Of a stretch of DNA of 64,000 nt, positions 1 to 64,000 are shown piece after piece. Numbering within the stretch: position 1 is the stretch's first letter; each line of letters begins with the position of its first letter. Source of the stretch: a virus. The notes below the pieces were generated by a model. It was given only the letters and a program-made list of their open reading frames with translations, searched no databases and was not told the DNA's origin. The position numbers were made by a program, and so were the translations under genes. The stretch is from positions 32,001 through 96,000 of IMG/VR virus record IMGVR_UViG_3300019757_000003. One strand, 5' to 3'.

Positions 1-1
1 A

Positions 2-280
2 AATACTGGAGAAGGTAAACCTAACTTGATGCTAATAATCCCCTTGTTCTCACACAGACAACCAAAGTCTATCAAGACTATGTCTTCTGTACTTAATGAA
101 AGGCTCCTTAGGAAATTCTCATTCGCTATCTCGGAAGACATATATGGAGAGAATCTATCTAATGGGTATGGTACACCAATTAATCTACCTAGTGTGATTA
201 ACTTAAGTGAGAACCTAGATGAAGTTAGAATAGCTTCAGACATACTAGACCAGTTCATAAAACCATGCAAGAAGAGGTAA
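2..280 (+). CDS. Hypothetical protein, 5' end outside the window
   Basis: Frame is open from base 2 (NTGEGKPNLMLIIP...) to TAA at 278-280 and overlaps the next gene. Confidence 0.6.
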   Translation, partial: NTGEGKPNLMLIIPLFSHRQPKSIKTMSSVLNERLLRKFSFAISEDIYGENLSNGYGTPINLPSVINLSENLDEVRIASDILDQFIKPCKKR

Positions 281-495
281 AGTTCAAGATAGGTGACAAG
301 GTTAGAATGCCCTCTAAAAGACCTACTAGATGGAACCCTAGTGGTGAAATGGATAAGTATTTAAACACAACACAAACTATCACACAAATAGATAGAGAAT
401 GGTTCAGCTTTGAAGGGGATGGAGATTGGGGTTTCAGACTAGATCAAGTAACATCAGTACCAAAATTCAATTACTACATAAAGAAAGGAGACTAA
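265..495 (+). CDS. Small SH3/KOW-like phage protein
   Basis: KFKIGDKVR start followed by M..Y....TI; coupled to its neighbours. Confidence 0.6.
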   Translation: MQEEVKFKIGDKVRMPSKRPTRWNPSGEMDKYLNTTQTITQIDREWFSFEGDGDWGFRLDQVTSVPKFNYYIKKGD

Positions 496-496
496 A

Positions 497-1531
497 GTGC
501 AAGGTTACTGGAAAGATAGTAATAAATTTATCAAGGATAAGATACCTTGGTATGTTAAAAATAGCAAGTTAGGACGAACCTTAAACAAAGTAGATGTATG
601 GAATCAGGAGTACAACCATACTTCATTTGGTTGGGTAGGAGACTTCTATAATAAAGTACCAATAAAGTCAGAGTACATTGAGAAACAAATATTCTTAGTA
701 ACTGTAGAGGTTATAGGTAAAGAAAATGATTGGAAGAGAGGAGTAGAGTCTGATGTAGTTATAGAACATAAGATATTAGCATATAGAACTACAAAATGGG
801 AAGGTCATTTATATGACTATGCTTTTTTACCTTATGATGAGTGGGGCTCAAGATGGTATGAGATGAATGCCTTAAATAGTAAACATAATGATTACTACAA
901 CGACCAAAAACAACAAAGAAAGTTTTGGGCTAGGGATTGGTGGAAGGATGAACACTATTCTTTGAATAACTACTTTAGGTGGAAATGGTATAACAATGGT
1001 GCAGAAGTAACTAAAGTAGAACCATATTTAATAGATGGGCTACCCCAATTTGTAACTATAGAAGAAGAGACTTTCTTAAATAGTTCAACTCCATACGGAG
1101 GAGAGATGTTAGATACTAAATACTACCTAAAAGACATTAGGATAGATTCTAATACAGTTAAAAGGTTAGAGTGGTTGGAAATAGAGAAACACTCTCAAGA
1201 CGTTACTTGGACTGAACAGAGAAGGTGGACACACAAACCTAAGACAAGCCAAGATATTTATTCAGATAAAGAGTTGAGAGAGTTTAAATATTCCATTGTG
1301 TTAGACGTTGAGGATGATTGGATGGATGAATTTAGTGATATAGACCATACAGAGGCAGATAGACAGCAATGGGATTATGATTATGATGAATCTTGGGAAG
1401 ATTACTCAGATACTACACTATTTGATGATGGAGTCTTAGACTTGGAATGGTTAGGGAGTATACCTGAAAAAGGTAAGTACTATAGTTATAAAAATGAGGA
1501 CTACTACGAGAATATGGTAGAGATAAACTAA
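497..1531 (+). CDS. Trp/Tyr-rich hypothetical protein
   Basis: 344-aa ORF, GTG start after AAGGAG. Confidence 0.75.
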   Translation: MQGYWKDSNKFIKDKIPWYVKNSKLGRTLNKVDVWNQEYNHTSFGWVGDFYNKVPIKSEYIEKQIFLVTVEVIGKENDWKRGVESDVVIEHKILAYRTTKWEGHLYDYAFLPYDEWGSRWYEMNALNSKHNDYYNDQKQQRKFWARDWWKDEHYSLNNYFRWKWYNNGAEVTKVEPYLIDGLPQFVTIEEETFLNSSTPYGGEMLDTKYYLKDIRIDSNTVKRLEWLEIEKHSQDVTWTEQRRWTHKPKTSQDIYSDKELREFKYSIVLDVEDDWMDEFSDIDHTEADRQQWDYDYDESWEDYSDTTLFDDGVLDLEWLGSIPEKGKYYSYKNEDYYENMVEIN

Positions 1532-1570
1532 GTAGGTAACTCTACTTAGATACTAAATAAAAGGAATAAA

Positions 1571-1909
1571 ATGACAGAGATAACATTTGAAGAGATGTTC
1601 AATGTAGAAAGTGACACTAGATGGGCTAATAAGATTATTATGGACTCTTTAGGCAAAACTAAGTATGACCCTAAAGAACTGTACAAAGACACTGGTAATT
1701 ACATGGTAGAGTTGTCAATAAATGGATTTACTATAGAACCAATAGATTTACATGAGTTTATAAAAAGAGAGTACCAAATTTTTATGGAACACTGGAGAAA
1801 GAGGTATGAGAATATAGAAGATGAGATCAATAGAAGAGTAGATGAGAGAGTCCAGATTATCTTAGATAAAGTGGCTGATACAGCAGAAGAACTGAGAGAA
1901 TACAAATAA
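1571..1909 (+). CDS. Hypothetical protein
   Basis: AAGGA RBS, 112 aa. Confidence 0.7.
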   Translation: MTEITFEEMFNVESDTRWANKIIMDSLGKTKYDPKELYKDTGNYMVELSINGFTIEPIDLHEFIKREYQIFMEHWRKRYENIEDEINRRVDERVQIILDKVADTAEELREYK

Positions 1910-1921
1910 AAAAGGAAAGAG

Positions 1922-2236
1922 ATGTTTAGAGGCACAGTGAGTCACAATCATCGAGAGATATGGTTAAATGGTGAGAAAACTCCTGTTGTTGAGCTAATAA
2001 ATATCTTTGATGATTGTGATAAAGAGATAAGAGATCACGCATGGATAAATGAGGAGTCCTTAAAAGGATTTATACCTAAGAATAATAGCTATAAAATAGA
2101 TATAACGTTTGAAGCAGACTTAGGGGAATATTGGAGTATTGGTAAAGACTATAGACAAGTAAAGAAACCTAAGTTTACTAATATCAGAGATATTGTATTT
2201 GTTAGAAGCTATAAAAACAAAACTAAAGGAAAGTAA
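1922..2236 (+). CDS. Hypothetical protein
   Basis: AAGGA RBS; TAATG coupling to the next gene. Confidence 0.7.
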   Translation: MFRGTVSHNHREIWLNGEKTPVVELINIFDDCDKEIRDHAWINEESLKGFIPKNNSYKIDITFEADLGEYWSIGKDYRQVKKPKFTNIRDIVFVRSYKNKTKGK

Positions 2237-2454
2237 TGAAAAAGTTAAGTGATGTAAAGTTTGATATAGACCAAAAAGTGTTTATCTTATGTACGAATAA
2301 GGTTAAGAAAGTAAAGGTGATAGGTATTAAGAGAGAAGACGATAGAATTCTCTATACATTAGAGAATGGGGAACTTAAACTTACAACAAGACAACAAGAA
2401 GATGTGTTTAGTTGTACTGAAGACTTAATTAAATCTATTACAGAAGGATTGTAA
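2236..2454 (+). CDS. Hypothetical protein (SH3-like)
   Basis: TAATG-coupled on both sides. Confidence 0.65.
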   Translation: MKKLSDVKFDIDQKVFILCTNKVKKVKVIGIKREDDRILYTLENGELKLTTRQQEDVFSCTEDLIKSITEGL

Positions 2455-3122
2455 TGCTAGATTTAGAATTAGTTAAAAAGTATAAGAAAGAGTTTGACTA
2501 TTTGGTTAATGGTGGTTCTGTATGGTTCAGATACAGAATTATAGAAGGTTCTGAGGGTAACGTTGGAATGACTGTATGGTACTTATCTAACGTAGTTGAT
2601 ACTGAATGGGAAGAAAACACCACTGACTATTGGAGCCTACCTTATACAGATTTACAAGTAGTTATCAACGATAAGTATGTTGAGTTTAGAAAAGCTTTAG
2701 CAGAAGGTAAGGTGATACAAGTAGATAAAGCAATGTTTTATGATGAAGATTTTGATGGCTTAGACTCTGATGGTTCTTATTGGATAGACATTGCTACTTC
2801 ACAGCCTACTTTTGGATTACAACCTCATTGCTATCGTATAAAACCAGCAGAACCTAAATTTAGACTAGGAGATTGGATAACAAATATAGAAACTAATGAA
2901 ACATACCAAGCTGTAGAGGAAGACTTAGAGTACGAATGTACTTTATGGGAACCTGTACACGATAAATTCTGTGTGATGTACAACACAGATACAGTCAGTC
3001 AGTTCTATATAGTAGTAAGGTATAACTACTATAATGAGATAGTGAAGAAACATTACTCAGAGTATGGTGTACATTATACTAATGTAGCTCCTATAGAGTT
3101 CTTACAAACAATAAAAGACTAG
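2454..3122 (+). CDS. Hypothetical phage protein (YRIKP motif family)
   Basis: 222 aa; AEGKVIQ...YRIKP..PKFRLGDW. Confidence 0.7.
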   Translation: MLDLELVKKYKKEFDYLVNGGSVWFRYRIIEGSEGNVGMTVWYLSNVVDTEWEENTTDYWSLPYTDLQVVINDKYVEFRKALAEGKVIQVDKAMFYDEDFDGLDSDGSYWIDIATSQPTFGLQPHCYRIKPAEPKFRLGDWITNIETNETYQAVEEDLEYECTLWEPVHDKFCVMYNTDTVSQFYIVVRYNYYNEIVKKHYSEYGVHYTNVAPIEFLQTIKD

Positions 3123-3258
3123 TTGGTAGCATTAGAGATATGTAAGTCCTTTCAATAAAACCATCGGAGTGATTAAATTTTAGCTTTGTGAAACACCTAG
3201 CGACAACCGTAAAGTTATAGTAGTATTTGGTCTACTATCTTAAATTAAAAGGAATAAA

Positions 3259-4296
3259 ATGATAGAAACAAAGTTTAACATAGGTGGAACTACAGTAGGT
3301 GTAGTTAAGATTGATACAAATAGTTTGGTAAGTGAAGTGCCTAATAAGATTTATACTGTAAAGTATAATGAACAAGTAGACGAGTATTATTTGGGTTTAA
3401 TACAAGACAATTATAAAGAGAATTTACCTAAAAAAATGTATGGTATTCAAGGTAGGCAAAGTAAGATTATTACAACATTCAAAGATAGAAAAAAATCTAC
3501 TGGTGTATTATTATCAGGTGATAGTGGTGTAGGTAAAACTCAACTGATGATTGGGATTGCAGAAGAGCTGAGAGAAGAAGGTATACCAATTATCTTAGTA
3601 GAGTCTAAATTCTATGGAGAAGTATTTAATGACTTCATTAGTTCTCTAGGAGTTTGTGTAGTACTATTTGATGAGTTTGCTAAGATTTATGATAAGCAAC
3701 AAGAGAATTTGTTATCTCTACTAGATGGTACAACCTCAAGTAAGAAGTTATACATCTTTACTGAGAACAACTCTAATAGCATAAACGATTATATTTTAAA
3801 TAGACCTGGAAGAGCTTATTACCACTTCAAATATACTAAACTAGAGCTAGAAGTAGTGAACGAGTACTTAGCTGAAACAGAGATTACAGATACTAACAAA
3901 GAAGAATTACTAGAGTACTACTCTAAAGTAGATAAATTTAGCTTTGATACCCTACAAGCAATTGTAAGCCAGTGTAGTAGATTTCCAGAAGATACTATGA
4001 AAGAAGTGTTAACAGAGCTTAATGTACCTGTTACGATGAGTGATAGAACTAAATATCGAGTTCTTAAGTTACTTAAAGATGGTAAAGATATTACAAAGAA
4101 AGTTACTAGTGTATATGTAGACCGTAGGTCACTAGATTTATACATTAGAAGAGGTAAAAACCCTAATTACAACATTGTCTTTTATGATAAAAAGGAATTA
4201 CCAGATGGTAGAGTAGTCTATAGAACTGAGGATGATGGTAATATTTACGAAGTAACGGCAGTAAAAGAGTTAGTAAATCTTTGGGGTGCTTACTAA
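3259..4296 (+). CDS. AAA+ ATPase
   Basis: Walker A GDSGVGKT, Walker B VVLFDEF, LLSLLDG, NRPGR arginine-finger motif. Confidence 0.9.
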   Translation: MIETKFNIGGTTVGVVKIDTNSLVSEVPNKIYTVKYNEQVDEYYLGLIQDNYKENLPKKMYGIQGRQSKIITTFKDRKKSTGVLLSGDSGVGKTQLMIGIAEELREEGIPIILVESKFYGEVFNDFISSLGVCVVLFDEFAKIYDKQQENLLSLLDGTTSSKKLYIFTENNSNSINDYILNRPGRAYYHFKYTKLELEVVNEYLAETEITDTNKEELLEYYSKVDKFSFDTLQAIVSQCSRFPEDTMKEVLTELNVPVTMSDRTKYRVLKLLKDGKDITKKVTSVYVDRRSLDLYIRRGKNPNYNIVFYDKKELPDGRVVYRTEDDGNIYEVTAVKELVNLWGAY

Positions 4297-4740
4297 GTGA
4301 CAGAAGCATTACTACAACAATCAATAGTCCAACACTTCAAAACTATGTATAGTCCATTAATGATTGAATCATCTTGGAATGGAATTAACCTTAGTCCAAT
4401 GACACAAGTTCAGAAAGCTAAGATTATGTCAGATTTTTATGGTCAAGGTGGTATTAAGGGGTCTTCAGACTTAAAGGTGTACTTACCTGATATGAAAATG
4501 CTACATATAGAATTAAAGAACCCATCAATAGCTGACGGTAAAGGTCAATCACCTAGTCAAGTAAAAGTACAGAAAGACTTAGAAGCTATAGGACATAAGT
4601 ACTACTTAGTAAATAGTTCAGATAAATTCTTCAAAATAATCAATGACAACCTATCAGTAGAGTATAGACAAGAGCTACTAGAGAACTATAGTGGAGAATA
4701 CACTATAGAAATGGTAAAACAACAATATAATTTGGAGTAA
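4297..4740 (+). CDS. VRR-NUC domain nuclease
   Basis: EA.LQ..IV, G..G.SDL, HIELK, QSPSQ...Q..L...G..Y.LV.S pattern. Confidence 0.8.
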   Translation: MTEALLQQSIVQHFKTMYSPLMIESSWNGINLSPMTQVQKAKIMSDFYGQGGIKGSSDLKVYLPDMKMLHIELKNPSIADGKGQSPSQVKVQKDLEAIGHKYYLVNSSDKFFKIINDNLSVEYRQELLENYSGEYTIEMVKQQYNLE

Positions 4741-4742
4741 AG

Positions 4743-5342
4743 ATGCAAGGATTATGGAAGAATAAGATAGGTGGATTAAATCGTAAAGGTATTACCAGAC
4801 GGAAACAAACCTTTAAACACTTATTAAAAGATAAAGGTAACTACCACTTTAAAAGAAAGACACAAGGTGTACTTCACTATGAAGATGAAATTATCTGGAC
4901 TAGTGACATACCAGAATCTAAAACGATAATGGTTGACATTGTGTTATTAGCTATTAACTACATAGACTATACAGTAACAATACCAGCTATGTATTATGAC
5001 GATAAATGGAGGGCTTTAAATGGTGATAGAGCTTATTACCATAGAAAGCAAGAACCTTATAGGTTTACACCATTACATAAAATAGGAACTAAAAGTGTTG
5101 AAGTTAAACCATACAGAGGCAGAGATTACTGTACAGTAGATACCTCTTACAAGGCTTTTATGTATGGTAGACCAGTACACTATAGAACAGGGATTTACTC
5201 TATAGGAGCTAAGAAACCTTGTAAAAAACTAGCTAATAGGACAGACAGAGCTAAGTTAAAGAATTGGTTAAGCAATGGTGATTGGAGTAAAGAAATTAAG
5301 ACTCACTCATTATCAAAGTCTATAGCTTGGTGTAGAGATTAG
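4743..5342 (+). CDS. Basic hypothetical protein
   Basis: 199 aa; C-terminal KKLANRTDRAKLK...AW. Confidence 0.7.
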   Translation: MQGLWKNKIGGLNRKGITRRKQTFKHLLKDKGNYHFKRKTQGVLHYEDEIIWTSDIPESKTIMVDIVLLAINYIDYTVTIPAMYYDDKWRALNGDRAYYHRKQEPYRFTPLHKIGTKSVEVKPYRGRDYCTVDTSYKAFMYGRPVHYRTGIYSIGAKKPCKKLANRTDRAKLKNWLSNGDWSKEIKTHSLSKSIAWCRD

Positions 5343-5385
5343 AGGTGTACTTTAAGTACAAAACAATTAAATAAAAGGAATAAAG

Positions 5386-5595
5386 ATGAAAGCAATAATA
5401 TTGGCAATAGCACTATCTACTCAAGTATTTAGTACACAAATAGAAGTGATGAGTGTACAAACACTCAACTCGTATCTAAGAACTTGCTATAATGAAGTCT
5501 ATTATATGACAGTTATCAGATATGTGAAGTCTGGTATAGTAGATAGAGTTTACTGTCAAAATTTAGGTCCAGTAGGAACTATAATAGAACTTTAA
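5386..5595 (+). CDS. Small protein with a signal-peptide-like N-terminus
   Basis: MKAIILAIALSTQVFS; AAGGA RBS. Confidence 0.6.
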   Translation: MKAIILAIALSTQVFSTQIEVMSVQTLNSYLRTCYNEVYYMTVIRYVKSGIVDRVYCQNLGPVGTIIEL

Positions 5596-5602
5596 GAGTT
5601 AA

Positions 5603-5847
5603 GAGGTTTTAGTGAGAACTATTCAACAATAAAATATAAGGAAATAACATGACAACAAAAGTAATTAGTACGTGTAACAGAGATAGAAATAGTAAATGGG
5701 CTAACGGAACAACTAGAAGAACTACTAAGGGTATGAAGATGGTAGTAGAACACACAGTAGTAGCTGGTGGTAAGATTAAATCAGTAACTAGATATGTATA
5801 AGCAACCTTAATTGGTTGTTGAGGTTTTAGCTTATGCTATTCAACAA
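5603..5847 (+). repeat. Two copies of GAGGTTTTAG-N6-CTATTCAACAA (5603-5629, 5821-5847), each upstream of an RBS
   Basis: 21 identical bases with a variable 6-nt middle, read directly. Confidence 0.75.
5649..5801 (+). CDS. 50-aa basic protein missing from the ORF track
   Basis: AAGGA RBS; MTTKVISTCNRDRNSKWANG...SVTRYV*. Confidence 0.55.
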   Translation: MTTKVISTCNRDRNSKWANGTTRRTTKGMKMVVEHTVVAGGKIKSVTRYV

Positions 5848-5870
5848 ATTTTAAAATAAAGGAATGAAAT

Positions 5871-6437
5871 ATGAAAATAGGTAACGGATATAAATACACA
5901 GACGAGTTCAGAAAAAAAGTAACTGAAGACTATAAGAGATTGAATAGAGGTAATAAAACCTGTTCTATAAGTAAAGTAGCTAGAGCATTTGGAGTATCTC
6001 CATCAACTTTAAATATTTGGTTAGGGAATAAACAACCATCTGTATCTGTAACGATTAAAAATAATACAATTACCTATAAAGGTAAGATATTTGTATTTGA
6101 ATCTAAAACTCCAGTAGAATTAACTAAAACCCAACTAAGAGAAGAAGGTAAAAAACTAGTTAAAGAGTTTAATAAAGTAAGTTTTACTATGTTGGCTGAT
6201 ATGGATTCAGATAGTGAGTACTTTAAGACAACTAGTAGATTACTAAGAACTAAGATATTTGGAGAATTGCAAACAACTATATTTAAAGTCGATGCAACTC
6301 CAGAGAACATCTGGGACTCTGTATTAGCTACTAGAGAGAAGTTACTAGAGAGAAATACTAAGCTAAGAGAGTTGATTGCTGACATTAACAATAGAAGTAT
6401 CTGTAGTTACAGACAACTACTATTAGAACTTAAGTAA
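5871..6437 (+). CDS. HTH DNA-binding protein (HTH_Tnp_1-like N-terminus)
   Basis: YTDEFRKK...SISKVARAFGVSPSTLNIW. Confidence 0.75.
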   Translation: MKIGNGYKYTDEFRKKVTEDYKRLNRGNKTCSISKVARAFGVSPSTLNIWLGNKQPSVSVTIKNNTITYKGKIFVFESKTPVELTKTQLREEGKKLVKEFNKVSFTMLADMDSDSEYFKTTSRLLRTKIFGELQTTIFKVDATPENIWDSVLATREKLLERNTKLRELIADINNRSICSYRQLLLELK

Positions 6438-6460
6438 TGTCTAATAACTATAATACCTCT

Positions 6461-6492
6461 ACAGTATATAGATAACTAGCTTATGCTATAAT
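6461..6492 (+). promoter_or_regulatory. Host sigma70 extended -10 promoter (TGcTATAAT)
   Basis: TG at 6484-6485 and TATAAT at 6487-6492, 23 nt upstream of the ferritin-like ATG. Confidence 0.65.
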
Positions 6493-6515
6493 ACAAAACC
6501 AAAACAAGGATTAAT

Positions 6516-6881
6516 ATGACAATAGAAAAGTTACTAGGGACATTGTTCCTATCAAGAGAGGTCAGTCACAGAGAACATCTGAAGACTAAGAGCGATGCTA
6601 ATCACAGAGCTTTAGAAGAGTTTTATGACTCTATACTAGATTGTACAGATGCTATAGCAGAAGCGTACATGGGTAGACATGGAGTATGTTTAGATGTCCC
6701 TATCTTAACAGAAGAGACTAAAGGTAAAGACATTAGTACCTTACTTAGAGGTCACCTGACTAGGGTAGAGAAATATAGATACACAGCCATAGAAAGGACA
6801 GATACCTCAATTCAAGGTATTATGGATGCAACTGTAGCTAAGTACTTAAAAGTGCTATTTAAACTAAATAATCTTAAATAA
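6516..6881 (+). CDS. Ferritin/Dps-like four-helix-bundle protein (DUF5856-like)
   Basis: H..HL.T.S.A.H.AL.EFYD...D...EAYMG..G. Confidence 0.8.
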   Translation: MTIEKLLGTLFLSREVSHREHLKTKSDANHRALEEFYDSILDCTDAIAEAYMGRHGVCLDVPILTEETKGKDISTLLRGHLTRVEKYRYTAIERTDTSIQGIMDATVAKYLKVLFKLNNLK

Positions 6882-7140
6882 GGAGGTTATTATGAACCTA
6901 ATGGCATAACATACAGTCACCCTAACTATAACTGGTAAGTACTAACAATGATTAAAGCATACCATAGACAACACTGAGTCTATAAAATAGTGTATGGAGA
7001 GTTAAGAAGCCAGAAATAATAGAATCTAACACAAGGGTCAGTGGTCTGAATAACAAAAGGCGACACTAAGGTATGTAAAGTGTACTGTGAGTAGAAATCT
7101 CATCTGAACCACAAAAAAAAACAAACTAAAGGAAACGACA

Positions 7141-7419
7141 ATGGCAAAAATTAAAGCAGGAACAACAACAGAGAGACAACCAGAGTTATTAGGAACAGTA
7201 GTACAAGGTAGAGTAGTTAGATTCTTTAACACATCTTTTGAAGATGCTATAGGAGATGATGCACAAGATAAACTATTTATGGTACTTGATAAAGTAAACA
7301 ATAAAGGGGATACAATTGGGTTAGTACCTATTTCAGGAAAAGGTTCCATTATTTATAGGACTAAAGACTTCCCAGTATTCTCGCACGAGGTAGAAATCAC
7401 AGTGTTTAAGGGAAACTAA
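7141..7419 (+). CDS. Hypothetical protein
   Basis: AAGGA RBS, 92 aa. Confidence 0.7.
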   Translation: MAKIKAGTTTERQPELLGTVVQGRVVRFFNTSFEDAIGDDAQDKLFMVLDKVNNKGDTIGLVPISGKGSIIYRTKDFPVFSHEVEITVFKGN

Positions 7420-7605
7420 CCAAACTAGGTCAAGTAAATGTCCTTCATAGTCCACAAGCTACACAAGGTAGATTAAAATGGAGATAGTAAAACAATGTAC
7501 ACTTGGTAACTAAGAATTAGTTACAAGAAGTCTATAGACAGAGGAACCTTAGAACAGTTCCTTTAGTGTGTAGACACACAAAATAACAAATTAAAAGGAT
7601 AGAAA

Positions 7606-8262
7606 ATGGGTTTAGATCAAAATATAAATAGTATAAACAGAGTTAAACAAGAGAGATTATCAGCAAGAATTAAGAAGTTAGAGAAAGTAATTCACAAAGC
7701 TGTAGATGATGTACACTTAGAGTACGTCACCGATGCAACTGAAAGATTAGAGGTATTTGCAGATAAGTATAAAGACATATTAACAGATACTAGAGATGAG
7801 TCAGCCATAACATACTTAATTGGATTAGTAAGAATATACTCTTATGGTAACAGAGGCAGTGAAGCTATGCAATGGGAGATGTTCAATAACTATTCACAAT
7901 TTGGAGATATATTTGAGACTGTACCTAATCAAGAAGAGATAACAGAAGAGTTTATAGAAATAGCTAAAGACTATATGTTACCAGAAGATATTAGAGCTAA
8001 AATAAAAGAGTTTAATGAAGCTTCAAGAGAGATAAGTGAACTAACAACAGAAGAAGCTTACTGGAGAAAATACCACAACCTTAATAACTTTATGTGTGGA
8101 GAGTTTGGTGCTGATAATGTAGAAGAGACAGAGCTTACTCATGGAGATATGATTAAAGTATATCAATTTATTAAAAGAGACGGTGAAGATGTGTCACAAG
8201 TAGAAGATATACTAGATAACTGGGATGAAACAAAAAAGTATTACTACTACCCTTGGTGGTAG
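7606..8262 (+). CDS. Conserved phage protein (MGLD...YWRK...YY..WW family)
   Basis: N-terminal MGLDQ, EAYWRK.H.L..FM, C-terminal YYYYPWW. Confidence 0.75.
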   Translation: MGLDQNINSINRVKQERLSARIKKLEKVIHKAVDDVHLEYVTDATERLEVFADKYKDILTDTRDESAITYLIGLVRIYSYGNRGSEAMQWEMFNNYSQFGDIFETVPNQEEITEEFIEIAKDYMLPEDIRAKIKEFNEASREISELTTEEAYWRKYHNLNNFMCGEFGADNVEETELTHGDMIKVYQFIKRDGEDVSQVEDILDNWDETKKYYYYPWW

Positions 8263-8507
8263 TGGACATAAAATTAAAAGGATGAAAATGGCAAATAAAC
8301 TAGAAATAAGGATAGACACAGCGTTTGGCGAAGACTGTAGAGGTAAATTTATGAAATATAGATCAACTCTTAACGAGGAATTAACAAACCAATGGGTTAC
8401 ACTACTTTACGATAAGATAGACCAATTATACTTAGAGAATATGCCAGATAATGAATTTTACAAATTGTGTACTAGTATAGATACAGAAAAACAAAGAAGG
8501 ATTAAAG

Positions 8508-8690
8508 ATGTGGTTAGCAGTAGATAAAGATGGCTCAGAATATACTTATGACAAAGAACCTGTGAGAGAGCAGACTTGGTTTGAAGGTAGATCTTGTATT
8601 AATGCAGTAGAACTACCTAAAGGTACAATAACCAAACTATTAGGTAGAGAGCTAGACTGGGAAGATGAACCAGTAGAATATAAAGGATAA
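8508..8690 (+). CDS. Small conserved phage protein (WLAVDKDG...EDEP family)
   Basis: MWLAVDKDGSE...LPKGTI.KLLGREL.WEDEP. Confidence 0.7.
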   Translation: MWLAVDKDGSEYTYDKEPVREQTWFEGRSCINAVELPKGTITKLLGRELDWEDEPVEYKG

Positions 8691-8918
8691 CAATGTATAC
8701 ATTGACACAAAATGGAGAGTATGTAGGAGTACCTACAAGTATGCTTATAGCAATATCTGAGAGTAAAGAACTTCTTAGACAAGAAGCTTATAAAGATTTA
8801 AGGGAAAACTACCCTAAGTACGTAGGTGCTAAGTTTGATGGAGATACACTAGAAATTTACCCAGGTGAGGAGTACACTATAGATAGTATAGAACCATTAG
8901 TGTATAGGGATATTAGTT

Positions 8919-9371
8919 ATGGAGAAAAATAAATTAATTAGCTATATCAAAGAAAATAAGGATGTCCTTGGTGTAGATTTATACTGGGTAAGCTCTTTTG
9001 TTCCTTTGAGGACAAAGGGAGATGAGCACAGAAATAGAGCAATTCAACACATATATGACTTTCTAAAAATAATTGTAGAAGGTACATTTAATGAAAAGTT
9101 AGAAGCTGTAGAAAAATACAATAATCTTAGGGTAGCTGAAGAATGGTGTATAGCACATAATAGAATCTATATAACTTTGCTCATTTCTGAACTGAAAAAA
9201 GGCAACTATGGTACTGAACAATATCCTGATAGCTTCAAAAAACATATTAAATATTTAAAAAGATGTGGTAGTGAATTTGAACCTAGCTTAAAACAAATTG
9301 TCAAGGTACGAAAAATGAAAACTATTAAAGAACGTATTTCTAGGTACAATAGGATATACAGGAGTAGTTAA
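8919..9371 (+). CDS. Hypothetical protein
   Basis: 150-aa ORF within the operon. Confidence 0.6.
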   Translation: MEKNKLISYIKENKDVLGVDLYWVSSFVPLRTKGDEHRNRAIQHIYDFLKIIVEGTFNEKLEAVEKYNNLRVAEEWCIAHNRIYITLLISELKKGNYGTEQYPDSFKKHIKYLKRCGSEFEPSLKQIVKVRKMKTIKERISRYNRIYRSS

Positions 9372-9402
9372 GGCTACCTAACTTAAAATTAAAGGAAAAG
9401 AT

Positions 9403-9777
9403 ATGAGTACATATAAAGATATGGCTGACTACATAAAAGATAGTTTAGACTTAGGACATTGTAGAGAAGATTGTTTAGACATCAAGAGACTAGAAATGGA
9501 AGACCTATACTCAAGAGTAGTTTACACAGATAAGAAAGAGATTATTAGTAAATTACTACAAGGAGAGAAGTTCTTTCATAAGATTAAGTATGGACATACA
9601 TCAGGTTGGTCTACTGCAGAAGTAGGATTTAGTGATGGTGAGTTTATATTAAGTACAAACGGAATTCAATTCAACAAATTTGATATTAATAATCTCGCAG
9701 AGGTATTTACATCAGATTTTTATAGTTTACTTGAAAAAGAAGAGTATAACAAGGTTAAATGGGACTTAAAGCTATGA
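9403..9777 (+). CDS. Hypothetical protein
   Basis: AAGGA RBS, 124 aa. Confidence 0.65.
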   Translation: MSTYKDMADYIKDSLDLGHCREDCLDIKRLEMEDLYSRVVYTDKKEIISKLLQGEKFFHKIKYGHTSGWSTAEVGFSDGEFILSTNGIQFNKFDINNLAEVFTSDFYSLLEKEEYNKVKWDLKL

Positions 9778-9860
9778 GAATAATAGAGAAACACTAATAC
9801 TCAGGCGAAGAAGTAGAAGTATTAGAGTTAGATAAATTAATAGAAATTAAAGGATTGTAG
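9774..9860 (+). pseudogene. Gene relic with an internal TAA (MRIIEKH*YSGEEVEVLELDKLIEIKGL*)
   Basis: ATGA-coupled to the upstream gene, TAG-ATG abutting the downstream gene, in-frame TAA at 9795-9797. Confidence 0.4.
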
Positions 9861-10626
9861 ATGACACTAGAAGAGTTTGCAAAAGAGAACAACATATCTT
9901 GTGATACTTGTAGTAAATGGGGTATTTGTGGTATAGACGAAGATAGAGACCTTAAAGGTGCATGGAATGGTTGTCCAAGACCAAGAGGTAGGATGTACTT
10001 CATTGAGGGATTCTTTTGTGGAGAACATGAGTTTAAATTAAAGGATTACAATGACTAAAGAAATGAAAGAGGACTTAGAAGAGATCTACAGAGATGCTAT
10101 GGATTATGGACCACCATACTTTACAGTAGAAGAGTGGAATGAAAAACATGGAGAAGCTCAGTGGAATGTTGGAGAATTTGAAGGGTTCTACATAGCAGAT
10201 GGACTTATACAGGTTAGATAGCTTTAAAGAGAATTTAGTTGTAGCTTCTACAGGAGGTACTACATGAACCTAGGTGCTTATGATAGGATATATAGGAAAA
10301 TTAGTAATAAGAGAAAAGCTCAGTAGAGCAAAAAAAAAAGGAATTAAAATGGGTAACTGTGTAGATGATTTTTGGAATAGTATAGCTGTCCAACAAACTA
10401 GAGCTGGTACAGGTGTGTCAGTAAAAACAAAAGAATACAAAGAGTATGAAAACGGAGAAAGATCTTTGAATAGTTTAGAAGATCCTTTTATAGACAAGTG
10501 GGGACATAAAGTTGCTGGATACAGTCGCGAAGAGTATGTAAAGAGAAACAATGATTAACTGAACAATCTTAATTCAGATAAAGAGTTCTTCATAAAAGAT
10601 ATACTAAAAGAAGAGGATAAAGAACT

Positions 10627-12477
10627 ATGAATTTAGTACCAAGACAATATCAAATTGATACCGTAAATCAAATTAAGCTAAACACAAGCAATATTTGTGT
10701 TTTATTCCCAAGAGCAGGTAAGTCTTTTATAGCTAAACTTATTATAGATAAGTACTTCTCAGATAAGAAAGTTTTACTTATCTGTGGTAGGAGGACAATA
10801 ATTCTCCAATTTGAGGAATATTTTAAAGATAATTTCTCATGGATACTGTCAGGTAAAGATTATGACCATTCAAAGAATGTATTTCTGGCTAGTTATCAAA
10901 CTATACAAAGAAGAGAGATAGATTACTCTGAGTTTGATTGTGTGATATTTGATGAATGCCAAGAGTTTGCTAATACTAAAACAGTTAAGAAACTAAAAGA
11001 TATAGTACCAACTATTGTTGGTTTAACTGCAACTCCAATCTCAGCTAAAAATAAATTACTTGAAGGTTGGAATAATTGGATTAGACCTATAACAGTGCAA
11101 TCTATGATAGAAAATAAATGGTTAGCTCCTACGAGATTCTTTTCAACACATGACACTATAGGGAACTTCTCAGGAGACTTGAAAAAGAAATCCACTGGGG
11201 ATTATACTGAAGAGTCTGTCAGACAAGTTATAGCTAAAGATGGATTAGTGCTTAGGGCAGTAGATTATGTTGTATCAAATGATATAGTGAATACTCACAA
11301 AGCTGCACTTTATATAAATTTTATTGATACTGCTGAAGAGATTTATGAGAAGTTACATCATTTAGGTAATGTGTTTATTTACCACAGTAAAAGGTCAGTT
11401 AAAGAACAAAGAGAGGCTTTAGAAGGGTACAATAGTTGTACTACAGGAGTAATACTGAATGTCAGGGGTCTTGCTGTAGGTTGGAACAGTCCAACAACAA
11501 ACATGATTATTTACAGTCTGTTAACACCTATACACTCATTAGCAGCACAAATCATGTTAAGAGGTTCTACATACTTGCCAGACAAGGAAGCTACAGTTAT
11601 AGACCTAACAGGTCAACTTATTGGTCAAGGAGCTTTAAATCCATTCTCGGACTACTCTGAGTATGGAAAACAGAAGAAATCTTGCAAAGATCAGTGCCTT
11701 GAGTTTGAACCAAACTCGATAGCTAGATTTGAGTGTATGAAGTCCTGTTTACCTAATCCTGATAGTTTTATAGTTTGTGACGGTAAACCTTCGTACTCTC
11801 TAACAGAAGATGAGTTTAAAACAGACTTTACTGTAGAAGGCACTCCTTGTAAGATTGCACTACCTTTTTGGAAGTACATATACACTCAAGAAATACCAAC
11901 AGACAGCATAGGCACAATTAAAAAGATAATGACTTGTCCAGAGTGTAATTGTAGGACAACGTACACTTTACATACTGTGACATCTCAACCTAGTCAAATA
12001 ATTGAAATGTACAAAGATGAAGTACAACAAAATACTATTATGGTACTATACAGTAAAGAAAAGAAACAAGCTTTACTAATAGTGAATGAACTAAGTAGAA
12101 AAACATATAAGTACCTTAAGGTAAAGAATCAGCAAGAGTTGTACTTAGAAGCTTTAAAAATATTCAAAAATAAGAAGTTTTCTATATTGTCTAACATACC
12201 ATTAAATAAGTTAGATAATGTAAAAGTAGTACCTAATATGAATGACTACGTACCTCTTATAGATTGGGAGAAAGATAACCCAAATGTGATCAAATTAGTC
12301 ATAATTCATAAGATAGAAAAACTCATAGAGAGTTACGGATTTAAAAAAGGTATGATTTATCATGTTAGAGGTTTGGTTCAGTTAAAAAATGAAAAACAAT
12401 GGAATTTGTTCTTAGATAAAGAACCAACAAAACAACAGTTCATGCGATTTAAACAGAAGATGGCAGAGGAGAAATAG
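10627..12477 (+). CDS. SF2 (ResIII/RadD-like) helicase-fold protein with a Cys-rich C-terminal region
   Basis: PRQYQ Q-motif, FPRAGKS, VIFDECQE, GLTATP, motif VI-like QIMLRG, CxxC clusters (CKDQC, CMKSC, CPEC). Confidence 0.85.
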   Translation: MNLVPRQYQIDTVNQIKLNTSNICVLFPRAGKSFIAKLIIDKYFSDKKVLLICGRRTIILQFEEYFKDNFSWILSGKDYDHSKNVFLASYQTIQRREIDYSEFDCVIFDECQEFANTKTVKKLKDIVPTIVGLTATPISAKNKLLEGWNNWIRPITVQSMIENKWLAPTRFFSTHDTIGNFSGDLKKKSTGDYTEESVRQVIAKDGLVLRAVDYVVSNDIVNTHKAALYINFIDTAEEIYEKLHHLGNVFIYHSKRSVKEQREALEGYNSCTTGVILNVRGLAVGWNSPTTNMIIYSLLTPIHSLAAQIMLRGSTYLPDKEATVIDLTGQLIGQGALNPFSDYSEYGKQKKSCKDQCLEFEPNSIARFECMKSCLPNPDSFIVCDGKPSYSLTEDEFKTDFTVEGTPCKIALPFWKYIYTQEIPTDSIGTIKKIMTCPECNCRTTYTLHTVTSQPSQIIEMYKDEVQQNTIMVLYSKEKKQALLIVNELSRKTYKYLKVKNQQELYLEALKIFKNKKFSILSNIPLNKLDNVKVVPNMNDYVPLIDWEKDNPNVIKLVIIHKIEKLIESYGFKKGMIYHVRGLVQLKNEKQWNLFLDKEPTKQQFMRFKQKMAEEK

Positions 12478-13625
12478 ATGAGATTTTTTAAATGGTTATT
12501 TGAGAGACAAGAAGAAGTAAATGCTACAGTAAAGTATGAAGAACTTTATGATGGGAATGGTAATCTGGTAAAGTTTAACCAAGAAGCTAGAAGAGAAGAG
12601 AGAGAAAGACTGCGTTCAGGTCCTGAAGCAAAGCAATTTATATGGGATATACTAGGTACTCTTAAAGAGATGAAAATAGATGAAGACTTACTGTACATAA
12701 TCCACAAAGAGATTATAACTGGAGAAATCTATAAGAAGTTTGAACTGCATGGAGTAAGAGAGTGTGATAAACTTAGAGCCTTAACTGGAATATACAATTT
12801 CTATAGAGTAAGGCAAAAAAAAATAAAAGTTAAGTAAATCAATAGACAAAGGAAATAGATGAGAAATCAATATTATACTAAACCACTGGTAAAAGCTATT
12901 AATGAAATGTACTTTAGAAAGTACAGACATATAGGTGAGTTAAAAGAGATAACCGAAGCTGTCCCTAGTATAGACATAACTACATACAAGATACACTTAG
13001 TAAACAATAAAATTAAAGATATTAAACTATTTAATCTACTTTGTGACTTACAAAGTGTTATTTGGGGGAAATTAGAGGATTTTAAATCTAACCTAGGTAA
13101 AAGTCTATATGTAAAATTAGACCACAGCAAAGAAGAAGTTACAGACGAGATAGGTAGTAAGTAAATAAACAAAGGAGAGGTAGATGGGGACATACGAAAT
13201 AGGAGAAGAGGTTAAGCTAAAGAAGACTAGTAGACCTGAATGTAAGGTCTTTATCAGAGGTCCAAGAGATTGGTGTTCTGTAGGATTTGCTCATCATATA
13301 GAGGTAGTTACTCCAGATGGGGAACCTAACCTAGTCTCTTATGCTCAGAGTGTTGGTAACATAGAAAAAATTAAAGGAGAAGTAGATGACAGTAGATAAG
13401 ATAATAGAAGATATTGAGAGTGGTAGTAGTACAGACTACATGAGAAATAGAGAGACAGGAGCTATATCAGATGAACTAGTAAAAGTAATGTCTACATTTA
13501 GTGAAGTAGTTGAAGAGTATGAGAGTAAGTACCAAAATCTACTAAGAATAATGGGTAAGTAGATGAGGTATAGACAGCTATCCGTAAGATAAAACTTACT
13601 AGAGAATACAAATAAAAGGATTAAG

Positions 13626-13970
13626 ATGAAAAGAGCATTATTAACAATAGGTACAGACTCAGACTTCTATGTACTATTAGATGGTAAAGAGATTGAACAA
13701 TACCAAGAAGAGGTAAGGATTGAGTTTGAATATAAAGATAAAGATGACCTACTAAATAAAGTGTATGAATATTGTTACATACGAATAACACTGGGTAGGA
13801 AAGATGAACTACTAGCACATTATTTTGGCTGTGATGTTTATGGTTTTCTTGCAGAATCTTATGATGAAGATGGGTGTTATGTTGATTTAGGTAACTACTC
13901 AGTAGGAGTAGAGACAGACTACACTAGTAAAGTGTATAAAGACTATATAGTAAATACTGAGGAGTATTAG
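13626..13970 (+). CDS. Acidic hypothetical protein
   Basis: AAGGA RBS, 114 aa. Confidence 0.6.
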   Translation: MKRALLTIGTDSDFYVLLDGKEIEQYQEEVRIEFEYKDKDDLLNKVYEYCYIRITLGRKDELLAHYFGCDVYGFLAESYDEDGCYVDLGNYSVGVETDYTSKVYKDYIVNTEEY

Positions 13971-14195
13971 ATGAGATGTGTATGTGGTTATGAGAGGATA
14001 CATGATTGGGATACTTGGGAACTAGAGCAGAAGCTTGAGGAATTTCCAGATTTTAAGAATGGTGATGAAGATTTTAAGATGAGTAATTCTACTATAAACT
14101 TTCAGTTAGAAGAAGTTGATTACTATGGAAATGGTGAGAGTAACGAAACTATCTATGCTTGTCCTAAATGTGGAACATTAAAGATAGACATATAA
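13971..14195 (+). CDS. Small zinc-ribbon protein
   Basis: CVCG...CPKCG. Confidence 0.65.
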   Translation: MRCVCGYERIHDWDTWELEQKLEEFPDFKNGDEDFKMSNSTINFQLEEVDYYGNGESNETIYACPKCGTLKIDI

Positions 14196-14209
14196 TAAAA
14201 GGAAGATAC

Positions 14210-14659
14210 GTGATAAACAATAAACTACTAACAATAGTACTAGATACTGAAGTAAGAGACTTTAAGCAACTAGATGACTATGTATATTACAATAAAACAA
14301 CTTGGGTGAATGGGAACTATCCTACAGCTTTCGGTGATTTTGAAGGTAGAATTAATACAGATACTCTAGTTAGATTATGTAAAGAGTGGATGTATGAGGT
14401 TATAACTAAATCAAAAGAAGTGATAGAAAACAGTTTTTTATCAGAAACTACAGTAACCTCAGGAAAATCTAAGTTTTTAAACAATAGACACGACAGAGTT
14501 ATGGGTAGAAAACCTCAAAACATAGAGTATCAATGTTGTATAACAGAGGTAGGTCATTGTAACAGTGGATTCCACCTATTCACAGGAGATACTGAATTAG
14601 AAGCAGTATTAAAAGCTACTGAGCGTACTATAGAAGATAAACTAAAGGAAAAAGAATGA
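14210..14659 (+). CDS. Hypothetical protein (LCKEW...DTE.EAV.KA family), paralog of 20548-20904
   Basis: GTG start at 14210 after AAGGA; shared motifs with 20548-20904. Confidence 0.6.
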   Translation: MINNKLLTIVLDTEVRDFKQLDDYVYYNKTTWVNGNYPTAFGDFEGRINTDTLVRLCKEWMYEVITKSKEVIENSFLSETTVTSGKSKFLNNRHDRVMGRKPQNIEYQCCITEVGHCNSGFHLFTGDTELEAVLKATERTIEDKLKEKE

Positions 14660-14925
14660 AAAAACTTATACTAACCATACTACTAATAGTAGGACTGAAT
14701 AGTTGCCAGAAATGGTCGGACACTAAAGCAGAGTTGCTTAGGCAAGGGTACACATACGAGATTGATATACCATCAAAGATGTATTATGTGTATTCAAAGG
14801 GAGTTAAATCTGCAGATAATGGATGTGCTAAATTAATACAACCAACTACACTAGCTTCAAGTCTTAAAGCTCCTAGTATAGTATGTGGTACTTATACTAT
14901 AACAGACCTAAGAGAGGTAAAATGA
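14656..14925 (+). CDS. Putative lipoprotein
   Basis: MKKLILTILLIVGLNSC lipobox-like signal. Confidence 0.6.
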   Translation: MKKLILTILLIVGLNSCQKWSDTKAELLRQGYTYEIDIPSKMYYVYSKGVKSADNGCAKLIQPTTLASSLKAPSIVCGTYTITDLREVK

Positions 14926-15534
14926 GAGAGTTAGACGATTACATGGGTCCTGATGGACTAATAGATTTTGATGCTTATTATATAGATAAAGCAACTTCTG
15001 AAGAAGAGATGGACAACTACTTAAGAGATGAGGAAGTACCAGATGCTAGAACAGTTTAAGAAAGATTTAAAGAAACTAGAGAGTAAGATAGGTAAGTATA
15101 AATCTATAACTGCTGTAGTACAAGATGGTTGGGCAAGCAAAGTTGATAATAGTACATTTACTGAATCTATAGTTTATGTAGAACTAGAAGAAGGTTATAT
15201 AATATTGGCTTACCTAGTAGGTAAATGGGGTGATATGTTTAGTATGACTAAGTTTAGTCTTACTAAACCTGAAGACTCTGATGAAATTTGGGTATTACCT
15301 AACTATACTGTAGTAGACCTAGAAGAAGAAATGGAGTATGATGATTTTGGTATATGGGAATTAGCTCAAGAGATTTATAATGAGAGTTACATATTTATAG
15401 TTAGAACAATAGATATAAATGATGTGACAAGTAAAGATATTAAGTATCTAGTCAAGTCTCTATGGGAAGCACTAAAACTCAAATACAAACTTAAGTAGTT
15501 AAACTACTTAAGTAATACAAATTAAAGGAAAGAA

Positions 15535-16251
15535 ATGAAAATAGAGATAGACAGAAAATATCTAACACTAGATGTAGACACAGTTTCAGAGGGAATTAAA
15601 GAGAATATTATAAGTAACTCAGGTTACTCGTACTTAGACGAGTTTATACTAGCTTATATTACTGTAGATGGTAATATAGTGTTTATTGACAAAGATTATC
15701 TAGTAGAGTCAATAACTAAAGCCAAGCTAGGTTTAGAGTTTTATGATGATGATTATAGCACTTTGTCAGAAGATTCAGTACCTTATATAGGTAGAGAGTT
15801 ACTTGTTACTATGGGAGAACCTAATGGAACATTCTTCTATAGTCTTATAGATGAAGTATGGAATATACTAAGAGAACAATTTGATAGTAAATACCTCACT
15901 TTAAAAGAGTTCACCAGTATACTAGTACAACCTACAGAACTAGTGTCTGTTAAGTACATAGAATACTGCAAACCTTACTTTAAGACAGAAAGAGAGTTAA
16001 TATCACATTTTACAAAGGAGTGGAAAACAGTAGCAACTAAAGAGTACAAAGTTATTCTTGATGTACTTGTAGATACTACAGAACTTGTACCTGTACTAGT
16101 AGAAGCTAAAGATGAAGCTGAAGCTAAGCAATTAGCTATTAAGAAATATGAAGCTAATCCACTAGACTTTGAACCTGGTTTATCAGATGGTAGAGAGGTT
16201 TATGTAAATTTAAACTCAATAAGTGAATGGAAAGTAGAGGAAGTTAAGTGA
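15535..16251 (+). CDS. Hypothetical protein with a C-terminal DpnD/PcfM-like domain
   Basis: KEYKV...VEAKDEAEA; the same motif occurs in 18028-18213. Confidence 0.6.
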   Translation: MKIEIDRKYLTLDVDTVSEGIKENIISNSGYSYLDEFILAYITVDGNIVFIDKDYLVESITKAKLGLEFYDDDYSTLSEDSVPYIGRELLVTMGEPNGTFFYSLIDEVWNILREQFDSKYLTLKEFTSILVQPTELVSVKYIEYCKPYFKTERELISHFTKEWKTVATKEYKVILDVLVDTTELVPVLVEAKDEAEAKQLAIKKYEANPLDFEPGLSDGREVYVNLNSISEWKVEEVK

Positions 16252-17144
16252 AAAATAAAGATGAATTTGGTGAAAGAATCAAAGCTTATGAAAGTGAGTA
16301 CGAACAGAGAATACCATATAATGAGTATATTATTGTAAGGATTGATGGTCATAAATTTAGCAGATTTACTAAAGGATTTAAAAGACCTTTTGATACTATC
16401 CTATCTGATACATTTAGAGAGATTACAAGTGCTTTAATTAAAGAGTTTAATGCTGTCGTAGGTTACACACAAAGTGATGAAATTACGTTAGTTATACCAC
16501 CTAACTATGGTAGACACTTAAACAATATTTGTGAAGATACTACTAACAATCAAATCTTTGGAGGTAGAACTCAAAAAATGTCTAGTCTAATCTCAGCATT
16601 TACTACTATGAAGTTTAATGAGATTCTAGCTACACAAGTAAAAGCTAGAAGAGATACGATAAAACGTTCACTTGACTATATAGATGCAGAGAGATTGTTA
16701 GATGAGATGCAAGATACTTTAGGCTATTGGAAACTTATAGACACTAAAAAAGTTGGAAAAGCTTGGTTTGATTGTAGAGTATTTGGAGTACCTGATGAAA
16801 CAGAAGCGTTTAACTCTGTACTATGGAGAATGCACGATTGCACTAAGAATAGTTACTCTCAATTTGCCTATGCTTATTGCTCACATAAAAGTCTACTAAA
16901 TAAGACTGGTCAAGAGATGGTAGAGTTCTGTAAAGAAACTACTGGTAATGATTGGAGTGAAACTGAAGAGAGATTTAAGTATGGAACTATTGTTAAGAAA
17001 CAAGACTACACTAAACCTAAAACAGATGAAGAACACTCACAAGAAACTATTAGAACTAAAACAGTATTCATTAGTAAGAAGTTGAGTTATTCAGAAGAAA
17101 ATGTAGAGTTTTTATTATGTAAGAAATTGGAGGAAGTTAAATGA
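16248..17144 (+). CDS. thg1: tRNA(His) guanylyltransferase Thg1-like protein (3'-5' nucleotidyltransferase)
   Basis: VRIDGHKFSRFT..F.RPFD, YTQSDEI, FGGRTQK..S, FDCRVF, WR..D..KNS, FKYGT. Confidence 0.93.
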   Translation: MKNKDEFGERIKAYESEYEQRIPYNEYIIVRIDGHKFSRFTKGFKRPFDTILSDTFREITSALIKEFNAVVGYTQSDEITLVIPPNYGRHLNNICEDTTNNQIFGGRTQKMSSLISAFTTMKFNEILATQVKARRDTIKRSLDYIDAERLLDEMQDTLGYWKLIDTKKVGKAWFDCRVFGVPDETEAFNSVLWRMHDCTKNSYSQFAYAYCSHKSLLNKTGQEMVEFCKETTGNDWSETEERFKYGTIVKKQDYTKPKTDEEHSQETIRTKTVFISKKLSYSEENVEFLLCKKLEEVK

Positions 17145-18031
17145 GTGCTAGAACACAACAACTTGCACATGATTTTGTGTATGGTAAGAAAGCTAGAGAT
17201 GGTAGTGATTACAGGCAAGTCTGGGTAACTAGTAATCGTCCAGGAGGATTTACTGGTAGACAGATGTGGTATGAAGAGAACTTAATCTACAGCTATGAAA
17301 CAAAACTAGCTCACATAAACAGAGACGATAAGTATATAGTTATGTATGAAGATACTAGAGAGAACTCAAACACTTCAAGAGAACACTATGATAGTTTACT
17401 AGAAGCTATACCTTACGACTATACTATCTACTATAGAAGAAGTGGTATGGCAACGCATAACATTATATATAAACTTGATGAGATAGATGACTTACTAAGA
17501 TTACAAGCTAAAGCTAGAGTAAGAGATTATAGAGATGAGATTGTTTTAATTATAGACAAACTCTACAACTATCTTCACTTCATTAAGTATGATAAGAGAA
17601 AGTCTGAATATAGAGATATAGCTAAAAGACTAGAGTTAATCAATTTAAATAAAAATGAACTAAAAGATAAAATAGCAGAATCTACTAGAGTATACGAGCA
17701 AAGACAAGCTAAAAAACGTAGACAATACAATCTAGCTAATCTTGAACGAAGACAGACAGAACTCTCCAACTTCTTAGAAGAAAACACGACTAAGTATGAT
17801 CCAGACTTTATAGGTGTCAGACTTAAGATTAAAGATGGTTTTCTATACACAGACAATCATATTAAAGTACTAGAGAAAGAAGCTAGATTACTCTATAAGA
17901 GATATACACAAGGTAAAACTATTATTGGTTTGAAACTAGATGGGTACACAGTATTACAAGCTAATAAAGATAGAGTTGTAATTGGTTGCACCACAATCTC
18001 ATCTGAAGAGCTAAAAAGAGTGTTAGGATGA
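17141..18031 (+). CDS. Conserved phage hypothetical protein
   Basis: IYSY.T..A, SNTS..H, C-terminal IGC..I...E. Confidence 0.7.
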   Translation: MSARTQQLAHDFVYGKKARDGSDYRQVWVTSNRPGGFTGRQMWYEENLIYSYETKLAHINRDDKYIVMYEDTRENSNTSREHYDSLLEAIPYDYTIYYRRSGMATHNIIYKLDEIDDLLRLQAKARVRDYRDEIVLIIDKLYNYLHFIKYDKRKSEYRDIAKRLELINLNKNELKDKIAESTRVYEQRQAKKRRQYNLANLERRQTELSNFLEENTTKYDPDFIGVRLKIKDGFLYTDNHIKVLEKEARLLYKRYTQGKTIIGLKLDGYTVLQANKDRVVIGCTTISSEELKRVLG

Positions 18032-18212
18032 GTAAAACATTTAGAATTGGAGTGTATGAAGAGCAGAGTGGTTCAGTAGTGATAACTGCAAATAGTAAAG
18101 AAGAAGCTGAAAATTACATCATAACATTACTAGAGGAAGATGGACTTGAAGGATTAAAAGACTTTAAAGTTATGGATAGGAGTTATGGTGTAACAGACTC
18201 TGAGGAAATTTA

Positions 18213-18578
18213 ATGCTCAAAGAATTACCTGAACCTAATCCTATAAAGTGGGAAGGTAAAGCATTTCACACTAGTAATCCGAAGTTCAGAGAAAACATTT
18301 TAAAAGAAGGACTGACCCCTCAAATAGGGGAGTGCTACGAACTACATTATGAGAGTTGGTATACATCTAATATGGGACCAGTTGTCTTCTTAAGACTGAA
18401 GGAAGAGAGTGACACACTACCTTGGGATAGTACTTATGATGACGATATTTGGGAAGTGAAAATGGATAAAGAAGTTAAACTATTTGAAGACCCTAGTATG
18501 AAGTTCCCACAAGTCTATACAAAAGAGATAATAAAACCTACAAACCTTAAGCTAATATATAAAGGGACCTGGGAGTAG
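18213..18578 (+). CDS. ADP-ribosyltransferase-fold protein (Tpt1/KptA- or DUF952-like)
   Basis: FHTS....NILKEGL.P, VFL, IWEV, I.P..L pattern of H-type ART domains. Confidence 0.6.
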   Translation: MLKELPEPNPIKWEGKAFHTSNPKFRENILKEGLTPQIGECYELHYESWYTSNMGPVVFLRLKEESDTLPWDSTYDDDIWEVKMDKEVKLFEDPSMKFPQVYTKEIIKPTNLKLIYKGTWE

Positions 18579-18587
18579 GTTACACAA

Positions 18588-18688
18588 CTAGCTAATGTCG
18601 GAAGCACAGAGTACTGAAGAGTACAGACTGGTAAGTCCGATTCTTACGATTGAGGAAGGAAGGAATGGTTCGAGTCCATTCAGCTAGA
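18588..18688 (+). ncRNA. tRNA-like RNA (acceptor-like stem plus canonical T-arm, non-canonical interior)
   Basis: CTAGCT 18588-18593 pairs with AGCTAG 18682-18687; T-arm GAATGG-TTCGAGT-CCATTC 18663-18681; no recognisable D-arm or anticodon arm. Confidence 0.6.
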
Positions 18689-18767
18689 TACAAAAAAAAG
18701 TAAAATAAAGGAAAGATATGAGTAAAATAGATTACGGTTCGCAAGAACTATTAGATAAGAAGATCCT

Positions 18768-19088
18768 ATGAATGAAATTAAAGTAGGGATGATATATCAT
18801 AAATTAGACGGTTATACACCTATATATATAGGTCGTAATGGAGCTAAGAATAAAGATGTTAAGAGATACAATCTAGGTAATCCTTTCACTGCTCAAGAGT
18901 TTGGATTAGTAGAATGTATAAATATGTACGAAGACTATTTAAGACAGAATATGGAGCTACTAGACCCATTAAAAGAGGAATTGAAGAAGAATAATATATT
19001 ACTCAAATGCTTTTGTAAGGGTGTTATAGACAACCAGAAACTCTGCCATGGAGATGTTATTAGAAAATTATTAAAGGAAACAATATGA
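18768..19088 (+). CDS. DUF4326 family protein
   Basis: IYIGR...LGNPF...Y..YL...L.CFC...CHGDVI. Confidence 0.85.
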   Translation: MNEIKVGMIYHKLDGYTPIYIGRNGAKNKDVKRYNLGNPFTAQEFGLVECINMYEDYLRQNMELLDPLKEELKKNNILLKCFCKGVIDNQKLCHGDVIRKLLKETI

Positions 19089-19358
19089 TAGACTATGAAG
19101 TAGTAGGCAAGATGTTTAAAATTACAATCACAAGAGATTGTATTATGAGAGTTAAAGTTCCAGAGGATACTCCACTAATAGATGTTACCCTATGGAATAA
19201 TAGGTGTAAGGAGATTCTTAAGTACTTTATGGAGAATCCTTATAAGGTTACACTTAGAGCTATGACAAAACAAATAGAGGGTAACTTAGTTCTGAGAGTA
19301 AATAACAACACAAAAGAACCTGTATTTAAAGTAGTAGGTACAGAAGTAAAGGAAATAA

Positions 19359-20480
19359 ATGGAAAACAATAAGAGAAAGTTAGTATCCATAAGAGAGATT
19401 AAAGATTTATTGCCTATTAAAGGTGCAGATTTCATTGAAAACGCAATTGTAGATGGTTGGGGGTTAGTCGTTAAAAAAGGAGAGTTTCAAGTAGGAGATA
19501 TGTGCGTATTTTTTGAAATTGATTGTTTCTTACCTATAGAAGAGAGATACTCATTTTTAGGTAAAACTACTGAATTTAGAAATGCTCAAGGATATAGACT
19601 AAAAACTATTAAGCTGAGAAAGACTTTATCACAAGGATTGGCTTTACCATTGAGTATGTTCCCAGAAATCAAAAGACCTAAGCTAGGCCTAGAAGTAACA
19701 GAACTACTTAAAGTAAGAAAGTGGGAACGTATTGAGAACGTACAGAATGTGCAAAAGTCGAGTAAAGTAAGAGTATTTCCTTCAGAGATACCTAAGACAG
19801 ACCAAGAGAGAATTCAAAACCTAACTTGGTACTTTGACAAATTACAAGATATGGAATTTGAAGAAACCTTAAAGTTAGATGGAAGTTCTATGACTTGCTA
19901 CAAGACTACTGATAAAACACCTTTCTTACAAAGAGTAATCAGATTATTTAAAACAGGAAAATACACTATCCCTCACTTTGGAGTGTGTTCCAGGAATGTA
20001 GAACTATACCAAGATAAACCTTTCTTCAAACTATTCACTAATTCAGATAAAGCCTCTGAATTTAGTACTACAACCTTTTGGGAACTAGCTATTAGAGAAG
20101 ATTTAGAGTCTAAGTTACCATTTGGTTACGCTATTCAAGGAGAACTACTAGACACTAAAATCCAAAGCAATCATGAGAAAGTAGATAGACCAGAGTACAG
20201 AATCTTTGATGTGTATAATATTTTAGAGAAAAGATACTTAACACCTGCAGAGAGGAAAATCTTCCTAGAAACTACTAAGTTAGACTACTTAAGTGTTCCT
20301 ATTGTAGAGCCAAGTATTAAGATATTCAAAAAATGTACTACAGTACAAGATTTACTAAAAAGAGTAGAAGGTATCTCTATGAATCCTCAAACAGTATCTG
20401 AAGGTAGGGTCTATAAGAGTGTAGATGGTAAAATTACATTCAAAGCTGTGAGTAACAAGTACTTAATGAAAGAAGACTAA
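19359..20480 (+). CDS. ATP-dependent RNA ligase (DRB0094/Rnl2-like family)
   Basis: RKLVSI..I....PI.GAD.IE, FEID, SQGL, PKTDQERIQN, motif I KLDGS, QGEL, FDV, EG.V.K, FKAVSNKYL. Confidence 0.92.
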   Translation: MENNKRKLVSIREIKDLLPIKGADFIENAIVDGWGLVVKKGEFQVGDMCVFFEIDCFLPIEERYSFLGKTTEFRNAQGYRLKTIKLRKTLSQGLALPLSMFPEIKRPKLGLEVTELLKVRKWERIENVQNVQKSSKVRVFPSEIPKTDQERIQNLTWYFDKLQDMEFEETLKLDGSSMTCYKTTDKTPFLQRVIRLFKTGKYTIPHFGVCSRNVELYQDKPFFKLFTNSDKASEFSTTTFWELAIREDLESKLPFGYAIQGELLDTKIQSNHEKVDRPEYRIFDVYNILEKRYLTPAERKIFLETTKLDYLSVPIVEPSIKIFKKCTTVQDLLKRVEGISMNPQTVSEGRVYKSVDGKITFKAVSNKYLMKED

Positions 20481-20547
20481 AGAGTGGTTCTTAGAAAGAC
20501 TACAAAACCTAGATTAATTTCTAGGTAAACTAAATAAAAGGATAAAG

Positions 20548-20904
20548 ATGATTAGTAAAGATTTAATGGAGGAAGTGTTAGGTATTAAACTTGAAGAAGA
20601 CTATATACCAAAGCTATCCGAGTACTCACCTAATTTTTTAGAGGAGTATTGGATAGAGTCAGAGCGAATATGGCAAGATATGATGTCAGTTTACGAATTG
20701 TCTCATTTATGTAAAATTTGGACTAAAGATAATTCAGACCTAGAGATTGTGAGTAAATTAGGAGAAGCTTGGTTCTTAAATACAAAAGATACCGATGAAC
20801 CTATGTATGAACTATTTAAAGCTGACCCTGAGTATGCGTCTGTATTTCAAGCAACTCAATGGATTTATGAAAGAATTAAGGGGACTAATGGGATTAACAG
20901 ATGA
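20548..20904 (+). CDS. Hypothetical protein (YEL.H.CK.W family)
   Basis: YELSHLCKIW...F.AD.E...VF.A..WI. Confidence 0.65.
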   Translation: MISKDLMEEVLGIKLEEDYIPKLSEYSPNFLEEYWIESERIWQDMMSVYELSHLCKIWTKDNSDLEIVSKLGEAWFLNTKDTDEPMYELFKADPEYASVFQATQWIYERIKGTNGINR

Positions 20905-22516
20905 ACAACAAGCTGTAGTGGAGGCTAGCTTAACCCACCACATGGTGTTAGTACCTAGTCCAGCAGGTAGTGGTAAATCGACATTACTAGAAGGAGTAGC
21001 AGAAGCACATAACAATAAGAATTGCTTATATTTAGTTTTCAATAAAGAGATGCAAATTGAGGCTAGGGGTAGGTTTAACAGTAATGTTAAAGTGTCTACT
21101 TCTTCTGCTTTAGCTTATCATTATGTAGTTAGACTAGGTAATAGAAAATTTGAACCACACTTTAGTACATCTCAGATAAATGAGAAAGATGTAAGCAAGA
21201 GAGACAAAGAAAAAGTAGTATTTTGGTTTGATAAGTTCTGTCAGAGTAAGTACTTAAGTATTTCTGAATATTGTGCAACAGAACCTAAAGCTATGAAGAG
21301 GATTGAGCTAATAAAGAAATATATGAACCTGATGGTCACTTGTAAGATTCCTTCAAACTTCTCTTTTAATATGAAGTACTTCCATCATCAGCTAAGTAAA
21401 GGTAAAATAGATTTAGACTTAAAGTTACTTATGTTGGATGAAATTCAAGATTCTAGTCCAGTAGTATTAGAGATATTTAAACTAATAAAAGCTAAACATA
21501 AGGTAGGTGTAGGTGATCCACATCAAATGTTGTACTCATTCGCATCAGCTACTAATGGTTTCAACTACCTACAAGACCAAAACCCTCACATTCTAAGATT
21601 GACTAAATCATTTAGAGTGACAGTGGAAGTAGCTAAAAAAATAGAACAATTTGGTAGACTATATTTAGAACCAGACTTTGAATTTAAAGGAACTGATGGT
21701 GGGGTGGACAATGGATTAACAGCTTACTTAAGTAGGTCTAACTCTGCTCTAATATCTAGGATGGTAGAGTTACATAGAACAAAAACACCATATAGACTCA
21801 CTAGAACAGTAGCATCTATATTTGAGGCAGTTAAAGTAATAATGTATCTGAATAAGAAGGGTGTTTACAATCCACGTTACGAGTTCCTTAATAGGGGGAT
21901 AAATGATTACTTTGAAGGTAAAACTAGAGCTAACTCACTAATATCTCATATTAAAGAAGAGTTTCACTACCATTCAGAGATTCAGTCAGCTATTAATATA
22001 GTTATACAATTAGGTAGTAGGAAGTTAAAAGAGACTATGGAATTAGCTACTAAATATGCTAAGTTGCCTCAGTACAAGGCTGCTAAGACTTTGATAGCAA
22101 CATCATACACAACTAAGGGTATGACAATCTCTACAGTTCATATAGACAAAGATGTACTACCTAAAGCTAAATTATTAGACTTAACTATTAAAGACAGGAC
22201 AATACAAGAGACGGAAGCACTAAACCTACTATATGTAGCAACATCGAGGAGTAACGGACAACAAGATACTACACTATTAGACTATGCTATTAACTATAAG
22301 TTACAACAGAACACAAAAGGAAGTACAAAGGAGTTCAGAAGTAACGGAATCAGTCAAAGACATTGTACATCTAATAAAAACATAACTAGTGGTACTGATG
22401 ACTTTGGGGATCCTATTGTGAAGAAAGACGGTATGTACCTAAACAAGTATACCGGAGACTATACTAGAGAGGCACCTTCATTCACAAAATTTCTGTTAGA
22501 GGGAGTGTTATTATAG
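20888..22516 (+). CDS. SF1 UvrD-like helicase
   Basis: LTDEQ, AGSGKST, LDEIQD, VGD.HQ.LY.F, LTKSFR, KG, NLLYVA.SR; start moved to the ATG at 20888 (AAGGGG upstream). Confidence 0.9.
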   Translation: MGLTDEQQAVVEASLTHHMVLVPSPAGSGKSTLLEGVAEAHNNKNCLYLVFNKEMQIEARGRFNSNVKVSTSSALAYHYVVRLGNRKFEPHFSTSQINEKDVSKRDKEKVVFWFDKFCQSKYLSISEYCATEPKAMKRIELIKKYMNLMVTCKIPSNFSFNMKYFHHQLSKGKIDLDLKLLMLDEIQDSSPVVLEIFKLIKAKHKVGVGDPHQMLYSFASATNGFNYLQDQNPHILRLTKSFRVTVEVAKKIEQFGRLYLEPDFEFKGTDGGVDNGLTAYLSRSNSALISRMVELHRTKTPYRLTRTVASIFEAVKVIMYLNKKGVYNPRYEFLNRGINDYFEGKTRANSLISHIKEEFHYHSEIQSAINIVIQLGSRKLKETMELATKYAKLPQYKAAKTLIATSYTTKGMTISTVHIDKDVLPKAKLLDLTIKDRTIQETEALNLLYVATSRSNGQQDTTLLDYAINYKLQQNTKGSTKEFRSNGISQRHCTSNKNITSGTDDFGDPIVKKDGMYLNKYTGDYTREAPSFTKFLLEGVLL

Positions 22517-22556
22517 ACTATGCAATGCAATACAAATTAAATAAAGGAAAACGATA

Positions 22557-23006
22557 ATGGCTAATTGGTCAGATTTATACTTCAAAGTAGAAGTAACAAA
22601 CAAGAGAAGATTCAAGAAATTCTGGAAAAAGAACGATATGTGGAGTAATCCTATATCAGTAGACACATTAGAATTTAAAGGAAATGTAGCAACTATACAT
22701 GGAGATGGTAGATGGGGAGTAGGAGTAGAAGCTATAGAAGATTTACCATTTGTAGTAGAAGTACTAGATTACTATGAGAGTGAAGGTGGATGTGATTTCT
22801 ACAATGAGTTGACTGGTAGATACGACTATTTCTCAGAACCTATGATTTTAAACTATGGTGTTGAATATGCCATAGATAACTATGAACAATGTTTTGAAAG
22901 TAAAGAAGATTGTTTAAAAGAGATTGCTTTAGTAGAAAAAGTTGACAATATGCTATATCCAGATGATCCATTAGAAGAAGATTGGTGGGAAGTTTGGATT
23001 ATATAA
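22557..23006 (+). CDS. Hypothetical protein (MANW family)
   Basis: AAGGA RBS, 149 aa. Confidence 0.65.
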   Translation: MANWSDLYFKVEVTNKRRFKKFWKKNDMWSNPISVDTLEFKGNVATIHGDGRWGVGVEAIEDLPFVVEVLDYYESEGGCDFYNELTGRYDYFSEPMILNYGVEYAIDNYEQCFESKEDCLKEIALVEKVDNMLYPDDPLEEDWWEVWII

Positions 23007-23282
23007 AGGAGAAAAGGAAATAACATGTGGATATTACAATATGAAGCGAACGAATACAATCAACAAGGGTTTTACTCTACTACAGCATGGGTAAATAAAC
23101 CTACTTTAGCAGAATTAGCAGGAAGACCCCTAGAAGAGCTAGATGAAGCTGCAGTAATTAGAGTAGTTAATTTACATCAAGGTAAGGAAATAGACCGTGA
23201 AAGATTGATAGAGACAGAACCTAATGGTACAATCCCTTATTAATTTTTTTAGAAAAAAAAACAACTAAATAAAAGGAAAAAG

Positions 23283-23810
23283 ATGACATTAGCAGAATTT
23301 AATGAGTTATACGAGAAGACAGCAAAAGAAGAGAAAGAGAAGTACGAGTTTGAAAAAGAACAGTATACTAAAGGTATTTTTACTGAAGAGTTTAAATCTT
23401 ATGACTTCCCTTTTAAAATAAAAACAACAATTAGTTCAGAAGATTTAGTAGATGTAGAACCCATTGAGGCAATAAAATACATACAAGAGTTCCTAGGAGA
23501 AGTAGGCAATTGTACAGACCTTAAGATTGGTGATGTACAACAAGACAGTGAAATAGATAACTATGAGAGTGACTTCGCTAGTGAGCTACAGTCCCTACAC
23601 TACTACCAGGATATTGAAAGATTTGATTATAAATTAGATATAGTTAGACATACTAATAGAGTATTTAAAAGTAAAATTACTAAACTACTAAAACCTAAAG
23701 GTGAGTTTGCCACACTGATAATAGAGTGTAAATTTCTACAACTATACAAAAATGGTATTTTAGACTGGAAAGAACTCCAGAACCTAGTGTACTCAAATTG
23801 CAGTATATAA
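23283..23810 (+). CDS. Hypothetical protein
   Basis: AAGGA RBS, 175 aa. Confidence 0.65.
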   Translation: MTLAEFNELYEKTAKEEKEKYEFEKEQYTKGIFTEEFKSYDFPFKIKTTISSEDLVDVEPIEAIKYIQEFLGEVGNCTDLKIGDVQQDSEIDNYESDFASELQSLHYYQDIERFDYKLDIVRHTNRVFKSKITKLLKPKGEFATLIIECKFLQLYKNGILDWKELQNLVYSNCSI

Positions 23811-23819
23811 AGGATAGCA

Positions 23820-24053
23820 ATGAACAAGTGTCTATACTGTACAGATAAACAAGAATCTACTCATTTTATGTGTGCTAGATGTGGAGATGGTATGTGTGAT
23901 AGTTGCTATGATAGTGAAAAAGAACACGATATACACTACAACAATCCACATGAAGTCTCACCAGAGCTAAGAGAGCTTAAATGGTATGTAGACTATTTGT
24001 GCGAAGACTGTTTTAAAAGTATAGTGATAACAAAAGAGAAATATAAAGGATAG
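23820..24053 (+). CDS. Zinc-finger protein flanked by 18-nt direct repeats
   Basis: Four CxxC pairs; ATATAAAGGATAGCAATG at 23805-23822 and 24041-24058. Confidence 0.7.
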   Translation: MNKCLYCTDKQESTHFMCARCGDGMCDSCYDSEKEHDIHYNNPHEVSPELRELKWYVDYLCEDCFKSIVITKEKYKG

Positions 24054-24150
24054 CAATGGAAAAATACTACACTAACTCATGGAAATTGTAATCTTTGATT
24101 GTGTTACTACCTCCCAACAAGGAGGTAAATAATACAAAACAAGGATAGAT

Positions 24151-25152
24151 ATGGTTAACATATTCCAAAAACCTAATATAGCAAAAGAGACAGATTTAAC
24201 AAGATATACTTTTGATGAGTCTAAAATACCTAAATGGATTGCACTAAGCTACATAAATCTAGCAGAGAAAGCTTATTCTGGTAAAAGAGAACTCAATAGA
24301 ATCTCAACTACAGAATTTAGTGGTAGTGATAAACAGATATTACTAGGTCAGAGAAGACTACAAAACCCTTACAAAGTTGATGTGAATGTACTGAATTTAC
24401 AAAACAGTGTACATGGTAGTATCTTACATGAGGCTATACTAGGTGTTGAACCAGATAGGAAAGAGAAAAAGATAGGTAAGTGGACTATAAGTGGTGGTGC
24501 AGATAGAATAGAAGATGGAGTAGTTTATGATTTGAAGAATACTTCAGTTTACTCAGGTAAAGATTTATTTAGAGAATTAGACTTATGTACAGACTACTAT
24601 GATTTATCACTAGAAGACTTATATGAACTCTACCCTAGTATCTTTAAATTCTTAAGTCAATTATCAATTTATAGTTGGTTATATGACCTAAAATCTGAAG
24701 TAGGGTACATTACATTTATATTTAACAATTGGAGCTTCAAAGATAAGACTACTATACCAGGTAAAAATATGGAAGTAGAATTTAGATTAGCTAGTCATAG
24801 TAAAGTAGAAGAATACTTAACTAAAAGACTTGAAAGAATAGAAGCTTACCAAGAAAGTGGTTACTTACCTCAATGTAATAGTAATACTACTGGAGCTAAA
24901 TCTTCATCAGTATATAAAATAGTTAAACCAGGAAGCACTAACAAACGAGCAATAAATGGTTCTGGTGGAAGCCACAACACTTTACAAGCAGCATCCCAAG
25001 CACAGACTGCATTAAATGTTTACTCTGAGATATTAGAGGTAAAGAGTAACTCAGAACCTACGCTATGCCTACAGTACTGTCAGTATAATACTGAAATAAA
25101 CGGGATACCTGTGTGCATACAAGGTCAACAGATTAAACAAGAACATCAATAA
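24151..25152 (+). CDS. PD-(D/E)XK (Cas4/RecB-like) exonuclease
   Basis: GSILH, ISG.AD, YDLK, QLSIY, C-terminal C..YC.Y...C. Confidence 0.85.
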   Translation: MVNIFQKPNIAKETDLTRYTFDESKIPKWIALSYINLAEKAYSGKRELNRISTTEFSGSDKQILLGQRRLQNPYKVDVNVLNLQNSVHGSILHEAILGVEPDRKEKKIGKWTISGGADRIEDGVVYDLKNTSVYSGKDLFRELDLCTDYYDLSLEDLYELYPSIFKFLSQLSIYSWLYDLKSEVGYITFIFNNWSFKDKTTIPGKNMEVEFRLASHSKVEEYLTKRLERIEAYQESGYLPQCNSNTTGAKSSSVYKIVKPGSTNKRAINGSGGSHNTLQAASQAQTALNVYSEILEVKSNSEPTLCLQYCQYNTEINGIPVCIQGQQIKQEHQ

Positions 25153-25162
25153 AGGAGTATAA

Positions 25163-27883
25163 ATCAAGAAAGTTATAAAACAGAAACCAAAATTTAACAG
25201 AACATCTAACATAGAACAACTATTTAGCACTTTTAAACGTAGGTATCCTAAAGGATTACAACCAGACTCTACTAATATAGTAGATGACGGTAGTGGTATA
25301 GACTTGCATAAATTGGATATAGAAGACCAGATAGCTACTGTAAGAGCTCAATTCTTAAATGTAAAAGTTTGGTTAGTTGAAACTGATGAAGATTTAACTA
25401 AAGTACTTAAACATAGTGAAAAATACAAATACATAGCATATGATACTGAAACTACATCTATAGATAAAGCTAAAACAGTACCAAATGTTATTATGTGGTC
25501 TTTAGCAGTTAAAGCTAATGAAGCTTTCATTGTACCTTATAAGTTTAACAAGAGGCTGTTTGAATGGATTACTACTACAGATAAAAACATTGTTGTACAG
25601 AATGGTGGATTTGATAATAGAATTGTACACTGGAATACAGGTAAGCATATCAAAAATGCTCAAGATTTATTGGGTATAAGTTATGTAATGTTGAACGACA
25701 GTGTATTGACACCTAGTATATCTCTGAAAACTGTAGCTAAAAAAGATTATGGTATGTGGTCTGAAAAAGGTGGAAGTTACGATATTACTGATTTACAGTA
25801 CAGTGACGTAGACAATGTAGATTTACAATACTATGCTGGAATTGATGCTATGAGTTTATCACACTCTTTTTCTAAATATATAACTGAATTGGAAGCTACA
25901 GAATCAGTAGAGATAGAGAATGTTCTACCTGCTAGTCTACCTAAAGATAGAGGGTACACAAGAATGTGGTTCTACAAGAATGTGGCTATGAAACTACTAC
26001 CTATTACTATAGAGTTCATGAACAATGGACTTCCATTGGACTTAGACCAAGTACATAAACTTGATACACACTTAGACGATATTTTAGAAGAAGCTGAGAA
26101 TGGTGTTAGAAAGCTAGAAACAGTCAAAACCTATTGGGAGAACTTAAGAAGTAGTAAAGCCTCTGAAGCCTCTTCTAAGTACCTAGAAACAGTAGATATA
26201 GATAATGTAAAGATATATAAATCTACTAATCAAGATTACATAAATCTATTTGTAGAGACATTATATAAAGATAAAGTATTACCAAGTAAAGCTAAGAATT
26301 GGTCAGCTACAGTTGTTAAGACATTTGACCCTACACTAGCTCAGGCAATTAAAGATAAAGACCTTGAAAGACTACGTTCACTCTATCCTTACGACTGTGT
26401 TTTTATACAAGTGGAAGGTCATTTAGGTAGAGTAGCAAAGTTAAAAAAGTTCAAAAAATCTCAAGAAACGGCTAAAAACCAAGTATCTAAAGTTATGCTA
26501 GACTTTGAGTTTAATCCACTAGGTTCATCTCAACAAAAGAAGTTTATCTTACAAAAAGGATTTGGTATTAAATCAAATACTAAATCTATGACTACAGGAG
26601 AAGATAGTTTCAATAGAGCTGAATTAGAAAGATTACAGAAAGAAGTACAAGAAGGTACAGAGTTGCACACTTACTTGACACACTTACTAACCTATAGTGG
26701 TGGAGCAATTATAAAGAAAAACTTTGTTAAAAACTTCCTAGCTCACAGTACTGATGATAGTAGGATTCACAGTTCAGTTAGATTATTTGCAACTAAGACA
26801 TTTAGATTAGGTGGTGGTGGAAAAGTTAACTTACTAGCATTGCCTAGTTCACGTTCACCATTCAGTAAGCCTGTAAAGAAGTGTATTGCTGTACCTAGTG
26901 ATGATTGGGTCTGGATTGGATCAGATTACCAAGCTTTAGAAGTTTCAGCGAATGCCTCTATAACACAAGACCCCACTCTAGTTAAAATGCTTGATGAAGG
27001 CTTTGATATGCACTGCAATAACAGTGCAGCTTACTTTAAAGAGGAAATTGAAGCAATATTAAGTGTAAATGATGGATCTATAGACTGGAATAAGAACTAT
27101 AAGAAAGAGACATTTAATAATCCTAGACTAGATAAACTGAGAAGTAACTCAAAAGCTATTACCTTCTCACTTCAATATTTGAGTGGTATACCAGGTTTAT
27201 ACAAAGCCGTAGGATACTTAGGAGATGTGTACGAAGATAGAGTAAAGATAGATACGGACACATACAAATTTACATTTGATGTTAAGTCTAATGGTGACTA
27301 CTATGTCGCTAATCAAAATGCTAAATGGTACAGTATTGATAACTATTTAGAAATAGTGACAGATACAGAATTACTAGAGTTCTTTAGAGTAGCTGTATTT
27401 CCAGCATATACTATGCACTACAGATACCACAATGAATTGTATTATGGTTCAAAAGAGTATAGAGACAAAGTTATTGTACCTCAAGTAAAGAAGCATAAGA
27501 ACCTACATATGGGATTGGGTGCATACATAAATCAAACTAGGAGACTTAACAATGGATCTATTAGAAGCTTATGGAATGCGGGCTTCCAGTTCTGGAGTTT
27601 ATTGCCTTTAATAGCTTTAACAAAGTTTATGAAAATAGTGAGAGAAAAAGGGTATGATAATGATGTAAAACCTATCATATCTATCTACGATTCAGTATAT
27701 TTACTTGTCAGAAATGATAAAGAGATAATAAAATGGGTTGCAGAAACATTACAACCTATATTGGAAGCACAGTATCTAATAGACCAACCAATACCACTAG
27801 TGAGTGATATAGAAATATCCACAACTAATTGGGCTGAATTTATAAGCTATAAAGAGTGGCTAGAAACAACTGTAAGTGATTAG
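25163..27883 (+). CDS. polA: Family A DNA polymerase (N4-like) with a 3'-5' exonuclease; probable ATC start
   Basis: ExoI YDTETT, ExoII NGGFD, ExoIII YAGID; motif A SDYQALE, motif B RSNSKAITFSLQY, motif C IYDSVY; frame open from ATC 25163, 5 nt after AAGGAG. Confidence 0.92.
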   Translation: MKKVIKQKPKFNRTSNIEQLFSTFKRRYPKGLQPDSTNIVDDGSGIDLHKLDIEDQIATVRAQFLNVKVWLVETDEDLTKVLKHSEKYKYIAYDTETTSIDKAKTVPNVIMWSLAVKANEAFIVPYKFNKRLFEWITTTDKNIVVQNGGFDNRIVHWNTGKHIKNAQDLLGISYVMLNDSVLTPSISLKTVAKKDYGMWSEKGGSYDITDLQYSDVDNVDLQYYAGIDAMSLSHSFSKYITELEATESVEIENVLPASLPKDRGYTRMWFYKNVAMKLLPITIEFMNNGLPLDLDQVHKLDTHLDDILEEAENGVRKLETVKTYWENLRSSKASEASSKYLETVDIDNVKIYKSTNQDYINLFVETLYKDKVLPSKAKNWSATVVKTFDPTLAQAIKDKDLERLRSLYPYDCVFIQVEGHLGRVAKLKKFKKSQETAKNQVSKVMLDFEFNPLGSSQQKKFILQKGFGIKSNTKSMTTGEDSFNRAELERLQKEVQEGTELHTYLTHLLTYSGGAIIKKNFVKNFLAHSTDDSRIHSSVRLFATKTFRLGGGGKVNLLALPSSRSPFSKPVKKCIAVPSDDWVWIGSDYQALEVSANASITQDPTLVKMLDEGFDMHCNNSAAYFKEEIEAILSVNDGSIDWNKNYKKETFNNPRLDKLRSNSKAITFSLQYLSGIPGLYKAVGYLGDVYEDRVKIDTDTYKFTFDVKSNGDYYVANQNAKWYSIDNYLEIVTDTELLEFFRVAVFPAYTMHYRYHNELYYGSKEYRDKVIVPQVKKHKNLHMGLGAYINQTRRLNNGSIRSLWNAGFQFWSLLPLIALTKFMKIVREKGYDNDVKPIISIYDSVYLLVRNDKEIIKWVAETLQPILEAQYLIDQPIPLVSDIEISTTNWAEFISYKEWLETTVSD

Positions 27884-27932
27884 AAATTAACAAATAAGGT
27901 TTCACTTACAAAAAAAACAATAAAGGACAACA

Positions 27933-28343
27933 ATGAAAGACAAAGAACTAATACTAAAGAAAGGATACACTATAAAAGTAGTATCTTGGGAAGATGATGG
28001 AGACAACTATAAAACACAAGAAGTGAATACACAGTCTATAGAAGATTTAAAGTACTTTATAGATATTTGTGATTTCTGCAGTGAGACAGATAATGGAACT
28101 TCAATAGCTAATGAGTATAGCTACTCTCCTAATGACAAGCAGAGAGAAGCTATAATCAACCTTCTTAACAAACACAATATCACTATTGATAAAGATTATG
28201 AGGATTTAGACGTATTCTTTGCACAAGCGCAAGCACTTCTAGGGTACTCAGAGTACTACTTAACTAGAGTATGTGATAGCTACACAGTAGTGCATTCAGA
28301 TGTAGATATATACGCTAAAAAGGTTGATGTAAGTCAACTGTAA
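27933..28343 (+). CDS. Conserved phage protein (SWE.D.DNY family)
   Basis: GY.I.V.SWEDDGDNY.T...RVC. Confidence 0.7.
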   Translation: MKDKELILKKGYTIKVVSWEDDGDNYKTQEVNTQSIEDLKYFIDICDFCSETDNGTSIANEYSYSPNDKQREAIINLLNKHNITIDKDYEDLDVFFAQAQALLGYSEYYLTRVCDSYTVVHSDVDIYAKKVDVSQL

Positions 28344-28639
28344 GCACTCTTAATTGAGTGCAACCAAATTAAAGGAGAAGAATGAAAACTGAACATGATA
28401 AACTAGACGTAACTGAGGATACTTACAGTTTCTTTTTATTCACACAATTGTACCTACTACGAAGACAAAATAATACAGAATATGATTTACTGTACTTAGA
28501 GATAAGAAAAGACTTTGTAAAATTCATAAATAGTACCTACAATACAGGTGACTATGGATTATACGAATGTATAGAACAGTACTTAGAAAACAGTGAATAA
28601 GTACAAAAGTCCTACAAAAAAAATTAAAAAAGGAGACGG

Positions 28640-31048
28640 ATGTCATTTGATGAGACAAAATTAGATGAAGAATTAGATAGTATTGATTTTTCATCAGAGG
28701 AAGGTATTGAAAAGATAGAAGAGGCTAAAACCTTACTACCACTTCATTACGAGAACCTAACAAATACGATAGGAGGTGCAATAGGAACAGATTTCAACCC
28801 TGAGAGACTCACACCAAATATACAGAAAATGTTAAAGGTATTTGAACTTGAAGCACCAGCATTAGGTACACAAACTAATGTAATGGTAGCGTCAATGGCT
28901 TATGCTAACACATTTGGTAAGTTCAGACCCTATATAAGAGACGTATTAGTATCTAAGAAAACTGACATCCCAACCAACATATTTACACTTAACTTTCAAG
29001 GTAGTGGAGATGGTAAAGATAAGTCATTTGATTTAGGTACAGAAATACTAAAAGAAGCTGATACTATGGTACTTGACCAAATGGAAGTATTAGCAGAAGA
29101 AAAAGCTAAAAGAATAGCTATTAAAATCAATAACGATAAACAGCTAAAAAATAATGTTCCTAAAGATAAACTAGTTACAGATGACACAGGTTGGGCTCAA
29201 TATATTGTTAAACCTAACTCTGGAATCATTAAAATGGCTACTTATGAAGGACTGTTGGCAGAAGCTGAAATTATAATGAAAAGTAGTGACTTAGGTAACT
29301 TGTTTGTTGCTATGTCTGAATTAGGTAATAGTTTAAAACTAGACCCTAGTATTGACAGATTACTGATGATTATGGCAGAATTGTATGATATGGGTAAAGC
29401 TCCTGAGGACTTGAAAAAGACTAAAGAATTGAAGACTGGTGCAATTGAAGGACTAGCTCCTTCTATGTTAGCACATACTTCACCAAATATTATACTAAAA
29501 GATGCTAAATTAGCTGAGAAGTTTATTATGATAATTGAGTCTTACTTTGGTAGGAGAGCTTACATATTCTTTACTGAAGCATTGGAGACTATTCAAAAGA
29601 TAGAGTTAGATACTGATATTGATGAACAAGTTAGGAAAATGCAAAGTAGTACTCATAAAACAGTTTCGGATATTAGAGAACTAGAAACTACAGCTACTGC
29701 TAGTGTAAAAAGATTATTAGATGGCACAGACTTAGAAAGAATAACATTAACAGATGATGCTCAAGCACTTTATGGTAAATACTTTTTAATTAATAAATAC
29801 TATAGAAAACTAGCATATATGTTAAATGAGGACTTTCAAGGTAGTGGTCTTCTAGTAGAACTTACAAACAGACATTGGAAAGCTATCAAATTAGCTGGTA
29901 TTTGGGCTTTAGCAGAGAATACGAGTGAGATTACATTAGAAATACTTTCTAGTGCTATCTACTTCACAGAATATACTGGTAAAGGTCTTAGAAAGCTTAT
30001 GAGCATGGTAAACCTAGAAGTACATGAGAGATTTGTTAAAGGTATCTTAGATGGTGACATTAAGAATAGTATTAGATTTGATACTTTAATCAAGAAAGCA
30101 TTTATTAGAAAAGCTGACAAAATACAAATTACTAATCTATTAGTAGCAGTGAATTCTGCCCTACAAGGTAAAGCTGTAGTTGTAGCTGATTACAAAGAAT
30201 CTCTACTCACAATAGACCTTATCAAAGAAGCTGAAGGTAAATATGGTTTCTCGTACATTAAATTCCCTAAGGGTACTTCTAAAGAAGACAGAAGAAGTAA
30301 AGCCTATAAAGGGTTCAAGTACTATAGAAATGACCTACATATGCTGAAAAAACTACTAACACAAGACTGTGCTTATTCACCATTTAAGTTTAAAGGTGGT
30401 TATAGAAAAGACGATAATATAGACTCTACTACTAATTACATAGTATTAGATGTAGATAAGTCTGAGCTAGATATGGAACTACTACATAAGACTTACTTAA
30501 GTGGTACTCTACATATTATAGGCACTACATCTGATCCTGAGAACAAATTCAAGTTTAGGGTAATAATACCAGTAAAACAACAAATAGGTGATAATAATGC
30601 AGTATATAAGTATGTAACACAGAGAATTGCTGATGAATTGATGTTAGACATAGACCTTTTAGGTAGAAGTCAAGTAATGTTTGGGTATAATGGTGGTTCT
30701 ACTTTAGACAACATAGATACTGGGTTGCAACCTATGGATATATCAGAATTCATCAAAGATGCAGCTACTAAAGTTCCTTCAAGAACCTACACAACAAAAC
30801 TAACAAAAGCTCAACAAACAAAAGCTCAAGCAGATATGGAACATGACTTTGAAACTATATTTAATTTTGCTATTTATGCACCAGTAGGCAATAGAAATTT
30901 ATCTACTTGGATAGCAGGTAGAAAGATGAAACAAGCAGGATGTGACCATAGAACAATAACATTACTAATAAACAAAATTAATAGTGCTAGAAATTCACCT
31001 ATCGCATCTAAAGATATTAGATATATTATAGGTCAAATGGTAGACTAA
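28640..31048 (+). CDS. N4-type DNA primase (DUF3987-like P-loop region, AEP-like domain, PriCT-like tail)
   Basis: GSGDGKD; IVLDVD...TTSD...KFRVIIP; GNRN; lies between the polymerase and SSB as in N4-like phages. Confidence 0.8.
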   Translation: MSFDETKLDEELDSIDFSSEEGIEKIEEAKTLLPLHYENLTNTIGGAIGTDFNPERLTPNIQKMLKVFELEAPALGTQTNVMVASMAYANTFGKFRPYIRDVLVSKKTDIPTNIFTLNFQGSGDGKDKSFDLGTEILKEADTMVLDQMEVLAEEKAKRIAIKINNDKQLKNNVPKDKLVTDDTGWAQYIVKPNSGIIKMATYEGLLAEAEIIMKSSDLGNLFVAMSELGNSLKLDPSIDRLLMIMAELYDMGKAPEDLKKTKELKTGAIEGLAPSMLAHTSPNIILKDAKLAEKFIMIIESYFGRRAYIFFTEALETIQKIELDTDIDEQVRKMQSSTHKTVSDIRELETTATASVKRLLDGTDLERITLTDDAQALYGKYFLINKYYRKLAYMLNEDFQGSGLLVELTNRHWKAIKLAGIWALAENTSEITLEILSSAIYFTEYTGKGLRKLMSMVNLEVHERFVKGILDGDIKNSIRFDTLIKKAFIRKADKIQITNLLVAVNSALQGKAVVVADYKESLLTIDLIKEAEGKYGFSYIKFPKGTSKEDRRSKAYKGFKYYRNDLHMLKKLLTQDCAYSPFKFKGGYRKDDNIDSTTNYIVLDVDKSELDMELLHKTYLSGTLHIIGTTSDPENKFKFRVIIPVKQQIGDNNAVYKYVTQRIADELMLDIDLLGRSQVMFGYNGGSTLDNIDTGLQPMDISEFIKDAATKVPSRTYTTKLTKAQQTKAQADMEHDFETIFNFAIYAPVGNRNLSTWIAGRKMKQAGCDHRTITLLINKINSARNSPIASKDIRYIIGQMVD

Positions 31049-31064
31049 ACAAACAAGGATATAA

Positions 31065-32198
31065 ATGAAAGAAAAGACAGATATAGTAGTAATTAGCCTC
31101 TTCGATGGATTAAGTGGTGCTCGTCTAGCTTTAGATGAAGTAGAACACCTAAATATATTGAGGTACTACTCTAGTGAAATAGATAAGTACGCAATACAAG
31201 TAGCAGACAATAATTACCCACAAGATACAGAGTATAGACTAGGGTCAGTAGTAGACATTGATACTGATAAGCTATTAGCAGAGATACATGAAGACTTTGG
31301 TCCAGATGTAAAGATTCTACTAGTTGGAGGTAGTCCTTGTCAAGGGTTCTCTATGGCTGGTAAACTAAAAGGTTCATCTACAAAAGAGGGTATTGATGTA
31401 ACAGAACTAGAACAATACCTAGATTTGAAGGAGCAAGACTTTGAATTTGATGGACAATCCTATTTATTTTGGGAGTACATTAGAATTAAAGAGGCTATTC
31501 AACCAGATTATTGGCTATTGGAAAATGTTAGGGTAACTAAAAAGTGGTTACCAATGTTCAATAAAGCTACTGGTGTAGAACCAGTGTTCATTAATAGTGA
31601 AGTTCTATCAGCACAATCAAGACCTAGGTTTTATTGGTCTAACATAGCTATAGAACAGCCAATAAATAAAGGTATCCTAATAAGAGACATACTACTAGAT
31701 CTACCTATGGATAAGCCTCTTACTCCATTTATGTCAGGTGAATTTGATGGAGTTAGTAGATTAGACAAAGGCATATTCAATTTTACAGATTTACCAAAAG
31801 GAATGTGTCAAACAGTTGGTAGTGGTCATGGGAATAAGTACTTAATCAGTAGACCTTGTGAAATGTTACCAAAGAAAAAGAATAGTACTCACGTAGCAGA
31901 TGCTGCTGATATTAAAGGTAACGAGAGCATTAAACGAGTCTACTCTATAGATGGAAAGTCACCGACTGTAACTACTCAACAAGGTGGTCATAGAGAGGTT
32001 AAAGTACTAATAGACGAATGTAGATATAGAAAGCTAACACCACTAGAGTGTGAGAGATTACAGACACTACCAGACAACACAACACAAATACTGAAACTTA
32101 ATGGGAAAGATTTGATTAGTGATACTCAAAGATTTAAGATGATAGGAAATGGCTTCACTAGAGATGTTATAGCACATATCTTTAAAGGTATTAAGTAA
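31065..32198 (+). CDS. C5-cytosine DNA methyltransferase
   Basis: SLFDG, GSPCQGFS, LLENV, QSRPR, RKLTP.ECERLQ, IGNG. Confidence 0.95.
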   Translation: MKEKTDIVVISLFDGLSGARLALDEVEHLNILRYYSSEIDKYAIQVADNNYPQDTEYRLGSVVDIDTDKLLAEIHEDFGPDVKILLVGGSPCQGFSMAGKLKGSSTKEGIDVTELEQYLDLKEQDFEFDGQSYLFWEYIRIKEAIQPDYWLLENVRVTKKWLPMFNKATGVEPVFINSEVLSAQSRPRFYWSNIAIEQPINKGILIRDILLDLPMDKPLTPFMSGEFDGVSRLDKGIFNFTDLPKGMCQTVGSGHGNKYLISRPCEMLPKKKNSTHVADAADIKGNESIKRVYSIDGKSPTVTTQQGGHREVKVLIDECRYRKLTPLECERLQTLPDNTTQILKLNGKDLISDTQRFKMIGNGFTRDVIAHIFKGIK

Positions 32199-32271
32199 CA
32201 ATTAATAGACCAATTACACTTAATGTCATAAAAAGATGTGTCCAACAATTTAAAACAACACAAGGATAAAC

Positions 32272-33174
32272 ATGGAAAATATGTTTCAAAACACAAGCGT
32301 AGAGAAGATCAAAGAGAACATTACAGTACAAGGTGCAGCAGGATTTTACAAACCAGGGATTCATAAAATTGTAGATACAGAAATCTTTATATTCGATACA
32401 GAATTTAACGGTAACACATACACAAATGCAGTTATTGAATTCATACGAGAGGATGGTGCAAAACTACAACAAGAACTGAAGACAAAAACAAAGTCCAATC
32501 AATCTGAAGGTGAAACTGACCTAAGTAACTTTATGGGTAAGATTGCAATGGGAACTGGTAGAGAAGCTGAGTATGATGGTTTAGGTGCTACATTTATGGA
32601 ACTACCTCTTACACCATATACAACTATGTATAAAAAAGAAGTGCAAGCTAAAGTTATTAGAATATTCTCAAATGCTAAATACTCAATTGTAACTACTACA
32701 AGTATTAGGGCTTCAAATGAATCATTGTACACTTCACAAATTCTTGATGAAAGATTTGTATTCAGAGCAGAAGATAATGCTTCATCTGGAGAAATTAAAG
32801 ATGGAGATGAAGAAAAGTTCGGAAAAAGCTTTGAGTATTGGTCTGATGAAGACAATGTCAAAGACAAAATAAGTATTGCTTATGTTAAAAGTAACTATGA
32901 CAACTGGGATGGAGACTACTCTGATAGAACAGTAAAAGATTGTGTAACACAAGCTGTAGAGTACTTTAAAGATGGTGGAAATCTGTCAGAACCTTTACCT
33001 AATCAAGATGGTGTAGATAAAGCTGACTTAGAGAGAGTAGGTACATTATTTATTGATGGTCTAAGTGCAGCAGATGTTAAGCAAAGAATGTCTGACCTTA
33101 AAGGTGTAGAGACTGCAACTACTTCTATTGATGATGAAGAGCATTCTGATTCAGACGAACCAGACTTCAGTTAA
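32272..33174 (+). CDS. Probable single-stranded DNA-binding protein
   Basis: Acidic tail ending DSDEPDFS; position in the replication module next to AAA_24. Confidence 0.6.
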   Translation: MENMFQNTSVEKIKENITVQGAAGFYKPGIHKIVDTEIFIFDTEFNGNTYTNAVIEFIREDGAKLQQELKTKTKSNQSEGETDLSNFMGKIAMGTGREAEYDGLGATFMELPLTPYTTMYKKEVQAKVIRIFSNAKYSIVTTTSIRASNESLYTSQILDERFVFRAEDNASSGEIKDGDEEKFGKSFEYWSDEDNVKDKISIAYVKSNYDNWDGDYSDRTVKDCVTQAVEYFKDGGNLSEPLPNQDGVDKADLERVGTLFIDGLSAADVKQRMSDLKGVETATTSIDDEEHSDSDEPDFS

Positions 33175-33182
33175 GGAAATAG

Positions 33183-34073
33183 ATGGCAAGTGCAACATTT
33201 AAAATGTCAAATGCTGATGAGATAAGAACAACAAGAGGGACTTCTTTCTTGTTGTATGGTCCATCAGCTTCAAGAAAAACAAGAACTCTTGGTAGTATGC
33301 CTGATGAGTCTGTTACCCTACATATCTCACTAGACAGTGGGTCAAACTCGGCTTCTGATGCTGCTAAATTATTAGGGAACACTAAAGCTGTACATAAAGT
33401 GACATCACCAACAAGTTTAAAAGAACTAAATGACGTGATAATAGCTTTACATACAAATAGTGCTTACAAAGATAAAGTAGACAATGTAGTTGTGGACAAC
33501 CTAGTTGTGATAGCAAGCTGGGTTCAGAGTTTTGTAGCAGCTAGTCCTAGGTACAAAAAGGATGCGTTACATGTCGAAGATGCTGTAACTGATGACACAA
33601 GTAAACAAGCAGCAGGTTCAAAAATGATGCCTTACTACGGAGATGTGCAAAGAGTTACTAGAGAACTTATAGAAAAAATACTTCAAATAACCAATAACTA
33701 CAATGTTTTTGTGTTAGCAGGTGAGACAATATCTGTAAACGAAGTAGGGTCGCCTATCACTACTGTACTAGTAAATGGTCCAAAGAGTATAACCCCAATA
33801 ACATCAATGTTCTCGGAAGTTTACAGAACTACTTTCACAGAAGGTGATTTTGACAGTTCAGACCATACTGCAACATTCTTTAAAGTATCAACACATAAGA
33901 ATCCTTTAACAGGAAGTTCTGTATTTTGTAAAACTAGAAATATAAAAGATTTAGAACAACTTAAACTAAACAAAATACCAGCAGATTTTAATCATATACT
34001 ATCAGATGTCATAGGTTATGTTTGGAAGAAGTCTAGGGTAAAAGAAGTAGTAGAGAAAGAGAAGACTAAATAG
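33183..34073 (+). CDS. AAA_24 / Sak4-like P-loop protein
   Basis: LLYGPSASRKT, VVVDNL, YG...,  K.R. Confidence 0.75.
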   Translation: MASATFKMSNADEIRTTRGTSFLLYGPSASRKTRTLGSMPDESVTLHISLDSGSNSASDAAKLLGNTKAVHKVTSPTSLKELNDVIIALHTNSAYKDKVDNVVVDNLVVIASWVQSFVAASPRYKKDALHVEDAVTDDTSKQAAGSKMMPYYGDVQRVTRELIEKILQITNNYNVFVLAGETISVNEVGSPITTVLVNGPKSITPITSMFSEVYRTTFTEGDFDSSDHTATFFKVSTHKNPLTGSSVFCKTRNIKDLEQLKLNKIPADFNHILSDVIGYVWKKSRVKEVVEKEKTK

Positions 34074-34205
34074 GCTTAAGATACTGTGCCTTTAAACAGA
34101 ATGAGAGTGGCTTGATTCTCAGTAGCCTTAACACTATGAGTGACTAGTAATCTTCTCTACTAGACAGTAAGTGAAAGTCTTACACAAAAAATAACAAGGA
34201 AAATA

Positions 34206-34499
34206 ATGAGAGATTTAGTCAAAGAACTAACAATAGAGAGAGATGAGTTATCAAGTAAACTAGAAAAACTTACAGAATTTATTGATGGAGACATCTATAA
34301 CACATTGACAGAATCATACCAATGTGCACTAGTTACACAGAGTACTATTATGGGTTCGTATGTAAACATACTAAATACTAGAATTAAATTACTAGTAGAT
34401 GGTAAAGTAACTCAAACACTATCTACCGATAAGTATAATGATAACTTTGATATGGCTGAAGAACGTGAACTAAATAACGAAACAAAAGAAGGAAAATAA
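34206..34499 (+). CDS. crAss001_48 / T4 DenB.1-like helical protein, candidate nucleotide-signal sponge
   Basis: E.DEL..KL.KL..FI....Y..L....Q..L..Q...M..Y..IL..RI. Confidence 0.7.
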   Translation: MRDLVKELTIERDELSSKLEKLTEFIDGDIYNTLTESYQCALVTQSTIMGSYVNILNTRIKLLVDGKVTQTLSTDKYNDNFDMAEERELNNETKEGK

Positions 34500-34672
34500 T
34501 GACAAACTTTAACGCAACAAAACAACAAATGATGGATTGCTTAGACCAAATTGAAAAATATGAGGTTAAGCCAACTAAAGCAGAATCAGCAAGAATTAGA
34601 AACTCTTTAAATACTATTAAAAAAGGTATTACAGAAGCTAAACGAGACTTACTCACAGCAGATAAAGGGTAA
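34499..34672 (+). CDS. 57-aa Hc1/histone-H1-like small basic protein, missing from the ORF track
   Basis: TAATG-coupled with AAGGA RBS; KPTKAESARIRNSLNTIKK...KR resembles the G.KAA..RARK.L..LKK motif. Confidence 0.6.
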   Translation: MTNFNATKQQMMDCLDQIEKYEVKPTKAESARIRNSLNTIKKGITEAKRDLLTADKG

Positions 34673-34676
34673 TTGA

Positions 34677-35750
34677 TTGATAGAGGTTAGTAAGAAAAAG
34701 CTCTTCTCTCCAGATGCAGATAACAAGATTAAGATGTTTAGTGGGGACACTGACAACTTAATTGATATGATTGACCAAGACTTACCAGATTTTTATCAAA
34801 GATACTCTGAGAAGATGTTTGCTAATAATTGGCATCCACATAAGTACCCAGTGTCAGAAGATATGGCAGACTTTAAGAATCTGTCATCTATAGAGAGAGA
34901 GACTTTAGACAAAGCACTATCACACTTATCAGGACTAGATAGCTATCAAGTAAATAATCTACCTGAGATAGCTAGTAGAATTAGATACCCAGAAGTAGTA
35001 GGTGTACTATCTACGCATACAGCAGAAGAAAGTTTACACTCATATTCTTATGCGTATATATTTAATACTCTGTATTCAAAAGATGAAGCTAGAACAGTAA
35101 GAGATTTACTGAAGACAGACCCAATTATGAGAAATAGGGCTATAGATATTACAGATAGTTATGAGAATAGCTCAAAAGATGATTCACTACATACTATGTT
35201 ACAAGTACTTCTTACTAACCTAACACTTGAAGGGATTATGTTCTACAACATATTTAACTTCTTCTTTTACTTAAAGTACCAAGGTAAGATGACTAACACA
35301 GCAGTAGTTATAAGTTGGATCAAGAAACAAGAACTAGTCCATGTACAAATCTTTTTAGAACTTTTACTGAGATTTAAAGAAGACTACCCAGAAGAGTGGG
35401 ATGAATCCTTTATAGCAGATTTTATTGAAACTCAAGTTAAACTAGAAGTGGTATATAGTACATATATTATAGACCCTAGAATACCAGGATTTTCTAAAGA
35501 AAACATCGAGAAGTATACTAAATCAAGAGCTAATACTCTACTTAGGTTATTAAAGATAGACCATAAGATTCCAGATGCTTCCAACCCTTACACTCACTTA
35601 GAGAAAGTAAGTAATGTAGGTACAGAAGAGAATCCTGATGTAGGTTCTACAGAAACAGCTATATTTGAAACTCATAACACAAACTACTTCAACCCATATG
35701 TAAAAATACAAGATTTCAAGGAGTTTGCAAATGCTAGTAACAAAAAATAG
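34677..35750 (+). CDS. nrdB: Class I ribonucleotide reductase beta subunit
   Basis: NNW.P, LDS.Q, EE.LH..SY, LEGI.FY, QE..H di-metal ligands. Confidence 0.92.
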   Translation: MIEVSKKKLFSPDADNKIKMFSGDTDNLIDMIDQDLPDFYQRYSEKMFANNWHPHKYPVSEDMADFKNLSSIERETLDKALSHLSGLDSYQVNNLPEIASRIRYPEVVGVLSTHTAEESLHSYSYAYIFNTLYSKDEARTVRDLLKTDPIMRNRAIDITDSYENSSKDDSLHTMLQVLLTNLTLEGIMFYNIFNFFFYLKYQGKMTNTAVVISWIKKQELVHVQIFLELLLRFKEDYPEEWDESFIADFIETQVKLEVVYSTYIIDPRIPGFSKENIEKYTKSRANTLLRLLKIDHKIPDASNPYTHLEKVSNVGTEENPDVGSTETAIFETHNTNYFNPYVKIQDFKEFANASNKK

Positions 35751-37881
35751 TGGGACTACAGAGGAGCTAGACTTCTCAAAGATAGAAGATATGATTAACT
35801 TTGCTTTTGAAGGAAGTGGCTTAGATAGTACTCAACTAATTCAGAAAGTTAATATAGCCTTCTATGAGGGTATTCCTACAAGGAGTATACAAGATTTAAT
35901 TATCTATGAAGCTAGGTTATTCATTAAACCTGACCAACCACATAACTACAAATGGGCTGTTATAGTAGGTAGATTGCAAGCTACACAACTTCATGGAGAT
36001 ATTCATAAGAATACTGGATTTAATCAAGTAGATTTTGTAAAAGGGTACAAGCAGTTAGTTAAACAAAACTACTACCAAAAAGATTGCTCTAAATCAACAC
36101 TTAAAGAGCTTTTAAAGTTTATGGACTTAGAAGCAGACTTTACACAGCCTACGCAATCTATAGTATCACTTAAGAACACATATCTTATTAAAGACACTAA
36201 AGGTAATCATATTGAGTACCCACAATGGGCTGTTATGGCTGATGCTATTCTAACATCTGATGGTACAGTCTCTGATATTAAGAGAATCTATGAAGACACT
36301 TCTTCTTTAAGATTATCTCCAGCTACACCACCTAAAAAGAATTTACGAACTGGTGGTAATACAGCTAGTTGTTTCAGTATTATGCCAGAGGATAGCTTAA
36401 CGGATATTATGAAAGCTGTAGATGATTCAGCACAGATAAGCAAAGCTGGTGGGGGTTTAGCTGTGTATGTCGGTAAGATTAGACCAAGTGGTTCTGCTAT
36501 ACAGAAGACAGGTAATGCTGCAACCCACCTAAATAAGTGGGTAAGATTCTTTGACCAAGTAGCTGGTACAGTAGACCAATTGGGGACTAGGAGTGCTGCT
36601 ATTACAGTGGCAAATGATTGGTTTCATTATGACTTCTTAGAGTTTTTAGAGATTGGTACAGAAGATGGAGGAGACTTAAGACTCAAATCTTTTGATATTA
36701 TACCTCAGTTCCTAATCAACAACTACTTTGCTCAAAAGGTTAAAGACAAGGAAGATGTGTACTTAGTAAACAACTATGACTGTATAAAACATTTAAATAT
36801 AGACTTGACAGAGCTTATTGATGAAGAGTTTAAAACAGCATATGAAGTAGTTCTACAGAACCTAGACAAAGTACAACATAAGAAAATAAATGCTTATAAA
36901 TTATGGGTAGATATGTGGGAAGTTTATTTTAAAATAGGTAAGGTCAACATTACTGATAAAGATAATATAAATACAAATAACTATCTTAAAGCTCATTATA
37001 AAGCACAAACAGCTAACTTATGCTTAGAGTCGTGGTCTATCAATACTAAAGAGTACTCACATACTTGCAACTTAATATCTATTAATTTAGCTAAGGTTGT
37101 ATTAAATGAGTCTCTTATGAAGAGAACTGTTAGAACAGCAGTAGATATATCACATAAAACACTTAGCTTATCAAAATATCCTATACAAACAGCAGCAAAT
37201 AGTGCAAGAGACTTACAAAATATAGGTATTGGAGTTATTGGTGGAGCAGATTGGTTAGCTTATAAGAATATGACTTACAATGATGCAGGTCTTAAAGAAC
37301 TATCCAGAGTAATGGAGATGATAGCATTTTACGCTTACGAAAGAAGTGTTGAGATTGCTGAGGAGAAAGGTCCTTATCCACTATACCATAAAGCAAACTA
37401 CTCTAAGATGTTTAACAAAACACCTGAAGAACTCAATAAAGCAAGTCTAAATGGATTTGATTGGGTAGGTTTAAATAAAGATATAGTAACTAAAGGTATT
37501 GCTCATTTCTTGCTACTATCACCAGCACCTAACGCAGGAACTGGAGTAGTTATGGGAGCTAGTCCTAATTATGGACCAGTAACCTCAACTTGTCACTTTA
37601 AAGATATGAAGAGTATTACTCCTATTATTGTACCACCTTATGCAGATGAGAAAGGTTTATTGTATAGAACTAAAGGTTCATTTGATGGTATCTTCTTCTT
37701 AGACTTAACTGTAGCTATACAGCAATGGGTAGATACAGGTGTTAGTAATGAGATAGGTATTAATCCTGAGATATTTAGTATGGTAGAATTTAGTGATAAA
37801 TTACTAGACTACATTATAAATAAACAGATAAATGCTGTGTACTATATGAGTGAGACATCATGCTCAACTTGTGCTAATTAG
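35731..37881 (+). CDS. nrdA: Class I ribonucleotide reductase alpha subunit with ATP cone
   Basis: V.K..G..E..D..KI cone; PATP, ASCF, GGG, NLCLE, CNL.SINL, IGIG, AP, YY, C-terminal CSTC; ATG 35731 follows AAGGAG. Confidence 0.95.
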   Translation: MLVTKNSGTTEELDFSKIEDMINFAFEGSGLDSTQLIQKVNIAFYEGIPTRSIQDLIIYEARLFIKPDQPHNYKWAVIVGRLQATQLHGDIHKNTGFNQVDFVKGYKQLVKQNYYQKDCSKSTLKELLKFMDLEADFTQPTQSIVSLKNTYLIKDTKGNHIEYPQWAVMADAILTSDGTVSDIKRIYEDTSSLRLSPATPPKKNLRTGGNTASCFSIMPEDSLTDIMKAVDDSAQISKAGGGLAVYVGKIRPSGSAIQKTGNAATHLNKWVRFFDQVAGTVDQLGTRSAAITVANDWFHYDFLEFLEIGTEDGGDLRLKSFDIIPQFLINNYFAQKVKDKEDVYLVNNYDCIKHLNIDLTELIDEEFKTAYEVVLQNLDKVQHKKINAYKLWVDMWEVYFKIGKVNITDKDNINTNNYLKAHYKAQTANLCLESWSINTKEYSHTCNLISINLAKVVLNESLMKRTVRTAVDISHKTLSLSKYPIQTAANSARDLQNIGIGVIGGADWLAYKNMTYNDAGLKELSRVMEMIAFYAYERSVEIAEEKGPYPLYHKANYSKMFNKTPEELNKASLNGFDWVGLNKDIVTKGIAHFLLLSPAPNAGTGVVMGASPNYGPVTSTCHFKDMKSITPIIVPPYADEKGLLYRTKGSFDGIFFLDLTVAIQQWVDTGVSNEIGINPEIFSMVEFSDKLLDYIINKQINAVYYMSETSCSTCAN

Positions 37882-38477
37882 TGAGTGCTACTAACAGAGG
37901 TAGTAAGGTAATCTCACAAGAGTTTTACCCTACACCAGACTACACAATAGAATCTATACTAAAAGAAATAGATTTTACTAAGGTAAACTCCTTTACAGAA
38001 CCTTGTAGAGGAGAAGGTCATATCTATAATAAAGTAAATGTTCCTAATAAATACTATGCAGAGCTTAGTGAGGGTATAGACTACCTAACAACAGAAATGC
38101 CTAATGTAGACCTAATACTTACTAATCCACCTTTTAGTCTAGCTCAAGAATTTATAACTAAAGCTAGAACTGAAGCTAAATGTGTGATTATGTTACAAAG
38201 ATTGAACTACCTTGGCTCACAAGCTAGGAAAGCGTTCTGGAACTCCAATCCACCTACTCATATATTTGTCTTATCAAAGAGACCTAAATTCATAGCTAAG
38301 TGTAACAACAAATCTTGTGATAATAAAGAGAGTTTTCAGATAACAGAACCACCTACAATATGTGAGTGTGGTAAGACTGTTACACCTGCAAGTGATGCTG
38401 CTGAGTACGCTTTCTTTGTGTTTCAATCGGAAGATACAAATATTATGTACAAAGACAATGGAGTACACGTAATTTAA
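37881..38477 (+). CDS. Amino-DNA methyltransferase (probably N6-adenine)
   Basis: FYPTP, EPCRGEG (SAM binding), TNPPFS catalytic motif. Confidence 0.88.
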   Translation: MSATNRGSKVISQEFYPTPDYTIESILKEIDFTKVNSFTEPCRGEGHIYNKVNVPNKYYAELSEGIDYLTTEMPNVDLILTNPPFSLAQEFITKARTEAKCVIMLQRLNYLGSQARKAFWNSNPPTHIFVLSKRPKFIAKCNNKSCDNKESFQITEPPTICECGKTVTPASDAAEYAFFVFQSEDTNIMYKDNGVHVI

Positions 38478-38490
38478 CAAGGAGAAATAG

Positions 38491-38685
38491 ATAAATAAGA
38501 GAACATTAATTTGGTTAGGTTTAGTTAGTTTTCTAATTAGACCTACCAAGAAACAAACAAGAATAACGTCACCACCAAATCACATTAGCAAACAAAGTTC
38601 GGCTAGAAAAGTAAGTTTCTACCCGGAACCTAGATACAATTTAAAGATACCAAGAACTAATAAAACAAAATACGAAGGAAAATAA
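38491..38685 (+). CDS. 64-aa basic protein with a hydrophobic N-terminus; probable ATA start
   Basis: AAGGAG 38479-38484, ATA 38491, frame open to TAA 38683-38685 overlapping the next ATG. Confidence 0.5.
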   Translation: MNKRTLIWLGLVSFLIRPTKKQTRITSPPNHISKQSSARKVSFYPEPRYNLKIPRTNKTKYEGK

Positions 38686-39059
38686 TGACAAAAATAGAAG
38701 AAGCTAGAGTAAGAGTGCTAGAAGCTGAAATAGTACAAAAACAACTATATATAGATGTTCACTCTGGAGTAGATGTATCAGACTACACTCTACGAAAAGC
38801 ACAAGCTAGTGTTCTTAGAACAGAAGCAAATGAGAAAATAGTACTAAGTACAGAATTGTTGAAAGATGAGAATTGTACAGAACATAGCTCTAATATACTA
38901 GTTGGAGATATAGTCATTTTTAACTCTGGTAGTCCATCTATGACAGTAATTGGTGGAAACAAGGATGCAGTAGTATGTGAATGGATAAATAACGAGGGTA
39001 TTATAAGTCAACATAGATTTGACAGAAGATGTGTAACTAAAACAAAAGAAGGAAAATAA
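38685..39059 (+). CDS. Protein with a C-terminal YodC/DUF2158 domain
   Basis: VGDIV...SG.P.MTV......V.C.W. Confidence 0.75.
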   Translation: MTKIEEARVRVLEAEIVQKQLYIDVHSGVDVSDYTLRKAQASVLRTEANEKIVLSTELLKDENCTEHSSNILVGDIVIFNSGSPSMTVIGGNKDAVVCEWINNEGIISQHRFDRRCVTKTKEGK

Positions 39060-39616
39060 TGGAAGAAAACGAGCAAGAAATAGAACAAGCTACAGTAGAG
39101 TCAGTAACAGAAGTAACTTTATATAGAAAAGTAACACTTGAACCTATGACAAGACTACAGTACAATGAGTTTAGAGGATGGACACTACCAGAAGATGAGA
39201 ATGAAGAAGACTCAGGATTCAAAGTGACTTCTTTAGAGAATGGTCATGTATCTTGGAGCCCATCAAAAATAGTTCAACAAGAAATCATAGACCCTACTCA
39301 AACAGAACATGATAAAGATTCTGTACTAGAATCACTAGGTATTCATACAGACGGAGAACTGAAACACTTGATTAATCAAGCTAAAGAGCTAATTAAGACT
39401 AGGAAAACAGAAGCTAAAGAACTAGCTAAACTAGAACGAGAAAGAATCAAAAATGAAGGTTTAGAGGAAGCTCTAGCTAAGTATGCTGAGACTAACGAAC
39501 TAGGTAAAAGAATCTACAACTTTAAAGAAGTGTCTGAGCTTACGGGTGTAAGTACAACTAGGATTAAGAAAGCTTTAGAAGCTCAACAAACTAAAGAACC
39601 TGAGACAGTTGTGTGA
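39059..39616 (+). CDS. Protein with a PMTR..YN..RGW...G..SWSP domain, coiled coil and C-terminal HTH
   Basis: EPMTRLQYNEFRGWTLPEDEN..DSGF.V....GHVSWSP; FKEVSELTGVSTTRI. Confidence 0.7.
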   Translation: MEENEQEIEQATVESVTEVTLYRKVTLEPMTRLQYNEFRGWTLPEDENEEDSGFKVTSLENGHVSWSPSKIVQQEIIDPTQTEHDKDSVLESLGIHTDGELKHLINQAKELIKTRKTEAKELAKLERERIKNEGLEEALAKYAETNELGKRIYNFKEVSELTGVSTTRIKKALEAQQTKEPETVV

Positions 39617-39866
39617 ATGTAGAATTTGTAGACTATAGTATAACAGGTAAGACATTTGAAGGTGTAGAAGAGTACCTTAATACTCAAAATATACCTTACA
39701 TACCGAGAATAGACAGAGAAGATAACTCAGATATTGAACTTCATGTAACTACTGATGACATACCTAGTCACAATACCTTTATTAAAGACTTATGTCTTAA
39801 AGGAGACTTATCAAATGTTGATAAGTATATTATTTATTTACAATGAATAGAAAAAAAGGAGTTTAT

Positions 39867-40580
39867 ATGAGATATAGACAGTTAGGAAATAGTTCTGCTT
39901 TCAATACTAAGATGACTAATAGTTCTTTTCTAGTAGAAGAAGGTGGTAAACAGTTACTAGTAGATTGTGGATACAATGTGTTTACAGAACTAAAAAGACT
40001 AGAGGAACTAGGCGAATTAGACTTGAGTAAGATAGATAATATATTTATTACTCACACGGATGATGACCATATTGGTTCTCTCAAGGCTTTTCTGTACTAC
40101 AGATACTTCGTACTAGGTAAGACTACTGAGATTTACTCAGGAGACTATGACGGTCTGTGCAACTACTTGAATGGAGTGAATTCACAAGTAAGAGACTTTA
40201 GGAAAGTAAAAGCAAAGATTTATGACCTAAAACTAGGTTTACCTAATGTCTTATTTGAGGGTTATAATGTAATTACAACAGATACTCATCATTATCAGAG
40301 TTGTAAAGGTATTGCTTTTGAGAAGATTAGTGGTAAAGATACTCTATACATATCTGGAGATACTAAAGCTTGTGAAGAGATTAAAGACACTATTCAGCAT
40401 ATATTAGATAATGGTGGTAGGTATAGAATATTTCATGATTTTAGTAACTTTGATGATGAGAGTAAACAAGTACATGCTTGTAAATCTGATACAGAAAGAG
40501 TATACAGTAAAGAAGTCTTAGAAGCTATTACTTGGTATCATAACGATACAGAATTTAATAGTGATTGGCAAGAACTATGA
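39867..40580 (+). CDS. MBL-fold metallohydrolase, Apyc1/RNase Z-like
   Basis: LG..SAF....N.SFL, LVDCG, ITHTDDDH.GSL, T.H, YISGDT, IFHD, VHA, H; ATG 39867 follows AAGGAG. Confidence 0.8.
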   Translation: MRYRQLGNSSAFNTKMTNSSFLVEEGGKQLLVDCGYNVFTELKRLEELGELDLSKIDNIFITHTDDDHIGSLKAFLYYRYFVLGKTTEIYSGDYDGLCNYLNGVNSQVRDFRKVKAKIYDLKLGLPNVLFEGYNVITTDTHHYQSCKGIAFEKISGKDTLYISGDTKACEEIKDTIQHILDNGGRYRIFHDFSNFDDESKQVHACKSDTERVYSKEVLEAITWYHNDTEFNSDWQEL

Positions 40581-41269
40581 GTAAAGAAACTAAAGCAGAG
40601 ATGCTAGACTACTTAATAGCTATATTTAATGATGAACCATTAGTGGACATCAGGAGTATACTAGAAGGTGGTGAATTTGATGATAAAGACATTGACGAAC
40701 TAGGTATAGAAGATTACGATGAGGAAGAGTCCTTATATGGATACTAATAACACAAGGAAACAAATGAAGAAAAAACAATTAAAACTAGAACTAGAGTCAG
40801 CTAACAGCTTAATATCAGCCATGAGAACCGAACTGGAAGACTATAAAGAAGCTTATAAGCAAGTTGTGGAAGAGAACATTAATCTAGTAAATAAGATGGA
40901 TGCTTGCTTTGTAGAGAAATTAGCCAATAGAGTTAAAGAGGTTAATCCTTTAGATGTTATTGATTCTCTATCCATTAAGTCCCTTGTAGAACTTGATGAG
41001 TCTGGTGTAGTATATGAGTTAGATGGTGTAGCTTTACTATCTGAGCTAAGAGCAGAGTTTAAAGAGATTAGACAAGAGAAAGGTTTAGAATAATACATAG
41101 GGCAACCTATGTATATCAAATTAAAGGATAGGTATGAAGAAATATGTAATATATAATAATACAATGTCCATAATTGTAAATAAACCAGATTATATGACTA
41201 GACAACAACTTAAAAGAAATATGATTATTAAATATGGAATAGTCTATATACACAGAATAAAGGACAATA

Positions 41270-41494
41270 ATGAGTGACATCCAAGAAAGAGAAGAGTACT
41301 ACAAACTAGACAGAGAAAATAAAACCCAAGAAGCTATCAGTAACCTTCTTACTCTAAAAAACGAACCTCAAGGACTCGTAACTGATAGTGTTAGAGACTA
41401 TAACGTAGGTTCATCTAACTACTCTAAACATAAGATTCAACCTTGGGATATATGGTTGGAGTACAGCTTGAATCCTTGGGATGCTGACATCTAA
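41270..41494 (+). pseudogene. 5' half of an interrupted DUF3310-like gene
   Basis: Ends YNVGSSNYSKHKIQPWDIWLEYSLNPWDADI*; the expected continuation RVLR...DYEKI.HIC.ERIRQL is at 42520-42606. Confidence 0.75.
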
Positions 41495-41528
41495 TTTAAG
41501 TATATTTTAACATCACATTAGATACAAT
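41495..41528 (+). promoter_or_regulatory. Promoter at the left end of the endonuclease cassette
   Basis: TTTAAGTATATTTTAA...TTAGA-TACAAT, nearly identical to 46514-46543. Confidence 0.6.
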
Positions 41529-41564
41529 ACAGGTACAGATAAGAAGAACACAAAAGGAATTTAT

Positions 41565-42320
41565 ATGAAAAGCAAGTTTGATAAAACAGGAAGTAGTCTG
41601 GAGGTAAGAACCTCTAATTTCTTACGTAGAGCAATAGAGAGACATAATTCAAAGTATTCTTACAACAAATTGCAATACAAAAACGCCAATAGTAAGGTAC
41701 TTATTACTTGTCCGATACACGGAGACTTCCAACAAACAGCCAATGACCATGTGAAAGGGGCAGGGTGTCCAGCATGTGGGAGGTTATCTACAACTAATAG
41801 TCACACCTTGTCATTTTCTGAATTTAAAAATAGAGCTATTGCAGTACATGGTACTAAATACGCCTATAACGAAAGCCTATTTACTATGAGTAGTGAAAAG
41901 GTAGGGATAGTTTGTACTACGTGCATGTCTGAATTTACTCAACTTGGATCAATGCACTTGCAAGGACAAGGGTGCTCTAAGTGCAATAAACATGGATTAA
42001 ACTACACACAACCTACAATATTGTATTTTTTGAGTGTGAACAAGGGCGTAGCCTTTAAAATTGGTATTACAAACTTTTCTGTAAACGAAAGATTCTTAGT
42101 TAAAGACTTAAAGACTATAGAAGTAGTAGCTGCTAAACAGTACAACACAGGTTATGAAGCTTACGACGCAGAACAGGCAATACTACTTGAATTTAAAGAT
42201 AAGCAATATAGAGGAGCACCACTATTATCGACAGGTAATACTGAGCTGTTCTCGGAAAACATATTTAATGAAATAAAGGAGAGATATTTCGATGAAAAAA
42301 AATCCACTACTGAACCCTGA
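41565..42320 (+). CDS. Free-standing homing endonuclease (two DUF723-like Zn repeats plus a GIY-YIG/Mug113-like domain)
   Basis: Two F..RA...H..KY.Y...KV.I.C....F.Q....H..G.GC..C repeats; LYFL...FKIGIT....RF...EQ.I...GNTELF. Confidence 0.85.
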   Translation: MKSKFDKTGSSLEVRTSNFLRRAIERHNSKYSYNKLQYKNANSKVLITCPIHGDFQQTANDHVKGAGCPACGRLSTTNSHTLSFSEFKNRAIAVHGTKYAYNESLFTMSSEKVGIVCTTCMSEFTQLGSMHLQGQGCSKCNKHGLNYTQPTILYFLSVNKGVAFKIGITNFSVNERFLVKDLKTIEVVAAKQYNTGYEAYDAEQAILLEFKDKQYRGAPLLSTGNTELFSENIFNEIKERYFDEKKSTTEP

Positions 42321-42840
42321 CTCTAAGCACTACCAAATGTTCGATGAAAAAGAAACTATAGAACACTTAGAAGAGATGATGACTATAGATGAATTAAAAG
42401 GATGGGCGAAAGGTAACGTATTCAAGTACAGACTACGTATAGGGCATAAAGATGCTATAGAGAAAGAAATGACAAAAATAAAGGGGTATGAGGAATACTA
42501 CAAATTTTTAAATACTGAGAGAGTTCTGAGAGATAGTGGTAGAAATGATAGAACACTAGATTATGAGAAGATTAAGCATATATGTGATGAGAGAATAAGA
42601 CAACTAACAACTACAGTAACACCTATACTTACCAAACGATATATAACTATAGTAGATTCGGATGAGGGACAAAAGGATTTTTGTGTATATACTAAGTTGT
42701 CTAAAGATGATGTAGATGAAGCAATAACTGCTAATAAACAAACAGAAGACCATGACTATGAAAGTCTATTTGACTTACTTAGACTATCGGATAAAGACTT
42801 AGAAGTTATAGATTTATCTAAAATAATGGTAAGTTACTGA
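42292..42840 (+). CDS. Chimeric DUF3310 protein (T7 gp1.7/SaV-like domain fused to the orphaned 3' half of the split gene)
   Basis: NP..KHY....ETIE...G...GNV.KY..R.G.K....E..K...Y, then RVLR...ERIRQL. Confidence 0.75.
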   Translation: MKKNPLLNPDSKHYQMFDEKETIEHLEEMMTIDELKGWAKGNVFKYRLRIGHKDAIEKEMTKIKGYEEYYKFLNTERVLRDSGRNDRTLDYEKIKHICDERIRQLTTTVTPILTKRYITIVDSDEGQKDFCVYTKLSKDDVDEAITANKQTEDHDYESLFDLLRLSDKDLEVIDLSKIMVSY

Positions 42841-43448
42841 TGTTTGAGACTTTAGTAGGATTAGCAATAATAACTAATACAATTACACAAGTAACTTGGT
42901 TTTATATAACAATTATTAGGAAGAAGAATTAATGAAGGAAATGAACTTAACTAGGTTGCTAAAGAGTTGCTGTGTTACCATACCAGATAAGGTACAAGAT
43001 GCTTTATTTGACTATCTAGTGGAGTTAGATGTAGATTTAAACACACTAAATGTTGACAATTTATATGTAAATGATGTACAGTACTTAGAAGATGATGAAG
43101 GTGAGAATTATGCAGAAGATTACCATCTGTTAGTAAAAGATGAGGATGGAGGATATTATATATGAAATTTGAATTATACGATATAGTAGAAACTATAGAT
43201 GGTAGTATCATTTATAGAATAGACAATGTGTGTGAAGTAGATAAACTATACAACAGTAACCTAAATGCAGAAGAGATTGAAGATAGGTATTCCTTTTACG
43301 AAAGTGAACTAAAACTAGTAGCTTCTAAAGATAAGGTATTTTCTTGTCATAGATGTGGAGAAGATCTATCAAACACAGAGATGACACCAGGGTATGTATT
43401 TGGATGCGACACTTGTGATGAAGATTTTTGCTACTTTGAGGTAGCTTG

Positions 43449-43985
43449 ATGAAAACTAAACATATATGCTTGTATGGAGGACCAGGAATTGCCAAGAGTA
43501 CAACAGCCTCTGGTCTATTCTATAGGATGAAAGAAGCTGGATATAAAGTAGAACTGGTACAAGAATACGCTAAAGAACTGACTTATAGAGAAGATTTCAG
43601 TACACTAAAGAACCAACTATTTGTATTAGCTAATCAACATAAGAACTGGTTTATGTTAGAGGGTAAAGTGGATTATGTAATCCATGATAGTCCTTTACTA
43701 CTAAGCATACACTATGCTCAAGAATCTAATCATTTGCCTCTAAAAGAGTTTAAAGAATTTGTACTAGCTTTAAATAGTAAGTATGAAACTATGAACTTCT
43801 TACTAATCAGAGATAATGAAGCTCATCCATATAAACAATATGGCAGAACTCAAACACTAAAAGAAGCTATAGAAATAGATAAATCTGTGAAAGGATTACT
43901 AGAAGACTCTGATACTAGTTTCTTAGAAGTTCGTGATTTAGCTAAGATAGCTAAGATAATTGAGGTTACATATGAGAACTCTTAG
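43449..43985 (+). CDS. NadR/AAA_28-like P-loop nucleotide kinase
   Basis: LYGGPG.AKST, ELV.EYAKEL, DSPLL, GR.Q...EA..ID. Confidence 0.8.
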   Translation: MKTKHICLYGGPGIAKSTTASGLFYRMKEAGYKVELVQEYAKELTYREDFSTLKNQLFVLANQHKNWFMLEGKVDYVIHDSPLLLSIHYAQESNHLPLKEFKEFVLALNSKYETMNFLLIRDNEAHPYKQYGRTQTLKEAIEIDKSVKGLLEDSDTSFLEVRDLAKIAKIIEVTYENS

Positions 43986-44203
43986 AGATTTATTTGAACA
44001 ATTAGCTGACTTATCAGAAGATGAGTTAGATAAGGACTTGCACTTGACAGTATGGGACCAATCAGATAATTGGAATTGTAAAGATATAGATATAAATACA
44101 GATGGTACTTGCAGTGATTTACAACTAGTACTAGATAGTGGTTATACAGTAAGTTATAACAGAGATAAGGTATTTGAAGTACCAAAACATTAAAGGAAAA
44201 AAA

Positions 44204-44515
44204 ATGGGATATTATACACAGTATGACCTAGAGTTAGGTAGTAACGAGAGATTAGATAGAGATGGAATAGCAGAGAAATTTGAAGATATTTCGGGATTTA
44301 GTATGCACTCAATAGACGACGAATCTATGAAATGGTATGACTATGACACAGATATGCAGAAGCTAAGTAAGGAGTATCCAGAAGTATTATTTATAATGAC
44401 TGGATTAGGTGAAGACTCTGACGATAACTGGAGACACTACTTTAGAGGTGGTAAAAGCCACAAAGTAGATGCTATTGTAGCCTATCCTCCATTAGATGAA
44501 ACTAAATTAAGTTAG
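44204..44515 (+). CDS. Conserved phage protein (MGYYT...KWY...G.GE...D.W family)
   Basis: Motifs as named; ATG at 44204 follows AAGGA. Confidence 0.7.
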   Translation: MGYYTQYDLELGSNERLDRDGIAEKFEDISGFSMHSIDDESMKWYDYDTDMQKLSKEYPEVLFIMTGLGEDSDDNWRHYFRGGKSHKVDAIVAYPPLDETKLS

Positions 44516-44729
44516 AAGAGATGTTAATATCTAACAAACAAGACTTAAAGAAAAAAATTGAATTGGGTGGATTGAGATTATCATTTGAGGGTAATGGACA
44601 CCTAAACTTAAAATACACAAGCAACGATAGCACAGAACAAGTACAGTTTATACTAAATAAGTCAGAAATGAGAAGTATACTTGAGACACTATCAGTAGAA
44701 CGTAGTAACAAAAACATTAAAGGAGAAAT

Positions 44730-45488
44730 ATGAAAGTAGAGTTAATAGATATACCTACAGAGATTACACACGATAGTGTATTAGCTTATTTAGCTAGTTG
44801 TAGTAGTGTTGTTAGGGATGCCCAACCTAAGAATAATGAGAGGTTGTTTAAAAGACTACAAAAAGAGTCTTTTGGAGATAAGCCCAGTAGGGTATTTGAG
44901 TATGTACCTTGTAAGATTTCTAGTGGTGTGATACAATATAGTGCCATGCAGTTATTTGGTTTTTACACAGAAGAACAGACAGATAATACTTCCGTTTTTG
45001 AACGAGCCTATTATACAAATGCTAGAGAGTTGCTAAATTGGGGCTGGACTTGGGAAGAGGTATTAAAAGTAGTAGACTTTACTAACTATAAAGCTGTTAA
45101 AGTTACTGCACCTTACTTCCTATATGGTCAAATGAGCACACATAACCAAATAACTAGTGTTAGCCATAGTAATAGATATACGCAGTCTAAACTAGGTTAT
45201 TGGTGTCCAATACCTAACCATCCAAATTGGGACTATACTGTAAGGGAGACAACACCAAATAGTCTTGAACGTATTATGAAAGCAGCAGGTATTGTTCGTA
45301 GAGAAGTGTTTGCAAGAGGTTCTGATATGTTAGAGTATAGAGTCAGTACCCTAGGTGGATATACCAATAATCCAAATGCTTGGGAGCACTTTATCAACCA
45401 AAGACTTAATGACAGTCATACACAACTAGAAATGAGAGAACTAGCTTCTCTTATAAAAGAGAAACTTGAAGGAGTTAGTAATAATTAA
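44730..45488 (+). CDS. thyX: Divergent FAD-dependent thymidylate synthase
   Basis: PSRVFE, AP.F...Q..TH....S....S.RY, HF..QR..DSH.Q.E.R.LA. Confidence 0.72.
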   Translation: MKVELIDIPTEITHDSVLAYLASCSSVVRDAQPKNNERLFKRLQKESFGDKPSRVFEYVPCKISSGVIQYSAMQLFGFYTEEQTDNTSVFERAYYTNARELLNWGWTWEEVLKVVDFTNYKAVKVTAPYFLYGQMSTHNQITSVSHSNRYTQSKLGYWCPIPNHPNWDYTVRETTPNSLERIMKAAGIVRREVFARGSDMLEYRVSTLGGYTNNPNAWEHFINQRLNDSHTQLEMRELASLIKEKLEGVSNN

Positions 45489-45773
45489 TGAGAAACTAGA
45501 AGAACTAGAGTATGCTTATAGAATAGAACCTAATGAAGAGTATGCTAAAGCATTGAAAGATAAGATAGACGATATTAAAGAGTCTATGAGAGATACTAAA
45601 CTAGATGAACTAAGACAAGATATAGCAGATGATGAGTCTATGTCAGTAGATACGTCTGAACTAGTTACAGCATTTGTAGAGAAAAAGGTAGAGTTCTTAG
45701 AGACTTTAGATAAAGAAGATTTAGAGGAGTATTTATATTCTACTGGATCTGAATTAAATATAGAGGATTACAA

Positions 45774-46145
45774 ATGAATTTTATACAAGAGAGTATGAGA
45801 ACAGAGTCAAGCCAATTTAATGATTTAACTAATAACGGAGTTACTTATAGTAAAGAGAGGCTTTTGCATGCTTGTTTAGGTATGCAAACGGAGTCAGCAG
45901 AGTTTAGTGATGCAATTAAAAAATCATTGTTTTATGGTATAGAATTGGATGTTATTAATTTAAAAGAAGAGCTAGGAGATATGTTATGGTATATTGCTAT
46001 TGCTATGGACGAACTAGGTACTGATTTTACTACAGAGCAAATTAGAGTAGTTAATAAATTAAAGGTAAGATTCCCTACTAAGTTCACTAATATAGATGCA
46101 GAAAATAGAGACTTAGAGTCTGAGCGTCAAGTATTAGAACAATAA
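45774..46145 (+). CDS. MazG-like NTP pyrophosphohydrolase
   Basis: LLHA..G..TE..E..D..KK...YG......EELGD.LWY.A, N.KL..R.P..F. Confidence 0.88.
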   Translation: MNFIQESMRTESSQFNDLTNNGVTYSKERLLHACLGMQTESAEFSDAIKKSLFYGIELDVINLKEELGDMLWYIAIAMDELGTDFTTEQIRVVNKLKVRFPTKFTNIDAENRDLESERQVLEQ

Positions 46146-46220
46146 AACAAACAAATAGGTTTAACTTTAAGAGCAACTAAAAGTTATAAAGAATGACACA
46201 AAATAAAAGAAGGAGTACCA

Positions 46221-46508
46221 ATGAAGTACTATTTAGTAAATGAAACAGAAGAAGGATTAGCACTTATTAAGTCAGATAGTGGAGTATATAACTTACCATG
46301 GACTACAGTAAAACCTAACAATATAGTAGATGGAGAGTTTACATTAGAAGGCAGATTTATCGCAGAAGAAGGAACTATTGTAGAGGTAGAGGAACTACCA
46401 GAGTTTACTCCACACCAAAGAATTAACTATAATAAGTTCTGTGCAAGTGAAGAGTATACTCTAACTTGTGCTCTACTATTGAGATTTGCTGGTAATTTCT
46501 TAAGGTAA
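46221..46508 (+). CDS. Hypothetical protein
   Basis: AAGGAG RBS, 95 aa. Confidence 0.65.
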   Translation: MKYYLVNETEEGLALIKSDSGVYNLPWTTVKPNNIVDGEFTLEGRFIAEEGTIVEVEELPEFTPHQRINYNKFCASEEYTLTCALLLRFAGNFLR

Positions 46509-46513
46509 TAACA

Positions 46514-46543
46514 TAAGTATATTTAAGGTAACTTAGATAGAAT
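46514..46543 (+). promoter_or_regulatory. Promoter upstream of the structured non-coding locus
   Basis: TAAGTATATTTAAG...TTAGA-TAGAAT. Confidence 0.55.
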
Positions 46544-46549
46544 AAAACT

Positions 46550-47220
46550 ACGCATTCCCTCATGTAAATCAAAGTATCGTACTTCGGTGTTGATATGTAA
46601 GTCGTAAGAATAACTACCCAATAAGCCAAGTGGAATGAAGGTTTGAACCTAAGCGAATATCAAATATACCTTAGATACTTTATTGACAGAGTAACGTCTG
46701 TAAACCTTATAAAAGACACCTACAATATTTGATGTAGAGTTACGGAAGTCTGGTAGACTGAACGGGATACCTAAGTAAGTAAACACTTCACAAGGTGTAT
46801 AAACTATGTCAGTACTCATAGCCAGAGTCAGCTTAAGTGGTGAGTAGTAACAGGTTTAACTCCTGTAGTTGGTAAGTTCTTATGAAATACTTGCTCCACG
46901 AAGCTTACGTGGCTACTCTATAACTAGGTATTGGTTAAGAGAAGGTTTGAATCCTTCTATACAATTTGTATCCATGATGGCTAGTAATATGAATGATAGG
47001 TGGTTCAATTCCATCAACCTAGTTACAAACAGTCGAGATCTCACATCAATTTATAATTGTTAAACGACTTTAACTTTTGAGAGGTTTACCGACCTTAAGG
47101 TATACTCAAGTAGCTACGAGGACTTTACATTCAGTATGATTAATAGTCTTAGATGTAATTAAACGACAAGCCTCTACCACAACGTGCTGAAGCCAATTCA
47201 GAATATATGATTGTGGTTAC
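46550..47220 (+). ncRNA. Large structured non-coding RNA region with three tRNA-like T-loop hairpins
   Basis: Only ~750-nt gap in the + strand block; T-arms at 46850-46866, 46940-46958 and 46999-47015; many long-range helices; a cUUCGg loop. Confidence 0.65.
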
Positions 47221-47256
47221 GCTGTTTTATATAATATAAATTAAAAGGATGAATAA

Positions 47257-47628
47257 ATGGTAAAGATACATATAGATGACTATAGAGAGTTATTAGAGAA
47301 TAAGATAGAAGAACTTACTACGAAAATAAAAGAAGTAGAAGATCTATCTGATGAGCAGAAACTAAGTATAATGGAAGAAGACACACCTTTAAGGTACTAT
47401 CAAGCACAAATTATCAATGGCGAAGACACTAGTAAATTAGATTATTTCTATGATACACGAATAATGGCTGAATACTCAGAAAACCGAACTCTGCTAAAAG
47501 AGTGTAAGATTATTCTACCTCTAATACCAAACTTAAAGAAAGTACTAATAGATGGTGTTTATGAGATTAAAGTAGATAAACTAGTGGAGTTACAATGTCA
47601 ACCAAAGGAAAATAAATGTTATCAGTAA
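47257..47628 (+). CDS. Hypothetical protein
   Basis: AAGGA RBS; the LIDG....V..L.EL tail resembles that of 49363-49713. Confidence 0.65.
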   Translation: MVKIHIDDYRELLENKIEELTTKIKEVEDLSDEQKLSIMEEDTPLRYYQAQIINGEDTSKLDYFYDTRIMAEYSENRTLLKECKIILPLIPNLKKVLIDGVYEIKVDKLVELQCQPKENKCYQ

Positions 47629-47929
47629 GTTTAGCACACAAAGAGATAAAAGAAACTAAAGAGGTTTTAGCCTGTATTAAGGAAGCAAAGTACTATAATG
47701 GAAATGTAGACTTCTACATCAAACCGAGAGGTGTGGGTATGGATACAGATTTACTAGACCTGACTTCTGAAGAAAGTAAGAAAATACTTAAATTCATTGA
47801 GAGGATGCTTAAAGCCAAACTAAAAGAACAAAAAGTTGAGAGTGCCAGACTTAATAAAGTAAGAAAGAGGTACGAGTAACAGTAGAACAGAGTAAATAAA
47901 AAGAATTTAGCTAAATTTGCTCTAAAAGC

Positions 47930-47958
47930 TTGACAAAAAGGCTAAATTTGGATATACT
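47930..47958 (+). promoter_or_regulatory. Canonical sigma70 promoter TTGACA-17-TATACT
   Basis: -35 at 47930-47935, -10 at 47953-47958. Confidence 0.8.
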
Positions 47959-48015
47959 TTACACGTAGTATCGAGTACTCGCATATAGTGTGAAGTATTC
48001 ACAACGTCTAAGAAT

Positions 48016-48099
48016 ATAACTAAGTGCAGTTTTTGTCGAGACTTCTGCACTTAGTTATGAGCTTAGTACTTCTAGTATCAGGTTAAAAAGTCTCGACAA
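48016..48099 (+). promoter_or_regulatory. Structured leader: 14-bp hairpin whose loop is complementary to a downstream 12-mer
   Basis: Stem 48016-48029/48045-48058; loop TTGTCGAGACTT 48033-48044 pairs with AAGTCTCGACAA 48088-48099. Confidence 0.75.
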
Positions 48100-48143
48100 C
48101 TTCCTTAATCTCTCATAAAAACAATAAGTCGGAAAGTTAGTTT

Positions 48144-48731
48144 ATGACAAAAGAACACAAGTTTGTCGATTTAAAAGCACTTATAAAAGAACATAGTCAC
48201 ATAATAAATGGAGGAGTTGAAACTTTTAACTGGATTAAATTTCTTTGTGAAGTTGAAGACATACCTAGTAAGTTGGTAAAATCTAAACGAGGAAAATTCA
48301 CCCTACTATATGATGCTGAAAAGACAATTGACTTAATACAAAGAGCATGTATCAGATACGAAATAAAGCCATTAAGAAAACACTCGGTAAAAGAGTTCTA
48401 TTTTGTTTATATACTTAAAATACAAGAACTTAAAGACACCTACAAAATAGGTATTTCACACGATGTGAAGCACAGATTGGAAGAAATCAATAAATGTTCC
48501 TTAGAAGTTAATTTACAGCACACTTACGAACTAGTAGAGAATATGAAGTTTTCTCTAAAGAGTCAAGCCTCAAAAGTAGAAAGAGAGATTAAATATCTTC
48601 TAAAAGACTACAAATCAACAAATATAACACTACATAAAACAGAAGTATTTACTATACCTTTACAAGATCTACAAAAGATCCTATTTGTATTTGGTAAATA
48701 CATGACAAAAAGTGGAACTAATGTTAAGTAA
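48144..48731 (+). CDS. GIY-YIG (T5orf172/Mug113-like) nuclease-domain protein
   Basis: FVYIL...YKIGIS....RL..I...A.KVE..I...TEVF. Confidence 0.8.
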   Translation: MTKEHKFVDLKALIKEHSHIINGGVETFNWIKFLCEVEDIPSKLVKSKRGKFTLLYDAEKTIDLIQRACIRYEIKPLRKHSVKEFYFVYILKIQELKDTYKIGISHDVKHRLEEINKCSLEVNLQHTYELVENMKFSLKSQASKVEREIKYLLKDYKSTNITLHKTEVFTIPLQDLQKILFVFGKYMTKSGTNVK

Positions 48732-48759
48732 TATAATTACAGAATACAAGGAAATAATT

Positions 48760-49323
48760 ATGCTCGGAAAAGTATTTAAAAAAGGTGGAATTAATTGTAT
48801 TTTTGGAGAATCTGGTCTAGGTAAAACTGTAAGTACTATTAAAGCTCTAAATGAAGACGGTATAACACCGATTCTACTAGACTTTGATGGTAATGATAGC
48901 CAAGAGGCTAATGACTGTAAATACACCCATGTAGATGGTGTAAAGTTTGTAGCTAAATACATGATAAAAGAAGCTACTATACCTGAGAATGTTGTAATAG
49001 TGATAGATACTTGGACTTTATTTGAGCCTTACTATAATACTCATAAAGACCTATTAGACGACTTACATAAAGAGAATACTCTTATCATTGTAGCTCACAA
49101 CAAGGATATAGCGACTAAGAAAGATATACCAGTTGTGCCAGAAGAACTGATAAATCACTGGGATGCAAAATTGTACTTAAGCTTCTCTAACGGAACTAAA
49201 GGTAAAGCCGGTACTAGTACTAAGCCAGAAGTAAAAGCTATACCAAGTGGTTCTAACTTAACTGTTATGAAACTTAGAAGTTACAAAGGACCAAGGGTTA
49301 TACATAATTGGATGAGAGATTAA
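48760..49323 (+). CDS. P-loop NTPase
   Basis: IFGESGLGKT, LLDFD, IVIDT, IIVAH; ATG 48760 follows AAGGA. Confidence 0.75.
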   Translation: MLGKVFKKGGINCIFGESGLGKTVSTIKALNEDGITPILLDFDGNDSQEANDCKYTHVDGVKFVAKYMIKEATIPENVVIVIDTWTLFEPYYNTHKDLLDDLHKENTLIIVAHNKDIATKKDIPVVPEELINHWDAKLYLSFSNGTKGKAGTSTKPEVKAIPSGSNLTVMKLRSYKGPRVIHNWMRD

Positions 49324-50736
49324 AAAGGAAAACAAAACTAGTAAATTAGCAAAGGAGCTAAGATGAGTAAAATGTTAATTAAAACAGTGATAAAGCATAA
49401 AAGGACTGAACTAAGACTAAAAGAAGAAGAGTTGATTATCAGACAAGACAAAGAAGGTTTACCTTATATAAGATTAGAGGGGGAACAGATAGGCTCTTGG
49501 AGTACCTTTAGGAAGAGTGATAGGGCACTTAGAGAACCAGATAAAAACAAACTATTTATAAAAGTCTATACTGAAAAACTAATACCTAGACTACAACAAG
49601 AAATTGAGAACTTAGAAGAGATTCAAGAGTTACTAATTGACGGTATCATTGATGTAGATATAGGTGAAGTAATTGAAATGAGAAATTACATCAAACAGTA
49701 CACTAGGAGCTAAGATGGAAATAGAATTATATTCAAATGAGAAGCTATTATTAACTATAACTGACGAACAATTGAGGAATGGATCTACTTTTACAGGTAT
49801 CAGAGATAGTAAAGGTAAGAGACCTAACAAATATAAAATAATAAACAAGTGCACAGATTACGCTATTAAAGAGTACTTAGCCTACTCTTTATTTCATGCT
49901 TTTACTGCCAATACTGATTTAGAAGAGTTGAGATTACTAATTAAAGATTGTAATAAAGGACTAGAATGTTAGAAGCTCTTATAGAGTCAATAATATTAGT
50001 TATACTAGTCTTATGGTTTATGAAGAGCATAGTTGATGCTTTACATTTTAGAAAGATAGATAAGTTACATAAAGAAGGTACACTGCCAGATTCTATGTAT
50101 AGTTATGGAATGGAGGTAGATATGAAAACAGGTGAATCAAAAGGTACTAGAGTACCAAATTATTAAATATAAAGGAATACAGATGACAAGAGAGAACGCA
50201 TTAAAAGATTTCAAACAAGGTGTAAAAGGAGATAAGATCATAAAAACTATATACAATGATATTGATACTAGAGTTTGTGAAAACTGCCAATTCAGTAGAA
50301 GAAGTGGAGGTACAAGTTTTGAATGCTCCAAGTTTGTAAATTGGTACTTACCACTATCTTTTGGTTGTACAGAGTTTGTAAGAGACTAATTAAGACAAAA
50401 TATAAAGGAAGATAAATGACAAGAGAAGACGGTCACATAACTACTAAACATATCTGTCTACAATGTAATAGAGTAGAGTCTCATGAGTTTAAATGTTGTG
50501 AAGAATCTTATAAACTAGATAGAAGAGTTAGAGTACCTAAGAAGAGAGCTAGTAGAGCTAGATGGAAAGAATTTTATACCTACTTATCTAAATTTAATTC
50601 AAGACTATTAGAGAAACATCCACATTTAATAATTAAATACAACCTAGATAAGACTCTTAAATGGGATAATACTAACTATGGTTAGAATACAACAAAAGCA
50701 GAACAAATGCTAATAGAATTTCCGAGGAGGAAGTAG

Positions 50737-51123
50737 ATGAGACCAATAGAATTTAGAGTATGGGATATAGCAAATGAGGCAATGGATTACAGAAAACCTC
50801 AACATAGTAGTTTGACCAATAGTTTTAACTATAGGTCAGAAAACCCTATAATGCAATACACTGGACTTAAAGATAAAAAGGGTACTAAGATATTTGAAGG
50901 TGACATAGTTAAACTTCAAGATTTCTCTTCCTATGAAGAAGTCTACTATAAAGGCACTATAGACTATATACAAAGTCATTTTTCTTTTAAATACTCAAAC
51001 ATAAAACCATCTAAAAGATTAGGTTTAGGCACATTTTATCCTGATGGTGAGCAGAACATAGCTGTAGAGTTAGAAGTAGTAGGAAATATCTATGAACATC
51101 CAGAATTATTGGAGATTAAATGA
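50737..51123 (+). CDS. YopX family protein
   Basis: FRVWD...MQYTGLKDK.G..IFEGDI...EVVGNIYEHPELL. Confidence 0.92.
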   Translation: MRPIEFRVWDIANEAMDYRKPQHSSLTNSFNYRSENPIMQYTGLKDKKGTKIFEGDIVKLQDFSSYEEVYYKGTIDYIQSHFSFKYSNIKPSKRLGLGTFYPDGEQNIAVELEVVGNIYEHPELLEIK

Positions 51124-52008
51124 ACGAAGAAACTAGGGAATATCAAATATATTGGTACTTAAAGGAGTTAGAAGATGAAGAATAAACAATTAAGAGATTT
51201 AGGTATAAATACAGGAGTAGTATGTACTAGTAAAAAACAAGTAAGATCTCTTCTGTCTAAAAAGAATTACAAACGTGTTAAGGATTGGATACAACCAATA
51301 CTTGAGCAAGATAATACTATAGCAGTTTTTAGGACAACTAGTATTTTCTGTGAATCTAAGGTGGTAGGGATAGCCTCACCTAAGTACTACGAGTATAGTA
51401 CCACCAACTATAATCCAAATTATAAGAGTGCTAAGGAAGAATGCCTACTAAGAAGGCTTAGAAAGTCATTTACAGTAACTCTACCAAATGAACAGAGAAA
51501 ATTAGAGAACGATTGGTCCAAAAGGCAACGGAAAGGTTTAGAATGAAAAATAAAGACAGTTGTAAGCTATGTAGGTATAATAGAGAACTAGGAGTCTACA
51601 TAAGATTAGACTACATGACGGGTATTGACTTATATGGTAGAACTAAAGAAGATGTAAAAGAAGGTATTTGTACACATAACATTAAAAGGAAACAAATGAA
51701 AGCAACAGCATATAGCTATTTAAAAGCTAAATATGGTAAAAAGATAGTTAAAAAGGTATTTAAAATACTAGAATTAGATAAGAGTAGACCAATGCCTACA
51801 GAGAATGTGAGAGGTAGTGGCAATACTACAGTAGCCGTACTAGAAGCCTGGCTGCACAAGTACACAACAAAAAGACGCACACTATTTATTGGCAGACATG
51901 AACCAGAGAACTATAAATCTAATAGCTTAGATTTTATGATGTTTGAAAGAGTTAGTGGTCAATGGGTATTTGAGCAGTTGTATAAAGACTTATCTGAAGA
52001 GTTAGACA

Positions 52009-52569
52009 ATGAGCTTACTTAGAAATAGCATAGTTACTCCAGATGGAACAGAATTAACCTCTAAGAGTAGACATCACTTCAATCAATACAAAGATAAGAA
52101 TGGTAATACTTATGCTGTTGATGGAGGTCTGGAGTACCTTAAAAGAGTATGTGATGTACATGACTATAAAGAGACAAACTTACAAAGTTGTATGCGTATA
52201 GAAAAGCTTAGAGAAGAATTAACTTGGAGCAGTTACGGTAAAGATGGTACAGAACCTCTAAAACTTACTAAGTTTAAAGATTTATCTACTAACCATATCA
52301 ATAATATAGTAAAAACTCAATACCATAGTAAGTATGTTAAAGTACTTATTAGAGAGTTAGAGTATAGAGATAAGAACAACTTACATCTATACGAGTACAA
52401 TGTTAAAGCTAAAGATTGTGTAGAAGAGTTCTATTTCTTAAATGAAGTATTCCTAGGTAGAAGTAGAGAACAAGCTATTTACAAGGCATTTAAACATTGG
52501 AAATTAAGAGATTACAAGACATACTTTGAGTTTAAGAGAGATATGTCTTGTGTAAGAGTAGAAGAATAA
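52009..52569 (+). CDS. Conserved phage protein (S..RH.F...AVDGG..YLKR family)
   Basis: Motifs as named; last gene of the + strand block. Confidence 0.7.
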   Translation: MSLLRNSIVTPDGTELTSKSRHHFNQYKDKNGNTYAVDGGLEYLKRVCDVHDYKETNLQSCMRIEKLREELTWSSYGKDGTEPLKLTKFKDLSTNHINNIVKTQYHSKYVKVLIRELEYRDKNNLHLYEYNVKAKDCVEEFYFLNEVFLGRSREQAIYKAFKHWKLRDYKTYFEFKRDMSCVRVEE

Positions 52570-52595
52570 CAAGGAAGAGTTAGACTCTTACCTTG
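52570..52595. terminator. Hairpin between the convergent gene blocks
   Basis: CAAGG-AAGAGT-TAG-ACTCTT-A-CCTTG; no U-tract, so termination is inferred from position only. Confidence 0.45.
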
Positions 52596-52599
52596 AGTC

Positions 52600-53472
52600 T
52601 CATACTCCCATCTGGGTAAATAAATTATTCATTGAGTTAGCTGTAAATTTTTTACCATTACGTTCTCCAACCCATCCACCAGAAGCAGACTTGTAATATG
52701 TCCAGTCATCCTTAGGTTGTGGTACATTAGATGGATCATATATATTAGGCACAATAGGTGTGTTACCTTGAACTACAGGACTAACAGTATTAGCATTGTT
52801 TGGTGTGTAAGTTTGATGATTTCCTCCGAATCTGGATTTCCAGTGATTTAGGTAGTCTTGAACTGTACCGTTACCTCCAGGTATATTACTTCTAATATTC
52901 TTCATATTTACATTACCTCCACTAAGTATAGCTTTAGCACCACCTAACCCCTGGTTGTGAGCTAACCAAAGGTTCATATTAGTAGGTTTATACCCTGCTT
53001 TAATTAGTCCTGCTCTATTATCAGCAGTAAACCTCTTAATCATATCCTCTTGTCCCTTAGGAGTTCTAGCATACTCTTTAGTAATACCCATTTTTTTAAT
53101 CATATCAGCTTCAGTGCTAGGTATAAACTGGTACTTACCATAAGCTCCAGAGGATTTATTATAAGCATCATACTTACCTTTAGATTCCACATTAGCTAAT
53201 TGCTTGAAATACTCATCTGTGTTTACATTTGTAGGTACTCCAGTGCCAGTTGGAGTGTTTGCAGGATTAGGTACTTGTCCTGGCACAACATTGGGTTGGG
53301 TTAAACCTCGATTAAAATTTAAAGACATATTACTTTGAGGAGTAAGACCTTGAGAGTAGATTGGGACAGGTGTTCTAGTAGGTTTAGGTGTAGATACACC
53401 TTGAACACCAAGGATTTTAGCTAGTGCACCTTGTTGGTTTTCTCTAGACATATTTCGTTGTGGTTGTAACAT
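52600..53472 (-). CDS. Lysozyme-fold / lytic transglycosylase protein with low-complexity Pro/Asn/Thr flanks
   Basis: VES.G...A.N..SGA.G.YQF...T and LAHNQG.GGA; ATG 53472 follows GGAG. Confidence 0.85.
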   Translation of the reverse strand: MLQPQRNMSRENQQGALAKILGVQGVSTPKPTRTPVPIYSQGLTPQSNMSLNFNRGLTQPNVVPGQVPNPANTPTGTGVPTNVNTDEYFKQLANVESKGKYDAYNKSSGAYGKYQFIPSTEADMIKKMGITKEYARTPKGQEDMIKRFTADNRAGLIKAGYKPTNMNLWLAHNQGLGGAKAILSGGNVNMKNIRSNIPGGNGTVQDYLNHWKSRFGGNHQTYTPNNANTVSPVVQGNTPIVPNIYDPSNVPQPKDDWTYYKSASGGWVGERNGKKFTANSMNNLFTQMGV

Positions 53473-53499
53473 ATGACTCCAATATAACAAATTTTAAAG

Positions 53500-53552
53500 A
53501 TATTATAACATAAAAAATACGATTTTAAGCGTTGACTTAATTAGATAACAAC
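53500..53552. promoter_or_regulatory. Divergent promoter pair
   Basis: Minus strand TGtTATAAT near 53502-53510; plus strand TTTAAG...TTAGATACA near 53524-53550 (approximate). Confidence 0.5.
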
Positions 53553-53612
53553 CAACAAACAAGGAGGATACACAGAATAAACAAAACAAATAAAACACAA
53601 GGGTCAAAATAT

Positions 53613-53828
53613 ATGACAAACAGACGACAGACTTTCTTCAACTATACAGAAGAAGAAATTGAAGCCGAAGTAATGGCACAAGAGATACATAGAGAAGAAC
53701 TAGCAAAGTATGACGAATACCGTTTAGAGGTAGACCAAGCAATGCAAGATGCTCACTATGAGAAACAAGAAGAGTACAGAATGTACCAAGAATTAGATAG
53801 AATTAGTAGATTAAAGAACCTCTACTAA
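53613..53828 (+). CDS. Small acidic helical protein on the + strand inside the late region
   Basis: 71 aa, AAGGG upstream, stop codon abuts that of the 984-aa gene. Confidence 0.6.
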   Translation: MTNRRQTFFNYTEEEIEAEVMAQEIHREELAKYDEYRLEVDQAMQDAHYEKQEEYRMYQELDRISRLKNLY

Positions 53829-56783
53829 CTAACCAAACACCTGCCAAGGAGCAACCATATTAGGATTCCAAGGATCAAATTGAGTACTATCTCTCATACC
53901 TATTAGAGAATTACCTATATGAGCATTACCATAGTTAGTAAGTTCATTCATACCAACATAAGTAGCTCCACCAGTAACAGCTTTAGTATAAGCTAATGAC
54001 CATAACATCTTCTGTATTCTAAGAAGGAAATGTGGAAACATAAACAAACCTAGAGACTTCCATTGTTCAATTTGTTCAGGTAAAGCATCTCTATAATCAA
54101 TAAATGAACCATGAACAATCTCAGTAGCAATATCACTCATTTCTTGGGGACTTAAATTAGGTTTAGATTGCGACATTTGGTCTATTAAATGTTTATAGAG
54201 AGTCCACTTACCAATCAAATCCACCATAGTAGTAACAGCACCACCATACCTAACTAGCTCAGATTGACCAGGAGAAGCTAAGATTTCACTAATCAATTTT
54301 TGATGTTGTTTAGTATCTTTAATAGCATTAAACTTCTGGCTAAGTCTGGTAAGTTCAGATTTGAGAGTACCATTACTAGTTACTTTAGAATCAGCATAAG
54401 TAAGTATAGAAGCTAGAGACAGTCCAGTATTGGACATAGAATCCATTATTTTTACAACTGAAGGATAATCATCGACTTTACTAAGGAATCCATCTAAACG
54501 TCTCTGAAGACCTTCATTAGCTTCTCTATCTCCAATTAACATTTGAGTAGATAAAGTTTGATTGAAACCGTTATCCTCAGCTACTTTAAATGGGTGTACT
54601 TCAATAGTAGCGTCTACTTCATCTAGCTGAGACTTTAGAGTCTTATAAGTAGAGTCAGCTTCATCAGTACCTTTCACCATCATACTTAACATAATTTGTT
54701 TCTGTCTTAATTGGCTAAACTCCTTATGATACCTGACAGCTTCTTTACCATACTTAGCTGCACTAGTAAGAGGTACTTGATGAATAGCTAGAATACTACC
54801 AGTAGATATAGCATCCATCATAATTTTGGTAGGATTTACTATAGCCCAATGAACAGCTTCCATAGTAACTAAATCTCGGAGTAGTTGTTCTACTTTATGA
54901 GCATATCTATTCTTATTATTAAATAGAGGTTTATTAGAATAGCCAAGCATCTGAGTCTTTAAGTCTCTGTGAACCATAGTAGCATACCTAGGTAGCTCAA
55001 GAACACTAGTAGCATTACCAAAGTTCTTATCTTTAAGAGTTCTGCCTTTATTAGTAGTAGACATATAATGTTTCTTAATCAAAGGGTAGTCTTTAATATC
55101 TAACAATGAATCAGCACTAAAGTCAAAGTTAAGGAACATAGGACTAATACCCTTTGCTAAACCTTTCTCAACCTTATCTGCTTCAGTAGGCAAATAGACC
55201 TTAGTGGTTTGATTATCTATAATGTGTTTAATTGTAGACATAGTTTGTAGTATCTCTTCATTATGAGCATAAGACCTATGTAATACACTAGGAGTTTCAT
55301 TATCTACTTCCATCTTATCCAACATCTTCTGAGTCAATCTGAGAACGTACCGAGGTACTTTGTCATAATGTCTCACTTCGACATTGTTGGACTTCAAATC
55401 AAACTTATACTCTAAATACTGTTCATGAGATAAATGGATACCATCATCAGGAATAGTAGTATTAGATATGATACCAGCAGTCTGACCAAAATCAGTTCTC
55501 TCTCTAATAGCTACACCAATTTGACCTTTACTATACTCTTTGATAATAGTCCATTTGTCTTCAGGTTTAAGCTTATCCACATCAGCTTGAGATAGTAAAG
55601 GTATCTTATCATAGTTCTTTTTAAAGTGTACACTTCTACCTGTTTTATTATCTAACTTATACATAGACTTACCTCTTAAATCTACATCAATTTGACTTCC
55701 TACAGCAGAAGTAGCTTGAGATAACATAAGAAATTCATTATAAGAACCTTTAGATTTACTATCTTTCTTAAATTTAGATAAAGTATCTAATTGTTCCTTA
55801 CCACCTAATTTTAATTGATGTAAAGCTACTATCTTCATAAAGTCTTGTAAATACTTACCACCAAGGTTACTATAAACAAATCGTTCATTAACACCAGTGT
55901 CCACAATATCTGCCAAGTCTCTAGTATGGTAAAACTTAGCTAAATCTTCAGCAGACTTACCTATACCTACCTCTATCATCTTAGTATTGGCTATACCAGA
56001 TTGACTTACAAGCTCTTTAATCTGCTCATCTATAGCAGACATAGGGTCAGAACTACTTAAGGCTTTATCTAGATTCTCTTGGTCTATTAAATGAATATGT
56101 GAAAAATTGAATAAAGAAGAAATATGGTCTAGTTGTTTCTTAGTGTAGTCTTTAGTAACTTCTCTGAATAGTCGTTTAGACTTAGTGAGCATCTCTATAT
56201 CTATTTCATTCCTAGCCCTAGAAGCTTTAGTTTTATCTGACAGATAAGTGCTAATTTGTTTATAGTCAATACCAGTCTTGAGCTTCATATATATCAAGAG
56301 TTCATTAATAAGTTCACTAGGAGTTTCTCTATCTTTAAGAGCATTTACTGCTTTGTGATAGATACCCTCAGCATTACTCATCTTATTCTTATGGAAGTCT
56401 TGAACCCAATTACTATTAACTACACCTAAAGCAGAGTTAGAAATACCTTTACCAACTCCTTTAGTCAAATCACTACCTATAATAGCTTTAATAGGAGTAA
56501 TAATACCTAAAGATATAGCTGACCTAGTAAGACTATTAGCTGTCTCAAATATACCATTAACAGGAGCTATATACGGAGGTTTTTGACCTTTGTACATAAC
56601 ATGAGATAGAGACCTATCTAAATCTGTTTTAGGTTTATTAGCCTCAGCTAGTACCTCATCATATAGTAGATTTACTTGTTTAGTGACCTCAGAAGAAGAT
56701 AACTTAGGATTATCCTTCTTTAGTTGTTTACTCATTATTTCTAGCAGTTTAACCTTATCTACATCTTTTATACTACAGCTCAT
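53829..56783 (-). CDS. 984-aa virion/ejected protein, probably equivalent to the C-terminal region of N4-type vRNAP
   Basis: TAATG-coupled to the vRNAP stop; D...K..LY.HL...F.DY...SLGL..F...LR..K tail. Confidence 0.65.
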   Translation of the reverse strand: MSCSIKDVDKVKLLEIMSKQLKKDNPKLSSSEVTKQVNLLYDEVLAEANKPKTDLDRSLSHVMYKGQKPPYIAPVNGIFETANSLTRSAISLGIITPIKAIIGSDLTKGVGKGISNSALGVVNSNWVQDFHKNKMSNAEGIYHKAVNALKDRETPSELINELLIYMKLKTGIDYKQISTYLSDKTKASRARNEIDIEMLTKSKRLFREVTKDYTKKQLDHISSLFNFSHIHLIDQENLDKALSSSDPMSAIDEQIKELVSQSGIANTKMIEVGIGKSAEDLAKFYHTRDLADIVDTGVNERFVYSNLGGKYLQDFMKIVALHQLKLGGKEQLDTLSKFKKDSKSKGSYNEFLMLSQATSAVGSQIDVDLRGKSMYKLDNKTGRSVHFKKNYDKIPLLSQADVDKLKPEDKWTIIKEYSKGQIGVAIRERTDFGQTAGIISNTTIPDDGIHLSHEQYLEYKFDLKSNNVEVRHYDKVPRYVLRLTQKMLDKMEVDNETPSVLHRSYAHNEEILQTMSTIKHIIDNQTTKVYLPTEADKVEKGLAKGISPMFLNFDFSADSLLDIKDYPLIKKHYMSTTNKGRTLKDKNFGNATSVLELPRYATMVHRDLKTQMLGYSNKPLFNNKNRYAHKVEQLLRDLVTMEAVHWAIVNPTKIMMDAISTGSILAIHQVPLTSAAKYGKEAVRYHKEFSQLRQKQIMLSMMVKGTDEADSTYKTLKSQLDEVDATIEVHPFKVAEDNGFNQTLSTQMLIGDREANEGLQRRLDGFLSKVDDYPSVVKIMDSMSNTGLSLASILTYADSKVTSNGTLKSELTRLSQKFNAIKDTKQHQKLISEILASPGQSELVRYGGAVTTMVDLIGKWTLYKHLIDQMSQSKPNLSPQEMSDIATEIVHGSFIDYRDALPEQIEQWKSLGLFMFPHFLLRIQKMLWSLAYTKAVTGGATYVGMNELTNYGNAHIGNSLIGMRDSTQFDPWNPNMVAPWQVFG

Positions 56784-59700
56784 TACTCGCATCCTTCTTG
56801 TACATTTTTAATAGTAGTATACAATATTTCTTTAGTGTTCTTGGTTTGTATAGTACCTAAAGACTCTTGTTCTTGTTGGTTATCAGGTTTAGGCTTACCA
56901 CCTTCTTTACTAGATTCAAATATAATATTCTCAAGAGACCTATTAAATACTTCAACAGTAATATTAGACAACTCTTTACCTGTAATAGCTTTATAAGCAC
57001 TACTAAGAATATCTTTGATAGACTTCATAAGATGTTTAACCATTCTATCAGAGAAGATACCAAGACTAGACTCAGTTTCTTGAGTAGTTGCATTATTACT
57101 TAGATAATCCCTAAACTCTTGGTTACTCCTATATATAGCTACAAACTCAGACATAGCAGCAACTCTTTTGGAGTCATCTTCACCATTACCAAGTTCTCGA
57201 TGTATGTACTCAAATCTATCATGCAAAGACTGACCTAGTATATCCCCATCTGCTGTAGTTCCTTTAGTATCGTCTAATATGTCAGGTAATTTATTCTTAA
57301 ACTTAACAAAAACACTAGATAGTACTTTAAAAGCATTACTTTGCTTAGTAGACTCCATAAAAAATTGGTTTCTAATATACTCAGCTGTAACACTATGTTG
57401 TACCTCATGGTCAATATACTTTAAGAAACTCTTAGTATCTGAAAAGGTAATATCATTGCCTACAAATATCTGCTCATCATTAGGATTAAACTTAAAAGCT
57501 TTTCCAGAGACTAAACTGTTATCTGAATTTAAAGCACTCTTAATGTTCTCAATGTAAACCTTAGTCTCTTCATCAGTATCCTCAATACTATTAAGAAAAT
57601 CAGTACCCTCACTAACTTTTAGAGCTTTATCTTTCGACTTTAGAGCTTGTTGAAAATCATATATAAATGAATTCGTATCCTTTTTAACAACCTCACCAAA
57701 GTTATTAACAATACTAGATAATTGGGCTATACTAGTAGTGTCTTTGTCAGCAAATCTCTCAGCCATAGTATCTTGAGACACTTCTGTAGGCTTATTAGGA
57801 TTGTACTTACCATCTGTGTTAGTTATCTTATTATACTCATGAAAACCTTGAGATACATCAATTACTTTAAAGTCTTGTTTACTGTACTCCTCAGAAGTGT
57901 TCTTAAGAACTAAGTCAATATTATTAGCTAAATCATAGCCTACAAGAGGTACATTAGTAACAGTCTCATCCAAGTCTTTAGCTTCTTTGTTCAGAGAAGT
58001 CATAAAATCATCAATAGCTTTAGAAGACTTTACTTGACCTCTAGTCATGCCTTTAAGGACAGTACCATCAGGACTAGTGTAGTCATACCCTATTTGACCC
58101 TTTAGTGACTCAGATGTCTCCAATTCTTTATGAGAAGGGCTACCATCATTATCCCTTTTAAGAGCAAGTTCATATGTAAACTCATTACTAGGTAATAAGG
58201 TTAAAGTCTTATCCTCTCCTACTTGCTTACCATCTTTATAGATAGAAGCTGTTAAACTAGTAATTTCCTTAGTTTTAAGAGACTTACCTGAGGTAGTAGA
58301 ACTCATTACAATATAAGGTTCACCACTAGCAACTAAAGACTTTAACTCTTTATAATGTTGAGGAGAATTTTCGTACTTCTTCTTAGGTACAACAGACTTT
58401 ATATCAGGAGCAAAAGAAACTACTGCTTTACGTTGTTCCTTTTGAATTCTCTCAAGAGCCTCAGATTTAGAATCCTTATCTTTACTAGCATCACTCTGTT
58501 TACCAAAATCCCGTTTCTTATATACTTTATAATTAGTAGTATCGATAGGTCCACTAGGCATCTCAGACTCTGAAGGTAATTTACCGAATATAGAGAAATC
58601 CTTATTAGCTCTCAACTCTTCAATCTTAGCTTCTTTACTTGCTAATCTCTTATCTTTATTGATAGTAATATTTTTAATAGCTTTTTCTAGTTTACCAACC
58701 TCACTACTACCTTCGTTAATCTCCTTAACTTGCTCTAAAGTATACTCAAGTTCTATCTCCATTTCACTAAGTATGTCATAGTATTGGGCAACATCTAAAG
58801 TAGCTTCATGATAAAACTCTTTGTACTTTAAAAGAAACTCAGGAGAACCTTTAACAGCATCATGAATAGCAATAGAACCTAAACCTTTGTATATACCTTT
58901 ATCTTTAAAGTACTTAAAAGTTCTCTTAAAAGCAATAAGAAGTATAGCACTATCAATAGCATGTAAAGCTACAACAGAAGCAGAGTTCTTGTTAACATTA
59001 GACATTAACTTAGTAGGTACTACTCCAGCATCTTCAGCTATTTTAGTCATATCTTGTTCAGTAAGCATTAACTTCTCTATTGAAAAGTTAGTATCGGGAT
59101 CAATATCTCCTAGAACTTCTTCAGTAGCTTTTAGGGTTACATCTAAAGGGTTTCTCATAGATATTATATGATTTACACCAGAGCTCCTAAGAAATGATCT
59201 AGCACTTGTAAGAACCTCATATGCCTTATCTATAGTACCTTGTACAGCATTCAAGTCAGCATTAATGTTTTTAAGACCATCACTAAAGATAGTACCAAAG
59301 TTTGCACCAACTTTGCTAGAAACCATCTTAAATGAAGCATTTGTATCTTTAACATCTTCTAATTTAATATCTAAACTCTTAAAAACAGCTTCTGCATTAG
59401 CTTTATCAGTACCTGAACCTTTAAGATAAGCTTTCATCAAATCTATACCTATTTCTTTACCAAGACCTGCAATTAGAGACTTAATCTTTTGACCATAGGA
59501 GTTCGTCATAACTGGATACTTAGCAGTGTCCCTAATCTTTCTCTTATGATCAGGGTTGTTTATATCAAATTCACCATCACCTTCAACATTAGCAATAAAT
59601 TTAAGAATAGCTGAAGTGGCTTTATTCTTCTTTTTGATGGTAGTGTCGTTAAGATCAAGAGAGTTACGCTTATCAATAATGTTCATTACTTCTTTAATAA

Positions 59701-62700
59701 GAGCTAAATAAGCATCCCCACCACCTAAAGTAAGTTCATCTAGTTTATCAGACAACCTAGTAGGTCTATCTTTATCTGATTTACTCTCGCCATCAACTAC
59801 TTCTGATTTAGCTTTAACACCAATGTAGCCTTGAAAGTTAGCAATTTTATTAACAATACCAGAAGCAGAAGCATCAAATTCAGGGTTGAAGTTAGTGGTA
59901 ATCTTTAAATCAGACCACATAATATCTTTATCAGGGTTAGCTTCTTGTTCAGCTTTTACAGCATTACGAACATCTATAATACCTTGAATAGCAGTTATAA
60001 TTTCAGCAACACTATCACCTTTCTGTAGAATTTTCTTTGTATATTCTCCATTATAGACTTCAGAAGACAACAAAGATCTAATACCATTGTTAGAGTAGTG
60101 AGTAAGAATATCCTCAAGTGCTTTAGATTCCTCAGATGAATTAGACGGAGATAGTATGTCATCTACAGTAATCTCAAAATCAGTACTAGATAGAGTGTCA
60201 GCTAAGTTAGCTAAAACAACTAAGTTTTCTTCCTTAGTATTAGTAGTATGTCTAGTATTTAGAATAAACCTAGAGACAATCTTATCTGCTTGGAAGTCTA
60301 AAGCAATGTTCTCTAAATGTATTCTATTATTCCTAGCAGAGAAGTACTCAAAGAATTGTCTCCTCTTCTCGTAAGGTTCAAGAGAGTCATTATTTTCAAG
60401 CTCTCTAATGTAGTCTAAAATACTATCAGCATTACCTTGTCTACTAACTAGTTGACCTATCTCTTCCTCTCTAGTAATTTCAAGACCACTCTTCTCTATA
60501 TTAAGTCCGAAGAAATTCTTTATCCATATATCTTTCTCACTATTACCTAAAGAAGATGTAGTCCTACCTCTTAGAGTTTCAACAATATCAGTAAGAAGAC
60601 CATAGAATTCATTGTCTATCTCTAATGGTTCACTACGTATATCCTTAATAATAGAACTCTGTTCTGAGCTGTTCTCATTACCATCACTTCTAACAGGACC
60701 TTTAGGTTTTGTGGTTGAAGGAGTTTTAGAACTGGATGGATTCAATGCAGCTAAAATTGGTCTAAATGGAGTATCAAATTTACTTTTATAGAACACAGAA
60801 GCTTCAAAAGATCTATCATTCTTATCTACATCTTGGAACTCTTCTTTTAAAAGAATGACATCATCTTTACCAAGAGACATATCAGGAGTTACTTTAACTT
60901 GTCCAACATCTTTACGTTCAGCTAAAGCATAGTGCGTAATACCAGACCCATCATCAGGATTATACTCAGACAAATATCCTAAAGTATTAAGTAATTTTAT
61001 ACCAGTATCACCTATCTTAATGTGGTAAGAAGAAACAGCGTTATCCTTAGTACCTTCCTTAGCCACAACCTCTTGACCATAACTATGAGTAAAACTACGT
61101 CCAATCTCTTTTAAAGTGTCCTGTTTTGTAGCGTAATGAGTGGACATCTCAGCATCTTTATCAGTAGAATTTTGGGTTCTATCAATATTTGATCTCATAT
61201 TCTTAAGAACACCACTAATAGATAAAATAGCTAATCTCATAGCTTTAGGTACAGACAATGGATCTGATTTAGGGAACATAGGTAACTCACCTTTATCAAC
61301 TGCTGCTTCTACTCTTGTAGTTAAGTTTCTTATTATCTCTTTATCAGTATCTAACATATTCCAAGACTTCTCTTGGATATTATGTGCTTTATTGTTTGCA
61401 GACTTAGTACTGATAGCACCACGTTCAAGAACATCTTCAAAAGCTTCATCAGTAACAATCTCAGTGACATATTGTTTTACACGTTTTTCAGATTGTTTAA
61501 TCTTCTTTAAGCCAGACTTATTTCTACTAATCTTCTCGTTAGGATCTCTATCATCTTCAGCTAAGTCTTTAGTGGTACTCTTCAGCTCCACGTTAGGATC
61601 AGGGATATTGTGCATAGCTCCACGTTCAGTAGTAGCACTTTTCAAGTAACTAAGTAGTACATCTCTAGCCTTAGTAGATATAGAACTATTCTTTATAGAA
61701 TTGGTTAAAGAGTCTTGACTTATACTATTAGAGTTGAAGTTCTTAATAGCACTATGTAAAGTATTATATTGGTCAGATTGAGATAACTTACCAAGTTCTG
61801 TAACACTTAGAGTCTGACTTCTTAAAAGTTTATCAGTAGAAGCTTTAATGTCTTCTGACTTAGACTCAGTAACTTTACTAAGAGTTGTATTCTTATACTT
61901 ATGAGTCTCAAAGTTCTCGAACTTCTCACCTAACTCAACTTCAGTGAGTTTATCAATATCAGCTAACTCATTTACAGTAGCCTCAGGTTGCTCTTCAGTG
62001 CCTTTATTTTCTTCATTAGAATCAGTTGTTGGTTCAGTAGGTTTAACCTCTTCAGTAGCTTCCTCAGTAGTATTAGTAGAAGTAGTTTCAGGTTCTACTT
62101 CAGGTTCAGTAGTTGTTTTTTCATCTACTCCAAAACCTAAACTTTTAATAGTCTCTAATCTTTTAGAATACATCTCCTTAGCTTTATCATTAAGTCTTAC
62201 ACTAGAATCAGTATCGTTTATTATAGATTTCAAACTATCATAAGCTTCTTGGTCAGGTAGTTTAGTATTATTTGATAAAATATTGGTTAAAGAAGCTACT
62301 CTATCTTTACCTGTCAAGTCTTTAAGTTTAGCAATGTCCTCAGAAATAGGATTTTGAGTGAATACTTTAGATTCACCTTTCTCTCTTTTAGCTATAACTT
62401 TGTTTAGCATCTCAAGAGTTTTGGTACTAGACTTAGTAGGTTCTTTAGAACTTAGTGCAGTAACAGCTTTTCTGAGCTTTTCAGTAGAGTATTTTTCTAA
62501 CTCTTTAGTAACTGCTCTATTATTCAGACCTTGTGAAATTGACTTAAATCCAGGGATTTTAGAAGTCTCAGTAATGTCTTTAATATTTGTAGTACTTAAA
62601 TCAACATCAGAATCAGTTTTAATCTTACTTTCTGTACTTGTTTTATCTTTACTTAATTCCCTTTCTTTAATAGCTATAGAGTTTTCTTTTCTAGTTTGAA

Positions 62701-64000
62701 TAAGATTCTTCAATTCTTGTGTTTTAGCTTCATCAGGACCTGATTTAAGCTCAGTTCTAATCTCTTGAATACGATTCATTGCTTCATCATTTAAAGCCTT
62801 TAAATCAGCTATTTGGATGTCAGAAGCTTGATTAGAGAACTTTAAGTCGTTATCTGATAACGTTTTATAAGTTTTGTCATCAATAGCTTGATTAACATCC
62901 TTAAATGTACCAGGAGTTTCCACAACAGCTCTCATCTGTGCACCAGCACCAATTCCACCTAGACCACCCATTCTAGCTTCTTGTTGCTTATCCTCGTCAC
63001 TAAGAACATCAGATACAGTCTTACCACCAACACCAACATTAGCACCTAATATCTCACCCCAAGTTTGAATGTACTCTTGAACACCCTCAACCCCACCTGC
63101 AGCACCAATAGCAGAAGCTTTAGCTACTAATTTACTGATAATAGGTTTTTGTTCAGATTTAGTTAGACTTTTAAAAGCTTTCTTAAGAGCACCCACTTCT
63201 CCAGTAATACCAGTAGCCTTAGAGAATGCCATTTTATCTATTGATAAAAGAACTAATTGAGTAGCATAAACACTAGCAACTTCAAACATATCAACATCAG
63301 GATCTTCTCCAGCTTTGAGTTTCTCAGCTATCCTATCATCTAGTACATTATTAGTCATAGCACCTACAACAGTATGGAAACCAGAATTTTTAGCAAAATG
63401 ATCTAAGGTTTTAATCAGGGTAACATTATTTTGGTACTTCTCATACTTACTAATCTCTTTAGCTGTCATTAATTTTCTAGCTCTATTCTCCAATTTAGCT
63501 ATATGTTGAACTGAAGCACCTGTTTGTCTAGCTTTTTCAGTAGCTTTAAGTAACCTAGAAGCAGCAGTAAACTTCCCAGTACCTACAGTCATACCAATCA
63601 TCATAGGTAAAGACTCAGCCATAGTATTAGGGTCTGTTAAAACTCCAGTAATAGCATCAAAGTAGTTACCATTCTTCCAATTGGTTGCAGCATCAGTTAA
63701 TACTTGAGTAGATTTAGTTCTATCATAACCAACCCATTTATCTATATTCTCTTTTTTCTTAACATCATTTAGCATAGTGTTATCACCAGGAGTAACAACA
63801 TCTAATATAAAGTCAGCAGTGTCTACAAGTAAACTAACAGTACCAGAAGCTAATGCACCAACAACACTATCAGTCATACCAGCTTTGTATCTAGCCCTAG
63901 CTATATTAGTAAGTCTCTCTGAGTATTCTCTATTCTTATCATAGTCTGCTTGGGTCTTACCTTCATCTACACCTAATAAATCCTTATTAAGTAATTCAGT
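56783..64000 (-). CDS. Virion RNA polymerase (single-subunit, N4-vRNAP-like), 5' end outside the window
   Basis: RNNRI...DFQ.DK, motif A EFDASASG (~59858-59881), motif B RDTAKYPVMTNSYG (~59490-59533), H.ID, motif C AIHDA (~58856-58870), HEVQH zincin-like motif; no in-frame stop up to 64000. Confidence 0.88.
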   Translation of the reverse strand, partial: TELLNKDLLGVDEGKTQADYDKNREYSERLTNIARARYKAGMTDSVVGALASGTVSLLVDTADFILDVVTPGDNTMLNDVKKKENIDKWVGYDRTKSTQVLTDAATNWKNGNYFDAITGVLTDPNTMAESLPMMIGMTVGTGKFTAASRLLKATEKARQTGASVQHIAKLENRARKLMTAKEISKYEKYQNNVTLIKTLDHFAKNSGFHTVVGAMTNNVLDDRIAEKLKAGEDPDVDMFEVASVYATQLVLLSIDKMAFSKATGITGEVGALKKAFKSLTKSEQKPIISKLVAKASAIGAAGGVEGVQEYIQTWGEILGANVGVGGKTVSDVLSDEDKQQEARMGGLGGIGAGAQMRAVVETPGTFKDVNQAIDDKTYKTLSDNDLKFSNQASDIQIADLKALNDEAMNRIQEIRTELKSGPDEAKTQELKNLIQTRKENSIAIKERELSKDKTSTESKIKTDSDVDLSTTNIKDITETSKIPGFKSISQGLNNRAVTKELEKYSTEKLRKAVTALSSKEPTKSSTKTLEMLNKVIAKREKGESKVFTQNPISEDIAKLKDLTGKDRVASLTNILSNNTKLPDQEAYDSLKSIINDTDSSVRLNDKAKEMYSKRLETIKSLGFGVDEKTTTEPEVEPETTSTNTTEEATEEVKPTEPTTDSNEENKGTEEQPEATVNELADIDKLTEVELGEKFENFETHKYKNTTLSKVTESKSEDIKASTDKLLRSQTLSVTELGKLSQSDQYNTLHSAIKNFNSNSISQDSLTNSIKNSSISTKARDVLLSYLKSATTERGAMHNIPDPNVELKSTTKDLAEDDRDPNEKISRNKSGLKKIKQSEKRVKQYVTEIVTDEAFEDVLERGAISTKSANNKAHNIQEKSWNMLDTDKEIIRNLTTRVEAAVDKGELPMFPKSDPLSVPKAMRLAILSISGVLKNMRSNIDRTQNSTDKDAEMSTHYATKQDTLKEIGRSFTHSYGQEVVAKEGTKDNAVSSYHIKIGDTGIKLLNTLGYLSEYNPDDGSGITHYALAERKDVGQVKVTPDMSLGKDDVILLKEEFQDVDKNDRSFEASVFYKSKFDTPFRPILAALNPSSSKTPSTTKPKGPVRSDGNENSSEQSSIIKDIRSEPLEIDNEFYGLLTDIVETLRGRTTSSLGNSEKDIWIKNFFGLNIEKSGLEITREEEIGQLVSRQGNADSILDYIRELENNDSLEPYEKRRQFFEYFSARNNRIHLENIALDFQADKIVSRFILNTRHTTNTKEENLVVLANLADTLSSTDFEITVDDILSPSNSSEESKALEDILTHYSNNGIRSLLSSEVYNGEYTKKILQKGDSVAEIITAIQGIIDVRNAVKAEQEANPDKDIMWSDLKITTNFNPEFDASASGIVNKIANFQGYIGVKAKSEVVDGESKSDKDRPTRLSDKLDELTLGGGDAYLALIKEVMNIIDKRNSLDLNDTTIKKKNKATSAILKFIANVEGDGEFDINNPDHKRKIRDTAKYPVMTNSYGQKIKSLIAGLGKEIGIDLMKAYLKGSGTDKANAEAVFKSLDIKLEDVKDTNASFKMVSSKVGANFGTIFSDGLKNINADLNAVQGTIDKAYEVLTSARSFLRSSGVNHIISMRNPLDVTLKATEEVLGDIDPDTNFSIEKLMLTEQDMTKIAEDAGVVPTKLMSNVNKNSASVVALHAIDSAILLIAFKRTFKYFKDKGIYKGLGSIAIHDAVKGSPEFLLKYKEFYHEATLDVAQYYDILSEMEIELEYTLEQVKEINEGSSEVGKLEKAIKNITINKDKRLASKEAKIEELRANKDFSIFGKLPSESEMPSGPIDTTNYKVYKKRDFGKQSDASKDKDSKSEALERIQKEQRKAVVSFAPDIKSVVPKKKYENSPQHYKELKSLVASGEPYIVMSSTTSGKSLKTKEITSLTASIYKDGKQVGEDKTLTLLPSNEFTYELALKRDNDGSPSHKELETSESLKGQIGYDYTSPDGTVLKGMTRGQVKSSKAIDDFMTSLNKEAKDLDETVTNVPLVGYDLANNIDLVLKNTSEEYSKQDFKVIDVSQGFHEYNKITNTDGKYNPNKPTEVSQDTMAERFADKDTTSIAQLSSIVNNFGEVVKKDTNSFIYDFQQALKSKDKALKVSEGTDFLNSIEDTDEETKVYIENIKSALNSDNSLVSGKAFKFNPNDEQIFVGNDITFSDTKSFLKYIDHEVQHSVTAEYIRNQFFMESTKQSNAFKVLSSVFVKFKNKLPDILDDTKGTTADGDILGQSLHDRFEYIHRELGNGEDDSKRVAAMSEFVAIYRSNQEFRDYLSNNATTQETESSLGIFSDRMVKHLMKSIKDILSSAYKAITGKELSNITVEVFNRSLENIIFESSKEGGKPKPDNQQEQESLGTIQTKNTKEILYTTIKNVQEGCE

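Follow-up and report, generated by a model that had tools for sequence, protein, structure and literature searches.

Can a selfish element buy tolerance for its landing in a coding sequence by bringing a replacement for the domain that it severs? Free-standing homing endonucleases are thought to shun coding sequence unless they are hidden by an intron or an intein. The question is raised by a locus in the window (the 64,000-nt stretch of viral DNA that was analyzed), where three open reading frames, ORFs A, B, and C, stand at the site of one small gene. The locus raises two further questions: does the endonuclease cut the intact allele, and do the fragments reassemble? The host genome of the cassette is that of a 114-kb phage with a virion-RNA-polymerase-like gene, and it appears complete. 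The features of the locus are as follows.

41270 to 41494, plus strand: ORF A, 74 amino acids and a TAA stop codon, the N-terminal fragment of the split gene of the probable SaV/DUF3310 superfamily
41491 to 42520, plus strand: inserted cassette, 1,030 nt in place of 8 nt (A GTT AAA C) of the intact allele
41497 to 41535, plus strand: promoter-like motif TAAGTATATTT-N-TTAGATAcAATA at the 5' end of the insert, 30 to 68 nt upstream of ORF B
41565 to 42320, plus strand: ORF B, 251 amino acids, an intact free-standing gene of the predicted homing-endonuclease type (phrog_681, Pfam, and homologue alignment)
42292 to 42840, plus strand: ORF C, 182 amino acids, a DUF3310 domain followed by RVLRDSGRNDRTLDYEKIKHICDERIRQL from 42520 and then by a 75-amino-acid tail
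42292 to 42519, plus strand: residues 1 to 76 of ORF C, a complete DUF3310 domain of the "HPLLNPDSxHY" subfamily with its stop codon missing
42520 to 42840, plus strand: displaced 3' part of the split gene, residues 77 to 182 of ORF C

A recent insertion split a small phage gene

A small phage gene has been split in two by a recent insertion that carries an endonuclease gene. The initial annotation had noticed that ORF A stops abruptly and that its continuation reappears 1 kb later. Indeed, ORF A ends with ...LNPWDADI, followed by TAA, and the old sequence restarts at 42520 inside ORF C. The three ORFs lie in three different reading frames, and each is preceded by a Shine-Dalgarno-like sequence, which is AAGGA at 41260 to 41264 in the case of ORF A.

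Two records contain the intact allele of the same gene: P0301, a 182-amino-acid protein, and L130, a metagenome contig of a sister phage that was located with a degenerate DNA pattern and is 93 to 95% identical to the window at the nucleotide level. ORF A is identical to residues 1 to 74 of P0301 in 74 of 74 positions, and residues 77 to 116 of ORF C are again identical to that protein. By blastn, 41428 to 41490 matched positions 1 to 63 of L130 without a mismatch (63/63), and 42521 to 43457 matched positions 72 to 1008 with 95.3% identity and one mismatch in the first 117 nt. The genes downstream of the insertion are syntenic with those of L130, with 93 to 95% identity. The two junctions are no more than 8 nt apart, and the flanks are ~99 to 100% identical to the intact allele. 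Since the filled and the empty site differ by one block of 1,030 nt in phages that are 93 to 95% identical, the alignment with uninterrupted homologues that had been proposed earlier fixed the junctions to the base, using P0301 and L130. The placement is based on the DNA alignment of L130 to both flanks in the window, on the blastn blocks, and on direct reading. If ATC and AGA are read as synonymous versions of the codons on either side, the insert comprises 41492 to 42519 and replaces two codons, Val75-Lys76. Because the sister phage has the empty site, the split is to be ascribed to a genuine insertion.

If ORF A and the 3' part of ORF C were once a single gene, homologues should contain both segments in one protein, and in fact, this was found in all of the ~280 homologues checked (90 loci, 94 short proteins, and 98 aligned proteins). 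Both halves are in a single ORF in 94/94 other A-like proteins of 40 to 130 amino acids from a collection of 5.8 billion proteins, and NPWDADI[IV]KR[VI]LR...DYEKI[IK]HIC.ERIRQ is read as one ORF in crAss001 gp62, ctcc615, BV57P1, and all IMG/VR loci that carry the motif. No other split allele was found among the 94 proteins and 90 loci. The insertion site is the most conserved motif of the gene, NPWDADI/VK/RVLR (slashes mark the site), and the residues flanking it, I74, K76, and R77, are invariant in the 98 family members; homing elements usually sit between invariant residues. ORF A has kept all of the family-invariant residues of the N-terminal half. The secondary structure was taken from an AF2 model of P0301 (pLDDT 74.9). 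In this model the insertion point falls within a predicted helix, which makes it unlikely that ORF A folds alone, and 42520 to 42840 would encode the latter half of helix 69-79, then the long helix spanning 87-107, and finally a tail domain of the alpha/beta kind. The exact A, B, and C proteins were each found on 4 contigs from three sources, which argues, as far as it goes, against an assembly artifact. A second copy of A, of B, or of either domain was not found in the genome.

The insert encodes a putative homing endonuclease

The sequence of ORF B, which has AAGGA upstream at 41554 to 41558, suggests that it belongs to the T5orf172 type of homing endonucleases. It starts with two Cys4/His zinc-finger repeats of the DUF4379/DUF723 (CapR-like) kind, which are followed by a C-terminal T5orf172-like domain of the GIY-YIG clan. 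ORF B matched phrog_681 ("endonuclease") with an E value of 8e-40 and Pfam DUF4379 in two stretches with 26.8 bits (cutoff, 24.5), whereas its own scores for T5orf172 (17.2 bits; Pfam cutoff, 20) and MUG113 (18.0 bits; cutoff, 22.3) were below the thresholds. Full-length homologues with 32 to 36% identity are above the thresholds of T5orf172, MUG113, and DUF723, and the homologues aligned over ~90% of B gave 55, 35, and 21 bits. B has kept the residues that are invariant in these homologues (Y154, K165, G167, T169, E203, G224, T226, and E227), and the Cys/His columns of the zinc-finger repeats, which precede the nuclease domain, likewise do not vary in the alignment. Up to 17 homologues occur in one genome, flanked by portal and head genes or by tape-measure and chaperone genes. 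In the PDB, neither sequence nor fold searches matched B to a solved structure. The earlier description of B as a Zn-repeat/GIY-YIG-like endonuclease is thus supported by the phrog_681 match and by the homologues that pass the T5orf172 threshold.

A promoter had been proposed where the insert begins, and this was confirmed only in part. One motif does stand out: the ~38-nt sequence TAAGTATATTT...TTAGATAnAATA at 41497 has one further copy only in the 114-kb genome, at 46514, and of this copy, 46510 to 46539 is 100% conserved in L130, where the flanks are non-homologous. A scan for sigma-70 promoters gave a 9/12 site at 41484 to 41513, but sites of this kind were not enriched over shuffled sequences (15 found versus 14.5 expected).

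ORF C is a chimera of an incoming DUF3310 domain and the orphaned 3' half

ORF C starts within ORF B, with an overlap of 29 nt, and has AAGGAG upstream at 42276 to 42281. Residues 11 to 66 matched Pfam DUF3310 (PF11753) with 48.3 bits (cutoff, 24; E = 1.1e-12) over profile positions 4 to 58 of 60. The inserted domain extends from the usual start to the usual end of its subfamily and is 51 to 65% identical to ~100 stand-alone proteins, which end 3 to 30 residues past YYxYL. Here, the stop codon is missing and the frame reads through into the old 3' half for 106 further codons. The initial annotation was therefore right in describing a DUF3310 domain of a different subfamily fused in frame to the orphaned half, and the incoming domain is complete. 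One further protein with the same fusion of DUF3310 to the C half, P0006, was found among 1.84 billion representatives, and it is the only one. P0006 is diverged (~50%) and has kept the conserved residues of the C half, which argues that the chimera can be maintained. A tree of 103 DUF3310 domains was unresolved, and the AU test did not reject one common origin for both fused domains (p = 0.92).

Is the split gene itself related to DUF3310? It had been labeled "DUF3310-like," and this label did not stand as a Pfam membership. Members of the family (crAss001 gp62-like) matched Pfam DUF3310 in 0 of 16 and 1 of 98 cases, and the profile-profile test was not significant (hhalign E = 0.71 and 0.43). 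What did stand is a kinship by fold and by language-model features. A Foldseek search of BFVD with the split-gene model gave, behind hits to the family itself, dozens of models of the SaV-like, DUF3310, and "nucleotide kinase" kinds (E values, 3e-3 to 1e-1; probabilities, 0.9 to 1.0); Pfam DUF3310 takes in T7-like proteins annotated as "nucleotide kinase." In the ESM Atlas, the nearest named clusters by language-model features were DUF3310, with a score of 0.95. A first AF2 run with 18 sequences reached a pLDDT of 57 and was not taken into the fold search, and the split-gene model had no match among solved structures in PDB searches by sequence and fold. Because the E values are weak, support for the SaV/DUF3310 fold is moderate, and we assign the split gene to the superfamily with moderate confidence, on the grounds of the fold search and the language-model features and not of Pfam. 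In comparison with SaV of the Lactococcus phages p2 and sk1 and with Pfam DUF3310, the inserted domain is a member of the Pfam family and the split-gene model resembles SaV-like and DUF3310 models of a viral fold library, whereas the split-gene family fails the Pfam model and the profile-profile tests. The SaV/DUF3310 family is widespread, and the event offers a handle on it by showing which part of the domain is exchangeable.

Origin and possible function of the chimera

The best explanation, to which we give a probability of about 70%, is that insertion of the cassette left a gene in pieces and that the chimera is a working product by domain replacement. The endonuclease, or a double-strand break at the conserved site, may have led to ectopic insertion by illegitimate repair. 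ORF A would then be translated as a 74-amino-acid N-terminal fragment, with its TAA supplied by the insert, and ORF C, with an ATG and a Shine-Dalgarno-like sequence of its own, would yield a protein in which the new DUF3310 domain precedes the last helices and the tail domain of the former gene product. In this product the incoming domain would replace the severed N-terminal half, and ORF A would be a mere remnant or else would bind to the orphaned helices as a partner. Since the insert destroys the probable target site of the endonuclease, the phage's own genome would be protected from cutting. With flanks so close to the intact allele, the event may be so young that selection has yet to act on the chimera.

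A more far-reaching version is that the endonuclease and the DUF3310 ORF are one mobile unit, in which the DUF3310 ORF is a "spare part" that replaces the destroyed domain in genes of the SaV/DUF3310 superfamily; P0006 would then be a second, older landing. If this were true, insertion into an otherwise forbidden site would be tolerated. We consider this version unlikely. Some results weigh against the best explanation itself. Searches of 50,697 phage records with megablast and blastn gave no match to the insert beyond a stretch of 44 nt, and a scan of IMG/VR for a donor via B gave only zinc-finger relatives with 28 to 41% identity. Moreover, a B-like gene was not found within 3.5 kb of this DUF3310 subfamily in any of 28 other loci. 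Joint arrival is thus a matter of parsimony and not of observation. The insert has a GC content of 34.5%, compared with ~33% around it, which is too close for the composition to be informative, and the crAss-like and Bacteroides phages with the same domain showed no synteny.

It is also conceivable, but unlikely, that the insertion is a plain knockout, in which the selfish insertion shut off an accessory gene that the phage can spare, the frame of the fusion is a matter of chance, and A and C are useless. A chance fusion would be in frame in about 1 of 3 cases, but the DUF3310 ORF has lost exactly its stop codon and reads on for 106 codons, and P0006 has the same fusion with a conserved C half at ~50% divergence. 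The near identity of the flanks to the intact allele fits a recent event on which selection is not yet acting, and the position of the split inside a helix would suit a knockout as well; on the other hand, the arrangement is the same on all 4 contigs. The genome appears complete and yet has no second copy of the gene, which is also in favor of a knockout. Loss of the gene could even be favored if an abortive-infection system of the host senses the protein, as AbiV does with lactococcal SaV; genes of the SaV type are accessory and early, and have been linked to sensitivity to AbiV (PMC8306868, citing Haaber et al.).

Somewhat less probable still is that two independent events brought in the DUF3310 ORF and the endonuclease gene, for example, with a domain insertion or fusion first and the endonuclease as a later squatter and not the cause of the split. 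The lack of neighboring endonuclease and DUF3310 genes in the 28 other loci is in line with this, and P0006 might be a fusion without an endonuclease. However, both genes are absent together in the sister phage (93 to 95% identity), where the whole block corresponds to 8 nt; B and C share 29 nt as well as a single upstream motif, and no intermediate form turned up among 15 billion proteins.

The gene appears to remain in pieces

By the signals found in the sequence, this is a gene in pieces that is predicted to undergo neither RNA nor protein splicing. The absence of a group I core had been noted before, and Rfam agreed, with no match at E ≤ 10 in 40500 to 43500 and none at the gathering score in the whole window. 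The non-coding part of the insert amounts to 70 nt only and folds worse than shuffled sequences (z = +1.9). The failure of U...G splice pairs to restore the frame was also confirmed when the pairs near the junctions were enumerated by hand on the window and the L130 sequence: every pair leaves a stop codon (TAG) or deletes 3 to 5 residues, including invariant ones. Although phage introns can escape annotation, as did the tape-measure and terminase introns of ICP1, which only RNA-seq revealed (PMC10448857), and the insertion site is a conserved motif, as for intron sites, an unrecognized self-splicing intron or another repair at the RNA or translation level that restores a one-piece protein is thus very improbable, the more so as the 3' part of the insert is genuine DUF3310 coding sequence. 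Recoding or readthrough of ORF A would be of no help, since the TAA stop codon is followed by TAG nine codons on. A split intein was rejected as well: intein blocks are absent, ORF A is the intact allele in 74/74 residues followed directly by a stop codon, and the N-terminal part of ORF C is a DUF3310 domain.

Comparison with known systems

T5orf172 homing endonucleases with CapR/DUF723/DUF4379 repeats are present in ICP1 and many other phages, where their genes delimit regions of genetic exchange and have had their domains shuffled (Barth et al. 2023, PMC10448857). B shares this domain plan, and its gene, like theirs, sits in or beside conserved genes. It differs in being short and divergent, with two repeats and at most 41% identity to anything found, and in lying inside a gene without an intron and beside a cargo ORF; the activity of B is predicted.

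Genes that are fractured at split inteins and have an endonuclease gene between the two parts (Dassa et al. 2009, PMC2677866) share the order of an N-fragment gene, an endonuclease gene, and a C-fragment gene on the same strand. In contrast to these, the locus described here has no intein blocks, and ORF A ends exactly at host-gene sequence. The extra N terminus of ORF C is DUF3310 and not a C-intein, and protein splicing is not expected.

The closest relative in kind is nrdA of Aeromonas phage Aeh1, which Friedrich et al. in 2007 are said to have found split by the free-standing endonuclease gene mobE. The tails derived from the insert rescue the split NrdA and are essential for assembly (Crona et al. 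2011, PMC3045599). In both cases, an intron-less endonuclease gene in a conserved coding site leaves two fragments that are translated separately, here by prediction, and the fragments take in sequence that arose with the insertion. In Aeh1, both fragments have short unique tails, whereas here the 5' fragment has no tail and the 3' fragment has a whole domain related at the superfamily level. The endonuclease is of the HNH type in Aeh1 and probably of the T5orf172 type here; the target is an essential enzyme there and a small accessory gene here; and function after the split was shown for Aeh1, whereas the present case is known from sequence. By its sequence, the locus belongs to a known kind, genes in pieces produced by free-standing homing endonucleases of the Aeh1 nrdA/mobE type, and its new feature is the fusion of a whole domain of the same superfamily to the orphaned half. 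Aeh1 nrdA showed a third way besides introns and inteins, namely, a protein that is functional in pieces with the help of insert-derived tails. The cassette locus is a candidate for a second, cleaner natural example, in which the insert contributes an entire domain akin to the severed one.

Layout of the split locus

Positions 41270-42840 of the window are filled by three open reading frames (ORFs), which lie on the same strand and in three different frames. Each is preceded, 5-10 nt upstream of its ATG, by a Shine-Dalgarno-like AAGGA(G).

ORFs at 41270-42840 (all on the same strand)
ORF A, 41270-41494, 74 aa: N-terminal fragment of the split gene, ending ...IQPWDIWLEYSLNPWDADI, then TAA
ORF B, 41565-42320, 251 aa: endonuclease-type gene, 70 non-coding bases after A
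ORF C, 42292-42840, 182 aa: DUF3310 domain plus the old 3' half, with a 29-nt overlap with the end of B

A had no Pfam match. In B, a DUF4379 treble-clef zinc finger exceeded the Pfam threshold, and T5orf172 and MUG113 scored slightly under it. C contains a full DUF3310 domain (residues 11-66, E = 1.1e-12) followed by ERVLRDSGRNDRTLDYEKIKHICDERIRQL and a 75-aa tail. The phage record, from IMG/VR, is 114,270 bp long, has terminal repeats and contains 33.5% GC; the window also includes a giant gene that is virion-RNA-polymerase-like, as well as genes for a DNA polymerase and a primase.

A single gene split by one inserted block

The initial annotation held that A halts at DADI and continues in C. 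Indeed, by tblastn A matched proteins of Bacteroides, Phocaeicola and Parabacteroides phages, and in these phages, crAss001 gp62 included, and at all motif-bearing IMG/VR loci, both segments share one ORF (NPWDADI[IV]KR[VI]LR...DYEKI[IK]HIC.ERIRQ). In 88 loci with tblastn matches to both pieces, a single codon or a short loop separates them, and all 90 A-like loci inspected by eye were contiguous. Among 95 A-like proteins of 40-130 aa in a collection of 5.8 billion proteins, only one, the window's own, stops at DADI. A, B and C were each found with identical protein sequence on four contigs from JGI/IMG, Logan and ENA, and therefore an assembly artefact is unlikely.

The junctions were fixed by alignment with uninterrupted homologues, as had been suggested. 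The sole other member of the 90%-identity cluster of A, the ENA protein P0301 (182 aa), is an intact allele: its residues 1-74 equal A, 75-76 are Val-Lys, 77-116 equal C 77-116, and its tail differs from C at few positions. A degenerate DNA pattern spanning the predicted empty site matched one JGI metagenome contig from a sister phage, L130 (Ga0193965_1003371; 3,807 bp), which begins within the split gene and runs into genes syntenic with window 42932-44515. Window 41428-41490 is identical to L130 1-63 (63/63), and window 42521-43457 matches L130 72-1008 at 95.3%. The stretch separating the two blocks is 8 nt long in the intact allele (A GTT AAA C) and 1,030 nt long in the window (41491-42520); therefore, the insert starts with the TAA that ends A, and its final codons are ACT GAG, with which the DUF3310 part closes. 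Apart from a shared TTAA, no flanking repeat was seen at the insertion. Compared with L130, the window has no mismatch in the 63 nt covered to the left of the junction and one in the first 117 nt to its right, rising to about 5 per 100 nt beyond that; this may reflect either a recent event or an unusually constrained stretch. A single block, composed of a short motif, an endonuclease gene and a DUF3310 ORF without a stop codon, has entered a gene present in one copy, at a conserved position, and has left an N-terminal fragment and an in-frame chimera.

The motif (30-38 nt; TAAGTATATTT...TTAGATAnAATA) has only two copies in the 114-kb genome, one heading the cassette (41497-41535) and one heading a long non-coding stretch (46510-46539). 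The latter is 100% identical at L130 3482-3511, where the DNA on either side differs or has an indel. The motif may act as a promoter, or it may be a portable module for regulation or recombination. A second presence/absence difference lies 600 nt downstream of the cassette: a 179-aa thymidylate-kinase-like gene (phrog_2107, E = 5e-19; window 43458-43959 in ORF 43446-43985) is missing from L130, in which its neighbours abut (1008/987 joins window 43457 and 43960). Furthermore, window 44515-45420 has no nucleotide match to L130 1543-2364, although the phages are otherwise 93-95% identical; L130 has a 290-aa ORF there and the window a 252-aa ORF (44730-45488), and the region may be a replaced gene.

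The endonuclease gene and the DUF3310 domain of the insert

B matched phrog_681 ("endonuclease") with E = 8e-40, and tblastn found matches in 889 phage records, at up to 17 places per genome, with 32-36% identity over about 90% of B. Three of these homologues exceed the Pfam thresholds for T5orf172, MUG113 and DUF723/DUF4379, and the residues invariant among them are kept in B. In their genomes, the three are flanked by portal and head-morphogenesis genes or by tape-measure and tail-chaperone genes. As had been recognized from the sequence, B is thus a putative endonuclease with zinc repeats, apparently of the T5orf172 homing type with CapR/DUF723 zinc-finger repeats known from ICP1 and many other phages (PMC10448857). 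Sequence searches found no solved structure of a B relative, and the 114-kb genome contains no B paralogue. Another T5orf172-type gene (48144-48731) does not resemble B significantly (BLASTP E = 0.3) and would thus have been acquired independently.

The first 76 residues of C fall in a DUF3310 subfamily characterized by HPLLNPDSxHY...KYRLRIGxKD...YYxYL, of which about 100 members were recovered; a domain of a different subfamily in frame with the orphaned half had been proposed. In its members, either short proteins or C-terminal domains, the chain stops 3-30 residues past YYxYL, and several begin MKHPLLNP or MTHPLLNP (C begins MKKNPLLNP), so the insert holds a whole DUF3310 gene, from natural start to natural end, minus its stop codon. 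At 28 IMG/VR loci with this subfamily, nothing B-like, A-like or C-half-like was present within 3.5 kb, and no donor for the insert was found.

Relationship of the split gene to DUF3310

The description of the split gene as DUF3310-like is likely to hold at the level of the fold superfamily. Membership in Pfam DUF3310 was not supported, with 0/16 and 1/98 family members matching and hhalign E values of 0.71 and 0.43; the sole alignment offered was the expected one (IIKRVLRtK versus ilKYrLRiGkKd). An 86-aa family member adjoins DUF3310 clusters in the ESM Atlas (score 0.95). When the intact allele was modelled with AF2 (98-sequence alignment, pLDDT 74.9) and compared with BFVD, its own family came first, followed by dozens of models described as SaV-like, DUF3310 or "nucleotide kinase" (E = 3e-3 to 1e-1, probability 0.9-1.0). 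The split gene and DUF3310/SaV thus likely share one fold superfamily. Helices were modelled at 2-29, 50-53, 58-65, 69-79 and 87-107, with a beta-beta-alpha-alpha-beta tail; given helix 69-79, the cut after I74 is predicted to fall within a helix. It is flanked by residues invariant in 98 sequences (I74, K76, R77).

Half-domain duplication recurs in this family, since P0005 (ENA, 198 aa) has an extra diverged N-half copy (THYSDKKIQPIDFIDAK) ahead of the full domain, and L040/L042-type loci (about 4001-4636) and P0158 have a second, diverged C-half-like segment behind it.

Origin and fate of the insert

The endonuclease, or a break at the site, probably caused the insertion via illegitimate repair, and the filled site would be immune to cutting. 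The chimera would be the functional product, with A as a leftover or docking partner. P0006 was the only match across both parts when 1.84 billion representatives were searched with a profile built from C 1-110 and P0006. In this 127-aa protein, encoded on a single Logan contig, a DUF3310 domain sharing about 50% identity with the one in C is followed by ten additional residues and RTLRNKSSDTRIMDYRKIRHICDERIRQLE, and the conserved residues of the C-half are kept. The AU test, on a 103-domain tree that lacks resolution, did not reject one common origin for the two fused domains (p = 0.92). Whether the fusion is old and shared or arose twice independently, this suggests that such a chimera is maintainable. 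That the insertion simply knocked out an accessory gene is unlikely. It is rather improbable that the endonuclease gene and the DUF3310 ORF arrived separately. Hidden splicing or RNA-level repair is very hard to credit: as first proposed, there is no group I intron core (no Rfam match at E <= 10 in 40500-43500 and none at gathering score across the window) and all exon-end U/intron-end G pairs around the junctions give TAG or lose 3-5 residues, invariant ones included; moreover, the insert's sole non-coding stretch (70 nt) folds worse than shuffled sequence, the 3' 200 nt of the insert encode a genuine protein domain, intein blocks are absent, and A stops at TAA with TAG nine codons on.

Comparison with known systems

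A gene split by an endonuclease gene is of a kind known from Aeh1 nrdA/mobE (PMC3045599), and the likeness drawn at the outset holds: here also an intron-less endonuclease gene lies between the halves of a gene, with no Rfam match and no intein. The new feature, in contrast to Aeh1, is that the insert contributes an entire domain from the superfamily to which the target itself likely belongs, and that this domain is joined to the orphaned half. The empty site is also present in a sister phage.
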